Positions 1 through 64,000 of a stretch of 64,000 nucleotides of DNA are shown piece after piece. The stretch lies in the sequence record NC_054929.1; one strand, 5' to 3'. The stretch is from Escherichia phage PE37. A program made the position numbers and the translations under genes. Each line of letters begins with the position of its first letter. Positions within the stretch are counted from its first letter, which is position 1. The notes beneath the pieces are model-generated. The model ran no database searches and had not been told where the DNA came from. It was given only the letters and a program-made list of their open reading frames with translations.

Positions 1-26
1 ATACAGAAAACAACTTGGAGAATGAA

Positions 27-290
27 ATGGATAATTATGGTGAACTGTTCAACTTCTTTATGAAATGTGTTTCCGAAGATTTTGGTCGTACAGTGAATGA
101 TATTAAAGTTATCGGTCCTGACCATCCGATGTTTGAAACTTACGCAGTAATGGGTAATGAAGATGGTCAGTGGTATACTGTAAAGGTTGTGATTAACATG
201 TTCACAGCAGAAGGTTATGTTAAACTGTCTTCTAAAGTTTACCATGATAACGACGAAATCGCAGAAGAATATTTCAATAATATGAAATAA
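27..290 (+). CDS. hypothetical protein (e.8 position)
   Basis: ORF; ATG at 27 six nt after GGAG (track start 15 is a TTG inside the SD); preceded by conserved promoter-leader. Confidence 0.6.
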   Translation: MDNYGELFNFFMKCVSEDFGRTVNDIKVIGPDHPMFETYAVMGNEDGQWYTVKVVINMFTAEGYVKLSSKVYHDNDEIAEEYFNNMK

Positions 291-358
291 TTGTGTACAA
301 ACACCAAGGATGGTGTTATTATAGACTTATCAAAACAAATACAGAAACGGAGAAATAA

Positions 359-535
359 ATGACTACTTTAATTATTTGGTTTGACGAAAATGAAGAAACA
401 TATTGTGTGAACATTGGCGAAAGCCCAATGCCAGAATTTGAATCTTCAGATAAAAACTCGGTTATATCTTGGGCTGAAGGTTATAAAGCAGCAAAAGGCG
501 ATGTTGAAATAGTTTACAAACTATCCGGAGTATAA
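359..535 (+). CDS. small hypothetical protein (58 aa)
   Basis: ATG with GGAG upstream; fills gap between flanking genes; not in ORF track (<60 aa). Confidence 0.4.
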   Translation: MTTLIIWFDENEETYCVNIGESPMPEFESSDKNSVISWAEGYKAAKGDVEIVYKLSGV

Positions 536-578
536 TACTCTCATGGATTTTAAATCTTAATTAACCTAAGGAAATACT

Positions 579-1172
579 ATGAACACACTGAAGAAAATTG
601 TTGAGTTTATTCGCACTAAACTTGGTTCTGCTATGGCTAAAAATCTATCTGTTGAAGAGCAGTATACTGCCGCAGCAGCAAAATTGCTTGATAAAATTAA
701 AGATCTAAAAACTGCTTCTGTTAAATCTATTAATGAAGAAAAGCGTATTCGTGAACTTATTGTCGAAAAGAATAAGCAGGCCGAATCAAAAGAGCGTGAA
801 ATTCGCAAGCTCCTTTCGGAAGGTCAAGATGTAACAATGCATGCTAAACTTGGTTTACTATATCGTCGAACAGCTGAGCAGTTGACTACTAAAGCTGATG
901 GTTATGCTGAAATGCGAATTGAAATCGCCAAGAAAGTAGTTGAGTTAGATGATGCTCGCCAAGAACTTGCAGTTAAATTGGAATATATCCGTGAAACTCG
1001 TGCAGCGAATGCCCTTGGAATTAGTACTGCCGATGATGTAGTTGAAATTGCAGCGCTGACTAAGGTTGATATTGAAGATACTCTTGCTCGAGTTGAAACC
1101 TTTAACGGTAATATTTCTGGGGTTGAAACCACCTCTGCCGATGTTCAGGAATATATTAATTCTCTGAAATAA
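579..1172 (+). CDS. coiled-coil protein, PspA/IM30-like (e.6 position)
   Basis: ATG+SD; 197 aa helical, charge pattern resembling PspA/Vipp1 family. Confidence 0.6.
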
Positions 1173-1175
1173 TGA

Positions 1176-1199
1176 TAAGGGGCTTCGGCCCCTATTACT
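1176..1199 (+). terminator. UUCG-tetraloop hairpin (GGGGCTTCGGCCCC)
   Basis: perfect GC stem with UUCG loop; weak U tract. Confidence 0.5.
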
Positions 1200-1213
1200 T
1201 GGAGTAAGTAGGA

Positions 1214-1822
1214 ATGAAAATGCAAAGTGATTTCAATTCAATGTTTGAAGAGTTCCAAAGACAGGTTGATGTTCCAGACCAATTATTAAATGCTCTTAAA
1301 CGTATGGCAGAAGGACGTAATTATTATTGGGGTTCTTCATATGAAACTGTTGAAAGTCTTTCTGGAAGATTTTCTAGAGGTAAAAAGTCTTTAATACGTC
1401 CTGGAATACTTATTAACAGTATTGAATCAATTCATTTATTAACATGCGATTTTGACGTTGAATTTACTGATTTTGTTTCTCCTGAATGGACGGTCTGTTA
1501 TTTAAACGACGATTATGATTATCTTGGCGTTTATAGTTTAAGTGATGCATGGTTTAAACGTAATTTACAAAAGTCAAATTTATTCTATATTGATACTACT
1601 GTAAAATTTCAGGGCAAGAAATATTTCTTTACTCTTATAGTTGACTCTGAAACAAAATATGAAAATAAACGTATTCTTAGTAAAAAGAATATCTTAACTA
1701 CTGTCGATGATCTTTTTGATAAATTCGTAGAAAATCCCAATTTTGAAAGCGATTTATTATTAGAAAAATTTGTTAAGGAATGTAGAGAATATGTCAAAAC
1801 CATCACTATACCTTCCAAGTAA
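1214..1822 (+). CDS. hypothetical protein (e.5 position)
   Basis: ATG+SD GGAG; 202 aa. Confidence 0.65.
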   Translation: MKMQSDFNSMFEEFQRQVDVPDQLLNALKRMAEGRNYYWGSSYETVESLSGRFSRGKKSLIRPGILINSIESIHLLTCDFDVEFTDFVSPEWTVCYLNDDYDYLGVYSLSDAWFKRNLQKSNLFYIDTTVKFQGKKYFFTLIVDSETKYENKRILSKKNILTTVDDLFDKFVENPNFESDLLLEKFVKECREYVKTITIPSK

Positions 1823-2183
1823 ACCGTTGAAGTATGAATTAAAGCGTCAGATAATTTCTACTGATGTGTTAATAGGTCCTGTGGTAGCTGTATCATTTGT
1901 GATTCTGCTGATTGCTGGAATGGTTATAGACGTTATGACTGATATTGGATCTAATACAATATTTGCGTCAACGCTAATTCTTCCATTGGTAGTTCCGCTT
2001 TTATTAGTACCTATAAATTGGATAGGATATTGGTATCAAGGAAGACACTATCGTAAACGTGTACGTGATTGGAAAGCCCAGTGCAAAAAGATTAAAAAAG
2101 AACATCAGCTTAAACTTGCTGCGTATGAATTTGATGAAATTATGAAATTTGTTAAGGAATCACGATGCAAAAGCCAAAACTAA
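1791..2183 (+). CDS. membrane protein, e.x paralog family
   Basis: in-frame ATG at 1791; hydrophobic segments; C-terminal motif shared with neighbours. Confidence 0.55.
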   Translation: MSKPSLYLPSKPLKYELKRQIISTDVLIGPVVAVSFVILLIAGMVIDVMTDIGSNTIFASTLILPLVVPLLLVPINWIGYWYQGRHYRKRVRDWKAQCKKIKKEHQLKLAAYEFDEIMKFVKESRCKSQN

Positions 2184-2527
2184 ATAAAGCCAAATATTCG
2201 TTTCCAGAGGCACTATTAATTCTTGCCGTATCAGCATTTACAGCTCTTGCGGGTAGTCTTATTGGATTATTAATTGACTGTTTTATTTTAAACATCGACG
2301 GCACAGTAATTATAACAGAGGTTTGGAGTGAACTTCGTTATACTATAGCGATTTCATTATTTTCATTCTTTGGTACCATGTTATATTTTCATTATGATAA
2401 TTTTAAAATAAATTGGCAAAGAAAAAAAGATTACAAAATACAATTAAAAGAATATAATAGCTACATGTCTTATATTGAAAAAGAATCAATGGAAGAGTTT
2501 GTGAGTGATTGTAGGAAAATTAAATGA
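2165..2527 (+). CDS. membrane protein, e.x paralog family
   Basis: ATG; 2-3 TM segments; C-terminal ...DCRKIK. Confidence 0.6.
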   Translation: MQKPKLNKAKYSFPEALLILAVSAFTALAGSLIGLLIDCFILNIDGTVIITEVWSELRYTIAISLFSFFGTMLYFHYDNFKINWQRKKDYKIQLKEYNSYMSYIEKESMEEFVSDCRKIK

Positions 2528-3012
2528 TTTTAAAAACTCGCTGGTATGATTTAGATGACGGGGATGATGGCATTTCAGTTAATAGAGTTGACTGGAATGG
2601 CTGTTCCGAAGATATGAAAAATTTGCTGATTAGGGAGTTTAGAATGGGATATCAACCAGTTAAGCCATCTACTGCAACAGATGATAAATTCGTGTGTATT
2701 CATAATGGTCGCGCTAAATTAACGAACGCTGATTGGTTCACAGATAAAATTATGATTCTGTGGTATATTATTAGTCTTCCTGTGACATCATTCGTATTTT
2801 ACTTTTTTATAAAAAATCCAATGGACAGAATAGGAGATTGGATTCTTTTAACCATACTTGTTAATATTTTTACTGCAGCAATATTATCTGGGATATGGTA
2901 CACGTTCATTGAAATGCCATGGCGTTTACGCAGACAACAAAAGATTTTTGATGAAAAGAAATATACCCAAAATTTAAATAGCTTTATCACTGAATGCAGG
3001 AAATTAAAATGA
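2524..3012 (+). CDS. membrane protein, e.x paralog family (e.2 position)
   Basis: ATGA overlap with upstream gene; TM segments; C-terminal ...ECRKLK. Confidence 0.6.
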   Translation: MILKTRWYDLDDGDDGISVNRVDWNGCSEDMKNLLIREFRMGYQPVKPSTATDDKFVCIHNGRAKLTNADWFTDKIMILWYIISLPVTSFVFYFFIKNPMDRIGDWILLTILVNIFTAAILSGIWYTFIEMPWRLRRQQKIFDEKKYTQNLNSFITECRKLK

Positions 3013-3449
3013 AAACATTATCAGTTGGTATTATCTTTATGACAGAAGATAAAGATTTATTTATGGGTCGGGTTACTGGTTCTCGTAAGCCTGGAATGAT
3101 GGCACATCGCTGGGATATTCCAAAGGGCCGTGTAGAAAATTCTGATTTAAGCGCATTAGATGCAGCACGAAGAGAATGTTTAGAAGAGACTGGTTTTAGC
3201 AATTATAATCCAGACCTTCTAGAAGACCTAGGTGTATTTAAATATTCTAGTAATAAAGACTTACAGTTATTTTATTATACGATTCCAGTAGAGCATGAGA
3301 TGTTCAGAAATTGCCATTGCGAGTCTTATTTTGAAAATAAAGATGGTGTTATGATTCCAGAGATGGACGCTTTTGCTCTTATTCCTCATACTCAGTGGCA
3401 ATATGTGATGGGTCCTTCACTTTACCGAATAATGAACAACCTCTTTTAA
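3009..3449 (+). CDS. nudE: Nudix hydrolase NudE
   Basis: Nudix box G-x5-E-x7-REC-x-EETG; immediately upstream of e as in T4; start 3009 vs 2994 uncertain. Confidence 0.75.
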   Translation: MKTLSVGIIFMTEDKDLFMGRVTGSRKPGMMAHRWDIPKGRVENSDLSALDAARRECLEETGFSNYNPDLLEDLGVFKYSSNKDLQLFYYTIPVEHEMFRNCHCESYFENKDGVMIPEMDAFALIPHTQWQYVMGPSLYRIMNNLF

Positions 3450-4020
<571 letters not shown>

Positions 4021-4039
4021 AGTTACTTGGAGGGATAAA

Positions 4040-4456
4040 ATGACTCGTATTAATTTGACTTTAGTATCTGAACTTGCTGATCAACATTTAATCGCAGAAT
4101 ACCGTGAATTGCCACGTGTTTTTGGTATAGTTCGTAAACATGTGGCAAATGGTAAACGGGTTAAAGATTTTAAAATATCTTCCGAGTTTATTTTAGGTTC
4201 TGGTCATGTTACGTTCTTTTACGATAAGTTAGAATTTTTGCGAAAGCGTCAATCAGACATTATAACGGAATGCTTAAAACGCGGGTTTAGTATAAAAGAT
4301 ACTGAAGTTCCTGACATCGGCGATATTCCAGCAGAATGGAAAAATGATTATAATCCATGCAAATCAGCTATTAAATTGAGTCAACAACGACTCAATGAAA
4401 AAATTTTAATGAAGCCACACTGGTACAAGTATTACGGCAAAAATATTTACATTTAA
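4040..4456 (+). CDS. denV: endonuclease V, pyrimidine-dimer DNA glycosylase
   Basis: 138 aa, [17 protein letters not shown]..., matches T4 endo V. Confidence 0.95.
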
Positions 4457-4465
4457 AGGAAACAC

Positions 4466-4939
4466 ATGAAAACATATCAAGAATTTATTACTGAAGCAGC
4501 TATTAATTCTCAAATTATTGCTGAATCTTTTACTGATCTTTTGAAATTTAAAAAAGGTCAAAAAATCACTGCTGTATTGGATGATGGTACAGAAGTTGAG
4601 ATGGATGTACAGGGATATAATTATGCAGTAGATGGAAAACTGTATAATAAATCTCATGCTAAATTTGATTCATTTGACGACTTTGTTAATACAGTTGAAG
4701 ATGAAAAAACTCGTCGATCCATTGCAACTGGTGATGCTAAGGTTCTTATGGCACATGGTCATGAACGCATTCGCGCTAAACAGAATAAAATGGGCGAAGA
4801 TAATTTCGCATTAGTTGGTTATCAATCTGGTAAACAAACTTATGGTTATCAGCGTACTGCTACCATGTATAATAAAAATGGTAAAATTGCCTTTGTGAAT
4901 AGTAAGGGTTCTATTCAGTACGTTAAATCGTTCAAATAA
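4466..4939 (+). CDS. capsid internal protein (Ip family)
   Basis: N-terminal capsid-targeting sequence MKTYQEFITE with protease site after E; 157 aa, length differs from T4 ipII/ipIII. Confidence 0.75.
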   Translation: MKTYQEFITEAAINSQIIAESFTDLLKFKKGQKITAVLDDGTEVEMDVQGYNYAVDGKLYNKSHAKFDSFDDFVNTVEDEKTRRSIATGDAKVLMAHGHERIRAKQNKMGEDNFALVGYQSGKQTYGYQRTATMYNKNGKIAFVNSKGSIQYVKSFK

Positions 4940-5073
4940 TATGGGAACAGCCTGGACCTCATTTGAGGTATTCCCGCCAACCTGTAATAAGGTCGAGCCC
5001 AAGCGCGGTAATGGGTAAATACAGAAATGGACAATTCATGCGCCATGGAATGGCCCAAACTTAGAGAGAAGAA

Positions 5074-5613
5074 ATGAGAACATTTTTAACTGGTCCTTAT
5101 CTATCCCTGATGAATGCTTTTACACACCATTCTGATGCTAGAGTAGAAGAAATTTGTAAAAACGAATATATCCCGCCATTTGAAGACTTACTTAAGCAGT
5201 ATTGCACACTTCGTATAGATGGTGGACGTCAATCCGGTAAATCAACTGCTGTGACTAACTTTGCTGCTAATTGGCTGTATGATGGTGGAACAGTTATTGT
5301 TCTTTCTAATACTTCAGCTTACGCTAAAATTTCTGCAAATAACATTAAAAAAGAATTTTCTCGTTATTCTGGCGATGATATTCGATTCCGCTTATTTACC
5401 GATTCTGTCCGTAGTTTTATCGGTAATAAAGGAAGCAAGTTCAGAGGTTTATCGCTTTCACGAATTTTGTATATAATTGATGAGCCTGTTAAAGCTCCTG
5501 ATATGGATAAAATTTACGATATTCATATTGAAACTGTACATTACTGTTGCAATAGTAAATGCTGCATTGGTGGTATTACTCGTCCACAGTTTTTCATAAT
5601 CGGAATGCAATGA
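5074..5613 (+). CDS. small P-loop NTPase (vs.8 position)
   Basis: Walker A GGRQSGKST, Walker B ILYIIDEP. Confidence 0.6.
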   Translation: MRTFLTGPYLSLMNAFTHHSDARVEEICKNEYIPPFEDLLKQYCTLRIDGGRQSGKSTAVTNFAANWLYDGGTVIVLSNTSAYAKISANNIKKEFSRYSGDDIRFRLFTDSVRSFIGNKGSKFRGLSLSRILYIIDEPVKAPDMDKIYDIHIETVHYCCNSKCCIGGITRPQFFIIGMQ

Positions 5614-5939
5614 TGACAGACACACAGCTTTTCGAATATCTTTATTTTTCGCCAAAAACTATTAAAAATAAATTGGTGAATCATTTTGAAATTTTGGCAA
5701 ATAATAACGTCTTGAGCGAATTTTATCCTAAGCAATACAAATTACAAAAAGGCGTATTCAAAGGATGCAGAGTTTTGTGCACTGCTCCTAATGCAAGATT
5801 AATGAATAAAATTCCATATTTTACCATGGAATTTATTGATGGACCTTTTAAAGGACTAATCACCCAAAGTTTAATGGCATATGATTCTGAGCCATTTTTA
5901 ATTAAAGAACAGTCTTGGATAAATTTATTTTCTAATTGA
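5610..5939 (+). CDS. hypothetical protein
   Basis: ATGATGA overlap with upstream stop. Confidence 0.5.
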   Translation: MMTDTQLFEYLYFSPKTIKNKLVNHFEILANNNVLSEFYPKQYKLQKGVFKGCRVLCTAPNARLMNKIPYFTMEFIDGPFKGLITQSLMAYDSEPFLIKEQSWINLFSN

Positions 5940-5945
5940 GGTTAT

Positions 5946-6308
5946 ATGAAAGCATATCAAATTCTTGAAGGCACACATAAAGGTACTATTTATTTTGAAG
6001 ATGGTATTCAAGCACGAATTATTGTCTCCAAAACCTTTAAAGAGGACTCTTTTGTAGACCCAGAAATTTTCTACGGTTTGCATGCCCGTGAAATTGAAAT
6101 TGAACCACAGCCTACAGTTAAAATTGAAGGTGGTCAACACCTGAACGTTAACGTTCTGCGTCGTGAAACTCTGGAAGATGCAGTTAAGCATCCGGAAAAA
6201 TATCCGCAGCTGACCATCCGTGTATCCGGTTATGCAGTTCGCTTTAACTCTCTGACTCCGGAACAGCAGCGCGACGTTATCGCTCGTACCTTTACTGAGA
6301 GCTTGTAA
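5946..6308 (+). CDS. autonomous glycyl-radical cofactor (GrcA/YfiD-like)
   Basis: C-terminal [29 protein letters not shown] glycyl-radical motif; 3' half has E. coli-like codon usage. Confidence 0.85.
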
Positions 6309-6529
6309 TGGCAAAGATAATTATTGAAGGTTCTAAAGATGTGTTAAATGCTTTCGCCGAGTGGTTTAGTAATTCAGGCGAACAGCAATTTAATGAAGCG
6401 TGGACCATGGGTGATATTGATGGAATTTATCCTACGACAGAAATTTCTGTTCAAGGATATGGCATTCATGAACCTATTCGTTTAGTTGAATATGATTTAT
6501 GTACTGGTGAGGAAGTCAAATATGATTGA
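6308..6529 (+). CDS. hypothetical protein
   Basis: TAATG overlap; 73 aa. Confidence 0.55.
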   Translation: MAKIIIEGSKDVLNAFAEWFSNSGEQQFNEAWTMGDIDGIYPTTEISVQGYGIHEPIRLVEYDLCTGEEVKYD

Positions 6530-6788
6530 AGACATTAAGGGTTATAAGCCACATACTGAAGAGAAAATCGGTAAAGTGAATGCTATCAAAGATGCTGAAG
6601 TTCGTTTAGGACTTATCTTTGACGCTTTATATGATGAATTCTGGGAAGCACTAGATAATTGTGAAGACTGTGAATTCGCGAAGAATTATGCTGAAAGTCT
6701 CGATCAGTTAACTATTGCTAAAACGAAACTCAAAGAAGCCAGTATGTGGGCTTGTCGTGCTGTGTTCCAACCAGAGGAAAAATATTAA
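6522..6788 (+). CDS. hypothetical protein at vs.4 position (candidate Acb2-like cyclic-nucleotide sponge)
   Basis: in-frame ATG at 6522; assignment by synteny only. Confidence 0.5.
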
Positions 6789-7066
6789 TGGCTCAATTAA
6801 GCGCAGGGTTTGGTTATGAGTATTATACTGCCCCTCGTCGTGCATCTGTTGCTCCTAAGAAAATTCAAAGTCTTGATGACTTCCAAGAAGTAGTCCGTAA
6901 AGCTTTTCAGGACTATGCACGTTATCTTAAAGAAGATTCACAGGACTGTCTCGAAGAAGATGAAATTGCTTACTATACGCAGCGTCTTGAACAGCTCAAA
7001 AATCTACATGAGGTTCGTGCAGAAGTTTCAAAGTCTATGAATAAATTGATTAGATTTAAAGAATAA
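6788..7066 (+). CDS. hypothetical protein
   Basis: in-frame ATG at 6788 overlapping upstream stop. Confidence 0.5.
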
Positions 7067-7105
7067 CTGTTTACTTTTCCTCTTGACTGTGGTATAATTT
7101 TTCTA
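7060..7105 (+). promoter_or_regulatory. early promoter
   Basis: GTTTAC 7069-7074, 18 bp, TATAAT 7093-7098. Confidence 0.7.
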
Positions 7106-7125
7106 TCAGTTAAGAGGAGAATAAC

Positions 7126-7587
7126 ATGACTATCAATACAGAAGTTTTTATCCGTCGAAATAAGCTTCGTCGTCACTTTGAGTCGGAGTTTCGTCAAATT
7201 AACAATGAGATTCGTGAGGCATCAAAAGCAGCAGGGGTCTCATCGTTTCATCTAAAATATTCTCAGCATCTTCTTGATCGTGCAATTCAACGGGAGATTG
7301 ATGAGACATATGTTTTTGAATTATTCCACAAAATAAAAGACCATGTTTTAGAAGTTAATGAATTCCTGAGTATGCCTCCGCGTCCTGACATTGACGAGGA
7401 TTTTATTGATGGGGTTGAATATCGTCCTGGGCGTTTGGAAATTACAGATGGAAATCTTTGGCTTGGATTTACAGTTTGTAAGCCTAATGAGAAGTTCAAA
7501 AACCCGTCACTTCAATGCAGGATGGCAATTATCAACAGTCGTCGTTTACCAGGAAAGGCTTCTAAAGCAGTAATTAAAACTCAATGA
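7126..7587 (+). CDS. regB: endoribonuclease RegB
   Basis: 153 aa, MTINTEVFIRRNKLRRHFESEFRQ..., matches T4 RegB; SD GAGGAG. Confidence 0.9.
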   Translation: MTINTEVFIRRNKLRRHFESEFRQINNEIREASKAAGVSSFHLKYSQHLLDRAIQREIDETYVFELFHKIKDHVLEVNEFLSMPPRPDIDEDFIDGVEYRPGRLEITDGNLWLGFTVCKPNEKFKNPSLQCRMAIINSRRLPGKASKAVIKTQ

Positions 7588-7594
7588 GGTAAGC

Positions 7595-8140
7595 ATGAGA
7601 AAAGCACTACTCGCTGGTCTATTGGCCATTTCAATGATGGCACATAGCTCCGAGCATACTTTCAGTAATGTCCAACTCGATAACATGCGTTACGCGTATC
7701 AATTCGGGGAACAATTTTCTAAGGATGGAAAATATAAAACACACAAAAATATCCACAAGAGCGGATTAGGTCATATAATGGCTGCTATTTTATGGCAAGA
7801 AAGCTCTGGCGGAGTTAATTTAAAATCTAAACCAAAGCATCACGCCTACGGAATGTTCCAAAATTATTTGCCTACTATGCGAGCAAGAGTTAAGGAACTT
7901 GGTTATAATATGACCGATGCTGAAATAAAAAGAATGTTGAATAAACGGTCCAATTCAGCTTCCTGGGCGTACATTGAACTTTCTTATTGGTTAAATATAC
8001 ATAAGGGCGATATAAGAAAAGCAATATCCTCTTATAATTCGGGATGGAATGTTAAAGCAGGTTCTAAATATGCTTCTGAAGTCCTAGAAAAGGCTAATTA
8101 CCTTAAAAATAATAAACTTTTGGAAATAGTAAATGACTAA
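7595..8140 (+). CDS. secreted lytic transglycosylase-like protein (vs.1 position)
   Basis: signal peptide; SLT-like motifs (WQESSG, AYGMFQ). Confidence 0.65.
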   Translation: MRKALLAGLLAISMMAHSSEHTFSNVQLDNMRYAYQFGEQFSKDGKYKTHKNIHKSGLGHIMAAILWQESSGGVNLKSKPKHHAYGMFQNYLPTMRARVKELGYNMTDAEIKRMLNKRSNSASWAYIELSYWLNIHKGDIRKAISSYNSGWNVKAGSKYASEVLEKANYLKNNKLLEIVND

Positions 8141-8474
8141 AATTTTGGTTTTATGTATAGGATTAATTTCATTTTCTGCGTTAGCAAATACATCATATAC
8201 TGAAATTAGAGAGTATGTAAACCGTACTGCCGCGGATTATTGCGGGAAAAATAAAGCATGCCAAGCTGAATTTGCGCAGAAATTAATATATGCATATAAA
8301 GACGGAGAAAGAGATAAATCAAGCAGATACAAAAATGATACATTGTTAAAACGATATGCTAAAAAGTGGAATACCTTAGAATGTTCAGTTGCGGAGGAGA
8401 AAGATAAAGCCGCTTGTCATTCAATGGTTGACCGTTTAGTAGATTCTTATAATCGAGGATTGAGTACTAGATGA
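8133..8474 (+). CDS. vs: valyl-tRNA synthetase modifier-like protein
   Basis: 113 aa, position between regB/vs.1 and tk as in T4; signal-like N-terminus. Confidence 0.55.
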   Translation: MTKILVLCIGLISFSALANTSYTEIREYVNRTAADYCGKNKACQAEFAQKLIYAYKDGERDKSSRYKNDTLLKRYAKKWNTLECSVAEEKDKAACHSMVDRLVDSYNRGLSTR

Positions 8475-8950
8475 TTGTAAAATATATCAAGGGCGATATT
8501 GTCGCCCTATTTCTTCAAGGTAATATTATTGCGCACGGGTGCAATTGTTTTCATACTATGGGTTCAGGTGTAGCGGGTCAATTAGCAAGAGCCTATCCTA
8601 AAATTTTAGAAATAGATAAAACCACTACTGAGTACGGTTCTCGTGATAAATTAGGCGATATGTCTATTGTTTTTAAACATAATCCTACGGGATTTGGTAT
8701 ATGCTATAACCTGTATACGCAATACGAACCGGGTCCTAATCTTGATTATGGTGCTTTAGTAAACTGCATGATAGAATTAAATCTACAGGCAGAAACCCTT
8801 TTGTTTAAACCAGTAATTTACATTCCACGCATAGGTTGTGGTATTGCTGGCGGTGATTGGGATAAGGTTTCTAAATTAATCGACATGTTTACTCCTGATA
8901 TTGATTTAATAGTGGTGGATTATGAAAGTACATTACCCGCATCCGTTTGA
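8471..8950 (+). CDS. macro-domain protein (ADP-ribose binding/processing)
   Basis: GDIV...NIIAHGCNCFHTMGSGVAGQLA macro-domain signature. Confidence 0.6.
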   Translation: MIVKYIKGDIVALFLQGNIIAHGCNCFHTMGSGVAGQLARAYPKILEIDKTTTEYGSRDKLGDMSIVFKHNPTGFGICYNLYTQYEPGPNLDYGALVNCMIELNLQAETLLFKPVIYIPRIGCGIAGGDWDKVSKLIDMFTPDIDLIVVDYESTLPASV

Positions 8951-9134
8951 TCCTAAAAACAAAGTGGAAATTATTCGTCAATGGGAACGCATTTGCCGTA
9001 CTAAATGCCCAATTAATAGTCCACATGATGTAGATAAAGACTATATTGGAACATTCGTTGAATATACCTTTATTGATAGGAAAGGTCGTAAACAACATGT
9101 AGAAGAATATTGCTTAAAGGTTACATGGTTATGA
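8922..9134 (+). CDS. hypothetical protein
   Basis: ATG; 70 aa. Confidence 0.5.
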   Translation: MKVHYPHPFDPKNKVEIIRQWERICRTKCPINSPHDVDKDYIGTFVEYTFIDRKGRKQHVEEYCLKVTWL

Positions 9135-9337
9135 GCCAAACTAGTATTCTTAAAAATGCTCATTGTGAAAAGTGTGAATGGCCAGTTGTTTTTGCTTTAT
9201 GTAATGATGAAATGGCTTGTGATTTCGATTATTGGTGCTATTGTTCCAATAAAGGATGCATCAATCATAAAGGTGAAGGATTTTATTCAGGATTTTATCC
9301 TTATCCTGATTTCGTTAAAGAAGGTAAACCGAAATGA
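9131..9337 (+). CDS. Cys-rich small protein (probable zinc binding)
   Basis: ATGA overlap; CEKCEW...CDFDYWCYC...GC. Confidence 0.5.
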   Translation: MSQTSILKNAHCEKCEWPVVFALCNDEMACDFDYWCYCSNKGCINHKGEGFYSGFYPYPDFVKEGKPK

Positions 9338-9507
9338 ATAGTTTTGAGTTACAATATGAAGTGTTACGTGAGCTTGATAATTTAATTGAACTCGCTGCTA
9401 ATAAAGGTTTTGCCATTGGAATCGGTCAAAAAGATACTGACCATTTAACTACGGAAATATTTAAGCAAAAGCGAATTATTTTAAAACTCCTGGAAATTAA
9501 TATATGA
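9334..9507 (+). CDS. small hypothetical protein (57 aa)
   Basis: ATGA overlaps at both ends; not in ORF track. Confidence 0.45.
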   Translation: MNSFELQYEVLRELDNLIELAANKGFAIGIGQKDTDHLTTEIFKQKRIILKLLEINI

Positions 9508-9689
9508 GTCTGAGTAAAGAACAAAAAGATAAATTGTTTGAGCTTATCCATGAACTTCTAGATGAGCATGCAGAAGCAAACACCTTTTATGATGAATACG
9601 GCCCGCTATCTCCCGAACAACAAGAAGAATTTGCTGACCGGTTTGATAAGAAAGAAAACGAATTAATAGCTTATGTGAATACGCTTTAA
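9504..9689 (+). CDS. hypothetical acidic protein
   Basis: ATG; 61 aa. Confidence 0.5.
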   Translation: MSLSKEQKDKLFELIHELLDEHAEANTFYDEYGPLSPEQQEEFADRFDKKENELIAYVNTL

Positions 9690-9698
9690 GAAGGTGAT

Positions 9699-10280
9699 AT
9701 GGCGAGTTTAATTTTTACTTATGCAGCAATGAATGCTGGAAAATCTGCTTCTCTTTTGACTGCTGCACATAATTATAAAGAACGTGGAATGAGTGTATTA
9801 GTTCTTAAGCCTGCTATTGATACTCGCGATTCTGTCTGTGAAGTTGTTTCTCGCATTGGAATTAAACAGGAAGCGAATATTATTACAGATGATATGGATA
9901 TTTTCGAGTTCTATAAATGGGCTGAAGCACAAAAAGATATTCATTGTGTATTTGTAGATGAAGCTCAGTTTTTAAAAACTGAACAAGTGCATCAATTGAG
10001 CCGAATTGTTGATACATATAATGTTCCTGTTATGGCTTATGGATTAAGGACTGATTTCGCTGGAAAATTGTTTGAAGGTTCTAAAGAACTTTTAGCGATT
10101 GCAGATAAACTTATTGAACTAAAGGCAGTTTGTCATTGCGGCAAAAAAGCGATTATGACAGCTCGATTAATGGAAGATGGAACACCAGTTAAAGAAGGTA
10201 ATCAAATCTGTATTGGTGATGAAATTTATGTTTCTTTGTGCAGAAAACATTGGAATGAATTAACTAAAAAGCTCGGTTAG
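9699..10280 (+). CDS. tk: thymidine kinase
   Basis: 193 aa, MASLIFTYAAMNAGKSASLL..., P-loop plus C-terminal zinc ribbon; matches T4 Tk. Confidence 0.95.
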   Translation: MASLIFTYAAMNAGKSASLLTAAHNYKERGMSVLVLKPAIDTRDSVCEVVSRIGIKQEANIITDDMDIFEFYKWAEAQKDIHCVFVDEAQFLKTEQVHQLSRIVDTYNVPVMAYGLRTDFAGKLFEGSKELLAIADKLIELKAVCHCGKKAIMTARLMEDGTPVKEGNQICIGDEIYVSLCRKHWNELTKKLG

Positions 10281-10289
10281 TGCAAAAGT

Positions 10290-10297
10290 TATAAATA
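10290..10297 (+). promoter_or_regulatory. late promoter TATAAATA
   Basis: exact TATAAATA about 26 nt upstream of ATG 10323. Confidence 0.5.
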
Positions 10298-10322
10298 GGT
10301 TTATCTAACTAAAGGGGTATAT

Positions 10323-10535
10323 ATGCTACAATTAACTGAAAAGCAACTTCGCAATCTTACTGTTCTTCAATTAGATGAAATTCGTAGGGAAGTTGGAAAT
10401 ATCATTTCAGCTTTGCGTCGAGAAGTATCACTCAACCAATCTCCGGCAGACTATACTAGATTGCGAAATTTTGAAAAATACCTTGATAAAGTTAAGGCCG
10501 TGCATCGGCATAAAGTAAATACAGGACAAAAATGA
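10323..10535 (+). CDS. hypothetical protein
   Basis: ATG+SD GGGGTAT; 70 aa. Confidence 0.55.
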
Positions 10536-10547
10536 TAGGAGGCCTTT

Positions 10548-10841
10548 ATGGCCTTAAAAGCAACGGCACTATTTGCCATGCTAGGATTAGCGTTTGCTTT
10601 ATCTCCACCGATTGAAGCGAATGTCGATCCTCATTTTGATAAATTTATGGAATCTGGCATTAGACATGTTTATATGCTTTTTGAAAATAAAAGCGTAGAA
10701 TCATCTGAACAGTTCTATAGTTTTATGCGAACGACCTATAAAAATGACCCGTGCTCTTCCGATTTTGAATGTATAGAGCGAGGCGCGGAGATGGCACAAT
10801 CATACGCTAGAATTATGAACATTAAATTGGAGACTGAATGA
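10548..10841 (+). CDS. secreted hypothetical protein
   Basis: SD GGAGG; signal peptide. Confidence 0.6.
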   Translation: MALKATALFAMLGLAFALSPPIEANVDPHFDKFMESGIRHVYMLFENKSVESSEQFYSFMRTTYKNDPCSSDFECIERGAEMAQSYARIMNIKLETE

Positions 10842-11224
10842 AATTCAGCGACTTTTCACAAAGTGGAAAACCTTCAAAGGCAGATGAATACTTAGGTTTA
10901 TTAATGGCTGCACAAGCTTATTTTCATTCTGCACATTTTGAAACTAAAAGTTATGCTAGACACAAAGCATACGATTTTATTTTCTCCGAGTTGCCAGATT
11001 TGATTGATAAATTTGGTGAGCAATATTTGGGGTATTCTGGTAGAAAATACACACCTTCAATTCCAGATGCCAGTAAACTTCCTACCGACACAATTAAAAT
11101 GATTGATCGCATACTAGACCAATCTAACAGCATTTATAAAGAAATGCCTCCAGCCATCCAAAGCACGATAGATGATATTACTGGAATGTTTTACCAGAGT
11201 AAATATCTTCTTTCCCTCGAATAA
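10838..11224 (+). CDS. hypothetical protein
   Basis: ATGA overlap; 128 aa. Confidence 0.6.
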
Positions 11225-11228
11225 CATT

Positions 11229-11252
11229 AGTCTCCTTCGGGAGACTTTTTTC
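11229..11252 (+). terminator. rho-independent terminator (UUCG loop)
   Basis: AGTCTCCTTCGGGAGACT followed by TTTTTT. Confidence 0.8.
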
Positions 11253-11300
11253 ATTTTACCGGTTTACTTTCCATTTGAGCTGTGATACTATACAACTATC
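11252..11300 (+). promoter_or_regulatory. early promoter
   Basis: GTTTAC 11262-11267, 18 bp, TACTAT. Confidence 0.65.
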
Positions 11301-11319
11301 GGATAAAGAGGAGAACATC

Positions 11320-11508
11320 ATGAAAATTGAAGCACTTAATCAAGAAGGAAATATCTACGTCATTATTAATGGTGATTTTTTCGTCGACATGGATGAAGTT
11401 ACTAGTGAAGAACTTGTAGAACTTCTTAAGAAACGTTATAATATGTGTGATGAAGTTGCAACTCACATGGCGTGTGCAATATTCTCTCTTTCATATGTGG
11501 TGGAATAA
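11320..11508 (+). CDS. hypothetical protein
   Basis: ATG+SD GAGGAG. Confidence 0.55.
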
Positions 11509-11711
11509 TGATTAGTATTGAACAAGCAGATAAAATTAAGGAATTAGTGGCTTCAATTCGTAAAGCAGATGAAGAGCTGATTGACTTTGATTGGTATTCA
11601 TCGGGTATTTCTAATAAAGGCATTAAAGACTTTGAAACTAAAGTGGATAATGCTATAGAAGCGTTAGATATGTTTCTTGATGAAATTATCGATCATAATA
11701 CAAGAGTGTAA
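11508..11711 (+). CDS. hypothetical protein
   Basis: TAATG junction (GGTGGAATAATG). Confidence 0.5.
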   Translation: MISIEQADKIKELVASIRKADEELIDFDWYSSGISNKGIKDFETKVDNAIEALDMFLDEIIDHNTRV

Positions 11712-11713
11712 GT

Positions 11714-11908
11714 ATGCTAACACGCGAACAGTTTGAAAAAATCATTAAATTAGCACGTGATATTGAAATAGATTCATATCAATTAGCAGTTGAGCATTGT
11801 GAAGGATATTCATACGACGGTATAGAAGCAGCTAAAAAGGATTTGGATAAATCTAAAGCTAAGCTAGTTCAATATCTTGAAATGATTAGGTGGAATAATG
11901 AAAACTGA
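11714..11908 (+). CDS. hypothetical protein
   Basis: ATG; 64 aa. Confidence 0.5.
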   Translation: MLTREQFEKIIKLARDIEIDSYQLAVEHCEGYSYDGIEAAKKDLDKSKAKLVQYLEMIRWNNEN

Positions 11909-12071
11909 AAAGCAGATGTTTTTAATGAAACTAATTGAAGAATATGCTAATGCAGTTTCTGACTATGAATGTTCTTCTCGGGAAAGAGGTACAGCTTTCG
12001 CCAAAGAAGAAATGAAAATCATGGTTGATGCTCACACAAAGCTTCAGAATTTTATTGAAAACGTCATTTAA
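11898..12071 (+). CDS. small hypothetical protein (57 aa)
   Basis: same GGTGGAATAATG junction as 11508; not in ORF track. Confidence 0.4.
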   Translation: MKTEKQMFLMKLIEEYANAVSDYECSSRERGTAFAKEEMKIMVDAHTKLQNFIENVI

Positions 12072-12112
12072 TGGTTTACAAGTTGGCAAGGTTATGGTAT
12101 AGTAATCTTGTC
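12065..12112 (+). promoter_or_regulatory. early promoter
   Basis: GTTTAC 12074-12079, 18 bp, TATAGT. Confidence 0.65.
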
Positions 12113-12235
12113 AACTGCCAAGGAGAAGAGAATGAAAGTTTTGTTTGTTATATATGTGATGATTCAATATAATTACCCAATGTTTACTTATAATTTGGTG
12201 AATAACATTATTGATATTATTCAAAGGAGTATGTA

Positions 12236-12421
12236 ATGACAAGTGAGCAGGCTTTTAAATTAAGAGAATTAATTGAGACGTATAGTAGAGCTGTTCATAC
12301 ATCAACAATTATTGATGAATCAGCTTTCTCCGGACATGCTAACAAGATTAAATACAAAACTCTTATGGAAGAAGCTAAAGTAAATCTTGATTGTTATATT
12401 GAAACTTTAATTGGTAAATAA
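12236..12421 (+). CDS. hypothetical protein
   Basis: ATG+SD AGGAG. Confidence 0.55.
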   Translation: MTSEQAFKLRELIETYSRAVHTSTIIDESAFSGHANKIKYKTLMEEAKVNLDCYIETLIGK

Positions 12422-12422
12422 T

Positions 12423-12965
12423 ATGAAAGCTGTAATTGAAACAACTGATTTGTTCGGTAATCTAGTTATCGAAAAACGCGGTAATGTATATGTTCTGACG
12501 CAGGAAGACGATAGTATTATTATTCTTCCTATGGAACTGGCTGCGATTTTATCTTATGCTCCCTCAAGAGTTACCGGTGTAACTAATATTACAGACGACC
12601 TCCAAGTTCGTTTTTATCGTGGCCTTTACGGCGGTAATATTGAAACTGAATTTATGTGTCTTTCTATCAACAATTGGGCAACATTCGTTGCCAAGGTGAA
12701 AGAATTCTTGGAATCTGAAACAGTCGAAACACCCGAAAAGGCTAAACTTCAATGGGCTAAAGATCGCGGTGCTAGCATTATTAATCCAGTAGCTGCAAAT
12801 TATACTACGACTTTGGATGTCAAGACTTCTTATGAAGATGGCGATGTCGTACTTGTTCGCCAAATTGATGATTCTCGAGCACATATTGTCACATTTACCA
12901 AAGATGAAGCTATTGCACTAAAGACTTATCTTGATTCTGTCATTCCAACTATGATTTCAAAGTGA
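12423..12965 (+). CDS. hypothetical protein (paralog pair member 1)
   Basis: in-frame ATG at 12423; C-terminal EAIALKTYLDSVIPTM resembles next gene. Confidence 0.55.
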   Translation: MKAVIETTDLFGNLVIEKRGNVYVLTQEDDSIIILPMELAAILSYAPSRVTGVTNITDDLQVRFYRGLYGGNIETEFMCLSINNWATFVAKVKEFLESETVETPEKAKLQWAKDRGASIINPVAANYTTTLDVKTSYEDGDVVLVRQIDDSRAHIVTFTKDEAIALKTYLDSVIPTMISK

Positions 12966-12971
12966 GGAAAT

Positions 12972-13493
12972 ATGTTTATTTCAAGTGGAAGTGGTTTAAT
13001 TCGTGTTGAATTTAAAAATGACATCTTTCTTATTCAAGGAGATGATATTATTAAAATGAGTTATGACGAAATCAAGAAAATTTGTCATGCTCTTGAAAGT
13101 CATGGAAAAGTGAACGCTGTTATTGATATTGGCGATTTATGGGTGACACTTTATGAAGTATCCGAAGGATTTAACATTGAAGATGAAAATAACATTTTAG
13201 CTATTGATAAAAGAACTGATTTGTTTGATGTATTAAAAGTTTATGAACAGTCAAATGGCGGAAGAAAAGCTGTATTGATTTATCAAAAACCGCATTCATG
13301 TGGAACTGCTTCAATCATTTCAAATATTGAAGGCGAAGTTGATACTTATATGTGTGTTTTAAAAGCTGGTGGTGACCGTCATCCGGATTTTATTTCTATT
13401 CGTCAAAACAATGGAGAAATTTCATTGTCAAAATCAGAAGCTGAAGCTATGATTAAGTATTTAACAACCGTTACGCCTTCAATGAAAGGATAG
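12972..13493 (+). CDS. hypothetical protein (paralog pair member 2)
   Basis: SD GAGGAAA; C-terminal EAEAMIKYLTTVTPSM. Confidence 0.6.
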   Translation: MFISSGSGLIRVEFKNDIFLIQGDDIIKMSYDEIKKICHALESHGKVNAVIDIGDLWVTLYEVSEGFNIEDENNILAIDKRTDLFDVLKVYEQSNGGRKAVLIYQKPHSCGTASIISNIEGEVDTYMCVLKAGGDRHPDFISIRQNNGEISLSKSEAEAMIKYLTTVTPSMKG

Positions 13494-13495
13494 TT

Positions 13496-13957
13496 ATGAT
13501 TATTAATGAAAACTCTTGGCACTATAAATTATTCAAATTGTTTAACGATGAATGGCAACGACCTAAGACACTATGTGCATACTTTTGGTCTATTGTTATC
13601 CCTACATTTTTCGTTTCTTTTTTCGGATGCACTATACTCGCAGGTCTAACTATCATCTGTGCAGAAATCATACAGAAATGGCTTATTTTTGGTAGTTTAT
13701 GGACTCTTATTCCATCAGCATTTATACTTGCTATTTTGCTTGTTTTACTTATTATCGGTTCATTTGTTATTCCTGTACATTTGCATGAAAAATATAAAGA
13801 TTATAAATGGAAAAAGGATTATGCTTTACACGTAGAAAATATTGATAGAGCGTATAAAGGTTTACCTCCTATTCAACCCAAGAAATCTATTATCGTCGAA
13901 TTTTTAAAAGCGCGTAAAGCTAAAGTATGTCCTGTTATTGAATATAAGGCTGAATGA
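13496..13957 (+). CDS. membrane protein
   Basis: ATG; 3 predicted TM segments. Confidence 0.55.
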   Translation: MIINENSWHYKLFKLFNDEWQRPKTLCAYFWSIVIPTFFVSFFGCTILAGLTIICAEIIQKWLIFGSLWTLIPSAFILAILLVLLIIGSFVIPVHLHEKYKDYKWKKDYALHVENIDRAYKGLPPIQPKKSIIVEFLKARKAKVCPVIEYKAE

Positions 13958-14967
13958 TGAAAACAGTAATGAAAAGTTATTTTGGTAGTCATCTTTATGG
14001 AACTTCTACCCCAGAATCTGATGTAGATTTTAAAGAAATCTTTGTTCCTCCTGCTCGCGATATTCTTATTGGAAATGTCAAAGAGCATATGAGTAAAAAC
14101 ACTAACAACACATCATCTAAAAACACTAAAGATGATATTGACCATGAACTATACAGTCTTAAGTATTTCTTTAAATTAGCAGCAGATGGTGAAACTGTAG
14201 CGTTAGATATGCTTCACACTCCGCCTGAACTAGTGGTTAAATCTGATTTGCCTGATGTATGGAAGTTTATTCAAGACAATCGTTCTCGTTTTTATACGAC
14301 TAACATGAAATCCTACTTAGGATATGTTCGCAAGCAAGCTTCTAAATACGGTGTTAAGGGTTCTCGTTTGGCTGCATTACGTGATGTATTGAAAGTAGTT
14401 AATCAAATCCCCGATCAGTGGGTTGATTACCGAGAAGATGGAACACAAGGACAACGTCGCACTAAAGTTGAAGATATTAAGCATCGTCTTCCAGAAAACG
14501 AATTCTGTGAATGGGTGTTCCATAATCATGAGAAAACAGGTCCACAAACGTTCTACACTGTATTGGGTCGTAAATATCAGACAACGCTTTCTCTTATTGA
14601 GCTTAAGCAGTCTTTGAATAAACTTGATGCTGAATATGGTGAACGCGCTCGTAAGGCTGAAGCCAATGAAGGTATTGACTGGAAAGCTCTGAGCCATGCT
14701 TGTCGTGGTGGACTCCAACTATTGGAAATTTACAAAACTGGCGACTTAGTTTATCCACTCCAAGATGCTCCATTTATTCTCGACGTGAAGCTGGGTAAAC
14801 ATCCATTTAAAACTGTTCAAGAGTTTTTGGAAGATGTGGTCGATCAAGTAGAAGCAGCATCTACTGAAGCTTCTAAGAATGGTATGCCTAAAACAGTAGA
14901 TATGAGCTTTTGGAATAATTTCCTCGAACAGGTTTATCTTGAAAACCACCGAAGTTATTATAAATGA
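13954..14967 (+). CDS. nucleotidyltransferase-fold protein (Pol-beta-like NTase)
   Basis: GSHLYGTSTPESDVDF (GS...D-x-D) plus downstream acidic residue; 337 aa. Confidence 0.65.
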   Translation: MMKTVMKSYFGSHLYGTSTPESDVDFKEIFVPPARDILIGNVKEHMSKNTNNTSSKNTKDDIDHELYSLKYFFKLAADGETVALDMLHTPPELVVKSDLPDVWKFIQDNRSRFYTTNMKSYLGYVRKQASKYGVKGSRLAALRDVLKVVNQIPDQWVDYREDGTQGQRRTKVEDIKHRLPENEFCEWVFHNHEKTGPQTFYTVLGRKYQTTLSLIELKQSLNKLDAEYGERARKAEANEGIDWKALSHACRGGLQLLEIYKTGDLVYPLQDAPFILDVKLGKHPFKTVQEFLEDVVDQVEAASTEASKNGMPKTVDMSFWNNFLEQVYLENHRSYYK

Positions 14968-14969
14968 TA

Positions 14970-14995
14970 GGGAGCCTTCGGGCTCCCTTTTTATT
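14970..14995 (+). terminator. rho-independent terminator (UUCG loop)
   Basis: GGGAGCCTTCGGGCTCCC followed by TTTTTATTT. Confidence 0.85.
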
Positions 14996-14999
14996 TCAA

Positions 15000-15055
15000 A
15001 AATTTTTCACAAAGTTGTTTACAAGCATAAAGCTTTATGGTACTATACAACTATC
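15000..15055 (+). promoter_or_regulatory. early promoter
   Basis: GTTTAC 15017-15022, 18 bp, TACTAT 15041-15046. Confidence 0.7.
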
Positions 15056-15080
15056 AACTGATACGGATTTGGAGAATAAA

Positions 15081-16049
15081 ATGAAAACTGTAACTATCAA
15101 TAAGGGTATCTACTTCGGTAAAGAAATCTCTGGAACTTTTGAGCTCTTAGGCGAATGGTTCCCAGATAATGCTCCGGTAGATGCACAAGGAGATGGTAAA
15201 GTTTTTGTTGAAATTGACGGTAAGCGTCGCGGTGTTTGGGTTTACAAATCAGACATTTCATATGATGGTGTAAAAGTTGAAGAAGTTAAAGAATCGTATG
15301 AAGATATGAAAACCCGCATTAATAAAAGATTTAATGTTATGGGAATGATGACGAATGGTATTATTAATGGAAATATTCGTTCATTAATTATCTCTGGCGC
15401 AGCAGGTATTGGTAAAACGTATTCTTTAGATAAAGCTTTAAATAAAGCAAATGATATTGGATACATTGAATATAAAAGCATTAATGGTAAAATCTCTGGT
15501 ATTGGTCTTTATGAGCAGCTTTGGAATAATCGTGAAGAGAATTCTGTCCTTTTGATTGATGATGTGGATGTTTTCTCTGATATGGACATTCTTAATCTTC
15601 TGAAAGCTGCTCTGGACACTGGAGAGACCCGTAAAGTCTGCTGGAGCACCGCATCTTCTTACTTAGAAGAAAAAGGCATTGAGCGTGAGTTTGAATTTAA
15701 AGGAACGATTGTTTTTATCACAAACGTTGACATTGACCGCGAATTAGACCGTGGTACTAAACTTGCTCCACATTTACAAGCATTAGTGTCCCGCTCAGTT
15801 TATTTGGATTTGGGTGTTCACACTAATGAAGAAATTATGGTCAGGGTTGAAGATGTTATTCTTTCAACTGACATGATGCAAAAGCGCGGTCTTTCTGATG
15901 AAGAAACTTATAAAGCATTATCATGGATGAAAGTCAATGTTAATCGTTTACGCAATGTTTCACTGCGTACTGCTCTTTATCTTGCTGACTTTATTATGAC
16001 CGACAAAAACGGTTGGGAAGAAATTGCTACGGTTACTCTTCTGAAATAA
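15081..16049 (+). CDS. AAA+/P-loop ATPase
   Basis: Walker A GAAGIGKT, Walker B VLLIDDVD; start 15081 (track N-terminal extension runs through terminator and promoter). Confidence 0.7.
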   Translation: MKTVTINKGIYFGKEISGTFELLGEWFPDNAPVDAQGDGKVFVEIDGKRRGVWVYKSDISYDGVKVEEVKESYEDMKTRINKRFNVMGMMTNGIINGNIRSLIISGAAGIGKTYSLDKALNKANDIGYIEYKSINGKISGIGLYEQLWNNREENSVLLIDDVDVFSDMDILNLLKAALDTGETRKVCWSTASSYLEEKGIEREFEFKGTIVFITNVDIDRELDRGTKLAPHLQALVSRSVYLDLGVHTNEEIMVRVEDVILSTDMMQKRGLSDEETYKALSWMKVNVNRLRNVSLRTALYLADFIMTDKNGWEEIATVTLLK

Positions 16050-16151
16050 ATTCATAAGAGGACTTCTAAGACAAAAAGGCAGTTCAGAAATAGATTATAT
16101 GGACTGCCATCAAAAAGATGACTAGAATTAAACTGGTAAATGGAGGTAAAG

Positions 16152-16454
16152 ATGTTATACTCAAAAGCTCGTGAAATTTATGAAACTAAAATTAAAGACG
16201 CGGTTCATCAGTTCGCAACGACAATGCGTTGGACAAATGACTGGGAATACTCCAAGAATCATAAGAAGCCCTTGGTGACAAGAAAGGCTCATATGTTAGT
16301 GTTAATAGACCGTGAGCAGATTAAAGCCCGAGAAGCCCTCCAGAATCATAAAAAGGCTGCCTTTGAATGGTTTATGGATAACACTGCTCCTGAGACTAAG
16401 AAAGCAGTGAGCGCTTGGTTCAGTGGAAAAAATTGTGAAAGAAGTTTCTTTTAG
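16152..16454 (+). CDS. hypothetical protein
   Basis: ATG after GGAGG; 100 aa. Confidence 0.55.
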   Translation: MLYSKAREIYETKIKDAVHQFATTMRWTNDWEYSKNHKKPLVTRKAHMLVLIDREQIKAREALQNHKKAAFEWFMDNTAPETKKAVSAWFSGKNCERSFF

Positions 16455-16492
16455 TTGTTTACAAGACTGTTCCTCTGTGGTACTATACAACT
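16445..16492 (+). promoter_or_regulatory. early promoter
   Basis: GTTTAC 16456-16461, 18 bp, TACTAT. Confidence 0.7.
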
Positions 16493-16514
16493 ATCAACTA
16501 CGGAGGAACAGAAA

Positions 16515-17042
16515 ATGAACGCTAAAGATATTTTCAACTTGGTAAACTACAATGATGGTAAATTTAAATCTGAAGCACAAAGTAAGTTCTTTAATGACAT
16601 CTCAATCGGAGGTGAAATCACTGTTGATGGAGGACAAATTTACAAATCCCGTTGGAATTGGATCGTTATTATTGATGAGATTGGTATTGTAGAAATTTAC
16701 AAAAATACGAATAAAAATCGTACATTACACTGGTCTCGTGATACTAACGAACAGTACAAAAAGGATAAAGCATCTAAGTTATCTCGTGTAACTCAAGAAG
16801 ATATTGAGTTCATCAAGAAAGATATTTTGATGTATGATAACTTAATTGCTGAAGAGCAAGCTGTTATTGATAAATTTGATGAGATTAAAGCTTCTCATAA
16901 AATTCCTGATTTTATGAAAGAATCAGTAAATGAACGATACACTCTCATTTCAGAGCGTATTGAAACTTACAAAAAGCAAAGAGCTGAACGCCAGAATACT
17001 CTTCGGAAGTTTGAAGAACGGTTAAAGACGGTACTTGCATAA
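16515..17042 (+). CDS. hypothetical protein
   Basis: ATG+SD GGAGG; 175 aa. Confidence 0.6.
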   Translation: MNAKDIFNLVNYNDGKFKSEAQSKFFNDISIGGEITVDGGQIYKSRWNWIVIIDEIGIVEIYKNTNKNRTLHWSRDTNEQYKKDKASKLSRVTQEDIEFIKKDILMYDNLIAEEQAVIDKFDEIKASHKIPDFMKESVNERYTLISERIETYKKQRAERQNTLRKFEERLKTVLA

Positions 17043-17097
17043 CCGCTTTATACCAAGGATGGTATAATGGTTCTAAGCCCTTTTAATTGAGATTATT

Positions 17098-17505
17098 ATG
17101 AAACAGCTGATAATTAAAAGATTGAATTTATTGATATGTTGTTTATGTATAGTAATTGCATATGGTTATTACGCAATTAATGATTATATGCATTATAAAG
17201 ATTATGATGTTACTGTAGTTAATACCCTTACAGGAACTCAAGGAAAGGGGTCTAGTTTATCGTTTATTGCCGTATATGAACTCAAAGACGGTTATAGATT
17301 TAGCGAATATATTTCCCCAGAGATGTATTCATCAATAGAAAAAGGCGATAATATTACTGTAAGTTTACGTCCTTTCGACGTAAAACAGACATTGTTTGAT
17401 AATATTGTTTGGTTCTTTGGAATGGTATTAGTTCAATCTGTATGCGGTGCTTATATAGTCTTTTCCATCATATTCTGCGTATTTAGTAAAATTGAAATTG
17501 AGTGA
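17098..17505 (+). CDS. membrane protein
   Basis: ATG; N- and C-terminal TM segments. Confidence 0.55.
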   Translation: MKQLIIKRLNLLICCLCIVIAYGYYAINDYMHYKDYDVTVVNTLTGTQGKGSSLSFIAVYELKDGYRFSEYISPEMYSSIEKGDNITVSLRPFDVKQTLFDNIVWFFGMVLVQSVCGAYIVFSIIFCVFSKIEIE

Positions 17506-17512
17506 GGAAAAT

Positions 17513-18400
17513 ATGTCAGTAGTAATTAATAATGTCAATGCAGTAATTAAATCTTTAGTTAATAAAAAATTGAATGAATGGACTGTACTTCGTCGTGGAG
17601 AGCCAGATAAATTTTTTCATAGATTTAACCCAACTTTGGATTTGAATGTTATTGACAGAGATGTTCATGCAGAAATTTTAGATAAGTTTAAAGTTGATAT
17701 TGGATTTGGATTAGAAAAACATTTACAGCGAACAAACGGGTCTGGAATGGGTTTATCTAATCGCATCATGAAAGCCCTTAATAAAATTGGAGCATTGTCT
17801 CGTATTAACGCGAGTGAAATCCTTCGTAATTATAATAAAGGATATGACCTTTATGGCCGACTAATGCCGAAATTGTCATTCGATCAAATGATTGCGGATT
17901 TGTGGGAAAATCAACGACGATTATTAGCATTAGGCGCTAGATTAGCTAAAGGTCTAGATAAACAAATGATTTTTAAAACTAATAATACAGAAGACCTTAA
18001 ATGCTTTAAATTTAGTACTCGTGGAGATGACTATTACATCAGAGCTCACTCTACAGATTATGTCAATATGGGGCATCATCTCTGTTTAGCTTTTGAAGTT
18101 TTAAAAGAAGCCGGAACATTAGAATATTCATCTGGGGCAAAATGCCCGATTGGTTCAAATTGTATTTTAATTTATCGCCCGAATGAATCCAGTTCAACTA
18201 AATTGCCTACAAAACCTGTACCAGTTCGTAATAATGAAAAACATTCTGAGCAAATTGATTATTTTAATAAGCAAATTGAAGAGCTGAATATTTCTATTCA
18301 ACAATATGATGATGAAATTTTCAGACTATCTGGACTGAGTAGTAAAGCTAAATCTGAGCGTGAAAAGTTAATTAAAATTGTTGATTTACTTAAATCTTAA
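17513..18400 (+). CDS. hypothetical protein with C-terminal coiled coil (tandem set A)
   Basis: SD GAGGAAA; C-terminal heptad-rich helix. Confidence 0.6.
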   Translation: MSVVINNVNAVIKSLVNKKLNEWTVLRRGEPDKFFHRFNPTLDLNVIDRDVHAEILDKFKVDIGFGLEKHLQRTNGSGMGLSNRIMKALNKIGALSRINASEILRNYNKGYDLYGRLMPKLSFDQMIADLWENQRRLLALGARLAKGLDKQMIFKTNNTEDLKCFKFSTRGDDYYIRAHSTDYVNMGHHLCLAFEVLKEAGTLEYSSGAKCPIGSNCILIYRPNESSSTKLPTKPVPVRNNEKHSEQIDYFNKQIEELNISIQQYDDEIFRLSGLSSKAKSEREKLIKIVDLLKS

Positions 18401-18408
18401 GGAACACC

Positions 18409-19428
18409 ATGAAAACTCGTTCTCAAATTGAAGATATGGTTCGTAATGCCAGCTATACTCGTGATGTTATGACATTTTTGTGCCAAAATAATTTAGACCC
18501 TGATAAAGTTAATCGTGATATTCACTTTAAATATATGAATAGCAGTGAATGGTTACGTCATTTTAGTAAAGCGGGATATATTACACAAATGACTGCTCGT
18601 GAGCAGCTCACCGATTTCTGTAAAACTATTGATTATAAAAATCCTCTATTTGTTCAAGGCGTTGGTCAAAGTAAGGTCGATTTATCATCTGGATTTTTCA
18701 ATCCAAATCATTATCGTATTGAATGGAGATTTATTGCTCTGTTCCGTAGACAATTAAAGCAAATTTTGTCTACTGCTAGTCGATTAAAAGGCTCTGATAT
18801 TAACTTAAAGAATCTGAAATTTGATGGTTATACTCTTCAGATGGAAGTAAGACCGTTAAAAGAAAATAATAGAACTGCACGAATTAGCTTTAAACCTAAT
18901 ACAAAAAATTCTCTTTCAATTTGTGAATGCCTTAAATCACAGTTGACAGAAGCATTTAAGTATATGGATGTTGTTGCTGCTGTTCAATCTAAGATTTTAC
19001 CTCGTTTTGAACGATTTAAGTTAGATACAACATCATATGAACTTGATATGATCGTTTCATTTAAATACGATTTTTTGAGAAAGGACGAAGTCCCGCAAGA
19101 GAAAAAGCAAGAAGTGCAAGATAACTTAAATTTATCTAATTACTCATCAAACGATCCTAAATTTTGGATGTATAGTTCAGGCAATAAAGATGCATGGAAA
19201 TTCAATAAAGTGAATTTTCTTCCTATTGAAAATCCGAGTCTTAAACCTGTTGAAAAATGGCACGCGGATGCGATTGGGAAGTCTATCAAGGCAGTAGATG
19301 ATGAACTCGTTAAAGCAACTAATGAAGTGTTAGAAGCTGAAAAGATGCTAGAAAAAGCTCAAGAAAAAGTCAAAAATCTCACGAAGCAACGTTCTAAACT
19401 GAACAATGCACTAAATGCACTGAACTAG
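18409..19428 (+). CDS. hypothetical protein with C-terminal coiled coil (tandem set B)
   Basis: ATG+SD; C-terminal coiled coil. Confidence 0.65.
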   Translation: MKTRSQIEDMVRNASYTRDVMTFLCQNNLDPDKVNRDIHFKYMNSSEWLRHFSKAGYITQMTAREQLTDFCKTIDYKNPLFVQGVGQSKVDLSSGFFNPNHYRIEWRFIALFRRQLKQILSTASRLKGSDINLKNLKFDGYTLQMEVRPLKENNRTARISFKPNTKNSLSICECLKSQLTEAFKYMDVVAAVQSKILPRFERFKLDTTSYELDMIVSFKYDFLRKDEVPQEKKQEVQDNLNLSNYSSNDPKFWMYSSGNKDAWKFNKVNFLPIENPSLKPVEKWHADAIGKSIKAVDDELVKATNEVLEAEKMLEKAQEKVKNLTKQRSKLNNALNALN

Positions 19429-19462
19429 TTTACTTTGCCACAAGGATGTGGTATAATGTTCT
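19420..19462 (+). promoter_or_regulatory. early promoter
   Basis: GTTTAC 19428-19433, 18 bp, TATAAT 19452-19457. Confidence 0.65.
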
Positions 19463-19485
19463 TACTTTCTACTGAGGAGATTAAT

Positions 19486-20487
19486 ATGACTCGTAACGAA
19501 TATATCAAATCATTCAATAGCGTTATTGATGATAAAGCTATACCGATGTTTGGCCAAAATAGCGTTCTTTCTATTATCAATCAATGGCTCAATAGTGTTG
19601 ATGCAGGTATTGTTTCTTCTGCTAAATTTATTCATGAAATTCGTAAAATTTCTAGCCGTGTAGATAAAGATAATATCAAGAAAACCTTTAAAGAGTCTCG
19701 TCTTCTTTCATATTTGGTTAATCGGGATATTCTTGGTAATTTTGGGAAAGAAATTAAACGAACCAAAGATGTAGTAGGATATAATTGGTTCGGTGATGTT
19801 AATTCTTATCATCTTAATAATAAAGAAGACCCTGAGAATATTTTTACTCGTCGTTGGATTAGTAATTTCAGACTTTTTAAAGGACAAATTCTAAAATCAG
19901 CTTCTAAATTATGTTATGGCGATTATCGTCAAATTCATCCTTTGGCTTCTGATATGATTATCGTAAAAGAATATGAGCTTGATGAAAATAAAGTAGCTAT
20001 TTTTGTGAATTATGGATTTTTTACACCAAACGCTAATCAAAAGAATATTAATAAATTTTTCTCAATTGCTAGTGATATAACTCGACAATTAGAGACTGCA
20101 CTACTTTGTATGGAAACAGTAGAAAATATTCATACATATCCTTTTAAGAATATATGCGGATGGGAAGGATATAAAATTGTAATTAGTCTTCGTGAAGTGA
20201 AATGTGCTTATTCACCTACTGATAAAGAAATTTACCAACAAAAATGTGATGAAATTGTGAATACTCCTAAAGAAGAAACTACCCTTGAGGAACTAATGGA
20301 TAATCTTGATGATTCACCTGAACCGGTAGAAATTCGTCCAGAAGTTATTGCATTAGAAAAAGCTTATAAAGAAGTTCTAGAAATTTCTAATAAAGCGCAG
20401 AAAGAATATGAGCAGGCTAAAAAGATTTGGGAAGAATCCGTTAATCGTCTTGATCGTCTTGAACAAGCTTTAAAGTTAATTAAGTAA
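19486..20487 (+). CDS. hypothetical protein with C-terminal coiled coil (tandem set C)
   Basis: ATG+SD GAGGAG; C-terminal coiled coil. Confidence 0.65.
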   Translation: MTRNEYIKSFNSVIDDKAIPMFGQNSVLSIINQWLNSVDAGIVSSAKFIHEIRKISSRVDKDNIKKTFKESRLLSYLVNRDILGNFGKEIKRTKDVVGYNWFGDVNSYHLNNKEDPENIFTRRWISNFRLFKGQILKSASKLCYGDYRQIHPLASDMIIVKEYELDENKVAIFVNYGFFTPNANQKNINKFFSIASDITRQLETALLCMETVENIHTYPFKNICGWEGYKIVISLREVKCAYSPTDKEIYQQKCDEIVNTPKEETTLEELMDNLDDSPEPVEIRPEVIALEKAYKEVLEISNKAQKEYEQAKKIWEESVNRLDRLEQALKLIK

Positions 20488-20539
20488 TTTAAAGCCAAGG
20501 ATGGCTCGGAGTATAAATCATTAACCAAGTGAGAAGAAC

Positions 20540-21466
20540 ATGAAAACTCGTAAACATTATATTGATTATTTTGACAGTCTTATTACTAAACACCGTAATT
20601 ATCAAATCGGACACAGAGCAGTAATCAATAATATTCTTCGTGATTTTTTAGACTATATTGGTTGGGAAAACCATATTTGTAAAGATACACAAAATGCGTA
20701 TTCACATTCTCTTGGTTCTTTGCTCGAGTGGTTCAAGCGTTCCCGATTACTATCTTCTGTGATAGCTGTTAATAATGTTAAAAAATTTATGTATCCAATC
20801 TACATTAAGACTAATGTATCAAATGCTAGTGTTGTTACATTTAATATTATTAACGACGTGAAAAGAACTTATTTAGAAGAATGGTTTTCTAAAGATAGTA
20901 AAGAAAAATTTGCTAGTGAATTTTCACACGAATTCAATAATAACGTAAATATGCTTTTTAAGCATTCTCGTAGACTGTTTTGTCATGGTGATAACCGTAC
21001 TATTAATGTGAATGTAAAAGACTGGGTTACGGCTAAATTTATTCCATCGTCCCAGAATGGACAATTTGAATTGTCAATTATCGTTTGCGCTCCGCATGAG
21101 ATATATAAAAATCTTCCGTATATGAAACCACGCGAAGCTAATAAACACAATGAAACTATTAGTTCTTTGGCTTATAATTTGCGCGTGTTATTATCTGATA
21201 TGGATGTAGTCAAATCCTTTGATGATAATACGAATTATGGTCTTTCACTGTTTGAAACTAAATTTGTTATTAAATTAAAGGACCCTAGTGAATTTAAACC
21301 TATACCAAAATCCAATCATGGAAATGATACTATGAAAGAAGAACGTGAATATCTCAATGTCCGTTTGACTGAAGTTGAAAAACAAATTGAAGAGCATACT
21401 AAAGTTCTTAAGGCTTTAACCGCCAAAGCAAATGGTTTACGTAATGCTATTGAGGTATTGAAATGA
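20540..21466 (+). CDS. hypothetical protein with C-terminal coiled coil (tandem set D)
   Basis: ATG+SD; C-terminal coiled coil. Confidence 0.65.
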   Translation: MKTRKHYIDYFDSLITKHRNYQIGHRAVINNILRDFLDYIGWENHICKDTQNAYSHSLGSLLEWFKRSRLLSSVIAVNNVKKFMYPIYIKTNVSNASVVTFNIINDVKRTYLEEWFSKDSKEKFASEFSHEFNNNVNMLFKHSRRLFCHGDNRTINVNVKDWVTAKFIPSSQNGQFELSIIVCAPHEIYKNLPYMKPREANKHNETISSLAYNLRVLLSDMDVVKSFDDNTNYGLSLFETKFVIKLKDPSEFKPIPKSNHGNDTMKEEREYLNVRLTEVEKQIEEHTKVLKALTAKANGLRNAIEVLK

Positions 21467-21852
21467 AAAAGCGTTTATTAGAAGACATTGCAGCTTCAAG
21501 TAATTCCAGTTTAATTAAAATTATTATGGCTGGTGAGGAAGATGATATGGAAATGCGTGGAAAGATTCACGGCTGCGACGATTTAGATTTTAAACCTCCA
21601 GCATGGGATGCTATTATGGCTATGGTTGAACGACGTGAAAGAGCTTCTAAAAACGTTCCTAATTGCCCTGAATGCGATACTGAACAAGTTCAATTGATTA
21701 ACTGGCGTAAACCAGAGCTTGAATATAAATGCCGTCAATGTAAACATAAATTCAGTAAGCATGCTCCGGAAATGGTTAAATTGCCTGACTCTACTGAGTT
21801 CTTTAAAGAACTTGTGAGTGTTCAACCAATGCCTAATAATATTTTGGATTAA
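21463..21852 (+). CDS. zinc-ribbon protein
   Basis: ATGA overlap; CPECD...CRQC. Confidence 0.55.
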
Positions 21853-21854
21853 AA

Positions 21855-22097
21855 ATGACCAAGCGTAAAGAATATATGGAGGCTGCTGAAAAGGCAGTCC
21901 GTGAATTAGCAATAGCTTATTATAATGAACATGGTAAATTTCCTGATAGATACAGCGTGCTTAAATCTGCTTTAACTCGTTCATATAAAAATATGCTATC
22001 AGAAGTAAGTGATATTATATACAAACATAAAGAACAAACGGGCCAAAGTCTTGATTACGACGAGACTTTTAAACAAGTACTAGGAATTAAGGAATAA
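21855..22097 (+). CDS. hypothetical protein
   Basis: ATG; 80 aa. Confidence 0.55.
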
Positions 22098-22098
22098 T

Positions 22099-22362
22099 AT
22101 GTTTAAAGTATATGGTTATGATAGCAACATTCACAAATGTGTGTATTGCGATAATGCAAAACGTCTTTTGACCGTGAAGAAACAGCCGTTTGAATTTATC
22201 AACATTATGCCGGAAAAAGGTGTTTTTGATGATGAGAAAATCGCTGAGCTTCTGACTAAACTAGGTCGTGATACTCAAATCGGCTTGACAATGCCCCAGG
22301 TATTTGCTCCTGATGGAAGTCATATTGGTGGATTTGACCAACTGCGAGAATATTTTAAATGA
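22099..22362 (+). CDS. nrdC: thioredoxin/glutaredoxin NrdC
   Basis: 87 aa, MFKVYGYDSNIHKCVYCDNAKRL..., CVYC active site; matches T4 NrdC. Confidence 0.95.
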   Translation: MFKVYGYDSNIHKCVYCDNAKRLLTVKKQPFEFINIMPEKGVFDDEKIAELLTKLGRDTQIGLTMPQVFAPDGSHIGGFDQLREYFK

Positions 22363-22574
22363 TGCTCGAAGGAACTGACTATATTCACGATTACCGCGGA
22401 AGCGCGGTATATGTAGGTGATGAAGTTGCAGTTTATTATGGGTATGGAACTTTGATGACAGCAAAGGTTATTCAAATTAAAAATAATCGTGCTAAACTCG
22501 AAGTTTATTATTCTAATGATGAAAAGTCTATTTCTAAGTGGAAATACGGCGATTGTATGGTTAAATTGGGGTAA
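22359..22574 (+). CDS. hypothetical protein
   Basis: ATGA overlap; 71 aa. Confidence 0.5.
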   Translation: MMLEGTDYIHDYRGSAVYVGDEVAVYYGYGTLMTAKVIQIKNNRAKLEVYYSNDEKSISKWKYGDCMVKLG

Positions 22575-22576
22575 AT

Positions 22577-22747
22577 ATGATTTACGATATTAATGTATCA
22601 CGAGCTCCGTCAATGGTTACTATTCCAGCCGAAGAACTAGAACGTCTTCAGAAAATTGAAGAACTTCTTTGGGAAATTGAATGTGCCCTGCCATCAGGAC
22701 TAGAATCCTGGATTGATGATGAAGAACTTAATAAATTGCGAAATTAA
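22577..22747 (+). CDS. small hypothetical protein (56 aa)
   Basis: ATG after upstream stop; not in ORF track. Confidence 0.4.
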   Translation: MIYDINVSRAPSMVTIPAEELERLQKIEELLWEIECALPSGLESWIDDEELNKLRN

Positions 22748-22757
22748 TTGGTGAAAA

Positions 22758-23078
22758 ATGACTATTGAAAATAAATTAGATGTTGATGCAGTTCTGAGCG
22801 AAATCATTGAAGACCATGATGCATTTTCGGAAAACTATGATTTCGATTTTTCCGATTATCTTAAACCTGTCGAAATAGAAGACTGGGTGCAAGATGGTAA
22901 ATGTCAATATCGTCAGTGTGTTTACTTTAGTCCAAAACATAATGTACATGTGGCTGTAAATGAATCTCGGTTAGGTTCTTATCATTCTGACTGGTATTAT
23001 GCAGTTCCGACTGTTGAACTAGTCGAGCCCCATGAACGTGTAGTAACTCAGACAATACGAGAATGGATTACGCTATAA
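22758..23078 (+). CDS. hypothetical acidic protein
   Basis: ATG; 106 aa. Confidence 0.55.
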   Translation: MTIENKLDVDAVLSEIIEDHDAFSENYDFDFSDYLKPVEIEDWVQDGKCQYRQCVYFSPKHNVHVAVNESRLGSYHSDWYYAVPTVELVEPHERVVTQTIREWITL

Positions 23079-23201
23079 AACCTTGGTGGGCGGCTAGATG
23101 GGAAACTGTAGAGCCAGAGCCGGAAGAACCGGTTTACACTGATGAAGAAACAATATATAATGAACCAACGATAAATGACTTAATTGATATGGAGATGGGA
23201 C

Positions 23202-23687
23202 ATGATTACAGTAGATAAGTGGTTTAGAATTAATCGTGCTGATACAGGGCTGTGTAATTACTGGCCGGAACTTAGTGCAGGTACTGTCTTTAAAGTTCGT
23301 GAACTTGCAAAAGAATGTGAAGATGATATAGAGCCTGATACTGGAATTATTGAAATTGAACTTTCTGATGGAAAGATTATTAACATCTACGATAAGCCAA
23401 TTACGTATTGGTGCTTGTGGAATACTGAATCAGTAGAAAATGGCGAAATTGAAGAAGTTGTAGAGAGAACTAATCAAGTTGTTCAGAAGCCTAAAGCTGA
23501 TTTTCAAGGTGAACGTATTTCATACGCATTAGCTAAATTAGCTGCACAAGAAAATAACGATGGCTATGAAGGAAATTTGATGCAAGCTGCGGCAGAATAT
23601 ATTGAATGGCTTGAAACCCAAATTTCTTTTTCTGACCAAAAGATTCGGCAATATAAGCGATTGAATCAAATGTTTTACAATACTTGA
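23202..23687 (+). CDS. pin: probable protease inhibitor Pin
   Basis: position between nrdC and 49 as in T4; start 23202 vs 23184 uncertain. Confidence 0.5.
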   Translation: MITVDKWFRINRADTGLCNYWPELSAGTVFKVRELAKECEDDIEPDTGIIEIELSDGKIINIYDKPITYWCLWNTESVENGEIEEVVERTNQVVQKPKADFQGERISYALAKLAAQENNDGYEGNLMQAAAEYIEWLETQISFSDQKIRQYKRLNQMFYNT

Positions 23688-23728
23688 AAATAATAAATAC
23701 CCTTATCTATTTAAGGTAAGGGTTTATT

Positions 23729-24202
23729 ATGTTATTGACTGGCAAATTATATAAAGAAGAAAAACAGAAATTTTATGATGCACAAAATGGTAAATGTTTA
23801 ATTTGCCAACGAGAACTAAATCCTGACGTTCAAGCTAATCATCTTGATCATGACCATGAATTAAATGGACCAAAAGCAGGAAAAGTACGTGGATTGCTCT
23901 GTAATCTCTGCAATGCCGCGGAAGGTCAAATGAAGCATAAATTTAATCGTTCTGGCTTAAAGGGACAAGGCGTTGATTATCTTGAATGGTTAGAAAATTT
24001 ACTTACTTATTTAAAATCCGATTACACCCAAAATAATATTCATCCTAACTTTGTTGGAGATAAATCAAAGGAATTTTCTCGTTTAGGAAAAGAGGAAATG
24101 ATGGCTGAGATGCTTCAAAGAGGATTTGAATATAATGAATCTGACACTAAAACACAATTAATAGCTTCATTTAAGAAGCAGCTTAGAAAGAGTTTAAAAT
24201 GA
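23729..24202 (+). CDS. 49: endonuclease VII (Holliday junction resolvase)
   Basis: 157 aa, MLLTGKLYKEEKQKFYDAQNGKCLICQ..., matches T4 gp49. Confidence 0.95.
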   Translation: MLLTGKLYKEEKQKFYDAQNGKCLICQRELNPDVQANHLDHDHELNGPKAGKVRGLLCNLCNAAEGQMKHKFNRSGLKGQGVDYLEWLENLLTYLKSDYTQNNIHPNFVGDKSKEFSRLGKEEMMAEMLQRGFEYNESDTKTQLIASFKKQLRKSLK

Positions 24203-26016
24203 CAATTGAAAAAGAAATTGAAGGATTGATTCATAAAACTAATAAAGACCTTTTAAACGAGAATGCTAATAAAGATTCTCGTGTTTTTCCAACTCAACGG
24301 GACCTTATGGCTGGTATTGTGTCTAAACACATTGCCAAAAATATGGTCCCGTCTTTTATTATGAAAGCGCATGAAAGCGGAATTATTCATTTCCATGATA
24401 TTGATTATTCCCCTGCTCTTCCATTTACTAATTGCTGTTTAGTAGATTTAAAAGGAATGCTTGAGAACGGATTTAAGCTTGGTAATGCACAGATTGAAAC
24501 TCCTAAATCAATTGGTGTTGCTACTGCAATTATGGCACAAATTACTGCACAGGTTGCTTCCCATCAATACGGCGGAACGACTTTTGCTAATGTAGATAAA
24601 GTACTTTCTCCTTATGTTAAACGCACCTATGCAAAACATATTGAGGATGCAGAAAAATGGCAAATCGCTGATGCGTTGAATTATGCTCAATCTAAAACAG
24701 AAAAAGATGTATACGATGCATTCCAAGCTTATGAATATGAAGTAAATACTCTCTTTAGTTCAAACGGACAAACGCCTTTTGTAACAATTACATTTGGTAC
24801 GGGAACTGACTGGACTGAACGAATGATTCAGAAAGCAATTCTGAAAAATCGTATTAAAGGTCTCGGTCGTGATGGGATAACTCCTATTTTTCCTAAGCTT
24901 GTTATGTTCGTCGAAGAAGGCGTTAATCTTTACAAAGACGATCCGAATTACGACATTAAGCAACTTGCTCTAGAGTGCGCAAGCAAAAGGATGTATCCTG
25001 ATATTATTTCAGCTAAGAACAATAAAGCTATCACCGGCTCATCTATTCCTGTTTCTCCAATGGGTTGCCGCAGTTTCTTGAGTGTGTGGAAAGATTCAAC
25101 CGGTAATGAAATTCTTGATGGACGTAATAATCTCGGTGTTGTAACGCTGAATCTTCCTCGTATCGCATTAGATTCTTATATTGGAACACAGTTCAATGAA
25201 CAGAAATTTATCGAATTGTTCAATGAACGAATGGATTTATGTTTTGAAGCTTTGATGTGCAGAATTAGTTCCTTAAAAGGAGTTAAAGCGACTGTTGCTC
25301 CTATTCTTTACCAAGAAGGTGCATTCGGGGTTCGTCTTAAACCTGATGACGATATAATTGAGTTATTTAAAAACGGCAGAAGTTCAGTGTCTCTAGGATA
25401 CATTGGTATTCACGAATTGAATATTCTTGTCGGTCGTGATATTGGACGAGAAATTTTAACTAAAATGAATGCTCATCTTAAACAGTGGACTGAAAGAACC
25501 GGTTTTGCTTTTAGTTTGTATTCTACACCTGCTGAAAACCTGTGCTATCGCTTCTGTAAACTTGATACTGAAAAATATGGAAGTGTAAAGGATGTTACTG
25601 ATAAAGGCTGGTACACTAACAGTTTCCACGTTTCAGTAGAAGAAAATATCACTCCGTTTGAAAAGATTTCTCGCGAAGCACCATATCATTTCATTGCGAC
25701 AGGTGGCCACATTTCTTATGTTGAACTTCCTGATATGAAAAATAACTTAAAAGGTCTTGAGGCTGTATGGGATTATGCCGCACAACATTTAGATTATTTT
25801 GGTGTTAATATGCCGGTAGATAAATGTTTTACATGCGGAAGTACCCATGAAATGACTCCTACTGAAAACGGATTTGTTTGTTCTATTTGTGGAGAAACTG
25901 ATCCTAAAAAGATGAACACAATAAGAAGAACATGTGGTTATTTGGGAAATCCGAACGAACGCGGATTTAATCTCGGTAAAAATAAAGAAATCATGCATAG
26001 GGTTAAACACCAATGA
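24199..26016 (+). CDS. nrdD: anaerobic ribonucleoside-triphosphate reductase
   Basis: 605 aa uninterrupted ORF; C-terminal glycyl-radical and Cys motifs; matches T4 NrdD. Confidence 0.93.
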   Translation: MTIEKEIEGLIHKTNKDLLNENANKDSRVFPTQRDLMAGIVSKHIAKNMVPSFIMKAHESGIIHFHDIDYSPALPFTNCCLVDLKGMLENGFKLGNAQIETPKSIGVATAIMAQITAQVASHQYGGTTFANVDKVLSPYVKRTYAKHIEDAEKWQIADALNYAQSKTEKDVYDAFQAYEYEVNTLFSSNGQTPFVTITFGTGTDWTERMIQKAILKNRIKGLGRDGITPIFPKLVMFVEEGVNLYKDDPNYDIKQLALECASKRMYPDIISAKNNKAITGSSIPVSPMGCRSFLSVWKDSTGNEILDGRNNLGVVTLNLPRIALDSYIGTQFNEQKFIELFNERMDLCFEALMCRISSLKGVKATVAPILYQEGAFGVRLKPDDDIIELFKNGRSSVSLGYIGIHELNILVGRDIGREILTKMNAHLKQWTERTGFAFSLYSTPAENLCYRFCKLDTEKYGSVKDVTDKGWYTNSFHVSVEENITPFEKISREAPYHFIATGGHISYVELPDMKNNLKGLEAVWDYAAQHLDYFGVNMPVDKCFTCGSTHEMTPTENGFVCSICGETDPKKMNTIRRTCGYLGNPNERGFNLGKNKEIMHRVKHQ

Positions 26017-26483
26017 ATTATGATAGATTTTATCCTTGCGATTTTGTGAATGGTCCTGGATGCAGGACTGTTCTTTTCGTTACAGGTTGTTTGCATAAAT
26101 GTGAAGGGTGTTATAATAAATCAACATGGAATGCTAGAAATGGTATTCCATTCACTGGTGAAACACTAGAGCAATTAATTGAATGTTTGAATAATGATTA
26201 TATAGAAGGATTGACTATAACTGGAGGTGACCCTCTCTATCCTGATAATCGAGATGTTATTCATTGCATTGTTCAAACAGTAAAAAATCTTTATCCTAAT
26301 AAAAGCATTTGGTTGTGGACAGGATATAAGTTTGAAGATATTAAACAACTAGAAATGCTTAAATATGTTGATGTTATTATTGATGGGAAGTATGAGAAAA
26401 ATCTTCCGACCAAAAAGCTGTGGCGAGGTTCAGATAATCAGCGACTTTGGTCAAATACCGATGGGGTGTGGAAACATGATTAA
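26013..26483 (+). CDS. nrdG: anaerobic RNR activating enzyme (radical SAM)
   Basis: 156 aa; CxxxCxxC cluster GCLHKCEGC; ATGA overlap with nrdD. Confidence 0.9.
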   Translation: MNYDRFYPCDFVNGPGCRTVLFVTGCLHKCEGCYNKSTWNARNGIPFTGETLEQLIECLNNDYIEGLTITGGDPLYPDNRDVIHCIVQTVKNLYPNKSIWLWTGYKFEDIKQLEMLKYVDVIIDGKYEKNLPTKKLWRGSDNQRLWSNTDGVWKHD

Positions 26484-26597
26484 ATTGAATTACATTATGG
26501 ATACTATAAATGATATGATTTTTCATTTTGGTCCAGAATTTTATTCGCAATATAGTTTAGTGCTTATCAATGCTTGGTTAATCAATTAAGGGTAAAT

Positions 26598-26813
26598 ATG
26601 TATAAATTTCGTAAAGGTTTAGCTGATTTTCTTACAACTGTAACATTCTTTCTGTTTATGGCAGTTGGAGCTATTTTCCTTATTCCTTTTATTGCTATAT
26701 TTTTCGTGATTAGTTTGATTTCTCCAGAAAAAGGCTTATCTTCTAGTGAGTTCAATAAGCGTCTGGATAAAATTACTAACAAGCTGAATGCTGTTCTTGA
26801 TAAAAAGGCTTAA
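26598..26813 (+). CDS. small membrane protein
   Basis: ATG at 26598 after SD; single TM. Confidence 0.5.
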   Translation: MYKFRKGLADFLTTVTFFLFMAVGAIFLIPFIAIFFVISLISPEKGLSSSEFNKRLDKITNKLNAVLDKKA

Positions 26814-26815
26814 TT

Positions 26816-27127
26816 ATGATTAGTTTTGAGCGGTATGTAGTAGAGAGTTGGAATGGTTTTGATATGTTCGGTAATGACTATTATTTCTATGAATGTAGTC
26901 TGAACCCAAGCTTCTGGGCTGGACGTGAACAAGACCTCGAAGAAATCAACGCTCGTGCCGATTTGTTAGGTGAACTGCCTACTACTTATTTCACCTTTGA
27001 TGAATCCGGCTTCGTTATCCAGGTTTATTTTCCTGAAGAAAACTCTGGTGAGGATTCTGTTAATCCTCCTTATTGGGCTTATCAAGGAATTATTTCTCGT
27101 GGAACAAAACTCGAACTTAAAGAATAA
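26816..27127 (+). CDS. hypothetical acidic protein
   Basis: ATG; 103 aa. Confidence 0.6.
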   Translation: MISFERYVVESWNGFDMFGNDYYFYECSLNPSFWAGREQDLEEINARADLLGELPTTYFTFDESGFVIQVYFPEENSGEDSVNPPYWAYQGIISRGTKLELKE

Positions 27128-27128
27128 G

Positions 27129-27422
27129 ATTGAAGTCTATGGAATTCCAGATGAAGTAGGTCGTTGTCCTGGATGTCAATCAGTTACAAAACTTCTAAAG
27201 GAGCTCAATGCTCCTTTTACTTTCTATAAAGTTCTTACAAATAACGGTAAGATTGAGTATGATCGTCCGCTGATTGTATCTCTTGCTAAACGCGCTGGAT
27301 TCACATCTCTTAACATTCGTTATCCGGTCATTTTCATTAATGATTCTAGACAAAAGAACATTAAACACTTCAAAGAAACTCTCATTTCACTTGGATATGA
27401 TAGAGATATCATAGAAGATTAA
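27129..27422 (+). CDS. NrdH-like glutaredoxin
   Basis: CPGC redox motif near N-terminus; no in-frame ATG/GTG/TTG, so start (ATT 27129?) is uncertain. Confidence 0.5.
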   Translation: MEVYGIPDEVGRCPGCQSVTKLLKELNAPFTFYKVLTNNGKIEYDRPLIVSLAKRAGFTSLNIRYPVIFINDSRQKNIKHFKETLISLGYDRDIIED

Positions 27423-27423
27423 G

Positions 27424-27447
27424 ACGGGCCCTCTGGGCCTTTCTTTC
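27424..27447 (+). terminator. rho-independent terminator
   Basis: GGCCC-tct-GGGCC hairpin followed by T-rich tract. Confidence 0.6.
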
Positions 27448-27504
27448 TCGCATTCTGTATATTACCATTCTAAGCTATCGTTCCTTTCTTATCATTCCCT
27501 AAAA

Positions 27505-27556
27505 TATTTTTCACAAAGTTGTTTACAACGAGCTCAAACTGTGGTATTATTAACAC
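27505..27556 (+). promoter_or_regulatory. early promoter
   Basis: GTTTAC 27521-27526, 18 bp, TATTAT. Confidence 0.65.
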
Positions 27557-27580
27557 ATGAATTGCCTTTGAGGAATTGAT

Positions 27581-27763
27581 ATGGTTATGATTGATAAAGA
27601 AATTAAAAAGGGACAGTATTATCTCATTAATGGTAATGCTGTTCGTGTTACTCATGTAAATAGTTTTGAAGTTTGCTATATTATACTCAAGTTACATAAA
27701 CGCATGATTTGTGATCGTGCTGCATTTAGTTCAGTTGCTAAGGAAATTAAACTCCATGGGTAA
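27581..27763 (+). CDS. hypothetical protein
   Basis: ATG+SD GAGGAA. Confidence 0.5.
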   Translation: MVMIDKEIKKGQYYLINGNAVRVTHVNSFEVCYIILKLHKRMICDRAAFSSVAKEIKLHG

Positions 27764-28049
27764 AACGTATCGTCGTAAAGACTTGAAAGTTCGTGATTAT
27801 GACTATTTCGGAAAGCGTAAAGCTCCTGATGGGGTAAGTCATAAAGATATGGTTGAAAACATTTTTCGCTCAGATAAATGGCGTAGAATGAAAGGCATTG
27901 ATTCAGAAGTTAAAGATGAGCTAAATCGCCAATTACGTGGTGAAGTAAGAAAGTTGAAAAAATCAGTTTACATTGACGATGATTTTGATTATAATACTTC
28001 TCAACGAGTTGCTAAGCGCAAATCAAACGAGTGTTATCGTTACAGCTGA
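27756..28049 (+). CDS. basic hypothetical protein
   Basis: in-frame ATG at 27756; Arg/Lys-rich. Confidence 0.5.
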   Translation: MGKTYRRKDLKVRDYDYFGKRKAPDGVSHKDMVENIFRSDKWRRMKGIDSEVKDELNRQLRGEVRKLKKSVYIDDDFDYNTSQRVAKRKSNECYRYS

Positions 28050-28056
28050 GGAAAAT

Positions 28057-28188
28057 ATGAATATTAAACGAATGCTTTTTAAGCAAGGGCTATATACTTT
28101 AAATGTTACTCCAAAAGGCGATACAACTAAGTGGTCAGTAAATGACTGGATTAAATTTATTGATGAAAACGGTAACTGGAAAATTTAA
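28057..28188 (+). CDS. small hypothetical protein (43 aa)
   Basis: ATG+SD GAGGAAA. Confidence 0.4.
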   Translation: MNIKRMLFKQGLYTLNVTPKGDTTKWSVNDWIKFIDENGNWKI

Positions 28189-28389
28189 ATGAATCCTGAA
28201 TCTAAATTATCGCAACGAATTGCCGAAGCTCGTCGTCAGTTCTTTGAAAATATGATAGCCCAAGGTATTGATGACGAAGTTTTTCTGAACTGGTTTTGGA
28301 ATCACAAATACTCAAAATGCGCAGGAGCAATATTAATATCAGCTGCAATGATGTACGAAGGCTGGAAGGGTGCCAAACAGTTTAGCTAA
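28189..28389 (+). CDS. hypothetical protein
   Basis: ATG; 66 aa. Confidence 0.5.
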   Translation: MNPESKLSQRIAEARRQFFENMIAQGIDDEVFLNWFWNHKYSKCAGAILISAAMMYEGWKGAKQFS

Positions 28390-28407
28390 GGGCTTCGGCC
28401 CTTTTTG
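28389..28407 (+). terminator. rho-independent terminator (UUCG loop)
   Basis: GGGCTTCGGCCC followed by TTTTT. Confidence 0.85.
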
Positions 28408-28441
28408 GATAATAAAATTTTAATGTAATTGAGGATAATGT

Positions 28442-28768
28442 ATGACTATTCAAATTAAAAACGCCATCAATTCTTACGCATATGATAAAGTAGTTTCTTT
28501 GCTAGAAAAAGGCGATATTGTAACTCCTCAAATTTTGGATAAATGGGAAAAAGAGCTTCATCAGACGATGAAACAGAATGATCAGAAAATTGGACGCAAT
28601 ACTGTCCGTGAATTGTTGGTTCAATATATCTTGTCAGAATTTGATGTTAAAGCTTTTGGTGTAGAATCTAAAGCTTATCAGAAGCATGAAATTTCTGATA
28701 AAACTATTCGTCGTATGAAAAATCAACGCAAGAAAAAATTTGCTGACCTGAAAATTACTAAGGCATAA
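28442..28768 (+). CDS. hypothetical protein
   Basis: ATG+SD GAGGA. Confidence 0.6.
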   Translation: MTIQIKNAINSYAYDKVVSLLEKGDIVTPQILDKWEKELHQTMKQNDQKIGRNTVRELLVQYILSEFDVKAFGVESKAYQKHEISDKTIRRMKNQRKKKFADLKITKA

Positions 28769-28770
28769 TT

Positions 28771-28986
28771 ATGAATGAAGCTCTTATTAACGATTTGCGT
28801 CTTGCCGGATATGAAGTAAATACAAACGGCATTGGTTTAACTCAAATTGAAGGAAATGGATTCATCCTTGAGTATGAATTTAGCCAATGGTGGTTATACG
28901 CTAATTACGGCGAATTGATTGAATATGTTGACCAATTTGATTCACTAGATGCAGCTCTTGAAGCGGCTAAGTTGATGAATGTATGA
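28771..28986 (+). CDS. hypothetical protein
   Basis: ATG; 71 aa. Confidence 0.55.
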   Translation: MNEALINDLRLAGYEVNTNGIGLTQIEGNGFILEYEFSQWWLYANYGELIEYVDQFDSLDAALEAAKLMNV

Positions 28987-29252
28987 AATTTATTAATATT
29001 TCTATTACTATTGAAAATTATGGCATTTTCTATGTTGACCAATACATGAAAATTTCATTTTTCCCAAATAAGACTGGTGTTGGATATTGGGAAAGTCATG
29101 TTTCTGAATTAAATGAAAGTGAATATGTTAGCACACATGAAAAGTTTTTAGACTTTTTATATCATGCTGATTTAACTAGTCATTACATAGATATTCATGA
29201 ATTTAAAAAGATGATGGAGAAAGTGTTCCAAGCATACTGCTTACTTAGATAA
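28983..29252 (+). CDS. hypothetical protein
   Basis: ATGA overlap; 89 aa. Confidence 0.55.
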   Translation: MKFINISITIENYGIFYVDQYMKISFFPNKTGVGYWESHVSELNESEYVSTHEKFLDFLYHADLTSHYIDIHEFKKMMEKVFQAYCLLR

Positions 29253-29330
29253 CTGATATCCTCTATGCTTTAAGATAGATCTTCAAATATTATGATATAA
29301 TAGATCTATGAATTGAGCTAAGAGGTGAAA

Positions 29331-29888
29331 ATGTCAGAAACTAAGCCTAAATATAATTACGTAAACAATAAAGAGCTTTTACAAGCTATTATTGATTGGA
29401 AAACAGAATTAGCAAATAATAAAGACCCAAATAAAGTAGTTCGTCAGAATGATACTATCGGATTAGCCATTATGCTTATTGCAGAAGGCTTATCTAAACG
29501 TTTCAACTTTTCAGGATACACCCAGTCTTGGAAACAAGAAATGATTGCAGATGGTATAGAAGCTTCTATTAAGGGGCTTCATAATTTTGATGAAACGAAA
29601 TATAAAAACCCACATGCATATATAACTCAAGCTTGTTTTAATGCATTCGTCCAACGTATTAAAAAAGAACGTAAGGAAGTTGCAAAGAAATATAGTTACT
29701 TCGTTCACAATGTCTATGACAGCCGTGACGACGATATGGTTGCGTTAGTAGATGAAACTTTTATTCAAGACATCTATGATAAAATGACGCATTACGAAGA
29801 ATCAACCTATAGAACACCGGGGGCTGAAAAGAAAAGTGTTGTAGACGATTCTCCTAGTTTGGATTTTTTATATGAGGCTAACGATTAA
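29331..29888 (+). CDS. 55: late-transcription sigma factor gp55
   Basis: 185 aa, [23 protein letters not shown]..., matches T4 gp55. Confidence 0.93.
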
Positions 29889-30090
29889 CCTCTCCGGATT
29901 CTTGGAAGAAATACCTGAAGTTGAAGCTATTCCCTATTTACTTAAAATGTATCTCAGGGAAGTTTTAGCTCTTGACATTGATATTGATCCAGAAAATCCG
30001 TATGATACCGCTTTTAAATCTAATGGTGTAGAATTAAACTATCGGTATCATTTAACAGATGATGATTTTTATTTTATATTAGAGAAATAA
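29872..30090 (+). CDS. hypothetical protein
   Basis: ATG overlapping 55 stop. Confidence 0.5.
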
Positions 30091-30091
30091 T

Positions 30092-30409
30092 ATGACTGAT
30101 AAACCCGAAATTAATGATGAAGTGGAAAAGCTTATTTCTTCTATTGAAGAAAAGAACCGTCTTGAAGCAGAAAGAAAAGCAAATAAGTTATTGTCTAAAA
30201 ACAAACGCGAACTGAATCGTCTTTATAAGCACGCTCAGATTGCAGCTGAAAATAATAATTTTGCTCAATACGAATATGCTATCAAGAAAAGTCGGGATAT
30301 TCTAAAACAGCCATATAACGATGAACTCATCAGTATTCTTTGGAAGACTACTAGATCGCAGATTGAGGATATGATTGATGCTTACACACGTAAAATTCAA
30401 GCGTCTTAA
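30092..30409 (+). CDS. hypothetical protein
   Basis: ATG; 105 aa. Confidence 0.55.
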   Translation: MTDKPEINDEVEKLISSIEEKNRLEAERKANKLLSKNKRELNRLYKHAQIAAENNNFAQYEYAIKKSRDILKQPYNDELISILWKTTRSQIEDMIDAYTRKIQAS

Positions 30410-30581
30410 AATTAATGCAGGATTTACTGAATCTTTGAATGGTCATCTTTGTGTGAAAATTTCTGAAAAAGAATACCATGATAGTTCAATTAAAGAAGTT
30501 AATCCTCCTATTGTAAGAGCAGACCCTAATATGAAAGTGTGGGTTGATTCTTATCAAGTCAAAAAATGGTGGCAGTTATGA
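30375..30581 (+). CDS. hypothetical protein
   Basis: ATG; 68 aa; overlaps upstream gene. Confidence 0.45.
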   Translation: MMLTHVKFKRLKINAGFTESLNGHLCVKISEKEYHDSSIKEVNPPIVRADPNMKVWVDSYQVKKWWQL

Positions 30582-30642
30582 AAGATGAACACCCAGACTT
30601 CTGAAATAGATTATAATAAAGTTCGTTCCTTTAAAGAGGAAA

Positions 30643-30759
30643 TGATGAGACTCTTTAAAGAGTCTCATGATAAAGCTAAAGCAGAAGGAACTATAACATA
30701 TAAGCGCATAAAATTTAAAAGTTCTAACGAGCCTCTGTATGGCGTATTATGTGGATAGG
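30643..30759 (+). CDS. small hypothetical ORF (38 aa)
   Basis: ATG+SD GAGGAAA; contains 20-bp palindrome; weak. Confidence 0.3.
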
Positions 30760-30778
30760 AGCTTCGGCTCCTATATTG
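30756..30778 (+). terminator. terminator-like UUCG hairpin
   Basis: AGGAGCTTCGGCTCCT; short U tract. Confidence 0.55.
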
Positions 30779-30805
30779 CTTTATAAATTTTTGGTAAAAT
30801 AAACC
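30770..30805 (+). promoter_or_regulatory. candidate MotA-dependent middle promoter
   Basis: MotA-box-like TTGCTTTA 30776-30783, about 11 bp, TAAAAT. Confidence 0.4.
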
Positions 30806-30824
30806 AAAACAAAGAGGATATTAA

Positions 30825-32027
30825 ATGAAAGTATGTATTTTTATGGCTCGAGGTCTTGAAGGTTGTGGTGTAACAAAATTCTCACTCGAGCAACGTGATT
30901 GGTTTATTAAAAATGGTCATGAAGTGACTTTGGTTTATGCTAAAGATAAATCATTTACTCGTAACTGTGCACATGATTATAAATCATTTTCAATTCCGGT
31001 TTTATTGGCAAAAGAATACGATAAAACACTTAAGCTGGTAAATGATTGTGATATTCTAATTATCAATTCAGTTCCTGCTACTTCAGTTGAAGAAGACACT
31101 ATTAATAACTATAAAAAAATTATTGATAACATTAAACCTTCTGTTCGTGTTGTAGTTTATCAACATGACCATTCTTCTCTTTCTTTGCGCCGAAATTTGG
31201 GATTAGAAGAAACTATTCGTCGAGCTGATGTTATTTTTAGCCATTCTGATAATGGTGATTTTAATAAAGTTCTGATGAAAGAGTGGTATCCAGAAACTGT
31301 TTCTCTGTTTGATGATATTGAAGAAGCACCGACCGTATATAACTTTCAGCCTCCTATGGATATTGCGAAGGTTCGGTCAACTTACTGGAAAGATGTTTCT
31401 GAAATTAACATGAATATCAACCGTTGGATTGGTCGTACGACTACATGGAAAGGTTTTTATCAGATGTTTGATTTTCATGAAAAACATCTTAAACCTGCAG
31501 GACTAAGTACTGTTATGGAAGGTCTGGAACGTTCTCCAGCGTTCATTCCTATTAAAGAAAAAGGAATTCCATACGAGTATTATCGTCTTCATCAAGTAGA
31601 CCAAATTAAAATTGCTCCTAATTTGCCAACGCAAATTCTTGACCGTTATGTAAATAGCGAAATGCTTGAACGCATGAGTAAATCCGGATTTGGTTATCAA
31701 TTGAGTAAGTTGGATAAAAAATATCTACAACGTTCTTTAGAATATACTCATCTCGAGCTTGGTGCATGTGGAACAATTCCGGTATTTTGGAAATCTACTG
31801 GCGAAAATTTAAAATTCCGTGTTGATAATACTCCTTTGACCTCGCATGATAGCGGTATCATTTGGTTTGATGAAAATGACATGGAATCAACATTTGAACG
31901 TATTAAAGAACTGTCATCTGACCGAGCTCTTTATGACCGTGAGCGAGAAAAAGCATATGAATTTTTGTATCAGCATCAAGATTCAAGCTTCTGCTTTAAA
32001 GAACAGTTTGACATTATTACAAAATAA
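30825..32027 (+). CDS. agt: DNA alpha-glucosyltransferase
   Basis: 400 aa, ...CIFMARGLEGCGVTKFSLEQRDWFIKNGHEV..., matches T4 alpha-gt. Confidence 0.93.
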   Translation: MKVCIFMARGLEGCGVTKFSLEQRDWFIKNGHEVTLVYAKDKSFTRNCAHDYKSFSIPVLLAKEYDKTLKLVNDCDILIINSVPATSVEEDTINNYKKIIDNIKPSVRVVVYQHDHSSLSLRRNLGLEETIRRADVIFSHSDNGDFNKVLMKEWYPETVSLFDDIEEAPTVYNFQPPMDIAKVRSTYWKDVSEINMNINRWIGRTTTWKGFYQMFDFHEKHLKPAGLSTVMEGLERSPAFIPIKEKGIPYEYYRLHQVDQIKIAPNLPTQILDRYVNSEMLERMSKSGFGYQLSKLDKKYLQRSLEYTHLELGACGTIPVFWKSTGENLKFRVDNTPLTSHDSGIIWFDENDMESTFERIKELSSDRALYDREREKAYEFLYQHQDSSFCFKEQFDIITK

Positions 32028-32045
32028 AGGGCTTCGGCCCTTTAG
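32027..32045 (+). terminator. rho-independent terminator (UUCG loop)
   Basis: GGGCTTCGGCCC followed by TTT. Confidence 0.75.
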
Positions 32046-32066
32046 CTTTATACGGAGTTTGATATA

Positions 32067-32207
32067 ATGATATTTCTTGGATATGTGATACTTTTTCTTG
32101 CATTTTATCTATTCACTAGAGCATGTTGGATTGGGTTCTTTAGCACTCCAGATGGATTTATTTCAATAATTTTATTTTGCATTTCAATGACGGTTCTTGA
32201 TATATGA
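32067..32207 (+). CDS. small membrane peptide (47.1 position)
   Basis: ATG 7 nt after TATAAT-like; 46 aa hydrophobic; ATGA overlap with 47. Confidence 0.4.
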   Translation: MIFLGYVILFLAFYLFTRACWIGFFSTPDGFISIILFCISMTVLDI

Positions 32208-33223
32208 AAATTTTAAATTTAGGTGATTGGCATTTAGGCGTTAAAGCTGATGATGAGTGGGTTCAATCCATTCAGTTGGATGGAATTAAACAAGCAATAG
32301 AATATTCTAAGAAAAATGGAATTACTACATGGATTCAATATGGTGATATTTTTGATGTGCGAAAAGCAATCACGCATAAAACTATGGAGTTCGCTCGTGA
32401 AATAGTTCAAATGCTTGATGATGCTGGTATTACCCTACATACTGTTGTAGGAAACCATGATATGCACTTTAAAAATACTTTAACTCCAAATGCCTCTACT
32501 GAGCTTTTGGCTAAATATCCTAATGTTAAAGTATATGATAAGCCTACTACAGTAGATTTTGACGGATGTTTAATTGATTTAATTCCTTGGATGTGTGAAG
32601 AAAATACTGGTGAAATTCTTGAACACATCAAAACTTCATCTGCTTCTTTTTGCGTTGGTCACTGGGAACTGAACGGATTTTATTTTTATAAAGGAATGAA
32701 ATCTCATGGTCTTGAACCTGATTTCCTTAAGACTTATAAAGAAGTGTGGTCTGGTCACTTCCATACTATCTCTGAGGCTGCTAACGTCAGATATATTGGG
32801 ACACCATGGACACTAACTGCAGGTGACGAGAATGACCCTCGTGGGTTCTGGATGTTTGATACAGAAACAGAACGAATGGAATTTATTCCAAACAACACTA
32901 CCTGGCATCGTAGAATTCATTATCCATTTAAAGGAAAAATTGATTATAAAGATTTTACAAATCTATCAGTACGTGTTATAGTAACTGAGGTAGACAAAAA
33001 TCTGACGAAGTTCGAATCTGAACTAGAAAAAGTTGTGCATTCATTACGAGTTGTGTCAAAGATTGATAACTCTGTCGAGTCAGATGACAGTGAAGAAGTT
33101 GAAGTTCAATCGCTTCAGACATTAATGGAAGAGTATATTAATGCAATTCCAGACATCACTGATTCTGACCGTGAAGCACTTATTCAATATGCAAATCAGC
33201 TATATGTAGAGGCAACACAATGA
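32204..33223 (+). CDS. 47: recombination endonuclease subunit gp47 (Mre11/SbcD-like)
   Basis: 339 aa, MKILNLGDWHLG..., phosphoesterase motifs; matches T4 gp47. Confidence 0.92.
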   Translation: MKILNLGDWHLGVKADDEWVQSIQLDGIKQAIEYSKKNGITTWIQYGDIFDVRKAITHKTMEFAREIVQMLDDAGITLHTVVGNHDMHFKNTLTPNASTELLAKYPNVKVYDKPTTVDFDGCLIDLIPWMCEENTGEILEHIKTSSASFCVGHWELNGFYFYKGMKSHGLEPDFLKTYKEVWSGHFHTISEAANVRYIGTPWTLTAGDENDPRGFWMFDTETERMEFIPNNTTWHRRIHYPFKGKIDYKDFTNLSVRVIVTEVDKNLTKFESELEKVVHSLRVVSKIDNSVESDDSEEVEVQSLQTLMEEYINAIPDITDSDREALIQYANQLYVEATQ

Positions 33224-33483
33224 CTTTTGATGAATTTAAAAATGTTATGATGAGTCAGCATTTTGAATGCGAAGTAAAAGATGATATTGGGCATAAAGAA
33301 ATTATTGAATATTGGTTTGAACCGTTAGAGGTTGAAGATAATTGTATTAAAAAGGTTACGGTCTGCACTGATTGGGCTGTATCCTTTAACTTCAACATTT
33401 TAGATAATGACACACCTAAATCATTACGAGATATGGCTGTATCTTGTATTAAGGATGCATACTGTGAAGTTTTCGACATTTGA
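33220..33483 (+). CDS. hypothetical protein (46.2 position)
   Basis: ATGA overlap. Confidence 0.55.
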   Translation: MTFDEFKNVMMSQHFECEVKDDIGHKEIIEYWFEPLEVEDNCIKKVTVCTDWAVSFNFNILDNDTPKSLRDMAVSCIKDAYCEVFDI

Positions 33484-33670
33484 CATTAATGATGAATTCA
33501 TAGCAAACATTGATTATACCGAAGAAGATTCTAGATATGTTGGAATAATTTATATTACATCAAAAACAGCACAAGGTGTTGTTTGCATGGCTGAATTTGA
33601 TGAATACTTTTTAGATTATGATGATATGATAGAATGGTCTAAAAGATACATTAAAAGGAATCTTTTGTGA
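33455..33670 (+). CDS. hypothetical protein (46.1 position)
   Basis: in-frame ATG at 33455. Confidence 0.45.
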   Translation: MHTVKFSTFDINDEFIANIDYTEEDSRYVGIIYITSKTAQGVVCMAEFDEYFLDYDDMIEWSKRYIKRNLL

Positions 33671-35349
33671 AGAATTTTAAACTTAATAGAGTAAAATATA
33701 AAAATATAATGTCAGTTGGTCAAAATGGGATTGACATTCAATTAGATAAGGTTCAAAAAACTCTTATTACTGGACGAAATGGCGGTGGTAAGTCTACTAT
33801 GCTAGAAGCCATCACATTTGGGCTTTTTGGCAAGCCATTTCGTGATGTAAAGAAAGGTCAATTAATAAACAGCACAAATAAGAAAGAACTTTTAGTTGAA
33901 CTGTGGATGGAATATGATGAGAAAAAGTACTATATCAAAAGAGGACAAAAACCGAACGTTTTCGAAATCACCGTTAACGGTACACGTCTTAATGAATCTG
34001 CCAGCAGTAAAGATTTCCAAGCAGAATTTGAACAGCTTATCGGAATGTCATATGCCAGTTTCAAGCAGATTGTTGTCCTTGGTACAGCAGGGTATACCCC
34101 TTTCATGGGTTTGTCGACCCCTGCGCGAAGAAAGCTTGTGGAAGACCTGCTCGAGGTAGGAACATTAGCTGAAATGGATAAGCTTAATAAAGCACTAATA
34201 CGTGAATTAAATTCACAAAACCAAGTGCTTGATGTTAAAAAAGATAGTATTATCCAACAAATTAAAATATATAATGATAACGTTGAACGCCAGAAAAAAT
34301 TAACGGGTGACAACCTTACTCGTCTTCAAAATATGTATGATGATTTGGCAAAAGAAGCTAGAACGCTAAAATCGGAAATAGAAGAAGCTAATGAAAGATT
34401 AGTTAATATTGTTTTAGATGAAGACCCTACTGATGCATTTAATAAAATCGGTCAAGAAGCAGTTTTAATTAAATCAAAAATTGACTCGTATAATAAAGTC
34501 ATTAATATGTATCACGAAGGTGGATTATGTCCAACCTGTTTGTCACAATTAAGTTCCGGTGATAAAGTTGTTTCTAAAATTAAAGATAAAGTTTCTGAAT
34601 GCACGCATTCGTTTGAACAGCTTTCAACACATCGTGATAATTTAAAAGTTCTTGTTGATGAATACCGAGATAATATTAAAACCCAGCAGTCGCTGGCAAA
34701 TGATATTCGCAATAAAAAGCAATCTCTAATCACGACGGTAGATAAAGCTAAAAAGGTTAAAGCGGCTATAGAAAAAGCATCTTCTGAGTTTATTGACCAT
34801 GCTGATGAAATAGCATTGCTTCAAGAAGAACTTGATAAAATTGTTAAGACAAAAACTAATTTAGTAATGGAAAAATACCACCGAGGAATTTTGACTGATA
34901 TGCTCAAAGATTCTGGTATTAAAGGTGCTATTATTAAAAAGTACATTCCATTATTTAATAAGCAGATTAACCATTATCTTAAAATAATGGAAGCGGATTA
35001 TGTGTTTACATTAGATGAAGAATTTAATGAGACAATTAAATCCCGTGGTCGTGAAGATTTTAGTTATGCTTCATTTAGTGAAGGTGAAAAAGCAAGAATT
35101 GATATTGCTCTTTTATTTACTTGGCGTGATATTGCTTCTATTGTATCTGGTGTTAGTATTAGTACATTAATACTCGATGAAGTGTTTGATGGGTCATTTG
35201 ATGCCGAAGGTATTAAAGGTGTAGCTAATATTATAAATTCAATGAAAAACACTAATGTTTTTATAATTTCGCATAAAGACCATGACCCGCAAGAATACGG
35301 TCAGCATCTTCAAATGAAGAAAGTTGGTCGATTTACTGTAATGGTTTAA
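33667..35349 (+). CDS. 46: recombination endonuclease subunit gp46 (Rad50/SbcC-like)
   Basis: 560 aa from GTG start; Walker A GRNGGGKST; coiled coil with CPTC zinc hook; Walker B/D-loop. Confidence 0.9.
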   Translation: MKNFKLNRVKYKNIMSVGQNGIDIQLDKVQKTLITGRNGGGKSTMLEAITFGLFGKPFRDVKKGQLINSTNKKELLVELWMEYDEKKYYIKRGQKPNVFEITVNGTRLNESASSKDFQAEFEQLIGMSYASFKQIVVLGTAGYTPFMGLSTPARRKLVEDLLEVGTLAEMDKLNKALIRELNSQNQVLDVKKDSIIQQIKIYNDNVERQKKLTGDNLTRLQNMYDDLAKEARTLKSEIEEANERLVNIVLDEDPTDAFNKIGQEAVLIKSKIDSYNKVINMYHEGGLCPTCLSQLSSGDKVVSKIKDKVSECTHSFEQLSTHRDNLKVLVDEYRDNIKTQQSLANDIRNKKQSLITTVDKAKKVKAAIEKASSEFIDHADEIALLQEELDKIVKTKTNLVMEKYHRGILTDMLKDSGIKGAIIKKYIPLFNKQINHYLKIMEADYVFTLDEEFNETIKSRGREDFSYASFSEGEKARIDIALLFTWRDIASIVSGVSISTLILDEVFDGSFDAEGIKGVANIINSMKNTNVFIISHKDHDPQEYGQHLQMKKVGRFTVMV

Positions 35350-35404
35350 TTTATAAGAGATTATGCTTTAATTTATTAGAGTATAATCTCTATGGAGGAA
35401 AAAC

Positions 35405-35593
35405 ATGGAATATTCAACTGGACAGCATCTATTAACTTTTCCTGAAATAAAACGATATATTCTGAGAAATAATTTTTCTAATGAAGAGCATATAGTTACT
35501 GAATCTATGCTTAGGAATGCATTTAAAGCAGAATATACAAAAATAATGTCCAATAGAAATGAAGCTTGGACTGTTACTGATTATTATGACTAA
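35405..35593 (+). CDS. hypothetical protein (45.2 position)
   Basis: ATG+SD GGAGG. Confidence 0.55.
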   Translation: MEYSTGQHLLTFPEIKRYILRNNFSNEEHIVTESMLRNAFKAEYTKIMSNRNEAWTVTDYYD

Positions 35594-35602
35594 AGGTGTA
35601 TT

Positions 35603-35992
35603 ATGACTAAAATTACTGTGAATTATAACGTTGATGTAAAAGATATTCAGCCAAAACACGTGCGTTCTGAATCAAATCCACAAAACCAAAATAAAATTCG
35701 TCGAGCATGGGTTTTGTCTCTTTCTGATAACGCAATGGAAGTTATTCAAAACAAAATTAAATCTGCACCTGCTCGTCATGCGTATTATGAAGCTATCGAT
35801 CGTGAAGTAAGTAATAAATGGATTGAACTAATGCGCAAACATACTACAGAATCCCTAAACGCCGGTGCTAAATTTATTATGACTTCATGTGGTGAACGCC
35901 TTGAAGATGATTATTGCGGTAATGCAGATGAACGTCTAATTGTTGCTGCTCAAATTGTTGCGGAAACAATTGCGGCTGATTTTAATCGTTAA
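35603..35992 (+). CDS. rpbA: RNA polymerase-binding protein RpbA
   Basis: 129 aa directly upstream of gene 45 as in T4. Confidence 0.7.
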
Positions 35993-36025
35993 TTGCTTTA
36001 TTAAATTAGTTATAAAATTAAATCT
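35990..36025 (+). promoter_or_regulatory. candidate MotA-dependent middle promoter for gene 45
   Basis: MotA-box TTGCTTTA 35993-36000, about 10 bp, TATAAA. Confidence 0.45.
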
Positions 36026-36047
36026 CATTTGAATTGAAGGAAATTAC

Positions 36048-36734
36048 ATGAAACTGTCTAAAGATACTACTGCTCTGCTTAAAAATTTCGCTACTATTAA
36101 CTCCGGTATTATGCTTAAATCCGGTCAATTTATTATGACTCGCGCAGTTAATGGTACAACTTACGCAGAAGCAAATATTTCTGACACTATTGATTTTGAT
36201 GTAGCAATTTACGATTTGAACGGTTTTCTCGGTATTCTGTCCCTAGTTAATGACGATGCAGAAATTTCCCAGTCAGAAGATGGAAATATTAAAATTGCTG
36301 ATGCCCGTTCAACAATTTTTTGGCCAGCAGCCGATCCGAGTACAGTAGTTGCTCCTAATAAACCAATTCCATTCCCGGTAGCATCTGTTGTTACTGAAAT
36401 TAAAGCTGAAGACCTTCAACAACTGTTGCGTGTATCTCGTGGTCTGCAGATTGATACAATTGCTATCACGGTAAAAGAAGGTAAAATCGTAATTAACGGT
36501 TTTAATAAAGTGGAAGATTCTGCTTTGACCCGTGTTAAATATTCTTTGACTCTTGGTGATTATGATGGTGAAAATACATTTAATTTCATTATCAATATGG
36601 CAAATATGAAAATGCAACCAGGAAATTATAAACTTCTGCTCTGGGCAAAAGGTAAACAAGGTGCTGCTAAATTTGAAGGTGAACATGCGAATTATGTAGT
36701 AGCTCTTGAAGCTGATTCTACCCACGATTTTTAA
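36048..36734 (+). CDS. 45: sliding clamp gp45
   Basis: 228 aa, MKLSKDTTALLKNFATINSGIML..., matches T4 gp45. Confidence 0.95.
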   Translation: MKLSKDTTALLKNFATINSGIMLKSGQFIMTRAVNGTTYAEANISDTIDFDVAIYDLNGFLGILSLVNDDAEISQSEDGNIKIADARSTIFWPAADPSTVVAPNKPIPFPVASVVTEIKAEDLQQLLRVSRGLQIDTIAITVKEGKIVINGFNKVEDSALTRVKYSLTLGDYDGENTFNFIINMANMKMQPGNYKLLLWAKGKQGAAKFEGEHANYVVALEADSTHDF

Positions 36735-36736
36735 TA

Positions 36737-36756
36737 GAGGGCTTCGGCCCTTTATA
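36737..36756 (+). terminator. rho-independent terminator (UUCG loop)
   Basis: GGGCTTCGGCCC followed by TTT. Confidence 0.7.
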
Positions 36757-36785
36757 ATTTACACTAAAACTTGAATGAGGAAATT

Positions 36786-37745
36786 ATGATTACCGTAAAT
36801 GAAAAAGAACACATTCTTGAACAGAAATATCGTCCATCTACTATCGATGAATGTATTCTTCCCGCCTTTGATAAAGAAACCTTTAAATCTATTACAAGTA
36901 AAGGTAAGATTCCACATATTATTCTTCATTCTCCTTCTCCAGGAACAGGTAAAACAACTGTAGCGAAAGCATTGTGTCATGATGTAAATGCTGATATGAT
37001 GTTTGTAAATGGATCAGACTGTAAAATTGATTTCGTTCGTGGTCCTTTGACTAATTTTGCTAGTGCAGCTTCATTTGATGGTCGTCAAAAGGTAATTGTT
37101 ATTGATGAATTTGACCGCTCAGGTTTAGCAGAGTCTCAGCGACATCTTCGTTCCTTTATGGAAGCTTATAGTTCAAACTGTAGTATTATTATTACTGCTA
37201 ACAATATTGATGGTATTATTAAACCTCTCCAGTCACGCTGCCGAGTTATTACATTCGGTCAACCGACCGATGAAGATAAAATTGAAATGATGAAGCAGAT
37301 GATTCGTCGATTGACTGAAATCTGCAAGCATGAAGGAATTGCTATAGCTGATATGAAAGTTGTAGCAGCTTTGGTTAAAAAGAATTTTCCTGATTTTCGT
37401 AAAACTATTGGCGAGCTCGATAGTTATTCATCTAAAGGTATTTTGGATGCTGGTATTTTATCACTGGTTACTAACGATCGTGGTGCTATTGATGATGTTC
37501 TTGAGTCTCTCAAAAATAAAGATGTTAAACAACTCAGAGCTTTAGCACCAAAATATGCAGCCGATTATTCGTGGTTCGTGGGTAAACTTGCCGAAGAAAT
37601 CTATTCACGTGTAACTCCACAGAGTATTATTCGTATGTACGAAATTGTCGGCGAAAATAATCAGTATCATGGTATTGCAGCTAATACTGAATTGCATTTA
37701 GCTTATCTTTTCATTCAGTTAGCATGTGAAATGCAATGGAAGTGA
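36786..37745 (+). CDS. 44: clamp loader large subunit gp44
   Basis: 319 aa from [17 protein letters not shown]; Walker A GTGKTT; matches T4 gp44. Confidence 0.93.
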
Positions 37746-37746
37746 T

Positions 37747-38310
37747 ATGAGCTTATTTGAAGATGATATTCAATTAAACGAGCATCAAGTTGCTTGGTAT
37801 TCAAAAGATTGGACAGCTGTCCAATCCGCTGCTGATTCTTTTAAAGAAAAAGCTGAAAATGAGTTTTTTGAAATAATTGGAGCTATTAATAATAAAACTA
37901 AATGTTCTATTGCTCAAAAAGATTATTCAAAATTCATGGTTGAAAATGCATTATCACAATTTCCAGAGTGCATGCCAGCTGTATATGCTATGAATTTAAT
38001 TGGATCAGGTTTAAGTGATGAAGCTCATTTTAATTATCTAATGGCTGCAGTTCCTCGTGGTAAAAGATATGGTAAATGGGCAAAACTGGTTGAAGATTCC
38101 ACCGAAGTATTGATTATTAAGTTACTTGCTAAGCGGTATCAAGTTAATACAAATGATGCAATTAACTATAAATCAATTCTTACTAAAAATGGAAAACTTC
38201 CTTTAGTATTAAAAGAACTAAAAGGTTTAGTCACGGATGATTTCTTGAAAGAAGTGACTAAGAACGTAAAAGAACAGAAACAACTCAAAAAACTAGCATT
38301 GGAATGGTAA
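37747..38310 (+). CDS. 62: clamp loader small subunit gp62
   Basis: 187 aa from [14 protein letters not shown]; directly follows 44. Confidence 0.9.
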
Positions 38311-38311
38311 A

Positions 38312-38680
38312 ATGATTGAAATTACTCTTAAAAAACCTGAAGATTTTCTGAAAGTAAAAGAAACTTTGACTCGTATGGGAATTGCTAATAATAAAGATAA
38401 AGTTCTGTATCAGTCCTGCCACATTCTTCAGAAAAAAGGACTATACTATATCGTTCATTTTAAAGAAATGCTTCGTATGGATGGTCGCCAGGTTGAAATG
38501 ACAGAAGAAGATGAAGTTCGTCGTGATTCGATTGCATGGCTGTTAGAAGATTGGGGACTGATTGAAATCGTTCCTGGACAAAGAACTTTTATGAAAGATT
38601 TAACTAATAACTTCCGAGTTATTTCTTTTAAACAGAAACATGAATGGAAACTCGTTCCTAAATATACGATTGGTAATTAA
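38312..38680 (+). CDS. regA: translational repressor RegA
   Basis: 122 aa, MIEITLKKPEDFLKVKETLTRMG..., matches T4 RegA. Confidence 0.93.
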   Translation: MIEITLKKPEDFLKVKETLTRMGIANNKDKVLYQSCHILQKKGLYYIVHFKEMLRMDGRQVEMTEEDEVRRDSIAWLLEDWGLIEIVPGQRTFMKDLTNNFRVISFKQKHEWKLVPKYTIGN

Positions 38681-38681
38681 T

Positions 38682-38903
38682 ATGACTGCTATAACTCCAC
38701 AAGAATACATGGCGTCTCTTAAAGAAAAATATAATCTTTCTGCAACAGAAACACTTTTTGATTTACCAGAAAACCTCCAACTAAAATTTCAGGTAGAATT
38801 TCAAAAATTAATTCATCCAGAACAAAAACACTTTACCGCAGTCGTTAAGTCAATTAATGCAGATGGAATGACAATTTTTCACCGACAAATAGTACTAATT
38901 TAA
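38682..38903 (+). CDS. hypothetical protein
   Basis: in-frame ATG at 38682 after regA stop. Confidence 0.45.
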   Translation: MTAITPQEYMASLKEKYNLSATETLFDLPENLQLKFQVEFQKLIHPEQKHFTAVVKSINADGMTIFHRQIVLI

Positions 38904-38905
38904 GC

Positions 38906-38928
38906 AAGGGGCTTCGGCCCCTTATTTG
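38906..38928 (+). terminator. rho-independent terminator (UUCG loop)
   Basis: GGGGCTTCGGCCCC followed by TTATTT. Confidence 0.75.
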
Positions 38929-38981
38929 GAGTATAATATATCAAGAGCCTAATAACTCGGGCTATAAACTAAGGAATATCT

Positions 38982-41678
38982 ATGAAAGAATTTTATATCT
39001 CTATTGAAACAGTCGGAAATAACATTGTTGAACGTTATATTGATGAAAACGGAAAGGAACGTACTCGTGAAGTAGAATATCTTCCAACTATGTTTAGGCA
39101 TTGTAAGGAAGAGTCAAAATACAAAGACATCTATGGTAAAAATTGTGCTCCTCAAAAATTTCCATCAATGAAAGATGCTCGAGATTGGATGAAACGAATG
39201 GAAGACATCGGTCTCGAAGCTCTCGGTATGAACGATTTTAAACTCGCTTATATCAGTGATACATATGGTTCAGAAATTGTTTATGACCGAAAATTTGTTC
39301 GTGTAGCTAACTGTGACATTGAGGTTACTGGTGATAAATTTCCTGACCCAATGAAAGCTGAATATGAAATTGATGCTATCACTCATTACGATTCAATTGA
39401 CGATCGTTTTTATGTTTTCGACCTTTTGAATTCAATGTATGGTTCAGTATCAAAATGGGATGCAAAGTTAGCTGCTAAGCTTGACTGTGAAGGTGGTGAT
39501 GAAGTTCCTCAAGAAATTCTTGACCGAGTAATTTATATGCCATTCGATAATGAGCGTGATATGCTCATGGAATATATTAATCTTTGGGAACAGAAACGAC
39601 CTGCTATTTTTACCGGTTGGAATATTGAGGGATTTGACGTTCCGTATATCATGAATCGCGTTAAAATGGTTCTCGGTGAACGTAGTATGAAACGCTTCTC
39701 TCCAATCGGTCGAGTAAAATCTAAATTAATTCAAAATATGTACGGTAGCAAAGAAATTTATTCTATTGATGGCGTATCTATTCTTGATTATTTAGATTTG
39801 TACAAGAAATTCGCTTTTACTAATTTGCCGTCATTCTCTTTGGAATCAGTTGCTCAACATGAAACCAAAAAAGGTAAATTACCATACGACGGTCCTATTA
39901 ATAAACTTCGTGAGACTAATCATCAACGATACATTAGTTATAACATCATTGACGTAGAATCAGTTCAAGCAATTGATAAAATTCGCGGGTTTATCGATCT
40001 AGTTTTAAGTATGTCTTATTACGCTAAAATGCCTTTTTCCGGTGTAATGAGTCCTATTAAAACTTGGGATGCTATTATTTTTAACTCATTGAAAGGTGAA
40101 CATAAGGTTATTCCTCAACAAGGTTCGCACGTTAAACAGAGTTTTCCGGGTGCATTTGTATTTGAACCTAAACCAATTGCTCGTCGATATATTATGAGTT
40201 TTGACTTGACGTCTCTGTATCCGAGCATTATTCGTCAGGTTAACATTAGTCCTGAAACTATTCGTGGTCAGTTTAAAGTTCATCCAATTCATGAATATAT
40301 CGCAGGAACAGCTCCTAAACCGAGTGATGAATATTCTTGTTCTCCGAATGGATGGATGTATGATAAGCATCAAGAAGGTATCATTCCAAAGGAAATCGCT
40401 AAAGTATTTTTCCAGCGTAAAGACTGGAAAAAGAAAATGTTCGCTGAAGAAATGAATGCCGAAGCTATTAAAAAGATTATTATGAAAGGCGCAGGGTCTT
40501 GTTCAACTAAACCTGAAGTTGAACGATATGTTAAGTTCAGTGATGATTTCTTAAATGAACTATCGAATTATACTGAATCTGTTCTCAATAGTTTGATTGA
40601 AGAATGTGAAAAAGCAGCTACACTTGCTAATACAAATCAGCTGAACCGTAAAATTCTTATTAACAGTCTTTATGGTGCTCTTGGTAATATTCATTTCCGT
40701 TACTATGATTTGCGAAATGCTACTGCTATCACAATTTTCGGCCAAGTTGGTATTCAGTGGATTGCTCGTAAAATTAATGAATACCTGAATAAGGTGTGTG
40801 GAACTAATGGCGAAGATTTCATCGCAGCAGGTGATACTGATTCGGTATATGTTTGTGTAGATAAAGTTATTGAAAAAGTAGGTCTTGACCGCTTTAAAGA
40901 ACAAAATGATTTAGTTGAATTCATGAATCAGTTCGGTAAGAAAAAGATGGAACCTATGATTGATGTTGCATATCGTGAGTTATGTGATTATATGAATAAC
41001 CGCGAGCATCTGATGCATATGGACCGTGAAGCTATTTCTTGTCCTCCGCTCGGTTCAAAGGGTGTTGGTGGATTTTGGAAAGCGAAAAAACGTTATGCTC
41101 TGAACGTTTATGATATGGAAGATAAGCGATTTGCTGAACCGCATCTAAAAATCATGGGTATGGAAACTCAGCAAAGTTCAACACCAAAAGCAGTACAAGA
41201 AGCTCTTGAAGAAAGTATTCGTCGTATTCTTCAGGAAGGTGAAGAGTCTGTCCAAGAATATTACAAGAACTTCGAGAAAGAATATCGTCAACTTGACTAT
41301 AAAGTTATTGCTGAAGTAAAAACTGCGAACGATATAGCGAAATATGATGATAAAGGTTGGCCAGGGTTTAAATGCCCGTTCCATATTCGCGGTGTGCTAA
41401 CTTATCGTCGAGCTGTTAGCGGTCTGGGTGTAGCTCCAATTTTGGATGGAAATAAAGTAATGGTTCTTCCATTACGTGAAGGAAATCCATTTGGCGACAA
41501 GTGCATTGCTTGGCCGTCGGGTACGGAACTTCCAAAAGAAATTCGTTCTGATGTACTGTCTTGGATTGACTACTCAACTTTGTTCCAAAAATCGTTTGTT
41601 AAACCGCTTGCGGGCATGTGTGAATCGGCTGGTATGGACTATGAAGAAAAAGCTTCGTTAGACTTCCTGTTTGGCTGA
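38982..41678 (+). CDS. 43: DNA polymerase gp43 (family B, with 3'-5' exonuclease)
   Basis: 898 aa uninterrupted; exonuclease and polymerase motifs (DTDS, YGDTDS-type); matches T4 gp43. Confidence 0.95.
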   Translation: MKEFYISIETVGNNIVERYIDENGKERTREVEYLPTMFRHCKEESKYKDIYGKNCAPQKFPSMKDARDWMKRMEDIGLEALGMNDFKLAYISDTYGSEIVYDRKFVRVANCDIEVTGDKFPDPMKAEYEIDAITHYDSIDDRFYVFDLLNSMYGSVSKWDAKLAAKLDCEGGDEVPQEILDRVIYMPFDNERDMLMEYINLWEQKRPAIFTGWNIEGFDVPYIMNRVKMVLGERSMKRFSPIGRVKSKLIQNMYGSKEIYSIDGVSILDYLDLYKKFAFTNLPSFSLESVAQHETKKGKLPYDGPINKLRETNHQRYISYNIIDVESVQAIDKIRGFIDLVLSMSYYAKMPFSGVMSPIKTWDAIIFNSLKGEHKVIPQQGSHVKQSFPGAFVFEPKPIARRYIMSFDLTSLYPSIIRQVNISPETIRGQFKVHPIHEYIAGTAPKPSDEYSCSPNGWMYDKHQEGIIPKEIAKVFFQRKDWKKKMFAEEMNAEAIKKIIMKGAGSCSTKPEVERYVKFSDDFLNELSNYTESVLNSLIEECEKAATLANTNQLNRKILINSLYGALGNIHFRYYDLRNATAITIFGQVGIQWIARKINEYLNKVCGTNGEDFIAAGDTDSVYVCVDKVIEKVGLDRFKEQNDLVEFMNQFGKKKMEPMIDVAYRELCDYMNNREHLMHMDREAISCPPLGSKGVGGFWKAKKRYALNVYDMEDKRFAEPHLKIMGMETQQSSTPKAVQEALEESIRRILQEGEESVQEYYKNFEKEYRQLDYKVIAEVKTANDIAKYDDKGWPGFKCPFHIRGVLTYRRAVSGLGVAPILDGNKVMVLPLREGNPFGDKCIAWPSGTELPKEIRSDVLSWIDYSTLFQKSFVKPLAGMCESAGMDYEEKASLDFLFG

Positions 41679-41689
41679 TAGAATAAATC

Positions 41690-41713
41690 TAGGGACCTCC
41701 AGGTCCCTTTTTC
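41690..41713 (+). terminator. rho-independent terminator
   Basis: AGGGACCTCCAGGTCCCT followed by TTTTT. Confidence 0.85.
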
Positions 41714-41779
41714 ATACAAGTAATATAAATCTATACTTATGAAAAACAGATGATTCTGGACATTTAGAATTCCCTAAAA

Positions 41780-41830
41780 AATTTTCACAAAACTGTTTAC
41801 AAGAATGTTCTTCCATGGTACTATACAACT
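41780..41830 (+). promoter_or_regulatory. early promoter
   Basis: GTTTAC 41795-41800, 18 bp, TACTAT; conserved leader follows. Confidence 0.7.
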
Positions 41831-41861
41831 ATCAACTACTGATACGGATTTGGATAATAAA

Positions 41862-42098
41862 ATGAAAATTGTTATGGGTTGCTTAGCAGTTTGTTTAGTT
41901 GCATTAGCAGCAGTTCCATTTGTTAGTGTTGAAAATGATACTCAACCTGTGATTGAATCTAGCACTGTTATTCACACTAATGGTAAAATATCAGTTAAAA
42001 TTGATGATAATCTTCATGTGAATACAAATGGATCTTTAGGTGTGCAAATGGGTAATACCTGCATAAGCACTACTGGAGTAATTACTACTTGCATTTGA
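41862..42098 (+). CDS. secreted small protein
   Basis: ATG after leader SD; signal peptide. Confidence 0.55.
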   Translation: MKIVMGCLAVCLVALAAVPFVSVENDTQPVIESSTVIHTNGKISVKIDDNLHVNTNGSLGVQMGNTCISTTGVITTCI

Positions 42099-42108
42099 GG
42101 AAATTATT

Positions 42109-42489
42109 ATGAAAATCGCTATTTTGGTTATTGCATTAGGTCTTACTGGTTGTGTGGCTCAAGGACCGGTAGTAAATCAGTCTGATGCAGGAAAAATTGT
42201 AAACTGTTCAAGCAAGTTTTATAATCCTAATGTCAAGTGTTATAAAGAAGCTCCAAAGCAAACAGTCGAACAAATGCAGGCGAATTTTGACGAAGCTATT
42301 CGTCCAGATGAATCTGCTCAAGCATATCGTAATTCGGATGTAATTACACGCGAAGAAAAAATTGAAAACTACTGCGCCGAGCTTTGGGCAAATTGGGCTA
42401 ATAATTACCAATGGCGTACCGGTAAAAATGCTCCGATGGAGTATGTAGTGAATTCTTATAATTCATGCGTAAAAAATTTGACTAAGTGA
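42109..42489 (+). CDS. lipoprotein
   Basis: SD GAGGAAA; lipobox LTGC. Confidence 0.6.
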   Translation: MKIAILVIALGLTGCVAQGPVVNQSDAGKIVNCSSKFYNPNVKCYKEAPKQTVEQMQANFDEAIRPDESAQAYRNSDVITREEKIENYCAELWANWANNYQWRTGKNAPMEYVVNSYNSCVKNLTK

Positions 42490-42496
42490 GGAAAAC

Positions 42497-42748
42497 ATGG
42501 AAACTTTAGTAGCAGGTTCAATTTTTATGGTTTTAGTTTCAGGTGTGTTGGCTATTATTATATACATGCTTCCATGGTTTATCGCCTTGATGCGTGGGTC
42601 AAAATCGACAGTAGGAATCTTTTTCACATCTTTACTGTTTAACTGGTCAATTATTGGTTGGTTTATTACATTTATTTGGTCAATTGCGGGTGAAACTAAA
42701 AAGTCTGCACAACCAAATCAGGTAATTATCATCAGAGAGAAGGAATGA
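42497..42748 (+). CDS. imm: superinfection immunity protein Imm
   Basis: 83-aa two-TM membrane protein immediately upstream of gene 42 as in T4. Confidence 0.75.
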   Translation: METLVAGSIFMVLVSGVLAIIIYMLPWFIALMRGSKSTVGIFFTSLLFNWSIIGWFITFIWSIAGETKKSAQPNQVIIIREKE

Positions 42749-42894
42749 AAAGCAAAATTATAGCAGTGTTGCTTTTAATCTTGATGATTATAATAAGTAT
42801 ATACTATAGTGTAACGGTTCCTCTTATGATTCCAACTATTATTTTAGGTTGGGGTTTATTACTGTTACAAGTTAAATATGAATGTATCAATTGA
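42745..42894 (+). CDS. small membrane peptide (49 aa)
   Basis: ATGA overlap with imm; hydrophobic; not in ORF track. Confidence 0.4.
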   Translation: MKSKIIAVLLLILMIIISIYYSVTVPLMIPTIILGWGLLLLQVKYECIN

Positions 42895-42901
42895 GGTTTA
42901 A

Positions 42902-43642
42902 ATGATTAGTGACTCTATGACAGTTGAAGAAATCCGTCTTCATTTGGGGCTTGCATTAAAAGAAAAAGATTTCGTAGTTGATAAAACCGGTGTTAAAACT
43001 ATTGAAATTATTGGCGCATCATTTGTAGCAGATGAACCGTTTATTTTTGGCGCTCTTAATGATGAATACATTCAGCGTGAACTTGAATGGTATAAATCTA
43101 AGAGCTTGTTTGTTAAAGATATTCCAGGTGAAACACCAAAGATTTGGCAGCAGGTAGCATCTTCTAAAGGCGAAATTAACTCGAATTATGGTTGGGCTAT
43201 TTGGTCAGAAGATAACTATGCCCAGTATGATATGTGTTTAGCTGAACTTGGTCAAAATCCTGATTCTCGACGTGGTATCATGATTTATACTCGTCCATCC
43301 ATGCAATTTGACTACAATAAAGATGGTATGTCAGATTTCATGTGTACGAATACCGTACAATACTTGATTCGTGACAAGAAAATCAATGCGGTTGTTAACA
43401 TGAGAAGCAATGATTGCTGGGCAGGCTATCGTAATGATTATGCATGGCAAAAATACGTATTAGATAAATTAGTATCTGATTTGAATGCAGGCGACCCATC
43501 GCGGCAATATAAAGCAGGTTCTATTATATGGAACGTTGGAAGTCTTCATGTGTACGAAAATCAGTTTTATTTAGTTGACCATTGGTGGAACACTGGTGAA
43601 ACTCATATTGCTAAAAAGGATTATACTGGAAAATGGAAGTAA
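42902..43642 (+). CDS. 42: dCMP hydroxymethylase gp42
   Basis: 246 aa; thymidylate-synthase-like fold; size and position match T4 gp42. Confidence 0.88.
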   Translation: MISDSMTVEEIRLHLGLALKEKDFVVDKTGVKTIEIIGASFVADEPFIFGALNDEYIQRELEWYKSKSLFVKDIPGETPKIWQQVASSKGEINSNYGWAIWSEDNYAQYDMCLAELGQNPDSRRGIMIYTRPSMQFDYNKDGMSDFMCTNTVQYLIRDKKINAVVNMRSNDCWAGYRNDYAWQKYVLDKLVSDLNAGDPSRQYKAGSIIWNVGSLHVYENQFYLVDHWWNTGETHIAKKDYTGKWK

Positions 43643-44274
43643 ATGCGCCACATGTTTATAAGTATAAACATCCTAAAACTAAAAAGTGGTATATAGGAAG
43701 TCATGATGGTCACAACCCGAATTATGATGGTTCGGGTGTAGTTTGGCAACATGCTAAAAAGAAATATGGAATAAAATCCTTTAATAAAGAAATATTATAT
43801 GAAGGACCAATGTTTAGACAGGTTGAAGAAATTATTTTAACTTGTTTAGATGCTGCTAATTGTCCGGATTCATATAATTTAAAGAATGAAGCATGGGGAG
43901 GAAGTTTTCCAGGCAAATTAAATGGAATGTACGGTAAAAAACTATCTCCAGAAGAAAGATATAAGTGCGGAAATGCCTTTCGTGGAATCAAGCGTCCTGA
44001 TCATTCTAAAAGAATGAAAGGCGAAGGTAATCCAATGTATGGTAAAAATGAGCAAGCATATGGAATTATAAATCGAGCAAAGGAAAATTCTGGTAAAACT
44101 TATGAAGAAATTTTTGGCGCAGAAAAAGCTAAAATAATTAAAGAAACGATGTCTAAAAATCGTAAAGGAAAACCTCATAATTTGATAGAAAAAATATGTC
44201 CGTATTGCGGACTAAAAGGACGTGGGCCAAATATGACAAGATACCATTTTGACAAATGTAAGGCACTTAAATGA
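43633..44274 (+). CDS. GIY-YIG homing endonuclease, Seg-like (free-standing)
   Basis: N-terminal YKYKHPKTKKWYIGS (GIY-YIG variant), NUMOD3-like repeats, C-terminal CPYC zinc finger. Confidence 0.7.
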   Translation: MEVNAPHVYKYKHPKTKKWYIGSHDGHNPNYDGSGVVWQHAKKKYGIKSFNKEILYEGPMFRQVEEIILTCLDAANCPDSYNLKNEAWGGSFPGKLNGMYGKKLSPEERYKCGNAFRGIKRPDHSKRMKGEGNPMYGKNEQAYGIINRAKENSGKTYEEIFGAEKAKIIKETMSKNRKGKPHNLIEKICPYCGLKGRGPNMTRYHFDKCKALK

Positions 44275-45113
44275 TTCAATTCGTAATTCCAAGCTATCAA
44301 CGCGTAGGGGCAGTTTCTGCCCTTGATATGTTTCCGACTGATTATGAACCTCATATTGTAGTACGTGAACATGAAGAAAAAGCTTATTATGACGCTTACG
44401 GGTCTAGGGCTAAAATTATAACTATTCCTGATGATGTTAATGGAATTGCTGGTACTCGTAAAGCAATTACTGATATGTATGCAGGTCAACGAATCTGGAT
44501 GATTGATGATGATACTACTATTCGTATGAGTTCAATGCGAAAAAGAGATGATCGTCGTTGTGTGGATAAAGTCAATCAATTGACTCGTGAACAGTTCTAT
44601 GAATTGATTCAATATGTTGAGGATGCCATGGATTGTGGGTATTATCATGGCCATGCTCGTCTACCTATTTTTAAAATTACTTCATCTTGGGGTAATTATC
44701 GTGAAAATTCATATGGATTCACGAATACATGGTATGACCTCGGAAAACTTACGACAGAACAAATTGGGTATGGAAAAATTGATTTGTGCGAAGATATGTA
44801 TGCATTTCTCAATTTAATTAATCAAGGTTATCCGCATTTGGCCTTGTTCAAATATCTGGTTGTATCTGGAAAAGCACAAGCTCCTGGCGGGTGCAGTTCA
44901 ATTCGTAGTAATTCTAAACATAATAGAGCGCTTGAACAAATCAATAGAGAATTTCCAGAGCAAGCTCGTTGGAAAACTTCTAATATTGAAAAACGAAAAT
45001 CGTTGGGTGAAGAAGATGAGCCATTAAAGGTTCTTCGTATGTGTGTTTCGCGCAAAGAAAAATCAGAAGCATTTCATAAGTTTAATGCTATTCATCCGAT
45101 AGCAGTTGATTAA
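44271..45113 (+). CDS. GT-A-like glycosyltransferase at the beta-gt locus
   Basis: DxD-type motif WMIDDDTT; 280 aa; not similar to T4 beta-gt as recalled. Confidence 0.5.
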   Translation: MIQFVIPSYQRVGAVSALDMFPTDYEPHIVVREHEEKAYYDAYGSRAKIITIPDDVNGIAGTRKAITDMYAGQRIWMIDDDTTIRMSSMRKRDDRRCVDKVNQLTREQFYELIQYVEDAMDCGYYHGHARLPIFKITSSWGNYRENSYGFTNTWYDLGKLTTEQIGYGKIDLCEDMYAFLNLINQGYPHLALFKYLVVSGKAQAPGGCSSIRSNSKHNRALEQINREFPEQARWKTSNIEKRKSLGEEDEPLKVLRMCVSRKEKSEAFHKFNAIHPIAVD

Positions 45114-45190
45114 TGCCTAAATTTATTGTGTTATAATTACTCTATCTTTAACCAGTGAGGAAAATATAATGATGCCTATGGAAAAAATGA

Positions 45191-46372
45191 ATGTCTATTG
45201 CAGATTTAAAATCCCGTTTGATTAAAGCTTCCACTTCTAAAATGACTGCTGAACTGACTACATCTAAATTCTTTAATGAAAAGGATGTAATCCGTACAAA
45301 AATTCCAATGCTGAATATTGCTATTTCTGGTGCGATTGATGGCGGTATGCAGTCTGGTTTAACTATTTTCGCAGGGCCTTCTAAACACTTTAAATCAAAT
45401 ATGTCTTTGACTATGGTTGCGGCATATTTGAACAAATATCCTGACGCGGTTTGTCTATTCTATGATAGCGAATTTGGTATTACTCCAGCTTATTTGCGAT
45501 CCATGGGAGTTGACCCGGAACGAGTAATTCATACGCCAATCCAGTCAGTTGAACAGCTGAAAATTGATATGGTGAATCAGCTTGAAGCTATTGAGCGTGG
45601 TGAAAAGGTTATTGTATTCATCGACTCAATCGGTAATATGGCTTCTAAGAAAGAAACGGAAGATGCTTTGAATGAAAAATCTGTGGCAGATATGACTCGT
45701 GCTAAATCACTGAAGTCATTATTCCGTATTGTTACTCCTTATTTTAGCATTAAAAATATTCCATGTGTTGCGGTTAACCATACAATTGAAACAATTGAAA
45801 TGTTTAGTAAAACCGTGATGACAGGTGGTACAGGCGTAATGTATTCGGCTGATACTGTATTCATTATCGGTAAACGTCAGATTAAAGATGGTTCTGATCT
45901 TCAAGGGTATCAATTTGTTCTAAATGTAGAAAAATCTCGTACCGTTAAAGAAAAAAGTAAATTCTTTATTGATGTTAAATTTGACGGTGGTATCGATCCT
46001 TATTCTGGATTGTTAGATATGGCTCTAGAATTAGGATTCGTAGTAAAACCTAAGAATGGTTGGTATGCTCGTGAATTTCTTGACGAAGAAACCGGCGAGA
46101 TGATTCGCGAAGAAAAATCTTGGCGTGCAAAAGATACTAACTGCACTACATTCTGGGGTCCTTTATTTAAGCATCAACCATTCCGAGATGCTATTAAACG
46201 TGCTTATCAGTTAGGTGCTATTGATAGTAATGAAATTGTTGAAGCTGAAGTTGACGAATTGATTAACTCAAAGGTTGAAAAATTTAAATCTCCAGAAAGT
46301 AAAAGTAAATCAGCAGCTGATTTAGAAACTGACCTAGAACAGTTAAGTGATATGGAAGAATTTAATGAATAA
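45191..46372 (+). CDS. uvsX: recombinase UvsX (RecA-like)
   Basis: 393 aa, MSIADLKSRLIKASTSK..., Walker A GPSKHFKS; matches T4 UvsX. Confidence 0.95.
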   Translation: MSIADLKSRLIKASTSKMTAELTTSKFFNEKDVIRTKIPMLNIAISGAIDGGMQSGLTIFAGPSKHFKSNMSLTMVAAYLNKYPDAVCLFYDSEFGITPAYLRSMGVDPERVIHTPIQSVEQLKIDMVNQLEAIERGEKVIVFIDSIGNMASKKETEDALNEKSVADMTRAKSLKSLFRIVTPYFSIKNIPCVAVNHTIETIEMFSKTVMTGGTGVMYSADTVFIIGKRQIKDGSDLQGYQFVLNVEKSRTVKEKSKFFIDVKFDGGIDPYSGLLDMALELGFVVKPKNGWYAREFLDEETGEMIREEKSWRAKDTNCTTFWGPLFKHQPFRDAIKRAYQLGAIDSNEIVEAEVDELINSKVEKFKSPESKSKSAADLETDLEQLSDMEEFNE

Positions 46373-46709
46373 AGATGATTTAGATTTAGATCTAGAAATT
46401 ATCGATGAATCCCCCTCTTCGGAGGGGGAAGAAGAAAGAAAAGAACGTCTTTTTAATGAGTCTCTTAAGATAATTAAATCCGCTATGGAAAATGTTATCC
46501 AGGAGATTGTCATTAAACTAGAAGATGGTTCTACACATATAGTGTATGTAACTAAACTGGATTGGGTTGATGGAAAGGTTGTAATGGACTTTGCTGTTCT
46601 TGACCAAGAAAGAAAAGCTGAGTTAGCTCCTCATGTAGAAAAATGTATTACAATGCAACTGCAAGATGCATTTAATAAAAGGTCAAAGAAAAAATTTAAA
46701 TTCTTTTAA
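46365..46709 (+). CDS. 40: gp40-like protein
   Basis: between uvsX and 41 as in T4; start 46365 vs 46347 uncertain. Confidence 0.6.
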   Translation: MNKDDLDLDLEIIDESPSSEGEEERKERLFNESLKIIKSAMENVIQEIVIKLEDGSTHIVYVTKLDWVDGKVVMDFAVLDQERKAELAPHVEKCITMQLQDAFNKRSKKKFKFF

Positions 46710-46718
46710 GGAGTAAGT

Positions 46719-48146
46719 GTGGTAGAAATTATTCTTTCTCATCTCATATTTGATCAAGCTTATTTTTCAAAAGTTTGGCCATATATGGATTCAGAATATT
46801 TTGAAAGTGGTCCAGCTAAAAATACATTCAAATTAATTAAATCTCATGTTAATGAGTACCATAGCGTTCCATCTATTAATGCGTTAAATGTTGCATTAGA
46901 AAATAGTTCATTTACTGAAACAGAATATTCTGGTGTAAAAACACTTATTTCAAAACTGGCTGATTCTCCAGAAGACCACAGTTGGTTAGTAAAAGAAACA
47001 GAAAAATATGTTCAGCAAAGGGCGATGTTTAATGCTACGTCTAAAATAATCGAAATTCAAACTAATGCTGAACTTCCTCCGGAAAAACGAAATAAGAAAA
47101 TGCCGGATGTTGGTGCTATTCCTGACATCATGCGCCAGGCATTATCAATTTCATTTGATAGTTACGTTGGTCATGACTGGATGGATGACTACGAAGCACG
47201 TTGGCTATCTTATATGAATAAAGCTCGTAAGGTTCCATTTAAACTCAAAATTCTAAATAAAATTACTAAAGGCGGAGCTGAGACTGGAACACTGAACGTT
47301 TTAATGGCTGGTGTTAACGTTGGTAAGTCATTAGGTCTGTGTTCATTGGCAGCAGATTATTTACAGCTCGGTCATAATGTTCTTTACATTTCAATGGAAA
47401 TGGCAGAAGAAGTCTGTGCTAAACGTATTGACGCTAACATGCTTGATGTTTCTCTTGATGACATTGATGATGGGCATATTTCTTACGCTGAATATAAAGG
47501 AAAAATGGAAAAATGGCGTGAGAAATCTACTCTCGGTCGTTTAATCGTTAAACAGTATCCTACTGGTGGAGCAGACGCTAATACATTTCGATCACTTTTA
47601 AACGAATTGAAGCTCAAAAAGAATTTTGTTCCAACAATCATTATCGTCGACTATTTAGGTATTTGTAAATCTTGCCGCATTAGAGTTTATTCAGAAAATA
47701 GTTACACAACTGTTAAAGCTATCGCAGAGGAATTGCGTGCTCTGGCTGTTGAAACCGAAACTGTTCTTTGGACCGCAGCACAAGTTGGTAAGCAAGCTTG
47801 GGATTCTTCTGATGTTAACATGAGCGATATTGCAGAATCTGCTGGTCTTCCAGCAACAGCTGATTTTATGCTTGCGGTCATTGAAACCGAGGAGCTAGCA
47901 GCTGCTGAACAACAACTCATTAAGCAAATCAAATCACGATATGGCGATAAGAATAAGTGGAATAAGTTTTTAATGGGTGTTCAAAAGGGAAATCAGAAAT
48001 GGGTAGAAATTGAACAAGATTCTACTCCAACTGAAGTGAACGAAGTAGCAGGTTCACAGCAGATTCAGGCTGAACAGAATCGCTATCAAAGAAATGAATC
48101 CACTCGAGCTCAGTTAGATGCTTTGGCGAATGAATTAAAATTTTAG
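46719..48146 (+). CDS. 41: replicative helicase gp41 (DnaB-like)
   Basis: 475 aa from GTG; Walker A GVNVGKS; matches T4 gp41. Confidence 0.93.
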   Translation: MVEIILSHLIFDQAYFSKVWPYMDSEYFESGPAKNTFKLIKSHVNEYHSVPSINALNVALENSSFTETEYSGVKTLISKLADSPEDHSWLVKETEKYVQQRAMFNATSKIIEIQTNAELPPEKRNKKMPDVGAIPDIMRQALSISFDSYVGHDWMDDYEARWLSYMNKARKVPFKLKILNKITKGGAETGTLNVLMAGVNVGKSLGLCSLAADYLQLGHNVLYISMEMAEEVCAKRIDANMLDVSLDDIDDGHISYAEYKGKMEKWREKSTLGRLIVKQYPTGGADANTFRSLLNELKLKKNFVPTIIIVDYLGICKSCRIRVYSENSYTTVKAIAEELRALAVETETVLWTAAQVGKQAWDSSDVNMSDIAESAGLPATADFMLAVIETEELAAAEQQLIKQIKSRYGDKNKWNKFLMGVQKGNQKWVEIEQDSTPTEVNEVAGSQQIQAEQNRYQRNESTRAQLDALANELKF

Positions 48147-48182
48147 TTTACAAACTGACAAGACTATGGTATAGTAGTCCTG
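48135..48182 (+). promoter_or_regulatory. early promoter
   Basis: GTTTAC 48146-48151, 18 bp, TATAGT. Confidence 0.65.
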
Positions 48183-48204
48183 TTGGTTAAATGAGGAGAT
48201 TGTT

Positions 48205-48387
48205 ATGGAATTGGTAAAGGTAGTTTTTATGGGGTGGTTTAAGAATGAAAGCATGTTTACTAAAGAAACCACAATGATGAAAGATGACGTTCAATGGGCT
48301 ACTACTCAGTATGCTGAAGTTAATAAAGCATTAGTTAAAGCTTTCATTGATGACAAGAAAGTATGTGAAGTAGATTGCCGAGGATAA
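48205..48387 (+). CDS. dmd: antitoxin Dmd
   Basis: 60 aa, MELVKVVFMGWFKNESMFTKE..., matches T4 Dmd (61.5). Confidence 0.85.
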   Translation: MELVKVVFMGWFKNESMFTKETTMMKDDVQWATTQYAEVNKALVKAFIDDKKVCEVDCRG

Positions 48388-48388
48388 T

Positions 48389-48646
48389 ATGCATATTGTT
48401 TTATTTAAACCTACTCCGTATAACGTCAGGAAAAATACTCAATTCAAAGCACTTATTGCGGATACGTGGGAATTGGTGTTAGATATTCCAGCAGAAGAAA
48501 GTCCTCCATTTGGTCGAGTGGAATTTATTAAGTTTGCTGTACGTCCTACGAAGCGACAGATTCGTCAGTGTAAAAGGTATTTTCGTAAGATCGTTAAGCT
48601 AGAGAAACAGTTTGTAACATGTGATTACGCAGAAATTTTAAAATAA
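48389..48646 (+). CDS. hypothetical protein (61.4 position)
   Basis: ATG; 85 aa. Confidence 0.55.
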   Translation: MHIVLFKPTPYNVRKNTQFKALIADTWELVLDIPAEESPPFGRVEFIKFAVRPTKRQIRQCKRYFRKIVKLEKQFVTCDYAEILK

Positions 48647-48685
48647 CTGTTTACTTTTGTTGGAAATTGAGATACTATATAAACA
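48640..48685 (+). promoter_or_regulatory. early promoter
   Basis: GTTTAC 48649-48654, 18 bp, TACTAT. Confidence 0.65.
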
Positions 48686-48706
48686 TAAACTACTGAGGAG
48701 ATTATC

Positions 48707-49000
48707 ATGAAAAAATTTATTTTTGCTACAATTTTTACTTTGGCTTCTTGTGCTGCTCAGCCTGCTATGGCAGGATATGATAAAGACTTGTGCGAATGGT
48801 CTATGACTGCAGATCAGACTGAAGTTGAAACTCAAATTGAAGCGGATATTATGAATATTGTTGAGCGCGATCGTCCTGAAATGAAAGCTGAAGTGCAAAA
48901 ACAACTTAAGTCTGGTGGTGTAATGCAGTATAATTATGTTCTGTATTGCGATAAAAACTTTAATAACAAAAATATCGTAACCGAAATCACAGGCGAATAA
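48707..49000 (+). CDS. sp: periplasmic Spackle-like protein
   Basis: 97 aa with signal peptide; SD GAGGAG; 61.3 position. Confidence 0.75.
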   Translation: MKKFIFATIFTLASCAAQPAMAGYDKDLCEWSMTADQTEVETQIEADIMNIVERDRPEMKAEVQKQLKSGGVMQYNYVLYCDKNFNNKNIVTEITGE

Positions 49001-49001
49001 T

Positions 49002-49637
49002 ATGATTTATTATATGCACAAAAATCCACCGTTTAAATACGGTAAATTTCCTGATGCACAATGTTATAATATAACACCTGATGAAAATAACCGTGGATAT
49101 CTTATTGGCACAATTTTTGTAATTGTTAAAGATAACGAAATCGTTGCCTGGGCAGATTTTAAAGGTACAACATATGATGTTAATCCGGTGCCTTTCACAT
49201 ATTACAATATAATGGATTTGGCGTACGATTATAATTGGTTTAATCATGACACGTTGGCTCCTCATATTGAAGGTGTAGGATTTGACATCTCTTATTCTAG
49301 TTACTCGTTGTGTCCTATGAGCCGAGCTCATAGAGAGCCTGAATATTTTTCATTTCGTCGGCGTGTAGACTTTAAACGCAGCACAGAGTATGTCGGTGGA
49401 ATATTTGTTAAAGATAATCGAATTACTCGCATTATTTATCCTTTGGGCGGTGGTCAAAAAGATATTGATGTTGATTTAGACTTTACTGAAAACATCATTA
49501 ATCATATTGCTTCTGTGTATTTTGATATTGATCACAAAATTGTAATATGTGGATATGAATTACCATCAGAAAAACAGTCTAAAGTAAATGTTTCTATTGA
49601 TGACCAAATTTTTAATGCTTTTATGAATAGAGGTTAA
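49002..49637 (+). CDS. hypothetical protein (61.2 position)
   Basis: ATG; 211 aa. Confidence 0.6.
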   Translation: MIYYMHKNPPFKYGKFPDAQCYNITPDENNRGYLIGTIFVIVKDNEIVAWADFKGTTYDVNPVPFTYYNIMDLAYDYNWFNHDTLAPHIEGVGFDISYSSYSLCPMSRAHREPEYFSFRRRVDFKRSTEYVGGIFVKDNRITRIIYPLGGGQKDIDVDLDFTENIINHIASVYFDIDHKIVICGYELPSEKQSKVNVSIDDQIFNAFMNRG

Positions 49638-49638
49638 T

Positions 49639-49803
49639 ATGAAAACATATAAAGAATTTATCAAAGAAGATATGGTCGCTGGAGATTCAGGTGGTAATCC
49701 TGAAAATATCTCTACTGGAACAACGTCAGGCGCTGTAGTAAATAAAGGTCCTGAACAGATTCCTAAAAAGAAGAAAGAGGAATCTAAAGAAAAAGAAGAG
49801 TAA
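49639..49803 (+). CDS. small protein with capsid-targeting-like leader MKTYKEFIKE
   Basis: ATG 1 nt after upstream stop; N-terminus resembles Ip capsid-targeting sequence; not in ORF track. Confidence 0.45.
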   Translation: MKTYKEFIKEDMVAGDSGGNPENISTGTTSGAVVNKGPEQIPKKKKEESKEKEE

Positions 49804-49805
49804 AA

Positions 49806-50834
49806 ATGTCATCAATACCTTGGATTGATAATGAGTTTGCGTATCGTGCATTAGCTCATTTACCTAAATTCACACAAGTAAATAACAGTTCAACTTTTAA
49901 ATTGCGGTTTAGATGTCCTGTTTGTGGAGATTCAAAAACCGACCAAAATAAAGCCCGTGGATGGTATTATGGTGATAATAATGAAGGAAATATTCATTGT
50001 TATAACTGTAACTATCATGCACCAATCGGAATATATTTAAAGGAGTTTGAACCCGATTTATATCGTGAGTATATCCTTGAAATAAGAAAAGAAAAAGGTA
50101 AAAGTCGTCCAGTAGAAAAACCTAAAGAACTTCCTAAGCGACCTGAGAAGAAAATAATTAAATCTCTTCCGTCATGTGTTAGATTAGATAAACTGGCGGA
50201 AGACCATCCAATTATAAAATATGTAAAAGCTCGTTGTATTCCAAAGGATAAATGGAAATATCTTTGGTTTACAACCGAATGGCCTAAATTAGTTAATAGC
50301 ATAGCACCGGGAACATACAAAAAGGAAATTTCTGAGCCTCGTCTTGTTATTCCAATTTATAATGCTAATGGAAAAGCTGAGTCTTTTCAAGGACGTGCAT
50401 TAAAGAAAGATGCTCCTCAAAAATATATCACCATTAAAGCTTATCCTGAGGCAACAAAAATATATGGAGTCGAACGAGTTAAAGATGGTGATGTATATGT
50501 TCTAGAAGGACCTATAGATTCACTTTTTATTGAAAATGGTATAGCTATTACGGGTGGTCAATTAGACCTAGAAGTTGTTCCATTTAAAGATAGACGTGTG
50601 TGGGTCTTAGATAATGAACCTCGTCACCCTGACACTATCAAACGAATGACTAAATTAGTTGATGCAGGAGAAAGGGTTATGTTTTGGGATAAATCTCCCT
50701 GGAAATCAAAAGATGTCAATGATATGATTAGAAAGGAAGGTGCAACCCCTGAACAAATTATGGAATATATGAAAAATAATATTGCACAGGGGTTGATGGC
50801 TAAAATGCGGCTATCTAAATATGCCAAGATTTAA
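49806..50834 (+). CDS. 61: DNA primase gp61
   Basis: 342 aa; zinc ribbon CPVCGDSKTD...CYNC; TOPRIM-like region. Confidence 0.9.
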   Translation: MSSIPWIDNEFAYRALAHLPKFTQVNNSSTFKLRFRCPVCGDSKTDQNKARGWYYGDNNEGNIHCYNCNYHAPIGIYLKEFEPDLYREYILEIRKEKGKSRPVEKPKELPKRPEKKIIKSLPSCVRLDKLAEDHPIIKYVKARCIPKDKWKYLWFTTEWPKLVNSIAPGTYKKEISEPRLVIPIYNANGKAESFQGRALKKDAPQKYITIKAYPEATKIYGVERVKDGDVYVLEGPIDSLFIENGIAITGGQLDLEVVPFKDRRVWVLDNEPRHPDTIKRMTKLVDAGERVMFWDKSPWKSKDVNDMIRKEGATPEQIMEYMKNNIAQGLMAKMRLSKYAKI

Positions 50835-51031
50835 ATTAACCCAACTAAAGCAAATGCTAAATCTACGAATGTATCAAGAGTAACTACTGGAATATTAATA
50901 CCATGTGCAATTGCAACAGGTGATAGAATAAAGTTCCAGAGTAAAATTCCTACCATAGCAGAAATAGTAAAAGCTATACGTTTCTTATTACCTTTTATGG
51001 CATTAACAAGTGCCATTAATTTTTGTACCAT
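50831..51031 (-). CDS. small membrane protein (66 aa), opposite strand
   Basis: minus-strand ORF in an intergenic gap with strong SD (AAGGAGG, 10 nt, ATG); two hydrophobic segments. Confidence 0.5.
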   Translation of the reverse strand: MVQKLMALVNAIKGNKKRIAFTISAMVGILLWNFILSPVAIAHGINIPVVTLDTFVDLAFALVGLI

Positions 51032-51059
51032 ATATATATATCCTCCTTTAAATTAATAT

Positions 51060-51110
51060 TTATCATAAATTTGTTTACTTTCTCAGCTTGTTATGGTATT
51101 ATAAAATAAA
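51060..51110 (+). promoter_or_regulatory. early promoter
   Basis: GTTTAC 51073-51078, 18 bp, TATTAT. Confidence 0.65.
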
Positions 51111-51127
51111 TTGCTGAGGATGATATA

Positions 51128-52467
<1,340 letters not shown>

Positions 52468-52527
52468 TTGCTTACATACTCAAATGATATAATTATTTAA
52501 CTTATTAATGAATTGAAAGGAAAAATA

Positions 52528-53046
52528 ATGTCTCACTTTAATGAATGCGCTCATTTGATCGAAGGTGTTGATAAAGCAACTCGTGCATATGCTGAGAATA
52601 TTATGCGCAATATTGACCCATTGCAGGTTATGCTTGATATGCAGCGGTCTTTACAGATTCGTTTGGCTAATGATAAACCAGAAACAAATCGTCATCCTGA
52701 TTCACTTGAAACAGCAGGAGAAGTTCTTGCTTGGTTGCGAAACCAAGACGATTATATCGCAGATGAAACTCGCGAACTATATACTTCTCTTGGTGGTATG
52801 AGTAATGGTGAAAAAGAAGCTTCTGCTGTATGGAAACCTTGGAAGAAACGTTATTCTGAAATGCAATCCAAGAAAATTCAAGATTTATCTCCCGAAGATC
52901 AGCTTGAAATTAAATTTGAACTGATTGACCAATTTCACTTTTTCATGAATAAATTTATTGCTCTTGGAATGTCAGCTGAAGAAATATTTAAACTTTATTA
53001 TCTGAAAAATGCTGAAAATTTCGCTCGTCAAGACCGAGGTTATTGA
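52528..53046 (+). CDS. 56: dCTPase/dUTPase gp56
   Basis: 172 aa from MSHFNECAHL; position after dam. Confidence 0.8.
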   Translation: MSHFNECAHLIEGVDKATRAYAENIMRNIDPLQVMLDMQRSLQIRLANDKPETNRHPDSLETAGEVLAWLRNQDDYIADETRELYTSLGGMSNGEKEASAVWKPWKKRYSEMQSKKIQDLSPEDQLEIKFELIDQFHFFMNKFIALGMSAEEIFKLYYLKNAENFARQDRGY

Positions 53047-53049
53047 TGA

Positions 53050-53057
53050 TATAAATA
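53050..53057 (+). promoter_or_regulatory. late promoter TATAAATA for soc
   Basis: exact TATAAATA about 30 nt upstream of soc ATG. Confidence 0.6.
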
Positions 53058-53088
53058 TACCTGTAATTAAACAATAAAGGAGTTTATT

Positions 53089-53325
53089 ATGGGTGGTTTC
53101 GTTAACATCAAGACCTTTACTCATCCAGCGGGTGAAGGCAAAGAAGTTAAAGGTATGGAAGTTTCTGTTCCGTTTGAAATCTATTCTAACGAGCATCGTA
53201 TTGCAGATTCTCATTATCAAATCTTTCCGTCAGAAAAAGCAGCTTATTCTGATGTAGTTTCCGATGCAGCAACTTGGAAAACTAAGAATGCTGCAATGTT
53301 TACGCCTACAGAAATAGGTGGTTAA
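53089..53325 (+). CDS. soc: small outer capsid protein Soc
   Basis: 78 aa; ...VNIKTF...HYQIFPSEKAAYS... resembles T4 Soc; late promoter upstream. Confidence 0.8.
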   Translation: MGGFVNIKTFTHPAGEGKEVKGMEVSVPFEIYSNEHRIADSHYQIFPSEKAAYSDVVSDAATWKTKNAAMFTPTEIGG

Positions 53326-53332
53326 TAATTCA

Positions 53333-53361
53333 AGGACTCCCGAAGGAGTCCTTTTTTTCAT
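53333..53361 (+). terminator. rho-independent terminator
   Basis: AGGACTCCCGAAGGAGTCCT followed by TTTTTTT. Confidence 0.85.
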
Positions 53362-53405
53362 TTAAATGGTTTACTTTCCAAAATGAGTATGGTATAATAA
53401 AATTA
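53360..53405 (+). promoter_or_regulatory. early promoter
   Basis: GTTTAC 53370-53375, 18 bp, TATAAT 53394-53399. Confidence 0.7.
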
Positions 53406-53424
53406 TCTTATAGAGGAGAGCACT

Positions 53425-53631
53425 ATGTTAAATCGTTGGATTAAACCAAATGAAGATTTAGATATTATCATTTCACGACATGTAATGAAGAAATATGAAC
53501 TGCAGCCATGGTCTACAGAAGTTGTTGTGCATTCATTTATGATGTACGCAGATGGTTCTGTCGAATTTAATGCAGAGATTCGATATGATTATGGTGAAAA
53601 GCAAGTCGAATTCAAGAGAGGCTTTTTGTAA
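53425..53631 (+). CDS. hypothetical protein
   Basis: ATG+SD GAGGAG. Confidence 0.55.
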   Translation: MLNRWIKPNEDLDIIISRHVMKKYELQPWSTEVVVHSFMMYADGSVEFNAEIRYDYGEKQVEFKRGFL

Positions 53632-53972
53632 TGTTTATCTTTAATTGGTTTAAAAATTTCTTTACAGATTTTTTCTCTACGACTCCTGGGGAAGGTGTAG
53701 TTCCTATTTCAAATGACTATCTTCCTTTAACTGTAGTTGAGTATGTTTATATGGGAGATGGAACAGTAGAAGCAGTTACTATGACTTATGAAGAAGCCCA
53801 AGAATATTATAAAAATCCTTGGCGCTGGTCAGTACCTACTACATCATCTAACACACAGAATACACAGTCTAGTTCTGATTCATATGATACGAATGTTCCT
53901 GTTCATGTGTGGACGGGCGATTCATGTGGAAGTTCTTGTGATTCTAGTTGTTCATCTACATCTTGCGATTGA
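53631..53972 (+). CDS. hypothetical protein with Ser/Cys-rich C-terminal tail
   Basis: TAATG junction; C-terminus [15 protein letters not shown]. Confidence 0.5.
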
Positions 53973-53980
53973 GGAAAATT

Positions 53981-54466
53981 ATGGAAGCGATTTTGTTTGA
54001 AATGTATATTAGCAGTAATAGTATGTCGTTTGCTAAAGACGTTCCAATTACCGTAGCAGTAATGATTGATAAGGGTTATTGCGACCCAATGTATCTCGTA
54101 GAAAATTTCGTTTCAATGCCAATTCCAGAAGATGCTGAAATAAAACTTAAAAAGATTGGTATTATTGAAACTGTGCCAAATATTCCATTTAGAGCAATTG
54201 AAGCATTTACTAAATCAGAATACATTAATGTTAACACAGAAAAATATAATGATGAACCTTTATCTTTTTATTCGTACGATTCAGTATATAGTTGGAAAAT
54301 AGATAAAGGAAATAAATTTATAATTGTGGACGAAGATGCTTTATCATACTTTATTTCTTCTGTATGGAATAGTTTACATCCAAATTTGCTAAAAATTCAT
54401 GAATTTGATGATGCTCCTACTGTTGTTTTAGGTAAAACAGATGAAAGTTCTGAAGAAAATGCTTGA
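53981..54466 (+). CDS. hypothetical protein
   Basis: ATG+SD GAGGAAA; 161 aa. Confidence 0.6.
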
Positions 54467-54644
54467 ATGGTTCAGTAGACCAAACTCAATGTATATTGAC
54501 GATGGTTGGGTTGAACAAGCAAATAAAGAAATGCAGAACGAGTCAGAAGAATGGATGAAATCAATGATTAGTGCTGAGAAAGAAAAGAAATTAGAACGCT
54601 CAGCGCTTAAATTGATGAGAGACATCTATGGGGATAAATCATGA
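54441..54644 (+). CDS. hypothetical protein
   Basis: ORF overlapping upstream gene; alternative start 54459. Confidence 0.45.
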
Positions 54645-54805
54645 ACAAGAATATGGCGTTAGAAGAGGCTAAAGCTAAAGCAAATGAAGCAATGGATTTG
54701 CTTCTTAAAATTGGCAGTAAAATGATGGAAGAAAATGAGAAATACATTCAGGAAAACAAAATTCCTGACGGTCCATTAGTAGGCAAAAGGAAATCACATG
54801 ATTGA
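54641..54805 (+). CDS. small hypothetical protein (54 aa)
   Basis: ATGA overlap; not in ORF track. Confidence 0.4.
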
Positions 54806-55268
54806 AGTAGCAAAACATTATTCAATAGAATTTATGTCTAAAGAAGGTAAATCAGTAAATACACTTGATAAAAATTGCTCATTAATTATTCCTTTAGCAG
54901 AAAATCCGGATATTTTAATTAAAGATATAAAAGAAAGAAAATATCCAGAAAATGTTATTCTAATTATAAAGCATACTGAAGATATTTTGCAGAATACTGA
55001 TTCACCATTTTCTTCTTCTGAAGCTTTAACTATTAAAGGCTATAAAAGAGCTCATGAATATAGTCTTTTTGACCTGTTTGAAGATGATAAAGTTAAATTA
55101 GCTAGTCAACCTTCTAAAAGTAAAACATTCATTATTGAAGATATTAAAGATATAAATGCATTTGTTAAGATGGTCTGGGCTCATTTTGATGTTGGACTAC
55201 GCTGGAGAATGTCCGAAGAAGAAAGAAAGATTATTGAAGCTAATCGTCAATTTGGTTTTTATCGCTAA
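54798..55268 (+). CDS. hypothetical protein (mrh region)
   Basis: ATG; 156 aa. Confidence 0.55.
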
Positions 55269-55276
55269 GAATTAGT

Positions 55277-55459
55277 ATGGATTTATTTGAGATGTTAGAA
55301 GATAATCATTCTACGAATATCCAGAATGATTCTAGTGATTATAAGAAAGAGTACCGTATAGTATTACAGAATTATGGAATTGAAGCCCCAGATGCTCTTC
55401 TAGAAGAACTAGCTTCATACCATCTTGACCCTCCGCCTTGGGCTCCCTGGGCAAAATAA
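55277..55459 (+). CDS. hypothetical acidic protein
   Basis: ATG; 60 aa. Confidence 0.5.
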   Translation: MDLFEMLEDNHSTNIQNDSSDYKKEYRIVLQNYGIEAPDALLEELASYHLDPPPWAPWAK

Positions 55460-55507
55460 TTCAAAAAGTTGTTTACTTTCCTTTCTAACGATGATATGAT
55501 AGCTTCT
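55455..55507 (+). promoter_or_regulatory. early promoter
   Basis: GTTTAC 55471-55476, 18 bp, TATGAT. Confidence 0.6.
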
Positions 55508-55526
55508 GAAGTATACGGAGGCTATC

Positions 55527-56150
55527 ATGATTATTAATCCTGCAGATGTTGAACAGTTATCTATAAAAGCTGAAAGCGTTGATTTTCAATATGATATGTA
55601 TAAAAAGGTCTGTGAAAAATTTACTGACTTTGAACAGTCAGTTCTTTGGCAGTGTATGGAAGCCAAAAAGAATGAAGCTCTTCATCGGCAGTTGAATAAA
55701 ATCATTAAAAAGCATTTAACTAAATCGCCTTATCAATTATATCGTGGTATATCAAAATCGACAAAAGAACTTATTAAAGATTTACAAGTTGGAGAAGTGT
55801 TTTCAACGAACAGGGTAGATTCATTTACTACTAGTTTGCATACAGCGTGTTCTTTTTCTTATGCTGAATATTTCACTGAAACAATACTTCGTTTAAAAAC
55901 TGATAAAGCTTTTAATTACTCTGACCATATCAGCGATATTATACTTTCTTCTCCTAATACTGAGTTTAAGTACACGTATGAAGACACTGATGGATTAGAT
56001 TCAGAGCGTACTGATAACTTAATGATGATTGTACATGAACAAGAATGGATGATTCCAATTGGAAAGTATAGAATAACTTCTATTTCAAAAGAAAAATTAC
56101 ATGATTCATTTGGAACATTTAAAGTTTATGATATTGAGGTAGTTGAATGA
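55527..56150 (+). CDS. modB: ADP-ribosyltransferase ModB
   Basis: 207 aa; ART motifs R (LYRG), STS-like, E-x-E (EQEWMIP); tandem with modA. Confidence 0.8.
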   Translation: MIINPADVEQLSIKAESVDFQYDMYKKVCEKFTDFEQSVLWQCMEAKKNEALHRQLNKIIKKHLTKSPYQLYRGISKSTKELIKDLQVGEVFSTNRVDSFTTSLHTACSFSYAEYFTETILRLKTDKAFNYSDHISDIILSSPNTEFKYTYEDTDGLDSERTDNLMMIVHEQEWMIPIGKYRITSISKEKLHDSFGTFKVYDIEVVE

Positions 56151-56749
56151 AATACTCAGTAATGCAACTAAAAGATTTTAAAATAAAATCAATGGATGCA
56201 TCGGTGCGTGCTTCTATTCGTGAAGAATTACTTTCTGAAGGGTTTAATTTATCTGAAATTGAACTTTTAATTCATTGTATTACTAATAAGCCAGATGACC
56301 ATACTTGGTTAAATGAAATAATCAAATCTCGTTTGGTTCCAAACGATAAACCTCTTTGGAGAGGTGTTCCAGTCGAGACTAAGCAGGTGTTAAATCAAGG
56401 AATTGATATTATTACATTTGATAAAGTCGTATCAGCTTCATATGATAAAAATATAGCTCTACATTTTGCTTCCGGTTTAGAGTATAACACGCAAGTTATT
56501 TTTGAATTCAAAGCTCCTATGGTATTCAATTTTCAGGAGTATGCTATAAAAGCTCTACGCTGTAAAGAATACAATCCAAACTTTAAGTTTCCGGATAGCC
56601 ATCGTTATCGTAATATGGAATTAGTTTCAGATGAACAAGAAGTAATGATACCAGCTGGAAGTGTATTTAGAATTGCAGATAGATATGAGTACAAAAAGTA
56701 TTCAACATACACTATCTATACTCTTGATTTTGAAGGATTTAATCTATAA
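56147..56749 (+). CDS. modA: ADP-ribosyltransferase ModA
   Basis: 200 aa; motifs LWRG, SAS, EQEVMIP; ATGA overlap. Confidence 0.8.
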   Translation: MKYSVMQLKDFKIKSMDASVRASIREELLSEGFNLSEIELLIHCITNKPDDHTWLNEIIKSRLVPNDKPLWRGVPVETKQVLNQGIDIITFDKVVSASYDKNIALHFASGLEYNTQVIFEFKAPMVFNFQEYAIKALRCKEYNPNFKFPDSHRYRNMELVSDEQEVMIPAGSVFRIADRYEYKKYSTYTIYTLDFEGFNL

Positions 56750-56794
56750 TGGAAGGACTTAGATTCATTATACCATGAAATTTTTGAAGCATTT

Positions 56795-56845
56795 TTCATA
56801 AAATTGTTTACAAGCCAAGGTAAAAATGTTATAGTATAGTAGTCA
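56795..56845 (+). promoter_or_regulatory. early promoter
   Basis: GTTTAC 56806-56811, 18 bp, TATAGT. Confidence 0.65.
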
Positions 56846-56870
56846 ATCGTCCGTAAGATGTGAGAAAAAT

Positions 56871-57626
56871 ATGAAACTGCATAATATGTCTAATAATCAA
56901 ATTCGTAAAATTAAACGTCGTTTAGAGCACACTCAGGCATCTGCAAAAAGGCGTTCTAAAGATTTTAACTTAGACTTCAATTACATTAAGAATATTTTAG
57001 ATCAAAAAGTTTGTGCTTACTCGGGAGAACCTTTTGATAATCGTATTGAAGGAGAGAAATTATCATTAGAACGTTTTGATAATAACGTTGGATACATTAA
57101 AGGGAATGTTATTGCAGTAAAGAAAAAGTATAATACATTTCGTTCTGATTATACTTTAGAAGAGTTGATTGAAAAACGGGATTTATTTGCTTTGCGAATT
57201 GGTCGTTCATCTGCGAAAAAAGTTCATAAACTAAATTTAGATGAAAAGAAATGGGCTAAAATCAAAAAGACTTATAATCAAATTAAAGCTATACAGAAAA
57301 AGCGTGAAAATCGAATTGAACACATTTCTCAGCTTTCTAAATCAAAACAGACCTCTGACATTAAGCTAAGGATTATAGCACTTAAAGCTCGTATTGATGG
57401 TTCTCGCATAGCAGAAGGCGCTGAAGTTGTTAAACTGAACGTTCTTCTTAAAGGCTCGGATTGGAAAACTGTGAAAAAGTTGTCAGAAGCAGAAATGCAA
57501 TATGATATGTGTGATAAAATTATTCAAGGTGTAGAGCGGTATCAAAACTTGTCTTTTATTGATAAACTTAAACTGAAAAGAGGATACCCGCTAAATTGTT
57601 CAATTTTTAAACTTATCCGAGGATAA
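56871..57626 (+). CDS. srd: Srd-like basic protein
   Basis: 251 aa, Lys/Arg-rich; position between modA and dda as in T4. Confidence 0.55.
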   Translation: MKLHNMSNNQIRKIKRRLEHTQASAKRRSKDFNLDFNYIKNILDQKVCAYSGEPFDNRIEGEKLSLERFDNNVGYIKGNVIAVKKKYNTFRSDYTLEELIEKRDLFALRIGRSSAKKVHKLNLDEKKWAKIKKTYNQIKAIQKKRENRIEHISQLSKSKQTSDIKLRIIALKARIDGSRIAEGAEVVKLNVLLKGSDWKTVKKLSEAEMQYDMCDKIIQGVERYQNLSFIDKLKLKRGYPLNCSIFKLIRG

Positions 57627-57627
57627 T

Positions 57628-57939
57628 ATGTTTTATGTATATGCGATAGTGTATAGAGATAAAGATGGATTTGCGGTGCCTGTTCCTCTTGATGAACATC
57701 GTCCTGCTGTGTTTTTTGAAAGAGAGATTGCTGATAGAGTTTTTACTACTCTCAAAGACCAATATAAACTAGCTTTAGGTATGGGAATTCCAAGACTAGT
57801 TGAGACTCCACGCAAGTTTTGGTTTAATAAAATAGAAGTTAAACATGTTAAGCCTGATGTAGATACACAAAGATTATATCAACGAATTTTAGATACTGGG
57901 CGTATTGTTAGTATACCAATTGCAGGGAATTTACGATGA
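57628..57939 (+). CDS. hypothetical protein (dda.1 position)
   Basis: ATG; 103 aa. Confidence 0.6.
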   Translation: MFYVYAIVYRDKDGFAVPVPLDEHRPAVFFEREIADRVFTTLKDQYKLALGMGIPRLVETPRKFWFNKIEVKHVKPDVDTQRLYQRILDTGRIVSIPIAGNLR

Positions 57940-59255
57940 CATTTGATGATTTGACCGAAGGCCAGAAAAATGCCTTTAACATCGTTATGAGGGCTATTAA
58001 AGAAAAGAAACATCATGTAACTATTAATGGACCTGCTGGTACTGGTAAGACTACTCTTACTAAGTTCATCATTGAAGCCTTAATATCTACGGGCGAAACT
58101 GGTATCATTTTAGCAGCTCCTACTCATGCAGCTAAAAAGATTCTTTCAAAACTGTCAGGGAAAGAAGCGAGTACTATTCACAGTATTCTTAAAATTAACC
58201 CAGTAACATATGAAGAAAACGTTCTTTTTGAACAAAAAGAAGTACCGGATTTAGCTAAATGCAGGGTATTAATCTGCGATGAAGTATCAATGTATGATAG
58301 AAAGCTATTTAAAATTCTGCTTTCAACTATCCCGCCGTGGTGTACTATAATTGGAATAGGCGATAATAAGCAAATTAGACCTGTTGACCCAGGAGAAAAC
58401 ACTGCTTATATCAGTCCATTCTTTACACATAAAGATTTTTATCAGTGTGAACTCACTGAAGTTAAACGCAGTAATGCTCCTATTATTGATGTAGCTACTG
58501 ACGTTCGTAACGGTAAGTGGATTTATGATAAAGTTGTTGACGGGCATGGAGTACGTGGATTTACTGGTGATACCGCTTTACGCGATTTTATGGTAAATTA
58601 TTTTTCAATCGTCAAATCTTTAGATGATTTGTTTGAAAATCGCGTAATGGCATTTACGAATAAATCTGTTGACAAGTTAAATAGCATTATTCGTAAAAAG
58701 ATTTTTGAAACTGATAAAGATTTTATTGTCGGTGAAATTATTGTAATGCAGGAACCATTAATTAAAACATATAAAATTGATGGAAAGCCTGTGTCAGAAA
58801 TTATTTTTAATAATGGACAATTAGTTCGTATTATAGAAGCAGAGTATACATCGACGTTTGTTAAAGCTCGTGGTGTTCCTGGAGAATATCTAATTCGTCA
58901 TTGGGATTTAACAGTAGAAACTTACGGCGATGATGAATATTATCGTGAAAAGATTAAAATAATTTCATCTGATGAAGAGCTATATAAGTTTAACCTGTTT
59001 TTAGGTAAAACGGCAGAAACTTATAAAAATTGGAATAAAGGCGGAAAAGCTCCATGGAGTGATTTTTGGGATGCTAAATCACAGTTTAGTAAAGTGAAAG
59101 CACTTCCTGCATCAACATTCCATAAAGCTCAGGGTATGTCTGTAGACCGTGCTTTCATTTATACGCCTTGTATTCATTATGCAGATGCTGAACTAGCTCA
59201 GCAGCTTCTTTATGTTGGTGTAACACGTGGTCGTTATGATGTGTTTTACGTATGA
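57936..59255 (+). CDS. dda: DNA helicase Dda (SF1B)
   Basis: 439 aa, MTFDDLTEGQKNAFNIVMRAIKEKKHHVTINGPAGTGKTT...; matches T4 Dda. Confidence 0.95.
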   Translation: MTFDDLTEGQKNAFNIVMRAIKEKKHHVTINGPAGTGKTTLTKFIIEALISTGETGIILAAPTHAAKKILSKLSGKEASTIHSILKINPVTYEENVLFEQKEVPDLAKCRVLICDEVSMYDRKLFKILLSTIPPWCTIIGIGDNKQIRPVDPGENTAYISPFFTHKDFYQCELTEVKRSNAPIIDVATDVRNGKWIYDKVVDGHGVRGFTGDTALRDFMVNYFSIVKSLDDLFENRVMAFTNKSVDKLNSIIRKKIFETDKDFIVGEIIVMQEPLIKTYKIDGKPVSEIIFNNGQLVRIIEAEYTSTFVKARGVPGEYLIRHWDLTVETYGDDEYYREKIKIISSDEELYKFNLFLGKTAETYKNWNKGGKAPWSDFWDAKSQFSKVKALPASTFHKAQGMSVDRAFIYTPCIHYADAELAQQLLYVGVTRGRYDVFYV

Positions 59256-59276
59256 TTAAATTCGAGGAAGCTATTC

Positions 59277-59522
59277 GTGGAAATAACTAAAGACCAGTTT
59301 TATCTGCTTCAAGATAAAGTGAGCGAAATTTATGAAATAGCTTATAGTAAAAATCGCAAAAACGTGAAAATTGAATCGGGAAAGTTAATGCTTCAATTGG
59401 AAGAAATTGAACGAGATTTAATTGCGTTAGAATTCTTTTGTGGTGAAGTGAAAACTGTTACAATCAGTGATTATGTTTTAGGTGAAATTAGCCATCTTTA
59501 TAAGGCGGTTATTAATGATTGA
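59277..59522 (+). CDS. hypothetical protein
   Basis: ORF with GTG start after SD-like GAGGAAG. Confidence 0.45.
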   Translation: MEITKDQFYLLQDKVSEIYEIAYSKNRKNVKIESGKLMLQLEEIERDLIALEFFCGEVKTVTISDYVLGEISHLYKAVIND

Positions 59523-59724
59523 ATTAAGTTTGCATCAGTTTAAATCTCTTGTGGCAAATGTTAAAGCTGTCATTCAAGAAAATTCAGGACCTGATAATGT
59601 TACTATTCGCGAAAAAGCTTTAAAGATAGTATACAGTCTTGAAGAGATACAAAAAGATATTGAATCTATGGCAAAATTTATTGATGAGCCCATTAATAAA
59701 GTTATATCCAAGATTATACTGTAG
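59515..59724 (+). CDS. hypothetical protein
   Basis: in-frame ATG at 59515 overlapping upstream stop. Confidence 0.45.
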   Translation: MIELSLHQFKSLVANVKAVIQENSGPDNVTIREKALKIVYSLEEIQKDIESMAKFIDEPINKVISKIIL

Positions 59725-59755
59725 GTCAAATTCGCGATTTAGCGAGGAAAATTTA

Positions 59756-60439
59756 ATGTTTGATTTTATTATAGATTTTGAAACAATGGGAAGCGGTGAA
59801 AAGGCAGCTGTTATTGATTTGGCTGTAATTGCTTTTGACCCTAATCCGGAAGTTGTTGAAACATTCGATGAACTAGTTTCACGTGGCATTAAAATTAAAT
59901 TTGACTTAAAAAGTCAAAAAGGACACCGTCTTTTTACTAAAAGCACTATTGAATGGTGGAAAAATCAATCGCCTGAAGCTAGAAAAAATATTGCACCATC
60001 AGATGAAGATGTAAGCACCATTGATGGTATTGCAAAATTCAATGATTACATCAATGCACATAATATCGATCCTTGGAAATCTCAAGGCTGGTGCCGTGGA
60101 ATGTCGTTTGATTTTCCAATTTTAGTCGATCTCATTCGCGATATTCAACGTCTTAACGGCGTTTCCGAGAATGAGCTTGACACATTTAAGTTAGAACCAT
60201 GTAAATTCTGGAATCAGCGTGATATTCGTACCAGAATTGAAGCACTTCTACTTGTTCGTGATATGACCACATGTCCTCTTCCAAAGGGAACTTTAGATGG
60301 ATTCGTTGCGCATGATTCTATTCATGACTGTGCGAAAGACATCCTGATGATGAAGTATGCTTTGCGCTATGCTATGGGTCTTGAAGATGCTCCGTCAGAG
60401 GAAGAGTGCGATCCTCTGTCTCTTCCAACAAAACGATAA
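59756..60439 (+). CDS. dexA: exonuclease A (DEDD-type 3'-5')
   Basis: 227 aa from MFDFIIDFETMGSG; SD GAGGAAA; matches T4 DexA. Confidence 0.9.
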   Translation: MFDFIIDFETMGSGEKAAVIDLAVIAFDPNPEVVETFDELVSRGIKIKFDLKSQKGHRLFTKSTIEWWKNQSPEARKNIAPSDEDVSTIDGIAKFNDYINAHNIDPWKSQGWCRGMSFDFPILVDLIRDIQRLNGVSENELDTFKLEPCKFWNQRDIRTRIEALLLVRDMTTCPLPKGTLDGFVAHDSIHDCAKDILMMKYALRYAMGLEDAPSEEECDPLSLPTKR

Positions 60440-60485
60440 AAAGTTGTTTACTTCCTCGGTTAGTTGTGGTATTATAACAGCATAG
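60435..60485 (+). promoter_or_regulatory. early promoter
   Basis: GTTTAC 60446-60451, 18 bp, TATTAT. Confidence 0.65.
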
Positions 60486-60502
60486 CTACTGAGGATAATA
60501 AA

Positions 60503-61015
60503 ATGAAAATTTATCGTGTTGAATCATCGTTTAGCGCATTAAATGATGATAGTGGTATAATGAAAATTAGGCAAGAGTTATGTGTTCAATCAACTCCTTA
60601 TCGTGGATTTGATTCTATGAAAACTCGAACTTGGCTAAAATTTTGCGGTATTAATTCATCGTCATTTCATCATCATAGCGATAATTATGAAAGTCATGAA
60701 AGTATTCCTATTCCACACGATGATAAGTTATTAGTTGAAAATGCTAATGATGCTATTAAAACTAAATGGAATAAAGATTATTCACGAATTGAAAATTATA
60801 TTCCATTATGGTTTATTGCATTATATCATTTTGCTTTCGCTAGTGAATATGATATAATGAGATGGTTTACTCGAGAAGAGCGTGAAGACTTAAAAGATCG
60901 TGGAATGTACATTGCGATTTATGAAGTGCCAGATGATCAAGTTATCATTGGTGGGCATCAAGTAATGTTTCGCAAATCGCATGCCGAATTAAAAGGCTTT
61001 ATTACCTTAGATTAA
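60503..61015 (+). CDS. hypothetical protein (motB.2 position)
   Basis: ATG+SD GAGGA. Confidence 0.6.
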   Translation: MKIYRVESSFSALNDDSGIMKIRQELCVQSTPYRGFDSMKTRTWLKFCGINSSSFHHHSDNYESHESIPIPHDDKLLVENANDAIKTKWNKDYSRIENYIPLWFIALYHFAFASEYDIMRWFTREEREDLKDRGMYIAIYEVPDDQVIIGGHQVMFRKSHAELKGFITLD

Positions 61016-61024
61016 AGGAAAATT

Positions 61025-61525
61025 ATGATTAAAATTAATACTACGTATCAAATGAAAAAACCATCTGAAATTGATTTCCAGACAATGTCGAATACGACTG
61101 ATAGCAAGTTTTGGGAACTTCTTGGTACAACTGGCGGATATCCTTTTACTGTTATTAGTGTTAATAGCGGAATTCTCATTGGTACAGTGTACATGGAAAT
61201 TAGAAACTATTATGGAAGGGTATCATCATTCATCATCTATGAAGAAGATTTCAATTTATTGACAGAAATTGAAAAAGAAGAACAAGAAAAATCCCATATT
61301 GATATGGATTTAGTTTCTATGTATGTAACACCAGTTGAAAAAATTGAAGACCCGACTGATTTGTTGTGTAAGGCAGTTTATATTCGTCGTCCATTCGCGA
61401 ATCCGATTGGCGGTTGGGTAACTGATCAGTGGATTGAAGATGGTGTTGAACTTCTGAACGTAGTTCATGCTGGAGAGTACTCTGTAGTTCCTCGCAGCGC
61501 AGTGATTAATGTTCGTGTAAGCTAG
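61025..61525 (+). CDS. hypothetical protein, C-terminal domain paralogous to MotB (motB.1 position)
   Basis: ATG; C-terminus GGWVTDQWIEDGVELLNVVHAGEYSVVP resembles next gene. Confidence 0.6.
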   Translation: MIKINTTYQMKKPSEIDFQTMSNTTDSKFWELLGTTGGYPFTVISVNSGILIGTVYMEIRNYYGRVSSFIIYEEDFNLLTEIEKEEQEKSHIDMDLVSMYVTPVEKIEDPTDLLCKAVYIRRPFANPIGGWVTDQWIEDGVELLNVVHAGEYSVVPRSAVINVRVS

Positions 61526-61562
61526 TTTACAAACTCTTGGGATCAGAGTATAATGATCCCGT
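61515..61562 (+). promoter_or_regulatory. early promoter with GATC-containing inverted repeat around -10
   Basis: GTTTAC 61525-61530, 18 bp, TATAAT 61549-61554; GGGATCA/TGATCCC arms. Confidence 0.65.
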
Positions 61563-61598
61563 GGAGTATAAAATCTTTTTAACAAGTGAGAGATAACT

Positions 61599-62087
61599 AT
61601 GATTATTAATATTGGTGAAATTGCTCGTGTATCTGATAAATCCCGTTCTAAAGCAGCAGGAAAATTGGTTGAAATTGTAAGCATTCAGCTTAAACACGGT
61701 GTTAAAGATGAAGATTCTGAAGTAAAAGTGCGTATCATTCCTAAAGATGGAAAGTCTAAACCTCAGTTTGGCTATGTTCGTGCGAAATTTCTTGAGTCTG
61801 CGTTTTTGAAAGCTGTTCCTGCTAAAGGAATTGAAACGATTGATACTTCGCATGTAGGCGTAGACTTTAAGTGGAAACTCGGTCAGGCTATTAAGTTCAT
61901 TGCTCCTTGCGAATTTAAATTTATCAAAGATGATGGAAAGGCTGCTTATACTCGCGCTATGTGTGGATACATTACCGATCAATGGGTAGAAGATGGCGTT
62001 AAGTTGTACAACGTGGTATTTTTAGGAACATACAAAGTCATTCCTGAAAGTTGGATTAAACACTATAGCAATGCTCTCTATGCATAA
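61599..62087 (+). CDS. motB: MotB-like DNA-binding protein
   Basis: 162 aa; position between dexA cluster and goF/cef as in T4. Confidence 0.65.
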   Translation: MIINIGEIARVSDKSRSKAAGKLVEIVSIQLKHGVKDEDSEVKVRIIPKDGKSKPQFGYVRAKFLESAFLKAVPAKGIETIDTSHVGVDFKWKLGQAIKFIAPCEFKFIKDDGKAAYTRAMCGYITDQWVEDGVKLYNVVFLGTYKVIPESWIKHYSNALYA

Positions 62088-62099
62088 AGTTTAAAATTT

Positions 62100-62140
62100 T
62101 TTCATAAAACTATATACATCAGTAGTTGATTATGGTACTA
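62100..62140 (+). promoter_or_regulatory. early promoter (variant -35) with conserved leader
   Basis: -10 TACTAT 62126-62131; leader shared with 15041, 41819 and window start. Confidence 0.5.
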
Positions 62141-62184
62141 TATCAATATCAACTACTGATACAGAAAACAACTTGGAGAATAAA

Positions 62185-62454
62185 ATGGAAAACTTAATTA
62201 TCATCGAGCAATCTTTCAACGATTATGGTATGGCTTACGGTTATCGTGCGATAATGGAAGATTCTCGTGGATGTGTTATCGATATTGCTGAATGTAAAGA
62301 TTTACTACAGCTTTTGAAGATTGTTCGTAAAAATTGGGATTGTGAAAATATTAAAGTTCGAGTTGTTACAGAAGAAGAAACTGTTTTTCATGATGTAAAA
62401 TTCGCTAAAGGTGCTGCTACTCTTCTGAAACGTATCGCTCCAATGTTTAATTAA
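62185..62454 (+). CDS. hypothetical protein
   Basis: ATG six nt after GGAG (track start 62173 is TTG). Confidence 0.55.
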   Translation: MENLIIIEQSFNDYGMAYGYRAIMEDSRGCVIDIAECKDLLQLLKIVRKNWDCENIKVRVVTEEETVFHDVKFAKGAATLLKRIAPMFN

Positions 62455-62467
62455 TGAGGAAATTGTA

Positions 62468-62683
62468 ATGAAACGTAAAATTGTTCAGAATTGCACTAAT
62501 GACGAATTTGAAGATGTATTATTTGATCCAAATCTTGTAGTAGTTCAAAAGGAACATACTAATAAGTTTACTCACTTGACTTCGGTTTATGTGTACGAAA
62601 AAGTTGGTGATAAACAACCAATTTATGGTGTGTTTCGCGAAATTACTGAAGATGGTACAACTTATTGGAAGGAAACTTATTAA
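62468..62683 (+). CDS. hypothetical protein
   Basis: ATG+SD GAGGAAA; 71 aa. Confidence 0.55.
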
Positions 62684-63108
62684 TGGCTATTAAATTTGAA
62701 GTTAATAAATGGTATCAATTTAAAAATAAACAAGCTCAAGAAGATTTTATCAAGGACCATACTGAAAACGGAATTTATGCACGACGTCTTGGTATGGAAC
62801 CTTTTAGAGTTACAGATATTGACTATCTTGGTCGTCCTACTAAACTTGTGACATCTAGTGGAAAATTGGGGTTATCTTCTGGTAAAGATATTTTGGATGA
62901 AGATTTTATCTGGCTTTCAACGAGTGAAGCTGTGTTCTTTGATGAAGTGGAAAATCCATACCAGGCAGCTGAAGAGCAAGAGCAGGAAGAGAAAGAGCAA
63001 GAACAAATAGAAGATTTCACAGAATTCCCGGTCATGAAAGTTACTATTGAAAATAATGAACAGGCATGGTCTTTGTATCAGATGTTGAAAGCACACTTTA
63101 AGGAATAA
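62683..63108 (+). CDS. hypothetical acidic protein (goF position)
   Basis: TAATG junction; 141 aa. Confidence 0.55.
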
Positions 63109-63110
63109 TT

Positions 63111-63287
63111 ATGCCAATGTATGATTATAAATGCCAATCCGAAGATTGCGGGCATGAATATGAAAAAATTAAAAAGATTTCTGAACGAGAAAATGATGTT
63201 TGCCCTAAATGTCATCGTTTGTCTACTCGTCGGCCTTCTGCTCCTAAGCATGTGAATGGCGGTTTTTACGATTTACTTAAAGGGTGA
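63111..63287 (+). CDS. zinc-ribbon mini-protein (FmdB-like CxxC...CxxC)
   Basis: ATG+SD AAGGAA; CQSEDC...CPKC; not in ORF track. Confidence 0.45.
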   Translation: MPMYDYKCQSEDCGHEYEKIKKISERENDVCPKCHRLSTRRPSAPKHVNGGFYDLLKG

Positions 63288-63289
63288 TT

Positions 63290-63664
63290 ATGTTTAAAAT
63301 CGGTAAGAAATATCGTGTTCGCGAAGGTGAAGAAAAGAAATATCTACTTTCTGCTAGTAATAGGAATGGTTCTATTAATGCCGTAATATCTACAAGCGAA
63401 TTTATCGTTGAAGATATGAAAGGTCATAATGTTACAATGATTAGTACAGCAACTAGCAGAAATGCTGGAAAAATTCTTCACAGTCTGCGGAGTGAAGTTC
63501 TAATTTATGATGAAGAATTTGACTTCTTCGAAGAAGTCACTGAAGATTTTGATTTTGAATGCACTATCACTATGAAATCTGGCGACCCTCTTTCTTTTAC
63601 AGTTAAAGATGAAAGAAGCCGTTTGAGAATTATTAGTCTCCTTCAAGCCATTAAATTTAAGTGA
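63290..63664 (+). CDS. hypothetical protein
   Basis: ATG overlapping upstream stop; 124 aa. Confidence 0.55.
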   Translation: MFKIGKKYRVREGEEKKYLLSASNRNGSINAVISTSEFIVEDMKGHNVTMISTATSRNAGKILHSLRSEVLIYDEEFDFFEEVTEDFDFECTITMKSGDPLSFTVKDERSRLRIISLLQAIKFK

Positions 63665-63669
63665 AAACT

Positions 63670-63930
63670 ATGAAATATATTAATCGTTCTATTGCAGCAT
63701 TAGTATTAGCAGTATCTTTAGTAGGATGTACTGATGCTGATAATGCAACTAAAATTTTATCATCAAGTGGTTTTACGAATATTGAAATCACTGGATATAA
63801 CTGGTTCGGTTGCTCTGAAAATGATTTCCAACATACTGGATTTCGTGCTATTGGACCTACTGGGCAGAAAGTAGAAGGAACAGTATGTTCTGGGTTGTTC
63901 TTTAAGGATTCAACTATTCGTTTTAAATAA
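63670..63930 (+). CDS. lipoprotein
   Basis: signal peptide with lipobox LVGC. Confidence 0.55.
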   Translation: MKYINRSIAALVLAVSLVGCTDADNATKILSSSGFTNIEITGYNWFGCSENDFQHTGFRAIGPTGQKVEGTVCSGLFFKDSTIRFK

Positions 63931-63950
63931 AAGGCCTTCGGGCCTTTAGC
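63930..63950 (+). terminator. rho-independent terminator (UUCG loop)
   Basis: AAGGCCTTCGGGCCTT followed by T-rich tract. Confidence 0.75.
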
Positions 63951-64000
63951 TTTATGATTGCCGGAGTATAATATTCCCGAAACCAAACGAGGATAAGTAA

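Follow-up and report, generated by a model that had tools for sequence, protein, structure and literature searches.

The vs.4 gene of Escherichia phage PE37 encodes a protein identical to the cyclic-dinucleotide sponge Acb2 of phage T4

Does Escherichia phage PE37 carry an Acb2-type sponge, i.e., a small protein that captures the cyclic nucleotide signals of the antiphage defence CBASS? The question is raised by an 88-aa ORF at positions 6522-6788 of the window, the 64,000-nucleotide stretch of PE37 (NC_054929.1) that was analysed. The initial annotation had placed this ORF at the vs.4 position by gene order only and had noted that the vs.4 product of T4 has been described as Acb2, which sequesters cyclic oligonucleotide signals. 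We consider it almost certain that the gene is indeed the vs.4/acb2 gene of a Tequatrovirus and that it encodes a sponge for cGAMP and other cyclic dinucleotides (CDN) acting against CBASS. In the form of the T4 protein, vs.4/acb2 is already known and experimentally characterized.

The ORF is present as proposed, running on the plus strand from ATG to TAA (6522..6788) and encoding 88 amino acids with the C-terminal end FQPEEKY. A phmmer search of the PDB identified chain 7UQ2_A, deposited as 'Vs.4', as identical in 88/88 residues (E 1.9e-57), and the product is likewise identical to the translation NP_049728 of the T4 reference genome NC_000866, in which vs.4 (T4p115) occupies 63078..63344 with the same length of 267 bp. 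The position is also the same in both phages, between vs.5 and vs.3 and upstream of regB. At the DNA level, 258 out of 267 positions match those of T4, and the nine differences are all located at third codon positions and synonymous, with no non-synonymous difference, which indicates that the protein sequence has probably been kept by purifying selection. Owing to the complete identity of the proteins and the synonymous nature of all nine nucleotide differences, chance is ruled out as an explanation for the assignment.

Membership in the Acb2 family was evaluated with the Pfam profile PF24729 (Acb2_Tad1_hairpin; Acb2/Tad1, hairpin domain), for which the cut-off is 27 bits. The vs.4 product matched this profile over its entire length (positions 1-58 of 58) with 71.4 bits (E 7.1e-20). 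In addition, the PDB search yielded a weak end-to-end alignment (E 0.026) with Acb2 of the Pseudomonas phage PaMx33 (p26; 8H2J, 8IXZ), the founding member of the family, which has the same fold and approximately 24% identity. In this alignment, Y8 and K23 of the vs.4 product pair without gaps with Y11 and K26 of PaMx33 Acb2 (8h2j), which stack on the cyclic dinucleotide and form a salt bridge with it, respectively (PMC10312549). The tyrosine and the lysine of the family's CDN pocket are thus both kept, and the size of 88 aa fits that of the PDB relatives (89-93 aa), so that profile, homology to characterized members, pocket residues, and size all agree with Acb2. The initial annotation had named alignment to T4 Vs.4/Acb2 as the way to check its proposal, and a lack of similarity to Acb2 as a finding that would speak against it. 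The alignment extends over the full length of both the T4 and the PaMx33 proteins, similarity to the family is far above the profile cut-off, and what had been derived from gene order is confirmed by the identity to 7UQ2 and NP_049728 and by the PF24729 match.

PaMx33 Acb2 is likewise a hexamer with three CDN sites, but it possesses a second pocket (R67, T74) that binds cyclic trinucleotides, whereas the protein of the T4 type carries D61 and T68, has an unkinked helix, and does not bind cA3 or cAAG (PMC10312549). For T4-Acb2, a KD of approximately 84 nM was determined for 3',3'-cGAMP, and the spectrum of dinucleotides bound was the same as for PaMx33 Acb2 (Cao et al., PMC10312549). The failure to bind cA3 and cAAG was ascribed to D61 and the unkinked helix (Y37, A57, L60, D61, T64), and the D61R mutant was still devoid of cA3 binding (PMC10312549). 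Y37, A57, L60, D61, T64, and T68 are all found at exactly these positions in the vs.4 product, which does not have the trinucleotide pocket of the PaMx33 type. Since D61 and T68 are present and T4-Acb2 does not bind cA3 even as D61R, the PE37 protein is placed by its residues outside the dual CDN/cyclic-trinucleotide subgroup and belongs to the CDN-only T4 type.

Because the sequences are identical, the published experiments on T4 Vs.4 apply directly to the PE37 protein, and it is from these that a hexameric state, ligand binding, and inhibition of CBASS are to be expected of the vs.4 product. As summarized in a commentary (PMC10449767) on the study by Jenson et al. (Nature 2023), mutagenesis of T4 singled out Vs.4 as the anti-CBASS factor, calorimetry demonstrated binding of cGAMP, the crystal structure revealed a hexamer with three bound cGAMP molecules, mutants in the binding interface lost their function, and recombinant Vs.4 acted as a sponge that stops activation of the effector CapV. 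The commentary credits a companion study with the family name Acb2. The PDB entry 7UQ2 contains six chains. T4 Acb2 has further been reported to sequester 2',3'-c-di-AMP and to be both necessary and sufficient to trigger the OptSE (Panoptes) defence; binding was lost in the Y8A mutant and in the escaper F82C, and the ligand came off intact after treatment with proteinase K (PMC12657218). F82 and Y8 are both present in the vs.4 product.

In PE37, the product of vs.4 would accordingly form a hexamer with three pockets, each built from the N-terminal parts of two protomers, with Tyr8 stacking on the ligand and Lys23 contributing salt bridges. In these pockets, 3',3'-cGAMP and further cyclic dinucleotides synthesized by the CD-NTase of the host would be captured and sequestered, which would keep the free signal under the activation threshold of the CBASS effector. 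With the signal below this threshold, the infected cell would not commit suicide and the phage could complete its cycle. The ligand would be held rather than degraded, and cyclic trinucleotides would not be bound by a protein of the T4 type. In hosts equipped with Panoptes (OptSE), the same sponge would become a liability, as removal of the decoy 2',3'-c-di-AMP would trigger the defence.

One might argue that the main natural target of the vs.4 product is a signal other than that of CBASS, for example 3'cADPR of Thoeris, as ten Acb2 homologues were found to inhibit type I Thoeris by binding this molecule (PMC12393519). We regard this as very unlikely: the same study describes T4 Acb2 as a sponge for CBASS signals, T4 genetics, as far as covered by the commentary and by the Panoptes work, link vs.4 to CBASS evasion and to the triggering of Panoptes (PMC10449767, PMC12657218), and no Thoeris activity of the T4 protein is reported in the studies consulted. 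Tad1 (Thoeris anti-defence 1) shares with the vs.4 product the hairpin domain PF24729 and the general role of a sponge for immune signalling nucleotides. It is a larger protein, however, which binds primarily gcADPR from Thoeris, whereas the vs.4 product represents the short Acb2 type. Acb1 (T4 gp57B) is a T4 anti-CBASS factor directed against the same cyclic nucleotide signals as Acb2, but the two have no sequence relation. As a phosphodiesterase, Acb1 breaks the signal down, in contrast to Acb2, which binds it without cleavage (PMC12657218, PMC10312549).

The immediate sequence context of vs.4 in PE37 argues for a translated gene. A Shine-Dalgarno-like GAGG is located on the plus strand at 6509..6512, 9 nt 5′ of the ATG, and probably serves vs.4; the same stretch is found in T4, and a ribosome_binding_site is annotated at the matching site of the T4 record X04567.1. 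The start codon shares bases with the TGA stop codon of vs.5 (ATGATTGA, 6522-6529) and the stop codon TAA with the ATG of vs.3 (TAATG, 6786-6790), and we infer that translation of vs.4 may be coupled to that of both neighbours through these overlapping codons. The mechanical ORF listing also contains a version of 100 aa with a TTG start at 6486. This version was dismissed and the ATG at 6522 taken as the start, because the T4 annotation and the crystallized protein begin at this ATG and the Shine-Dalgarno motif precedes it. On the opposite strand, the only ORF is a mechanical one of 45 aa (6708-6845), for which no evidence of being a gene was found.

A promoter/terminator scan of the region revealed no sigma-70-like promoter directly upstream of vs.4, and promoter-like sites occurred at background frequency (22 compared to 18 ± 4 in shuffled sequence). 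Since there is no nearby promoter and such sites do not exceed background, vs.4 is presumably transcribed from promoters further upstream as part of a polycistronic message with the upstream vs genes. The missing dedicated promoter could also be taken to mean that vs.4 is silent or decaying in PE37, i.e., that the gene is there but lacks expression or function. This appears even less probable than a target outside CBASS, as the ORF is intact, is preceded by a Shine-Dalgarno motif, and overlaps its neighbours at start and stop in a manner typical of co-translated early/middle genes of T4, as no amino acid has changed among nine synonymous exchanges, and as the same or almost the same protein occurs in hundreds of phages. 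Moreover, a transcriptome atlas reports expression of the orthologue in T4, for the most part in the middle and late phases.

The order of genes around acb2 was established by blastp against the T4 proteins. The block reads nudE, e, denV, an extra ORF, vs.8, vs.7, vs.6, vs.5, vs.4, vs.3, regB, vs.1, vs, tk.4, tk.3, tk.2, and tk, and most of the ORFs are 95-100% identical to their T4 counterparts. Between denV and vs, T4 has eight ORFs and the window nine, the additional one being an ORF of 157 aa from the Pfam family DUF7412 (4466-4939) that adjoins denV. The initial annotation, which had counted eight as in T4, was therefore mistaken in the number; the vs.4 position itself is right when counted from vs (vs.1, regB, vs.3, vs.4), although a count of eight begun at the denV side would miss the gene.

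The two adjacent genes do not resemble Acb2. Upstream, the vs.5 homologue (6308..6529, plus strand) encodes 73 aa with a full-length match to phrog_1986, and downstream, the vs.3 homologue (6788..7066, plus strand) encodes 92 aa that belong to phrog_2037 and are 97.8% identical to T4 Vs.3. Neither has an Acb2/Tad1 match in Pfam, vs.5 being without any Pfam match, and neither has an Acb2-like match in the PDB, where vs.5 finds no meaningful match at all. The products of vs.5, vs.4, and vs.3 fall into three different PHROGs, all labelled 'unknown function'; the PHROGs library is older than the work on Acb2. The idea that vs.5 or vs.3 is the true Acb2 orthologue and 6522-6788 something else, which could draw on the miscount only, since counting from denV shifts the assignment by one, has a negligible chance of being correct in view of the identity of the 6522-6788 product to T4 Vs.4 and was refuted for both neighbours by the PDB, Pfam, and T4 comparisons. 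As vs.5 and vs.3 are without similarity to Acb2, the orthologue is the ORF at 6522-6788, and the possibility allowed for in the initial annotation, an orthologue in a neighbouring ORF or none at all, does not apply.

A difference from T4 in the immediate surroundings of acb2 concerns vs.5, which is intact in PE37 and overlaps acb2 whereas its T4 version is shortened by a 1-nt deletion. The T4 reference lacks one base at window position 6357 ('GCCGAG' here, 'G-CGAG' in T4), and its annotated Vs.5 of 58 aa has only the first 18 residues in common with the 73-aa protein of the window and ends 36 bp before vs.4. Because it is the 73-aa form that matches phrog_1986 over the full length, the allele in the T4 reference seems to carry a frameshift or else a sequencing error. 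One could speculate that the 73-aa form of vs.5, vs.4/acb2, and vs.3 constitute a counter-defence cassette with coupled translation, and that Vs.5 and/or Vs.3 would also counteract the immunity of the host or modulate Acb2. We consider this idea, which derives from gene overlap and co-conservation, improbable. If it were true, a role of Vs.5 would have escaped notice in laboratory work owing to the frameshift in the T4 reference strain. No literature treating vs.3, vs.5, regB, and vs.4 together was found, and the tight coupling of acb2 with the uncharacterized vs.5 and vs.3 is the only mildly unexplored point of the locus.

Homologues of vs.4 were detected by tblastn in 1234 phage records and reach at least 99% amino acid identity in 120 of these. 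The carriers are mostly T-even-like phages of enterobacteria such as Escherichia, Klebsiella, and Shigella. Among close relatives, most GenBank records label the gene 'hypothetical protein', and for this reason the name acb2 could be propagated; in PV390659.2 and PP434423.1 the same gene is already annotated as 'anti-CBASS protein 2'/acb2. The identification of a canonical cyclic-dinucleotide sponge in this T4-like phage matters for annotation only and advances no open question. As PE37 carries such a sponge, it is predicted to resist CBASS of the cGAMP type and to be sensitive to decoy systems of the Panoptes type.

Several observations were made on other genes of the block. The vs.3 protein (92 aa) has a close relative of solved structure in 9wiw_A (109 aa, E 4.6e-37), which was deposited as 'Endoribonuclease', and several GenBank records carry the label 'endoribonuclease RegB' on vs.3 or vs.1. 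The Pfam profile REGB_T4 does not match vs.3, its sole match being the true regB (7126-7587), and on this ground the name on vs.3 may be annotation spill-over. Between vs.3 and regB, a gap of 59 bp contains a promoter-like site (7070-7098, plus strand; TTTACT, 17 nt, TATAAT, the -10 hexamer being preceded by TG), which among the sigma-70-type matches on the coding strand of this block is the best placed. The vs.6 homologue (5946-6308, plus strand), 99% identical to T4 Vs.6, encodes a C-terminal glycine-radical domain (PF01228, E 2.8e-18) and corresponds to the GrcA-like spare part for pyruvate formate-lyase that is known from phages.

Judged by its sequence, the window belongs to a Tequatrovirus that is closely related to T4 yet distinct from it; for positions 4000-9700, Escherichia phage EO1 matches best, with 98.1%. 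The DUF7412 ORF (4466-4939, plus strand; Pfam E 5.7e-96), situated between denV and vs.8, is not found there in T4. It shows a weak N-terminal likeness to T4 IpII (31% over 77 aa). The e-denV interval of the window lacks ipII and ipIII, and the annotation of phage P8 gives two fragments of an 'internal virion protein' for the equivalent stretch. Next to this inserted gene, the vs.8 homologue (5074-5613, plus strand) is shortened at its N-terminus, comprising 179 aa where T4 has 219 aa. Its alignment covers residues 41-219 of the T4 protein, the first 40 residues being missing, and it has weak P-loop/AAA-like Pfam matches below threshold. The ORFs 9131-9337 and 9334-9507 had no match to T4 in the blastp comparison of this block. 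Divergence from T4 is mosaic, with denV (4040-4456) 77%, the macro-domain gene tk.4 (8471-8950) 58%, and tk.2 (9504-9689) 54% identical, all on the plus strand, whereas the flanking regB, vs.1, vs.4, vs.6, and tk are 99-100% identical. The occurrence of genes with 54-77% identity among others with 99-100% suggests modular exchange among T-even phages.

Follow-up and report, generated by a model that had tools for sequence, protein, structure and literature searches.

Gene context of tk.4

The window analysed here is the whole 64,000-nucleotide stretch of Escherichia phage PE37, a T4-like Tequatrovirus, and is oriented opposite to the usual T4 map. The open reading frame at 8471-8950, originally predicted from the sequence as a gene among the early genes, reads from an ATG to a stop codon on the + strand and encodes 159 aa. 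It occupies the slot between vs and tk.3 and is the positional ortholog of T4 tk.4. The order regB-vs.1-vs-tk.4-tk.3-tk is common to the window, T4 and PP01, and these neighbours confirm the placement among the early genes. The features of the region are:

7070..7098, + strand: sigma-70-type promoter-like site just 5' of regB (TTTACT-17-TATAAT with TG; consensus scan, 10/12 matches)
7126-7587: regB, neighbour
7595-8140: vs.1, neighbour
8133-8474: vs, neighbour (phrog_1256 match)
8471..8950, + strand: tk.4/adfM ortholog, CDS of a stand-alone macro-domain protein including the stop codon (159 aa, ATG start)
8471..8474, + strand: overlap of tk.4 start and vs stop, ATGA (read from the sequence)
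8922..8950, + strand: out-of-frame overlap of the tk.4 3' end and the tk.3 start, 29 nt (from the ORF list)
8922-9134: tk.3, neighbour (phrog_2008 match)
9699-10280: tk, neighbour

A GAGGA is read 11 nt 5' of the tk.4 start, at 8455-8459; together with the ATGA overlap it suggests that translation of tk.4 is likely coupled to that of vs. At the other end, the overlap with tk.3 comprises 29 nt in PE37 and in Dhakavirus IME281 and only 4 nt in T4, and the PE37 gene, unlike that of T4, carries a 9-codon 3' extension overlapping tk.3. The overlap codes for the C-terminal tail of Tk.4, in which pLDDT is below 50 at residues 157-159. A hairpin is located at 8490-8508, inside the tk.4 coding region. 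The scan of 6000-10500 for promoters and terminators gave no excess over shuffled sequence (18 versus 16.6 promoters, 6 versus 3.1 terminators). The site at 7070-7098 is a weak candidate for an early promoter of regB-vs.1-vs-tk.4, because promoter-like sites in the region are no more numerous than in shuffled sequence.

The 2.8-kb stretch around tk.4 is about 98% identical to hundreds of Escherichia and Shigella phages, and the best matches of the first 25 kb of the window are at about 96% identity. The median identity of the proteins shared between the window and T4 (n=108) is 97.3%. Phage FL33 encodes a protein identical to PE37 Tk.4, copies at at least 90% identity were found in 311 phage records, and about 2,800 phage records, spread over many phage groups, contain homologs.

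Macro-domain fold and active site

PE37 Tk.4 is a macro domain, as had been predicted from its N-terminal motif. The protein matches Pfam Macro (PF01661) with 33.1 bits (gathering cut-off 22; E=5.8e-8), spanning positions 2-117 of the 118-position model, and PHROG 335 ('phosphatase') with E=1.6e-71. The AlphaFold2 model, built from 102 homologs, has a mean pLDDT of 94.1 and a pTM of 0.89, is unreliable only at the last three residues, and displays the three-layer alpha/beta macro fold with alternating strands and helices and glycine-rich ADP-ribose-binding loops. Foldseek against the PDB returned TARG1, Poa1p, BT1257 and DarG at E values of about 1e-8 to 4e-10, with TARG1 as the best match; yeast Poa1p is among the top matches by both sequence and fold. 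The nearest structural neighbours belong to the ALC1-like class (TARG1/DarG/Poa1p/SCO6735), not to the MacroD, viral or PARG classes. Like PE37 Tk.4, TARG1 (OARD1) and Poa1p are compact macro domains of about 150 aa that stand alone (Foldseek E about 1e-9 to 4e-10), but they are eukaryotic and have other physiological substrates. The motif on which the prediction was based is present as G8-D9-I10-V11 and N18-I-I-A-H22-G-C-N25-C-F-H-T-M-G-S-G-V-A-G36.

Equivalog assignment with NCBIfam was rejected, as it yielded only weak sub-threshold matches to the DarG and O-acetyl-ADP-ribose deacetylase (YmdB-type) models. The DarG model NF048014 scored 27.8 bits against a cut-off of 250 and was covered at positions 2-142 of 338; with 159 aa against these 338 positions, PE37 Tk.4 is without the second (DarT-binding) domain.

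Conservation was counted over the 102 homologs, down to 38% identity. Invariant residues are H22, G23, N25, C26, G33, A35, D49, N80, Y82, Q84, P119 and W130, all of them kept in both the PE37 and the T4 allele; G122 and G124 are present in every homolog with a residue there (101/102). The active-site features are:

8534..8548, + strand: H22-G23-C24-N25-C26, substrate-side active-site motif (H22, G23, N25 and C26 invariant)
8558..8578, + strand: M30-G36 (MGSGVAG), first glycine-rich ADP-ribose-binding loop (G33 and A35 invariant, M30 at least 90% conserved)
8708..8722, + strand: N80-L-Y82-T-Q84, Gln at the catalytic-lysine position (hhalign; N80, Y82 and Q84 invariant)
8825..8860, + strand: P119-W130 (PRIGCGIAGGDW), phosphate-binding loop (P119 and W130 invariant)

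N25 aligns with N23 of PhiKZ AdfM, and H22 with the histidine changed in the Poa1p H23A structure. The H-x-x-N spacing of H22 and N25 equals that of H24 and N27 of SCO6735 (5E3B), for which the mapping of H24, N27 and Q85 is based on motif spacing and the BT1257 alignment, the C-terminal loop being the part aligned directly. The MGSGVAG loop corresponds in the alignments to MGKGIA in DarG and MGAGIA in TARG1, and PRIGCGIAGGDW differs little from PRIGCGLAGGTW in SCO6735 and PRIGCGLAGGKW in BT1257. In the hhalign alignment N-L-Y-T-Q stands opposite N-F-P-T-K of DarG and L-I-T-K of TARG1. Q84 thereby takes the place of the catalytic lysine, K80 in Thermus aquaticus DarG and K84 in TARG1, and is glutamine in 102/102 homologs. 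A126 lies opposite the catalytic D125 of TARG1 in a profile alignment whose TARG1 sequence agrees with the PDB alignment. The Lys84/Asp125 dyad of TARG1 is thus absent from PE37 Tk.4, which has Q84 and A126 there. Because of Q84 and A126, the Tk.4 family lacks the defining residues of the DarG and TARG1 mechanisms, and the low NCBIfam DarG score agrees with this. The original prediction is thus supported in its main point by the fold and the ADP-ribose-binding loops, with the caveat that glutamine replaces the DarG/TARG1 catalytic lysine.

SCO6735 has Gln85 at the lysine position; its Q85A variant is inactive and N27 is important. Q84, H22/N25 and G122/G124 place PE37 Tk.4 in this Gln-type subclass, and by alignment the T4-type AdfM family is glutamine-type and SCO6735-like, not a copy of the lysine-type DarG, which goes slightly beyond the literature. 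SCO6735 and BT1257 (2FG1/2AFC), 54% identical to each other, are Gln-type ALC1-like proteins with about 27-29% identity to PE37 Tk.4, but they serve bacteria in housekeeping or stress rather than phages in counter-defence. They also carry a 'mobile loop' with Lys89 and Lys93 that is about 5 residues longer than in DarG/TARG1 and roughly 6 residues longer than in Tk.4 (BT1257 has 6 residues inserted against the Tk.4 profile), and this lysine-bearing loop was proposed by the SCO6735 authors to clamp DNA. The loop is absent from PE37 Tk.4, in which Q84 to Y93 spans 10 residues, as in TARG1, with no lysine. Two possible discriminators were rejected. The length of the loop after Gln84 does not separate activities, since the loop is long in both the DNA-active SCO6735 and the phosphatase Adpp. 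Net charge fails as a test of DNA binding, PE37 Tk.4 being acidic (pI 5.0) like the DNA-active PhiKZ AdfM (pI 5.05).

The DarG macrodomain (5M3I, 5M31, 7OMU) and PhiKZ gp104, also named AdfM, are about 18-23% identical to PE37 Tk.4 and have the catalytic lysine (FPTK) where PE37 Tk.4 has glutamine (LYTQ); DarG has in addition a C-terminal DarT-binding domain that PE37 Tk.4 lacks. PhiKZ AdfM is lysine-type and DarG-like (E=9e-25 to DarG), and its relation to Tk.4 is remote (hhalign probability 95.6%, about 22% identity). Judged by sequence, the PhiKZ and T4 proteins named 'AdfM' are different branches of one class.

Mosaic structure of the PE37 allele

PE37 Tk.4 and T4 Tk.4 (NP_049723; 155 aa, versus 159 aa in PE37) share the slot between vs and tk.3 and are 57-58% identical (58% over the full length, E=1e-70), against 91-100% for the flanking genes, including regB (99%), vs.1 (100%), vs (96.5%) and tk (99.5%). 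Tk.4 has the fourth lowest identity to T4 among the 108 full-length shared proteins. With Tk.4 of Dhakavirus IME281 the identity is 92.5%, and the flanking genes of IME281 are 45-69% identical to those of the window; tk.3, which spans the 3' junction, is 73% identical to IME281. The scan of informative sites against T4 and IME281 gave the following segments:

8490..8965, no strand assigned: putative recombinant cassette, Dhakavirus-type tk.4 in a T4-type backbone (junctions about +/-10 nt)
up to about 8490: resembles T4
about 8495-8545: resembles IME281
about 8550-8590: resembles T4, short patch
about 8600-8965: resembles IME281
from about 8970: resembles T4

Because of this pattern along the window, the body of PE37 tk.4 looks like a Dhakavirus-type cassette that entered a Tequatrovirus backbone by recombination, the junctions lying at the gene ends. 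The phosphate loop reads GCGIAGGDW, the family consensus, in PE37 and GAGIGKGNW in T4. The imported allele is very likely functional, because it keeps every invariant residue and its phosphate loop is nearer to the family consensus than that of T4.

A second locus of the window was considered for context:

49002..49634, + strand: homolog of T4 61.2 (adfA), found by tblastn with T4 gp61.2 (78.7% over the full length)

This homolog is also unusually divergent from T4 (79%). The divergence of tk.4 and adfA fits the fast exchange that is general for counter-defence loci. As T-even phages are commonly mosaic, the tk.4 mosaic is not taken as proof of selection.

Probable anti-DarT function and alternative roles

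T4 tk.4 has been annotated with an 'A1pp phosphatase motif' since the 2000s, and several records of close relatives label the gene 'macro domain protein' or 'phosphatase'. In a HIDEN-SEQ preprint of November 2025, tk.4 was the single hit of a transposon screen on a DarTG2-expressing host, and a clean tk.4 knockout made T4 DarTG2-sensitive; the gene was renamed adfM because its deletion sensitises T4 to DarTG2, and removal of ADP-ribose from DNA by T4 AdfM was inferred by the authors (bioRxiv 10.1101/2025.11.20.689424). Literature searches turned up no study of T4 Tk.4 biochemistry. Both the gene and its function are known already from the literature and from database annotations. Among related proteins, PhiKZ AdfM removes DarT2-made ADP-ribose from DNA in vitro and is impaired by N23A, and SCO6735 outpaces DarG in cleaving the thymidine-ADP-ribose made by DarT and protects E. 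coli against DarT. Further anti-DarT factors occur in this phage lineage, namely adfA in the window and adfN in T4; adfA was named as an anti-DarT factor in earlier work (PMC11825919).

The PE37 gene is the T4 adfM ortholog, and its product probably strips phage DNA of the ADP-ribose placed by DarT2, using a glutamine-type mechanism like that of SCO6735. PE37 Tk.4 would be an early-expressed, stand-alone ALC1-like macro-domain enzyme, an orphan 'antitoxin' against DarTG2. Host DarT2 would use NAD+ to place ADP-ribose on thymidines of single-stranded phage DNA, by which replication would be blocked. PE37 Tk.4 would bind the ADP-ribose through the MGSGVAG and PRIGCGIAGGDW loops and the H22/N25 motif, with Gln84 positioning the distal ribose and the base. 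The ribose-thymine bond would be cleaved in a water-mediated, SCO6735-type reaction rather than by the DarG/TARG1 lysine mechanism, free ADP-ribose would be released, and the DNA would be restored. For the 58%-identical PE37 allele we infer both the same target as for T4 Tk.4 and this chemistry. That such a protein could erase defence-derived ADP-ribose marks had been part of the original prediction; erasure agrees with the genetics of the T4 ortholog, but glutamine occupies the position of the DarG/TARG1 lysine. Several findings speak against the anti-DarT reading: the PE37 allele differs from T4 Tk.4 at 42% of positions; the nearest biochemically tested homolog, at 39% identity, is an ADP-ribose-1''-phosphate phosphatase and not a DNA hydrolase; the DarG/TARG1 catalytic lysine and the SCO6735/BT1257 'mobile loop' are both absent; and the NCBIfam DarG score is far below its cut-off (27.8 bits versus 250).

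That homolog, Adpp of Vibrio phage Gary (KNV71_gp137), is much closer to PE37 Tk.4 than DarG is, and it speaks for the alternative that PE37 Tk.4 is mainly an ADP-ribose-1''-phosphate phosphatase (Adpp/Poa1p-like) or another hydrolase of small ADP-ribose derivatives, clearing the products of NAD+-degrading defences, e.g. aRES, or ADP-ribose-derived signals. According to a preprint of January 2026, Gary Adpp turns ADPR-1P into ADPR in vitro, and NARP1 (NARP1-AP), a pathway that rebuilds NAD+, needs it to overcome aRES defence. Adpp is 39% identical to PE37 Tk.4 (E=1e-26) and 35% to T4 Tk.4, and has the motifs HxCNCF, NxYxQ and IGCGLAGGDW in common with Tk.4. The rank of Poa1p among the top sequence and fold matches, the long-standing 'A1pp phosphatase' annotation of T4 Tk.4 and the view of Iyer et al. 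that phage Macro domains mostly act on small ADP-ribose derivatives point the same way. However, Adpp, which is known to act on a small molecule, has 7 extra residues after the Gln that are missing from Tk.4, and its gene is flanked by Adps and Namat, a three-gene order seen in Vibrio phages VPG01 and Gary but not at PE37 tk.4. Tblastn with the Gary proteins found no Adps or Namat (NARP1) gene in the 64-kb window, so that ADPR could not be recycled by the NARP1 route. The sole known phenotype of the T4 ortholog is moreover against DarTG2, which makes no ADPR-1P. A mainly phosphatase role, the most serious rival reading, is considered unlikely, and phosphatase and DNA activities need not exclude each other: macrodomains are often promiscuous, so both could coexist. 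The Tk.4 clade is nearer in sequence to Adpp (ADPR-1''P phosphatase) than to DarG, and it is likewise conceivable, though improbable, that it is a phage subfamily of its own, with Gln-type, short-loop macrodomains that are bifunctional or allele-specific in substrate.

Less weight is given to the remaining roles. A broad, TARG1-like eraser of protein or RNA ADP-ribose, with DNA as one substrate or a minor one, would suit TARG1 as the top Foldseek match and the hydrolysis of protein ADP-ribosylation by SCO6735, and RNA-targeting ADP-ribosyltransferase defences against T-even phages, e.g. CmdTAC, are described. The missing Lys84/Asp125 dyad of TARG1 argues against it, as does CmdTAC itself, to which T4 stays sensitive despite tk.4 (CmdTAC is reported to defend robustly against T-even phages), and such a role is quite unlikely. 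Still less probable is a non-catalytic protein that binds and blocks DarT2 ('interaction-inhibition') or sequesters ADP-ribose-containing molecules. Dead SCO6735 (Q85A), DarG (K80A) and TARG1 (K84A) inhibit DarT in vitro, SCO6735 most strongly, and replacement of the whole allele at tk.4 would suit adaptation to variable protein partners; but invariance of the catalytic-site residues over 102 homologs down to 38% identity argues for an enzyme, and the C-terminal DarT-binding domain of DarG is missing. The original prediction had further pointed to ModA/ModB ADP-ribosyltransferases in the same phage at 55527-56749. The two genes are present, in the order modB then modA:

55527-56150, + strand: modB, context (phrog_832, E=5e-42; 97.1% identical to T4 ModB)
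56147-56749, + strand: modA, context (phrog_832, E=2e-33; 98.5% identical to T4 ModA)

The presence of both genes, nearly identical to those of T4, would suit a role of PE37 Tk.4 in reversing or tuning the ADP-ribosylation that the phage itself performs on host proteins with Alt, ModA and ModB, but this analysis found no evidence linking tk.4 to ModA/ModB. Arginine is the residue modified by Alt, ModA and ModB. The linkages handled by the TARG1/DarG/SCO6735 class are ester-, phosphate- and thymidine-linked ADP-ribose, and the ALC1-like class is not known to act on arginine-ADP-ribose, although an arginine-specific macrodomain family is reported (Legionella MavL). Since tk.4 also lies 47 kb from modA/modB, outside their operon, was required in the T4 screen only with DarTG2 present, and has homologs in many phage groups, this role is extremely unlikely.

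With its probable anti-DarT role, PE37 Tk.4 makes PE37 the carrier of a macrodomain counter-defence gene tied to DarTG2 resistance, which is useful for host-range prediction and for the choice of therapeutic phages. The Gln-type class, the kinship with Adpp and the mobility of the cassette all add slightly to the literature; they refine the design of AdfM assays and mutations and leave the overall picture unchanged. Should the clade form a separate subfamily, the allele swap could reflect selection by host systems, with DarT2 variants, aRES-like NADases or defences sensing the macrodomain as candidate selectors, and neutral mosaicism as the alternative. Slightly beyond the literature, tk.4 alleles appear to travel between T-even genera as gene-sized cassettes.

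The tk.4 allele and its junctions

The macrodomain gene of Escherichia phage PE37, an ortholog of T4 tk.4/adfM located between vs and tk.3, encodes a protein with 92.5% amino acid identity to its counterpart in Dhakavirus IME281 (2501-2980 of the IME281 record). The IME281 genes flanking tk.4 are only 45-69% identical to their counterparts in the window, and the backbone around the window gene is 96-100% T4-like. On these identities, the gene body (8490-8965) is a Dhakavirus-type allele within a T4-like backbone, and both ends of the gene are sites of recombination junctions. The 5' junction lies at about the same position as the following feature:

8490-8508, terminator-like on both strands, GC-rich hairpin of 8 bp (AGGGCGATATTGTCGCCCT) with a T-rich run after it

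The hairpin is located within the 5' end of tk.4, spanning the codons for KGDIVAL, and its terminator-like character inside the gene is probably coincidental.

Two small ORFs are located between tk.3 and tk.2, where two hypothetical proteins are annotated in the record of phage PP01:

9110-9337, small ORF
9334-9507, small ORF

The adjoining tk.2 (9504-9689) shares just 54% identity with its T4 counterpart. The homolog of another anti-DarT factor, T4 61.2 (adfA; 49002-49634), is only 79% identical to T4, compared with a window median of 97%; therefore, a second DarT-related counter-defence gene is also unusually divergent.

Macrodomain homologs in Vibrio phages

Homologs of the Tk.4 macrodomain, with 37-39% identity to the window protein, were found in two Vibrio phages:

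VPG01, 3135-6146 of its record, locus with macrodomain homolog
Gary, 1629-4659 of its record, locus with macrodomain homolog

In both, the macrodomain gene has a ribose-phosphate pyrophosphokinase-like gene on one side and a nicotinamide phosphoribosyltransferase gene on the other. This three-gene arrangement is the NARP1-AP operon, which encodes the ADPR-1''P phosphatase Adpp as its macrodomain protein.

Gene content relative to T4

T4 SegF and SegA gave weak, partial matches (21-32% identity) to window positions 43630-44178, an indication that another GIY-YIG homing endonuclease is encoded here; T4 carries neither segF nor segA at the corresponding locus. The whole window was compared with T4 4-72 kb by tblastn. 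No match anywhere in the window was obtained for the T4 homing endonucleases mobB, mobC, mobD and I-TevII, for ipIII, tk.1, e.7 and 49.3, or for b-gt (beta-glucosyltransferase). The matches to mobD.1 (12426-12962) and ipII (4466-4738) were 48% and only 28% identical, respectively. Both the internal proteins and the DNA glucosylation of this phage may differ from those of T4.

Follow-up and report, generated by a model that had tools for sequence, protein, structure and literature searches.

The window analysed here is a stretch of 64,000 nucleotides from Escherichia phage PE37 (NC_054929.1). The window belongs to a Tequatrovirus, and the DNA of Tequatrovirus EO1 is 99.9% identical over the region. 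As the original prediction described, open reading frames of 337 and 322 amino acids lie one after the other on the plus strand; by sequence they correspond to T4 nrdC.11 (13954-14967) and T4 nrdC.10 (15081-16049). The features of the locus, in window coordinates, are as follows.

13496..13957, plus strand: predicted membrane protein of 153 aa, upstream of nrdC.11 (PHROG 944 'membrane protein')
13954..14967, plus strand: nrdC.11 orthologue, assigned as a 337-aa long-form RlaP (PF10127) nucleotidyltransferase; maps to T4 nrdC.11 (NP_049709)
13984..14028, plus strand: nucleotidyltransferase (NTase) catalytic motif G11-S12-x10-D23-x-D25, from conservation and alignment to ESGSRAWG...DSDYD of canonical RlaP
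14134..14142, plus strand: D61-x-D63, candidate third catalytic carboxylate, from conservation and profile-profile alignment
14677..14706, plus strand: C-terminal helical-domain motif D242-W-K244-x3-H248-x2-R251, from conservation
14969..14996, plus strand: intrinsic terminator after nrdC.11 (8-bp GC-rich stem, UUCG loop, T-run)
15018..15046, plus strand: predicted early-type sigma-70 promoter for nrdC.10 (TTTACA-17-TACTAT with an upstream extended TG; a consensus match only)
15081..16049, plus strand: nrdC.10 orthologue, 322-aa AAA+ ATPase, 99% identical to T4 NrdC.10
15396..15419, plus strand: Walker A GAAGIGKT, residues 106-113
15546..15569, plus strand: Walker B VLLIDDVD, residues 156-163
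15723..15797, plus strand: sensor-1 N215 to S237-R238-S239, putative arginine finger

The start of nrdC.11 overlaps the stop of the 153-aa upstream open reading frame (ATGA), which is regarded as transcription context only. The nrdC.10 gene begins at the ATG at 15081, with a GGAG at 15071-15074, and its homologues all start at this position; a longer 361-aa reading frame from 14964 is an artefact. A terminator and a promoter had been predicted to separate the two genes, and both were recovered (by scan, fold energy and consensus match). The terminator stem-loop (14969-14988) has a fold energy of -18.4 kcal/mol (z = -4.4 vs shuffles), and a terminator is annotated at the equivalent place in phage NR1. 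The 40-nt block that contains the promoter is repeated upstream of nrdC.8 (16458-16486).

The identification of the genes as nrdC.10 and nrdC.11 had been guessed correctly in the original prediction, which would have been weakened by T4 products characterised as having unrelated functions; these products are without characterised functions, so the mapping does not count against it. The T4 segment from nrdC.11 to mobD.3 can be deleted (PMC9825161; H65 record). Domain predictions for both genes are already known, having been published in 2006, and the RlaP assignment is found in literature of 2016-2025.

Family and catalytic residues of NrdC.11

The NrdC.11 catalytic motif sits within GSHLYGTSTPESDVDF and fits the Pol-beta consensus hG[GS]x9-13DxD. 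It had been described as GS-x9-D-x-D; the motif is real and conserved, and the spacing is 10 residues rather than 9. Conservation across 120-146 representatives (34-57% identity) is 100% for G11 and S12 and 99% for D23 and D25, so that the residues are kept in homologues, a point on which the original prediction had made its case depend. The downstream acidic residue that it had also noted is represented by D61 (95%), D63 (98%) and D85 (96%). Because they are 95-100% conserved across the representatives, the motif residues are not a chance occurrence. In profile-profile alignment the D61-x-D63 stretch falls opposite LDINGWD of canonical RlaP, where D95 and D100 are invariant, and we infer that it provides a metal ligand.

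RlaP, a name that reportedly comes from Burroughs and Aravind in 2016, is the Pfam family that NrdC.11 matches, at 43.8 bits (cut-off 23; E = 3.3e-11), over model positions 23-142 of 249 only, the N-terminal half. Among the matches listed, PF10127 is carried by 120 of 120 NrdC.11 homologues, and NrdC.11 also matches PHROG 388 'nucleotidyltransferase' (3.5e-138). Profile-profile comparison (hhalign) with the canonical short RlaPs gives a probability of 93% and E = 2.8e-7 over the N-terminal 130 residues, that is, the NTase domain. The C-terminal part alone aligns to canonical RlaP at E = 0.15, which is not significant, though the register K-x3-[HY]-x2-R is shared, and in this non-significant alignment the C-terminal motif of NrdC.11 resembles the K-x3-Y-x2-R of short RlaPs. 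Within the NrdC.11 homologues themselves, H248 and R251 are invariant and D242, W243 and K244 are conserved in at least 90%. The AF2 model (pLDDT 94.9) has an NTase domain followed by one or more helical domains. Sequence searches of the PDB, with the single sequence and with a profile, gave no match for NrdC.11. The family comprises 3517 clusters at 50% identity. Judged from these sequence comparisons, NrdC.11 belongs to the RlaP family (PF10127) of Pol-beta nucleotidyltransferases as a divergent member of the long form.

NrdC.11 and the characterised RlaPs (PF10127; COG3541; P. fluorescens, P. aeruginosa) both have GS...DxD and a third Asp in an N-terminal Pol-beta NTase domain; in its AF2 model NrdC.11 has a similar overall layout, with a helical domain after the NTase domain; and the gene neighbourhoods of both the RlaP family and the NrdC.11 clade are linked to RNA ligases and RNA repair. 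In the crystal structure of PfRlaP, an NTase domain and a helical domain are followed by a C-terminal helix packed back on the NTase domain; the preprint on the Pseudomonas enzymes (bioRxiv 10.64898/2025.12.29.696909) names T4 NrdC.11 as an RlaP, and its similarity network assigns NrdC.11 to cluster 5, separate from the characterised enzymes. In contrast to canonical RlaP, NrdC.11 is longer (337 aa vs about 250-290), has a beta-strand insert in its C-terminal domain (residues 155-209), and carries invariant C-terminal motifs (YGxRA, DWKAxSHAxR) that lack a significant alignment to canonical RlaP. The C-terminal divergence and the beta insert mean that substrate and product could therefore differ from those of canonical RlaP.

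Several other nucleotidyltransferase families were considered for NrdC.11 and rejected: CD-NTase/SMODS (no Pfam match, and no sequence or fold match to a cGAS/DncV-type NTase), the MNT antitoxins (13.2 bits against the NCBIfam MntA cut-off of 60), and the CCA-adding enzymes and poly(A) polymerases (PF01743; no Pfam match at E <= 0.1). A PADLOC search gave no match. The nearest solved structures are HalB, the Hailong defence NTase, and kanamycin nucleotidyltransferase, which are 9-16% identical to NrdC.11, with Foldseek E no better than ~0.01 and TM of 0.25-0.43; they have no family-level sequence match and differ in gene context, and the similarity of HalB (Foldseek E >= 0.01, TM about 0.25-0.4) is limited to the generic minimal NTase core.

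These results bear on the link to nucleotide-messenger immunity and counter-defence that was first drawn for the NTase, and on a rival reading in which NrdC.11 would make, mimic or deplete a nucleotide immune signal and so counter CBASS, Thoeris, Pycsar or Hailong. Anti-defence genes are expected in variable, dispensable early regions of phage genomes, and nrdC.11 lies in such a region. Against this stand the missing SMODS/CD-NTase and PADLOC matches, the generic nature of the likeness to HalB, and a family and gene neighbourhoods that point to RNA repair, and we regard a signalling role as very improbable. The second-messenger part of the proposal is not supported, and counter-defence by way of RNA repair is still plausible.

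The AAA+ ATPase NrdC.10 and its relation to NrdC.11

The P-loop ATPase assignment of the 322-aa protein is supported by motifs and fold. Across 57 homologues, G106, A107, G109, G111 and K112 of Walker A are invariant and T113 is conserved in at least 90%, while in Walker B D160 and D161 are invariant and D163 is conserved in at least 90%. N215, S237, R238 and S239 are invariant as well, as are R291 and R296; the sensor-1 and arginine-finger roles are putative, being assigned from positions in the AAA+ fold. In the AF2 model (pLDDT 90.6) about 62 residues at the N terminus form a beta-rich domain, and Foldseek against the PDB returned 147 hits at E <= 1e-3, the best 50 of which are all AAA+.

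NrdC.10 was compared with AAA+ proteins that have a pre-sensor-1 insertion (RuvB, NtrC/PspF, dynein AAA modules) and with the clamp-loader/initiator group (RFC, Hda, Cdc6). It shares with them Walker A, Walker B, the sensor-1 Asn, the SRS arginine and the lid-domain arginines, together with the alpha/beta-plus-lid fold (Foldseek probability 1.0), and it has an insertion of ~30 residues between helix 168-178 and strand 209-214. The N-terminal beta domain of NrdC.10 is unique relative to RuvB, NtrC/PspF, dynein, RFC, Hda and Cdc6. Among named AAA+ families (AAA_14, AAA_22, nSTAND3, clamp loader, Hda), NrdC.10 falls below every Pfam cut-off, and against the Hda model it scores 14.7 where 194.8 is needed; the PHROG clamp-loader match reaches E = 1e-4 only, the profile has no PDB match with E < 0.08, and the single-sequence PDB search was also empty. 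The protein matches PHROG 1250 'unknown function' (2.5e-166), and its family is phage-restricted, occurring in > 1300 phage genomes. NrdC.10 is an orphan phage AAA+ ATPase for which the AAA+ assignment is generic.

The pairing of an NTase with an ATPase had been considered unusual for phage housekeeping genes, and a two-component module, in which for example the AAA+ protein delivers or remodels the NTase substrate, could be imagined. In line with a module, a nrdC.10 gene adjoins the NrdC.11 homologue in the same order and on the same strand in 36 of 80 viral loci, and both genes lie in the early-gene region. This adjacency disappears, however, in all loci where the NrdC.11 relative is less than 50% identical (0 loci), and several close NrdC.11 relatives also have no nearby nrdC.10. 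Where the genes do adjoin, the gap between them varies (112 to 2290 bp) and holds other inserted open reading frames, and in the window they are separated by the strong terminator and then by the predicted promoter of nrdC.10. In Aeromonas phage 25 the two homologues are ~100 kb apart, and a NrdC.10 homologue stands alone both in this phage and in Vibrio phage D533, PA5oct and 121Q; in 80 bacterial loci with NrdC.11 relatives, no NrdC.10 homologue was found beside them. A working module is accordingly an improbable reading. The nrdC.11/nrdC.10 pairing is local synteny that only close relatives of T4 show, and the genes stand next to each other without working as a pair.

A conserved partner for NrdC.10 was likewise sought and rejected. 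NrdC.9 occurs in 12 of 42 loci with NrdC.10, NrdC.8 is similarly patchy, and the contexts in distant phages are heterogeneous: Vibrio phage D533 has a replication module there, Aeromonas phage 25 has motA/asiA, and PA5oct and 121Q have hypothetical genes. The nrdC.10 gene has its own predicted promoter, and its product combines an intact ATP site with a small beta domain at the N terminus. NrdC.10 would act other than as a partner of the NTase, and it is probably an oligomeric ATP-driven remodeller.

Gene neighbourhoods of NrdC.11 relatives and RNA repair

Relatives of NrdC.11 recur beside genes for RNA repair. In one viral contig (L078) the genes for the NTase, an RNA ligase and a T4-type Pnkp abut; in another (L096) the order is NTase, Pnkp, Rnl1-type ligase. 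The ligases in these viral operons are of the Rnl1 or Rnl2 type, and the Pnkp is T4-type. RtcB is encoded at most 4.5 kb from the NTase in two further loci (L084 and L076). Of 80 bacterial or MAG loci, 16 have genes for RtcB, Pnkp-ligase, Hen1 or Ro60 within 8 kb, often directly next to the NTase gene. Most loci of NrdC.11 homologues are without a recognisable RNA repair neighbour. RlaP and RNA ligases show matching distributions among jumbo phages (PMC7824862). The long form adjoins a canonical short RlaP in 17 bacterial loci, and bacterial relatives of NrdC.11 often co-occur with the short form rather than replace it; this tandem arrangement argues for non-redundant activities.

A universally conserved neighbour of NrdC.11 was sought in distant phages, and none was found there. 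NAD-salvage genes (NAMPT, PRPP synthetase, NMNAT-Nudix) recur as neighbours in distant phages and are taken as synteny of variable regions. Near one homologue, a CCA-adding enzyme and an AcrVA2-like gene were seen.

The T4 RNA repair system, composed of Pnkp (PseT) and RNA ligase 1, counters the anticodon nuclease PrrC. NrdC.11 occurs in the same phage lineage as this pathway, and EO1, to which the window is closest, carries both an RNA ligase and a polynucleotide kinase. The chemistry would be compatible: the 3'-OH that Pnkp leaves is the kind of end that RlaP requires and that Rnl1 joins to a 5'-phosphate. The rnlA and pseT genes of T4-like genomes lie about 80-85 kb away from nrdC.11, so that they share no operon with it. 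The characterised Pseudomonas RlaP adds 1-2 NMP to RNA 3'-OH ends, prefers Mn2+, does not use DNA as a substrate, and showed little NTP specificity when it labelled species of the size of rRNA and tRNA (bioRxiv 10.64898/2025.12.29.696909). The anticodon nuclease RloC removes the wobble nucleotide, and this lesion was predicted to defeat phage repair (PMC2610378).

Given these neighbours of its relatives in other viruses and in bacteria (RNA ligase with Pnkp, RtcB, Pnkp/Hen1, Ro60), NrdC.11 would most likely replace nucleotides that cleaved tRNA has lost, ahead of resealing by the phage's own Pnkp and Rnl1. The explanation that we favour, and hold as a whole to be rather probable, is that both genes are non-essential T4 early genes that stand side by side and are independent, with NrdC.11 carrying out RlaP-type tRNA repair and NrdC.10 being an ATPase with separate work. 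In T4 infection, end-healing by Pnkp (PseT) would come first and leave a 3'-OH and a 5'-phosphate. NrdC.11 would then act before sealing by RNA ligase 1, its GS...DxD...D metal site adding, by analogy with Pseudomonas RlaP, 1-2 untemplated nucleotides to the 3'-OH of the broken RNA. In this way tRNAs could be rebuilt after trimming by nucleotide-excising anticodon nucleases such as RloC, whose type of lesion would not be fixable by ligation alone. Counter-defence would here consist of RNA repair, not of nucleotide signalling.

An unlikely reading, though clearly less so than the signalling role or the module, is that NrdC.11 modifies the ends of RNA or other nucleic acids for a purpose other than tRNA repair. 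Examples would be adding tails to host or phage transcripts and thereby altering their stability, repairing the CCA end of tRNA, or nucleotidylating another substrate, in which case the gene neighbourhoods would reflect a shared toolbox for 'RNA-end biochemistry'. Such a role would suit the divergent C-terminal domain and beta insert, unmatched to canonical RlaP, the distinct activities implied by long and short RlaPs in tandem, the CCA-adding enzyme and AcrVA2-like gene near one homologue, and the broad labelling by Pseudomonas RlaP. It is opposed by the tightest operons, which join the NTase with RNA ligase and Pnkp, with Pnkp/Hen1, or with RtcB, and by the lack of a significant Pfam match of NrdC.11 to the PolyA_pol/CCA family.

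A more speculative idea is that NrdC.11, whose nearest solved fold is HalB, is not a repair enzyme but a primer-independent oligonucleotide synthase whose product, or decoy, silences a host abortive-infection sensor, and that NrdC.10 might act alongside it in T-even phages; we give this very little credence. In a milder version, the long-form RlaP may catalyse a reaction distinct from that of the short form, one that T4 uses against RloC-like anticodon nucleases.

Possible consequences for T4 RNA repair

Whether a phage can rebuild tRNAs that have lost a nucleotide to an anticodon nuclease is a question raised by Davidov and Kaufmann (2008), who expected phage repair to fail on RloC lesions. 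The viral operons of NTase, RNA ligase and Pnkp, the bacterial NTase genes that abut Pnkp/Hen1 or RtcB, and the tandems of long and short RlaP motivate a test of whether NrdC.11 rebuilds tRNA. If it does, the classic two-enzyme RNA repair of T4 would include a third step, and the proposal of RloC as a repair-proof weapon would not hold.

Gene identity and transcription of the region

The window has a GC content of ~34%, and nearly all of its genes lie on one strand. Over positions 13400-16500 the sequence shares 99.9% identity with Escherichia phage EO1 and 96-97% with hundreds of Tequatrovirus genomes; the encoded NrdC.10 is 99% identical to that of T4. The features concerned are as follows:

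13496-13957: gene for a 153-aa predicted membrane protein (PHROG 944), directly upstream of nrdC.11
13954-14967: nrdC.11, 337 aa, "nucleotidyltransferase" in annotated relatives and the T4 RefSeq
14969-14988: strong intrinsic terminator between nrdC.11 and nrdC.10 (-18.4 kcal/mol, z = -4.4)
15018-15046: early-type promoter between nrdC.11 and nrdC.10
15081-16049: nrdC.10, 322 aa, "hypothetical protein" in annotated relatives and the T4 RefSeq

Gene identity and the family level are already known: Nolan et al. 2006 (PMC1524935) had assigned nrdC.11 to the COG3541 nucleotidyltransferases and nrdC.10 to the AAA ATPases. A genome-reduction study removed nrdC.11-mobD.3 from T4 (PMC9825161), and a 159.7-kb "T4" record (OL964745.1), in which nrdC.11 is reduced to its last 39 codons, is consistent with an engineered, genome-reduced T4 lacking nrdC.11-mobD.3. 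This deletion and this remnant show nrdC.11 to be dispensable in the laboratory.

The start of nrdC.11 overlaps the stop of the membrane-protein gene by 4 nt (ATGA). Because of this overlap, and of the terminator and promoter that precede nrdC.10, transcription of nrdC.11 looks tied to the upstream gene or genes and not to nrdC.10. On the T4 map, the homing-endonuclease gene mobD occupies the site of the membrane-protein gene, and 13496-13957 would therefore be a variable insertion site. Farther upstream, 11472-12421 encodes four small DUF7438 paralogues in tandem (MobD.2-MobD.5-like, 57-79 aa); next, at 12411-13493, come two y05I-like paralogues, also in tandem, which are putative transcription factors of 184 and 173 aa.

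The -35 to +20 block of the nrdC.10 promoter has a near-exact copy upstream of nrdC.8. The near-identical block of ~45 nt, GTTGTTTACAAG...TGGTACTATACAACTATCAACT, found upstream of nrdC.10 (14996-15083) and nrdC.8 (16436-16517), spans the -35 element, the extended -10 element and the leader start, and seems to represent a repeated early-promoter cassette.

The NrdC.10 ATPase and its adjacency to NrdC.11

NrdC.10 combines a beta-rich N-terminal domain (residues 1-62) with an AAA+ module in which Walker A, Walker B, N215 (sensor 1), S237-R238-S239, R291 and R296 are invariant. Its AF2 model (pLDDT 90.6) has an insertion of ~30 residues ahead of the sensor-1 strand. Foldseek does not discriminate among the many AAA+ clades that it matches at E ~1e-5 (dynein AAA modules, ClpA, RuvB, ORC/Cdc6, Hda, RFC and NtrC/PspF). 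Scores for curated family models all stay below cut-off; the protein matches PHROG 1250 ("unknown function") and occurs in 1310 phage records. As a best guess, NrdC.10 works as an oligomeric remodeller driven by ATP.

Genomic context was sampled in 80 viral and 80 bacterial or MAG loci encoding NrdC.11 relatives. The two genes adjoin in 36 of the viral loci, in the same order and on the same strand with a gap of 112-2290 bp, and NrdC.11 identity is at least 51% in all 36. NrdC.10 is absent within 10 kb in every viral locus with NrdC.11 below 50% identity and in several close relatives; none of the bacterial or MAG loci has an NrdC.10 homologue. The homologues lie ~100 kb apart in Aeromonas phage 25, and no nucleotidyltransferase neighbors the NrdC.10 homologues of Vibrio phage D533, PA5oct and 121Q. 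This distribution does not support the original view of the two genes as an unusual pairing; on the evidence gathered, NrdC.11 and NrdC.10 are not a pair.

Family and conservation of NrdC.11

NrdC.11 matches PHROG 388 ("nucleotidyltransferase") and, above the gathering score, PF10127 (RlaP, "RNA repair pathway DNA polymerase beta family"); the Pfam match is confined to the N-terminal 130 residues. The original observation is confirmed, and its fold-level reading of both proteins is right. The nucleotidyltransferase and ATPase motifs are present as first quoted, with the former spaced GS-x10-DxD rather than GS-x9-DxD. Placement in a second-messenger system found no support: SMODS/CD-NTase and PolyA_pol/CCA gave no significant Pfam match, MntA was sub-threshold (13.2 bits versus a cut-off of 60), no PADLOC defence model was matched, and the family is RlaP.

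An exhaustive search recovered NrdC.11 relatives in 3517 clusters (50% identity), of which 830 have E <= 1e-30. In an alignment of 120 representatives (34-57% identity), G11, S12, Y132, R231, H248, R251 and P268 are invariant, and conservation reaches at least 90% for D23, D25, D61, D63, D85 and a DWKAxSHAxR block near the C-terminus. The idea that the motif residues might not be conserved thus fails, and the alignment indicates strong constraint on the motif. In the confident AF2 model (pLDDT 94.9), the nucleotidyltransferase domain leads into a helical segment, residues 155-209 form a beta insert, and the C-terminal domain is helical.

Profile-profile comparison links this long form to the short, canonical RlaP over the nucleotidyltransferase domain (probability 93%, E = 2.8e-7); for the C-terminal domains the match is not significant (E = 0.15). 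A shorter second RlaP-cluster gene (236-290 aa) accompanies the long gene in 17 of the 80 bacterial or MAG loci, lying immediately 3' on the same strand in 15:

L097, L100, L110, L111, L116, L122, L126, L137, L146, L148, L152, L153, L158, L163, L165, L167, L170: loci with long and short RlaP genes

Of these short genes, those of L110 and L137 were scanned, and both match PF10127 over its full length (E = 1e-73 to 1e-80). The tandem pairs suggest that the two forms differ in activity. Given its divergent C-terminal domain and this co-occurrence, the NrdC.11 reaction may differ in detail from that of short RlaPs.

Genomic neighbors and a putative role in RNA repair

Two viral loci contain compact co-directional cassettes, given below in gene order, that look like three-step RNA repair operons:

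L078:9962-13179: nucleotidyltransferase, RNA ligase (PF09414) and T4-type Pnkp (kinase and HAD phosphatase), with abutting or overlapping ends
L096:62-3803: nucleotidyltransferase, NT5C-like gene, Pnkp, 143-aa ORF and Rnl1-type ligase

Elsewhere, RtcB lies 3.5-4.5 kb from the nucleotidyltransferase gene in viral loci L084 and L076, and in L069 and L073 the distance to an Rnl1-type ligase is 3.5-6.5 kb. RtcB, Pnkp-ligase, Hen1 or Ro60 occurs within 8 kb in 16 of the 80 bacterial or MAG loci, and a repair gene directly adjoins in L146, L172, L167, L102, L138 and L166. EO1, the closest relative of the window, carries RNA ligase and polynucleotide kinase genes; in T4, rnlA lies ~80 kb from nrdC.11.

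Other neighbors recur. NAD-salvage genes are found within a few kb of NrdC.11 homologues (L076:11742-14153; the NAMPT cluster c27 in L044, L058-L061, L066 and L070), with NAMPT in 10 loci and PRPP synthetase and NMNAT-Nudix in some of these; this is probably variable-region synteny. On a metagenomic phage-like contig (L087:6001-7978, L088:556-2533), the gene directly after an RlaP homologue is AcrVA2-like (PF26125; 334 aa), and a CCA-adding enzyme (PolyA_pol and HD) lies ~4.7 kb downstream.

Among the nucleotidyltransferases of jumbo phages RlaP is the most prevalent, and it occurs in a pattern that mirrors the one for RNA ligases; its predicted task is to put back nucleotides that nucleases such as RloC have removed (Iyer et al. 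2021, PMC7824862). Two Pseudomonas RlaPs extend RNA by 1-2 NMPs at its 3'-OH, with a preference for Mn2+ and no activity on DNA, and they partly rescue the aminoacylation of a tRNA from which one nucleotide is missing; the same study assigns T4 NrdC.11 to a separate similarity-network cluster and labels it an RlaP with no known function (Carruthers, Fatma and Huang, bioRxiv, December 2025). Family and context make nucleotide addition at RNA 3'-OH ends the most likely activity of NrdC.11. The chemistry of T4 repair fits an RlaP-type step: Pnkp turns the 2',3'-cyclic phosphate into a 3'-OH and phosphorylates the 5' end, after which an RlaP-type enzyme could put back the nucleotide that was excised, leaving a break for Rnl1 to seal. 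We infer the substrate of NrdC.11, its position in the pathway and its target nuclease, and counter-defence via RNA repair remains plausible.

The residual interest of the region lies in NrdC.10 as an orphan and in the putative role of NrdC.11 in T4 RNA repair. Excision of the wobble nucleotide by RloC has been proposed to defeat phage repair (PMC2610378); if the proposed role is true, repair by Pnkp, NrdC.11 and Rnl1 would answer that idea.

Follow-up and report, generated by a model that had tools for sequence, protein, structure and literature searches.

The repeated cassettes in the early region of Escherichia phage PE37 are probably autonomous early expression units, related to each other as paralogous promoters, that have occasionally acted as crossover points for gene modules. 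(We put the probability of this reading at roughly 85%.) We analyzed a stretch of 64,000 nucleotides (NC_054929.1), which we call the window, and focused on the cassette at 14970-15083. Elements of this kind are already known: they are T4 early promoters whose leaders are sensitive to RegB, in some cases with an intrinsic terminator in front, and as a group they have been described as the PeSLs of T4 and PST. The element is primarily the known early promoter plus a leader with a RegB site and a Shine-Dalgarno sequence (SD), and its conservation is largely functional. PE37 is one more Tequatrovirus with textbook strong early promoters and RegB-sensitive leaders, and it confirms the published idea that these elements link modules. 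What we add is quantitative: the share of indels that involve a cassette and the excess of indel ends per junction.

A family of related cassettes

The window is the early region of a Tequatrovirus. It maps onto the reverse complement of T4 (AF158101) from about 70.6 to about 5.3 kb, and all of its genes are on the + strand. The region 14970-15083 lies between nrdC.11 and nrdC.10 as their intergenic spacer, and several hundred Tequatrovirus genomes match it with 96-97% identity.

An earlier note on this DNA had proposed that a near-identical leader recurs before unrelated genes. Both parts of this held up. The 21-mer TGGTACTATACAACTATCAAC is present without mismatches at 15038, 16478, and 41816, and a fourth copy, at 62133, differs from it at three positions (the number of matches expected by chance in the window is 0.00), and a comparison of the five downstream proteins found no similarity among them. 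The 49-nt leader that the note quoted is, with one mismatch, the form at 41816, but it is not the form of the other three copies. The copy at 15038 lacks its 'TAC'; the copy at 16478 has about 27 nt in common after TGG and then diverges to ACGGAGGAACAG; and the copy at 62133 has a different 3' half, which it shares with the e.8 leader. Repeat searches also found 94% identity between 15057-15091 and 41838-41872 and between 1-34 and 62159-62192, as well as a weaker copy of the family at 11243-11309. The window does open inside another copy, as had been claimed: positions 1-29 correspond to the tail of the e.8 copy (T4 70649-70621), with the end of the e.8 leader and its ATG.

In each copy, a leader of 20-36 nt comes after a T4 early promoter (UP, GTTTACA, 17 nt, TGn, TACTAT). 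The parts of the cassette between nrdC.11 and nrdC.10 are:

14969-14993, + strand: predicted intrinsic terminator after nrdC.11 (AGGGAGCCTTCGGGCTCCCT, with an 8-bp stem and a UUCG loop, then TTTTT)
14989-15046, + strand: predicted T4-type early promoter of nrdC.10, found by pattern (PWM score 39.0; minus-strand maximum 3.1)
15047-15083, + strand: initially transcribed region and 5' leader of nrdC.10 (+1 near 15053, predicted from spacing only)

The hairpin after nrdC.11 matches a terminator-like scan, folds at -18.4 kcal/mol as RNA (z=-4.5), and carries a terminator annotation in the records of NR1, G4500, and Ge15. In the promoter, a UP-like A/T-rich stretch (TTTTTATTTCAAAAATTTTTCACAAAGTT, 14989-15016; similar stretches are present at the other copies) precedes the -35 GTTTACA (15017-15023), a 17-nt spacer with TGn at 15038-15040, and the -10 TACTAT (15041-15046). 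The leader ends with GGAGAATAAAA at 15071-15081, which contains the SD and a RegB/S1 site, and the ATG is at 15081-15083. The other members of the family in the window are:

1-29, + strand: tail of the e.8 copy (leader 3' half ATACAGAAAACAACTTGGAGAATGAAATG; e.8 ATG at 27-29)
11229-11322, + strand: weaker member before mobD.5 (UUCG hairpin at 11229-11246, -35 at 11263-11268, TGATACTATACAACTATCGG, SD, ATG at 11320)
16445-16517, + strand: second copy, between nrdC.9 and nrdC.8 (-35 TTTACA at 16458-16463, 21-mer at 16478-16498, SD GGAGG, ATG at 16515)
41691-41864, + strand: third copy, after gene 43 (hairpin with a UCCA loop at 41691-41708, UP, -35 at 41796-41801, 21-mer at 41816-41836)
62093-62187, + strand: fourth copy, between motB and an 89-aa ORF (-35-like TATACA at 62113-62118, -10 TACTAT at 62136-62141)

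In the second copy, the stop codon of nrdC.9 (16452-16454) lies just 5' of the -35, within the UP-like region. The third copy has GGATAATAAAA at 41852-41862 and leads into a 78-aa ORF (ATG at 41862) that is absent from T4. The fourth copy has GGAGAATAAAA at 62175-62185 and an ATG at 62185.

What sets the family apart from other early promoters is the -10 hexamer TACTAT together with the next 20 nt. In those 20 nt, pairwise identity is 73% within the family and 35% among other early promoters. When the cassette (89 nt) was used as a BLAST query, it matched 4,298 places in 545 records, nearly all of them from Tequatrovirus, with 8-9 per genome. In T4, copies of the family precede e.8, nrdC.10, nrdC.8, imm.1, and the cef region; contigs from IMG/VR add two further contexts. 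The family's block was kept at orthologous sites in all of the Tequatrovirus genomes that we examined. Furthermore, when orthologous copies from the window and T4 are compared, the differences that are specific to each copy have been retained. This indicates that the copies are old and stable paralogs and that homogenization is slow. (We considered recent homogenization within genomes as a general rule, and rejected it because T4 and the window have these copy-specific differences in common.) There are mosaic patches between copies: the spacer of the post-43 cassette in HP3 is identical to the spacer of HP3's own e.8 copy, and three leader variants were found at a single locus. A search against Rfam gave no match across the whole window at the gathering threshold, and none around the cassettes at E<=1.

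The cassettes resemble classical early promoters

We searched the + strand of the window with a T4-specific pattern (GTTTAC(A/T), a 17-nt spacer, usually with TGG, and TAYWAT). This gave 18 sites, all of them intergenic and all with an SD and an ATG 18-37 nt further on. A PWM was built from these sites; 17 of the 18 score at least 30 bits, and the best score on the minus strand is 3.1. The PWM also yields an additional intergenic site at 294, for 19 promoters altogether. (A generic sigma-70 scan of the window was uninformative, with 47 sites versus 44 expected.)

T4 early promoters are built from a UP element, a -35, TGn, and a -10, with GTTTAC at -36 to -31 (reviewed by Hinton 2010, PMC2988021). 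In the sequence of the cassette, all four of these elements for recognition by RNA polymerase are present with the correct spacing, and an early gene lies downstream. Also, GenBank entry Z48569, in which the -35 and -10 of the early promoter of T4 motA are annotated, shows 80% identity over 76 nt and includes the exact 21-mer. The architecture of the nrdC.10 promoter is that of the annotated motA promoter, which has a similar hairpin upstream and a leader that is related to the cassette's. Judging from these sequences, the shared-leader copies are a subfamily of paralogous early promoters that includes the classical motA promoter. They have the same build (UP, -35 GTTTAC, TGn, -10) and do not differ from it in kind; they are paralogs that sit before other genes. 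We predict that the cassettes are active as promoters and, where they have the hairpin, as terminators.

Predicted RegB/S1 sites in the leaders

The target of RegB and S1 in T4 early mRNAs is an 11-nt site, GGAGAAUAAAA, with the general form GGAGRAYARAA (Durand et al. 2006, PMC1702504). At 15071 and 62175, the leader sequence (GGAGAATAAAA) agrees with this consensus at 11 of 11 positions. The leaders at 17 and 41852 (the latter with GGAU) each have one mismatch, and the match at 16503, which departs from the A-rich part of the consensus, is poor. All of the copies have GGAG or GGAT 10-11 nt 5' of the ATG. Across the window, seven of the seven RegB matches at an SD position sit 3' of early promoters, including regB's own. 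The site is predicted to be mostly accessible in RNA that starts at the promoter: the probability of being unpaired is 0.69 for the copy at 15018 (nrdC.10, where the SD is likewise mostly unpaired at 0.69) and 0.78 for the copy at 62113. As in known RegB/S1 sites of T4 mRNAs, the same 11 nt (GGAGAAUAAAA) overlap the SD of an early gene and are predicted to be single-stranded. Since the end of the leader matches the RegB/S1 consensus, the common ...TTGGAGAATAAAATG before unrelated genes is both a repeat and a functional signal of a known kind. We predict that RegB cleaves these leaders at the matching sites.

Terminator hairpins are not a constant part of the cassette

The earlier note had described UUCG-hairpin terminators as repeatedly preceding early promoters. 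This is true at 11229 and 14969, but of 10 GC-rich hairpins with a UUCG loop on the + strand, these two (11229-11246 and 14969-14988) are the only ones with an early -35 within 45 nt; the other eight lack one. There is one additional case of a hairpin followed by a promoter, with a CGAA loop (53332-53353). Among the shared-leader copies, only the one at 15038 has a UUCG hairpin directly 5' of it. The hairpin before the copy at 41816 has a UCCA loop and is 88 nt upstream, and a hairpin scan found no terminator hairpin upstream of the copies at 16478 and 62133.

Indel ends at the cassettes

We aligned the whole window to T4, T2, T6, G4500, HEMP5, HP3, and BCH953P4, and we also compared ZN18 and Ge15 at the nrdC.11|nrdC.10 site. 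Indel ends were found at three of the four shared-leader copies (relative to T2, T4, T6, and the four other relatives). Cassette copies do coincide with synteny breakpoints between related phages, contrary to the outcome that would have spoken against the earlier note's proposal.

The cassette between nrdC.11 and nrdC.10 is a hotspot: it is changed in T2, G4500, BCH953P4, Ge15, and ZN18. In Ge15, homology ends at 15057 (...ACTATCAA) and restarts at 15071 (GGAGAATAAAATG), and between these positions is an insert with a new leader, a 66-aa ORF, and a second promoter. (We considered the 58-aa ORF at 359-535 of the window as the cargo of the Ge15 insert, as both start with ATGACTACTTT, and rejected it: the proteins are not similar and the leaders alone are alike.) T2 and G4500 carry an inserted 161-aa ORF, which brings its own -10 and hairpin and lies between direct repeats of 14988-15022, a segment that includes the T-run, the UP, and the -35; that is, the 5' half of the cassette is duplicated. 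In G4500 and ZN18, extra ORFs are joined just 3' of ...ACTATCAA, and ZN18 has lost the segment from the 3' arm of the hairpin to the -35.

The cassette after gene 43 is followed by three different arrangements. In T4, T6, and BCH953P4, it leads directly to imm.1; in the window, G4500, HEMP5, and HP3, it leads to the 78-aa ORF; and in T2, it leads to other ORFs. The T2 cassette is chimeric, with an upstream half of the post-43 type and a spacer and leader of the nrdC.8 type.

T6 has a deletion of 3,074 bp (3993|7068), with the crossover within TGTTTACTTT, which is common to the -35 regions of the promoters at 3986 and 7070. The product is a hybrid promoter before regB. Among 518 records, a deletion of this type, from promoter to promoter, was found only in T6. 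(The search returned three T6 records and one shortened T4 record, in which the arrangement is different.)

There are similar arrangements in IMG/VR. One genome has a cassette of the nrdC.8 type in unrelated flanks, with 98.5% identity over 67 nt, and another has an 87-aa ORF between two cassettes. The T6 deletion, the T2 and G4500 module, and the chimeric T2 cassette are true crossovers within cassette homology, presumably made by a recombination pathway. The PeSL model would lead one to expect events such as those described here.

The event after motB is a frameshifting deletion by microhomology inside the 89-aa ORF, with no exchange of a module. No compared genome has an indel end at the nrdC.9|nrdC.8 cassette. 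Three cassette-associated deletions have microhomology of 4-8 nt just 3' of the ATG (ATGAAAAT, ACTCGTAA, and AAAA), so homology between cassettes is not needed to explain those three. An SD/ATG region that lacks a promoter also gave a junction, with a 22-nt overlap (2527|2991). And an excision of nrdC.10 and nrdC.9 between the copies that are 1,440 bp apart, which would give a junction of nrdC.11, cassette, and nrdC.8, is missing from all 592 records searched.

How often do indels end at cassettes?

The window has 131 gene junctions. We compared the proportion with indel ends between the promoter junctions and the others:

Five genomes, 18 cassettes: 7 of 18 promoter junctions and 36 of 113 others (OR 1.36, one-sided p=0.37)
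Seven genomes, 18 cassettes: 9 of 18 and 39 of 113 (OR 1.9, one-sided p=0.16)
Seven genomes, 19 cassettes (site 294 added): 10 of 19 and 38 of 112 (OR 2.2, one-sided p=0.10)
Seven genomes, 19 cassettes, without events that involve homing endonucleases or introns: 10 of 19 and 29 of 112 (OR 3.2, one-sided p=0.02)

The excess per junction at cassettes is modest (two- to three-fold), and it depends on leaving out the homing-endonuclease events. Among 41 distinct indels that do not involve endonucleases, six have both ends in a cassette, eight have one end in a cassette, and 27 have none. In other words, across these 64 kb and seven relatives, cassettes join in about a third of such indels. Together with the two- to three-fold excess, this makes the cassettes one contributor to the plasticity of the region and not its main driver. 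As most indels in the region end at ordinary gene boundaries, the recombination reading is weakly supported as a general statement. The earlier proposal that the cassettes are sites of module exchange stands for individual chimeric junctions, but the enrichment is modest and 27 of the 41 indels do not touch a cassette.

A model for the cassettes, and alternatives to it

We propose that each cassette would work as follows. Where there is a GC-rich UUCG hairpin with a T-run, it would terminate or attenuate transcription that arrives from upstream. The host's sigma-70 RNA polymerase would then start at a very strong early promoter (an A/T-rich UP, GTTTACA, 17 nt, TGn, and TACTAT). The leader of 20-36 nt would supply a GGAG Shine-Dalgarno, and its GGAGAATAAAA form would be a target for the phage endoribonuclease RegB, together with ribosomal protein S1. 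Because GGAGAATAAAA would be both the SD and the RegB target, expression would be turned on at once and off soon after. The similarity among copies would reflect common descent, selection on the promoter, the start region, and the RegB/SD site, and occasional patchy exchange. As direct repeats of 60-100 bp in a highly recombinogenic phage, the cassettes have sometimes been crossover points at which small modules were inserted, deleted, or swapped. This last step is the published PeSL mechanism, and it accounts for a minority of the indels in the region.

Alternatively, the similarity might be purely functional, and indels might coincide with cassettes only because viable indels end between genes, so that the cassettes have no causal role. 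This would account for the gathering of indel ends at gene junctions in general (38 of the 112 junctions without promoters are affected), for the lack of an excess in the five-genome test, and for the several events by short microhomology at the ATG. The 22-nt overlap at 2527|2991 arose without a promoter, the predicted excision of nrdC.10-nrdC.9 is absent, and each conserved block has a known function. Nevertheless, we consider this explanation unlikely. In T6, T2, G4500, and Ge15, there are chimeric cassettes with the crossover inside the cassette homology. It also does not account for the modules between duplicated halves of a cassette, the 98.5%-identical cassette in unrelated flanks, the patchy exchange among distant copies, or the two- to three-fold excess per junction.

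Another potential explanation concerns the block after the -10 (ACAACTATCAACTAC...). It might be a signal in RNA or DNA that coregulates a subset of immediate-early genes (motA, e.8, nrdC.10, nrdC.8, the imm.1 region, and the cef region), beyond the strength of the promoter and RegB. The high identity of this block within the family (73%, versus 35%), its retention at orthologous sites, and its presence in 545 records would fit with such a signal. But the block has no match in Rfam, it is unstructured in the copies at 15018 and 41796 (z=+0.4 and +0.9), and in this form it is essentially limited to one genus, which is consistent with shared ancestry. We know of no factor that acts on it, and we think that a role of this kind is improbable.

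Finally, it is very improbable that the cassettes are dedicated mobile elements with a site-specific recombinase or nuclease that recognizes the hairpin or the 21-mer: the 2010 PeSL paper (PMC2839356) speculated about a protein that recognizes the stem-loop, and in some copies the conserved block has sharp limits, but the crossovers are scattered over the -35, the spacer, the +1 region, and the SD/ATG, half of the family lacks the hairpin, no recombinase is associated with the copies, and the copies are stable between T4 and the window.

Comparison to related elements

Our preferred reading, that the cassettes are autonomous early expression units and occasional crossover points, can be compared to other known systems. 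The morons of lambdoid phages are single genes with their own promoter and terminator. The cassettes likewise combine a single gene with its own promoter and terminator. Morons are not known to move by way of homology between their regulatory sequences, whereas in the cassettes the regulatory repeat has at times been where the crossover occurred.

PeSLs are another such system. By its published definition, a PeSL of T4 or PST is an AT-rich region, TTTACW-N17-TAYWAT, a stem-loop, and then an SD and ATG. The cassettes at 15018, 16458, and 41796 have TTTACA-17-TACTAT, and the one at 62113 has TATACA-17-TACTAT. By sequence and predicted folding, the cassettes in the window also have the AT-rich region, an adjacent or overlapping stem-loop, and the SD and start codon. 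The published crossovers in PeSL mini-circles lay between the -10 and the SD/ATG (Arbiol et al. 2010, PMC2839356; Comeau et al. 2014, PMC4122927). The resemblance extends to the intergenic location beside variable small ORFs, to crossovers between the -10 and the SD/ATG or in the AT-rich part, and to modules that lie between two cassettes, as in the relatives of the window. There are also differences from PeSLs. A GC-rich hairpin is directly upstream of just three of the 19 promoters, and a hairpin spans the -10 in 12 of 18; the breakpoint excess per junction in this region is modest; and the subfamily with the shared leader and the exact RegB/S1 site receives little emphasis in the available parts of PMC2839356 and PMC4122927.

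Studies of how short repeats recombine in T4 could make good use of the clean chimeric junctions of T6, T2, G4500, and Ge15 as test cases.

Predicted hairpins that enclose the promoter

We also examined the predicted folding of the cassettes. In 12 of the 18 cassettes, the stretch between the -35 and the ATG has a much more stable predicted fold than its shuffled controls do (mean z=-2.6). For ATG-53..ATG+2, the mean z is -2.0 in the cassettes and -0.19 at the 113 other gene starts, and z is below -2 in 56% of the cassette windows versus 5% of the other starts (p=0.01). The stem mostly encloses the -10 hexamer, and the 3' arm is often over the SD.

Among the shared-leader copies, those at 16458 and 62113 have hairpins that span the -10. 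In the nrdC.8 cassette, the spacer is complementary to the SD and forms a 15-bp hairpin (-24.2 kcal/mol, z=-3.6; z=-7.0 in another run); this hairpin has no support from covariation, as the variants merely shorten the base of the stem. The fourth copy has a perfect 13-bp inverted repeat (62118-62130 and 62148-62160) around the -10, with a fold of -21.4 kcal/mol (z=-5.5). The folding predictions showed no promoter-spanning hairpin in the cassettes at 15018 and 41796, where the block after the -10 is unstructured (z=+0.4 and +0.9).

When the 3' arm covers the SD, the predicted probability that the SD is unpaired drops in read-through RNA. Between promoter-initiated and read-through RNA, it falls from 0.84 to 0.00 for nrdC.8 and from 0.89 to 0.02 for regB. 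RNA structure is known to block RegB, and control by placing a promoter within a hairpin is known at the late promoters of e, soc, 49, and I-TevI (PMC3014915). Stem-loops that overlap the -10 were noted in the RB49 PeSL paper, where they are interpreted as terminators (Arbiol et al. 2010, PMC2839356).

A tentative idea, which may well be wrong, is that most of the early promoters sit in a hairpin that would silence read-through RNA, with the spacer between the -35 and -10 as the 5' arm and the start of the transcript as the 3' arm. Examples with the 3' arm at the transcript start are regB, nrdC.8, and the promoters at 3986, 51074, 53370, and 60447, and this arm often includes the SD/RegB site. 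Similarly, in the sequestered initiation regions of T4 e, soc, 49, and I-TevI (PMC3014915), the 5' arm is upstream of the transcript start and the 3' arm is on the SD, as in nrdC.8, regB, and several other cassettes. Those are late promoters, whereas the cassette promoters are early and the effect is predicted only. If the idea is correct, then read-through RNA would be translationally silent and shielded from RegB, and only RNA that starts locally would be translated and cleaved. Every small early gene would then rely on its own promoter, and these hairpins would be the early counterpart of the four known late cases.

Deletion junctions in T6 and other relatives

A segment of 3,074 bp that includes denV, an internal-protein gene, and vs.8 to vs.3 is absent from T6 (window positions 3993 and 7068 flank the deletion junction). 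In the T6 record, the junction is near 60.96-61.02 kb (sequence pieces L039 and L038), and the crossover joins two early promoters within their -35 regions. The outcome of the deletion is a hybrid promoter before regB. Of 518 records, only those of T6 have this junction.

Another site of replacement or deletion, in T4, T6, G4500, and HP3, has an early-promoter-like sequence at the junction, which our initial pattern scan for early promoters did not pick up:

294-358: TGTACA-17-TATTAT, scoring 17.6 with a weight matrix built from the window's early promoters; leader ...CTTATCAAAACAAATACAGAAACGGAGAAATAAATG; before a 58-aa ORF (359-535)

Also, a 162-aa ORF (2524-3012) is missing from HEMP5, BCH953P4, and T2. 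The junction (flanked by 2527 and 2991) has an overlap of about 22 nt, located in a pair of SD/ATG regions that resemble each other (GTAGGAAAATTAAATGA and GCAGGAAATTAAAATGA). Therefore, translation-start regions without a promoter also act as junction homology.

Genes next to the cassettes

In the spacer between nrdC.11 and nrdC.10, T2 (L041 14578-15063) and G4500 (L027 1595-2080) have a 161-aa ORF inserted at window position 15022. The T2 record annotates it as an RNA polymerase ADP-ribosylase. Going by this annotation, the insertion would be a cassette-flanked module with a putative extra Alt/Mod-like gene.

Two small ORFs are directly 3' of cassettes from the family with a shared leader:

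41862-42098: 78-aa ORF
62185-62454: 89-aa ORF

Both are missing or degraded in T4, and all that is left of the 89-aa ORF in T4, T6, G4500, HP3, and BCH953P4 is an 11-codon remnant. Neither ORF has a match in Pfam; the 78-aa product is probably a membrane or secreted protein.

Hairpins around promoters

Most early promoters of the window sit within an inverted repeat whose arms flank the -10 hexamer:

3986-4040
7070-7126 (regB promoter)
16458-16515
51074-51128
53370-53425
60447-60503
additional early promoters at 12075, 48147, 61526, and 62113

Structure is far stronger at early-promoter cassettes than at other gene starts (mean fold-energy z of -2.0 versus -0.19 relative to shuffled controls), with z < -2 for 12 of the 18 cassettes. 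In six early promoters, the SD/RegB site is the 3' arm of the repeat, so we predict that the SD would be masked in read-through RNA (begun at upstream promoters) but accessible in RNA that starts at the local promoter.

At regB, the SD (7116-7126) is a RegB/S1 site with one mismatch (GGAGAATAACA), and in read-through RNA, none of it is predicted to remain unpaired. The site is in line with the idea of RegB cutting its own mRNA.

The post-motB promoter has a perfect 13-bp inverted repeat on both sides of its -10 (ATCAGTAGTTGAT at 62118-62130 and ATCAACTACTGAT at 62148-62160; -21.4 kcal/mol, z = -5.5). This repeat is kept in T4, G4500, HP3, HEMP5, and BCH953P4. The SD is outside it.

Three UUCG hairpins are followed by (T/A)GCTTTAT, which looks like a T4 middle-promoter MotA box, and not by an early promoter:

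30755-30784
32025-32054
63930-63957

From its sequence, this is a predicted terminator and middle-promoter arrangement, similar to the "PmSL" of phage nt-1.
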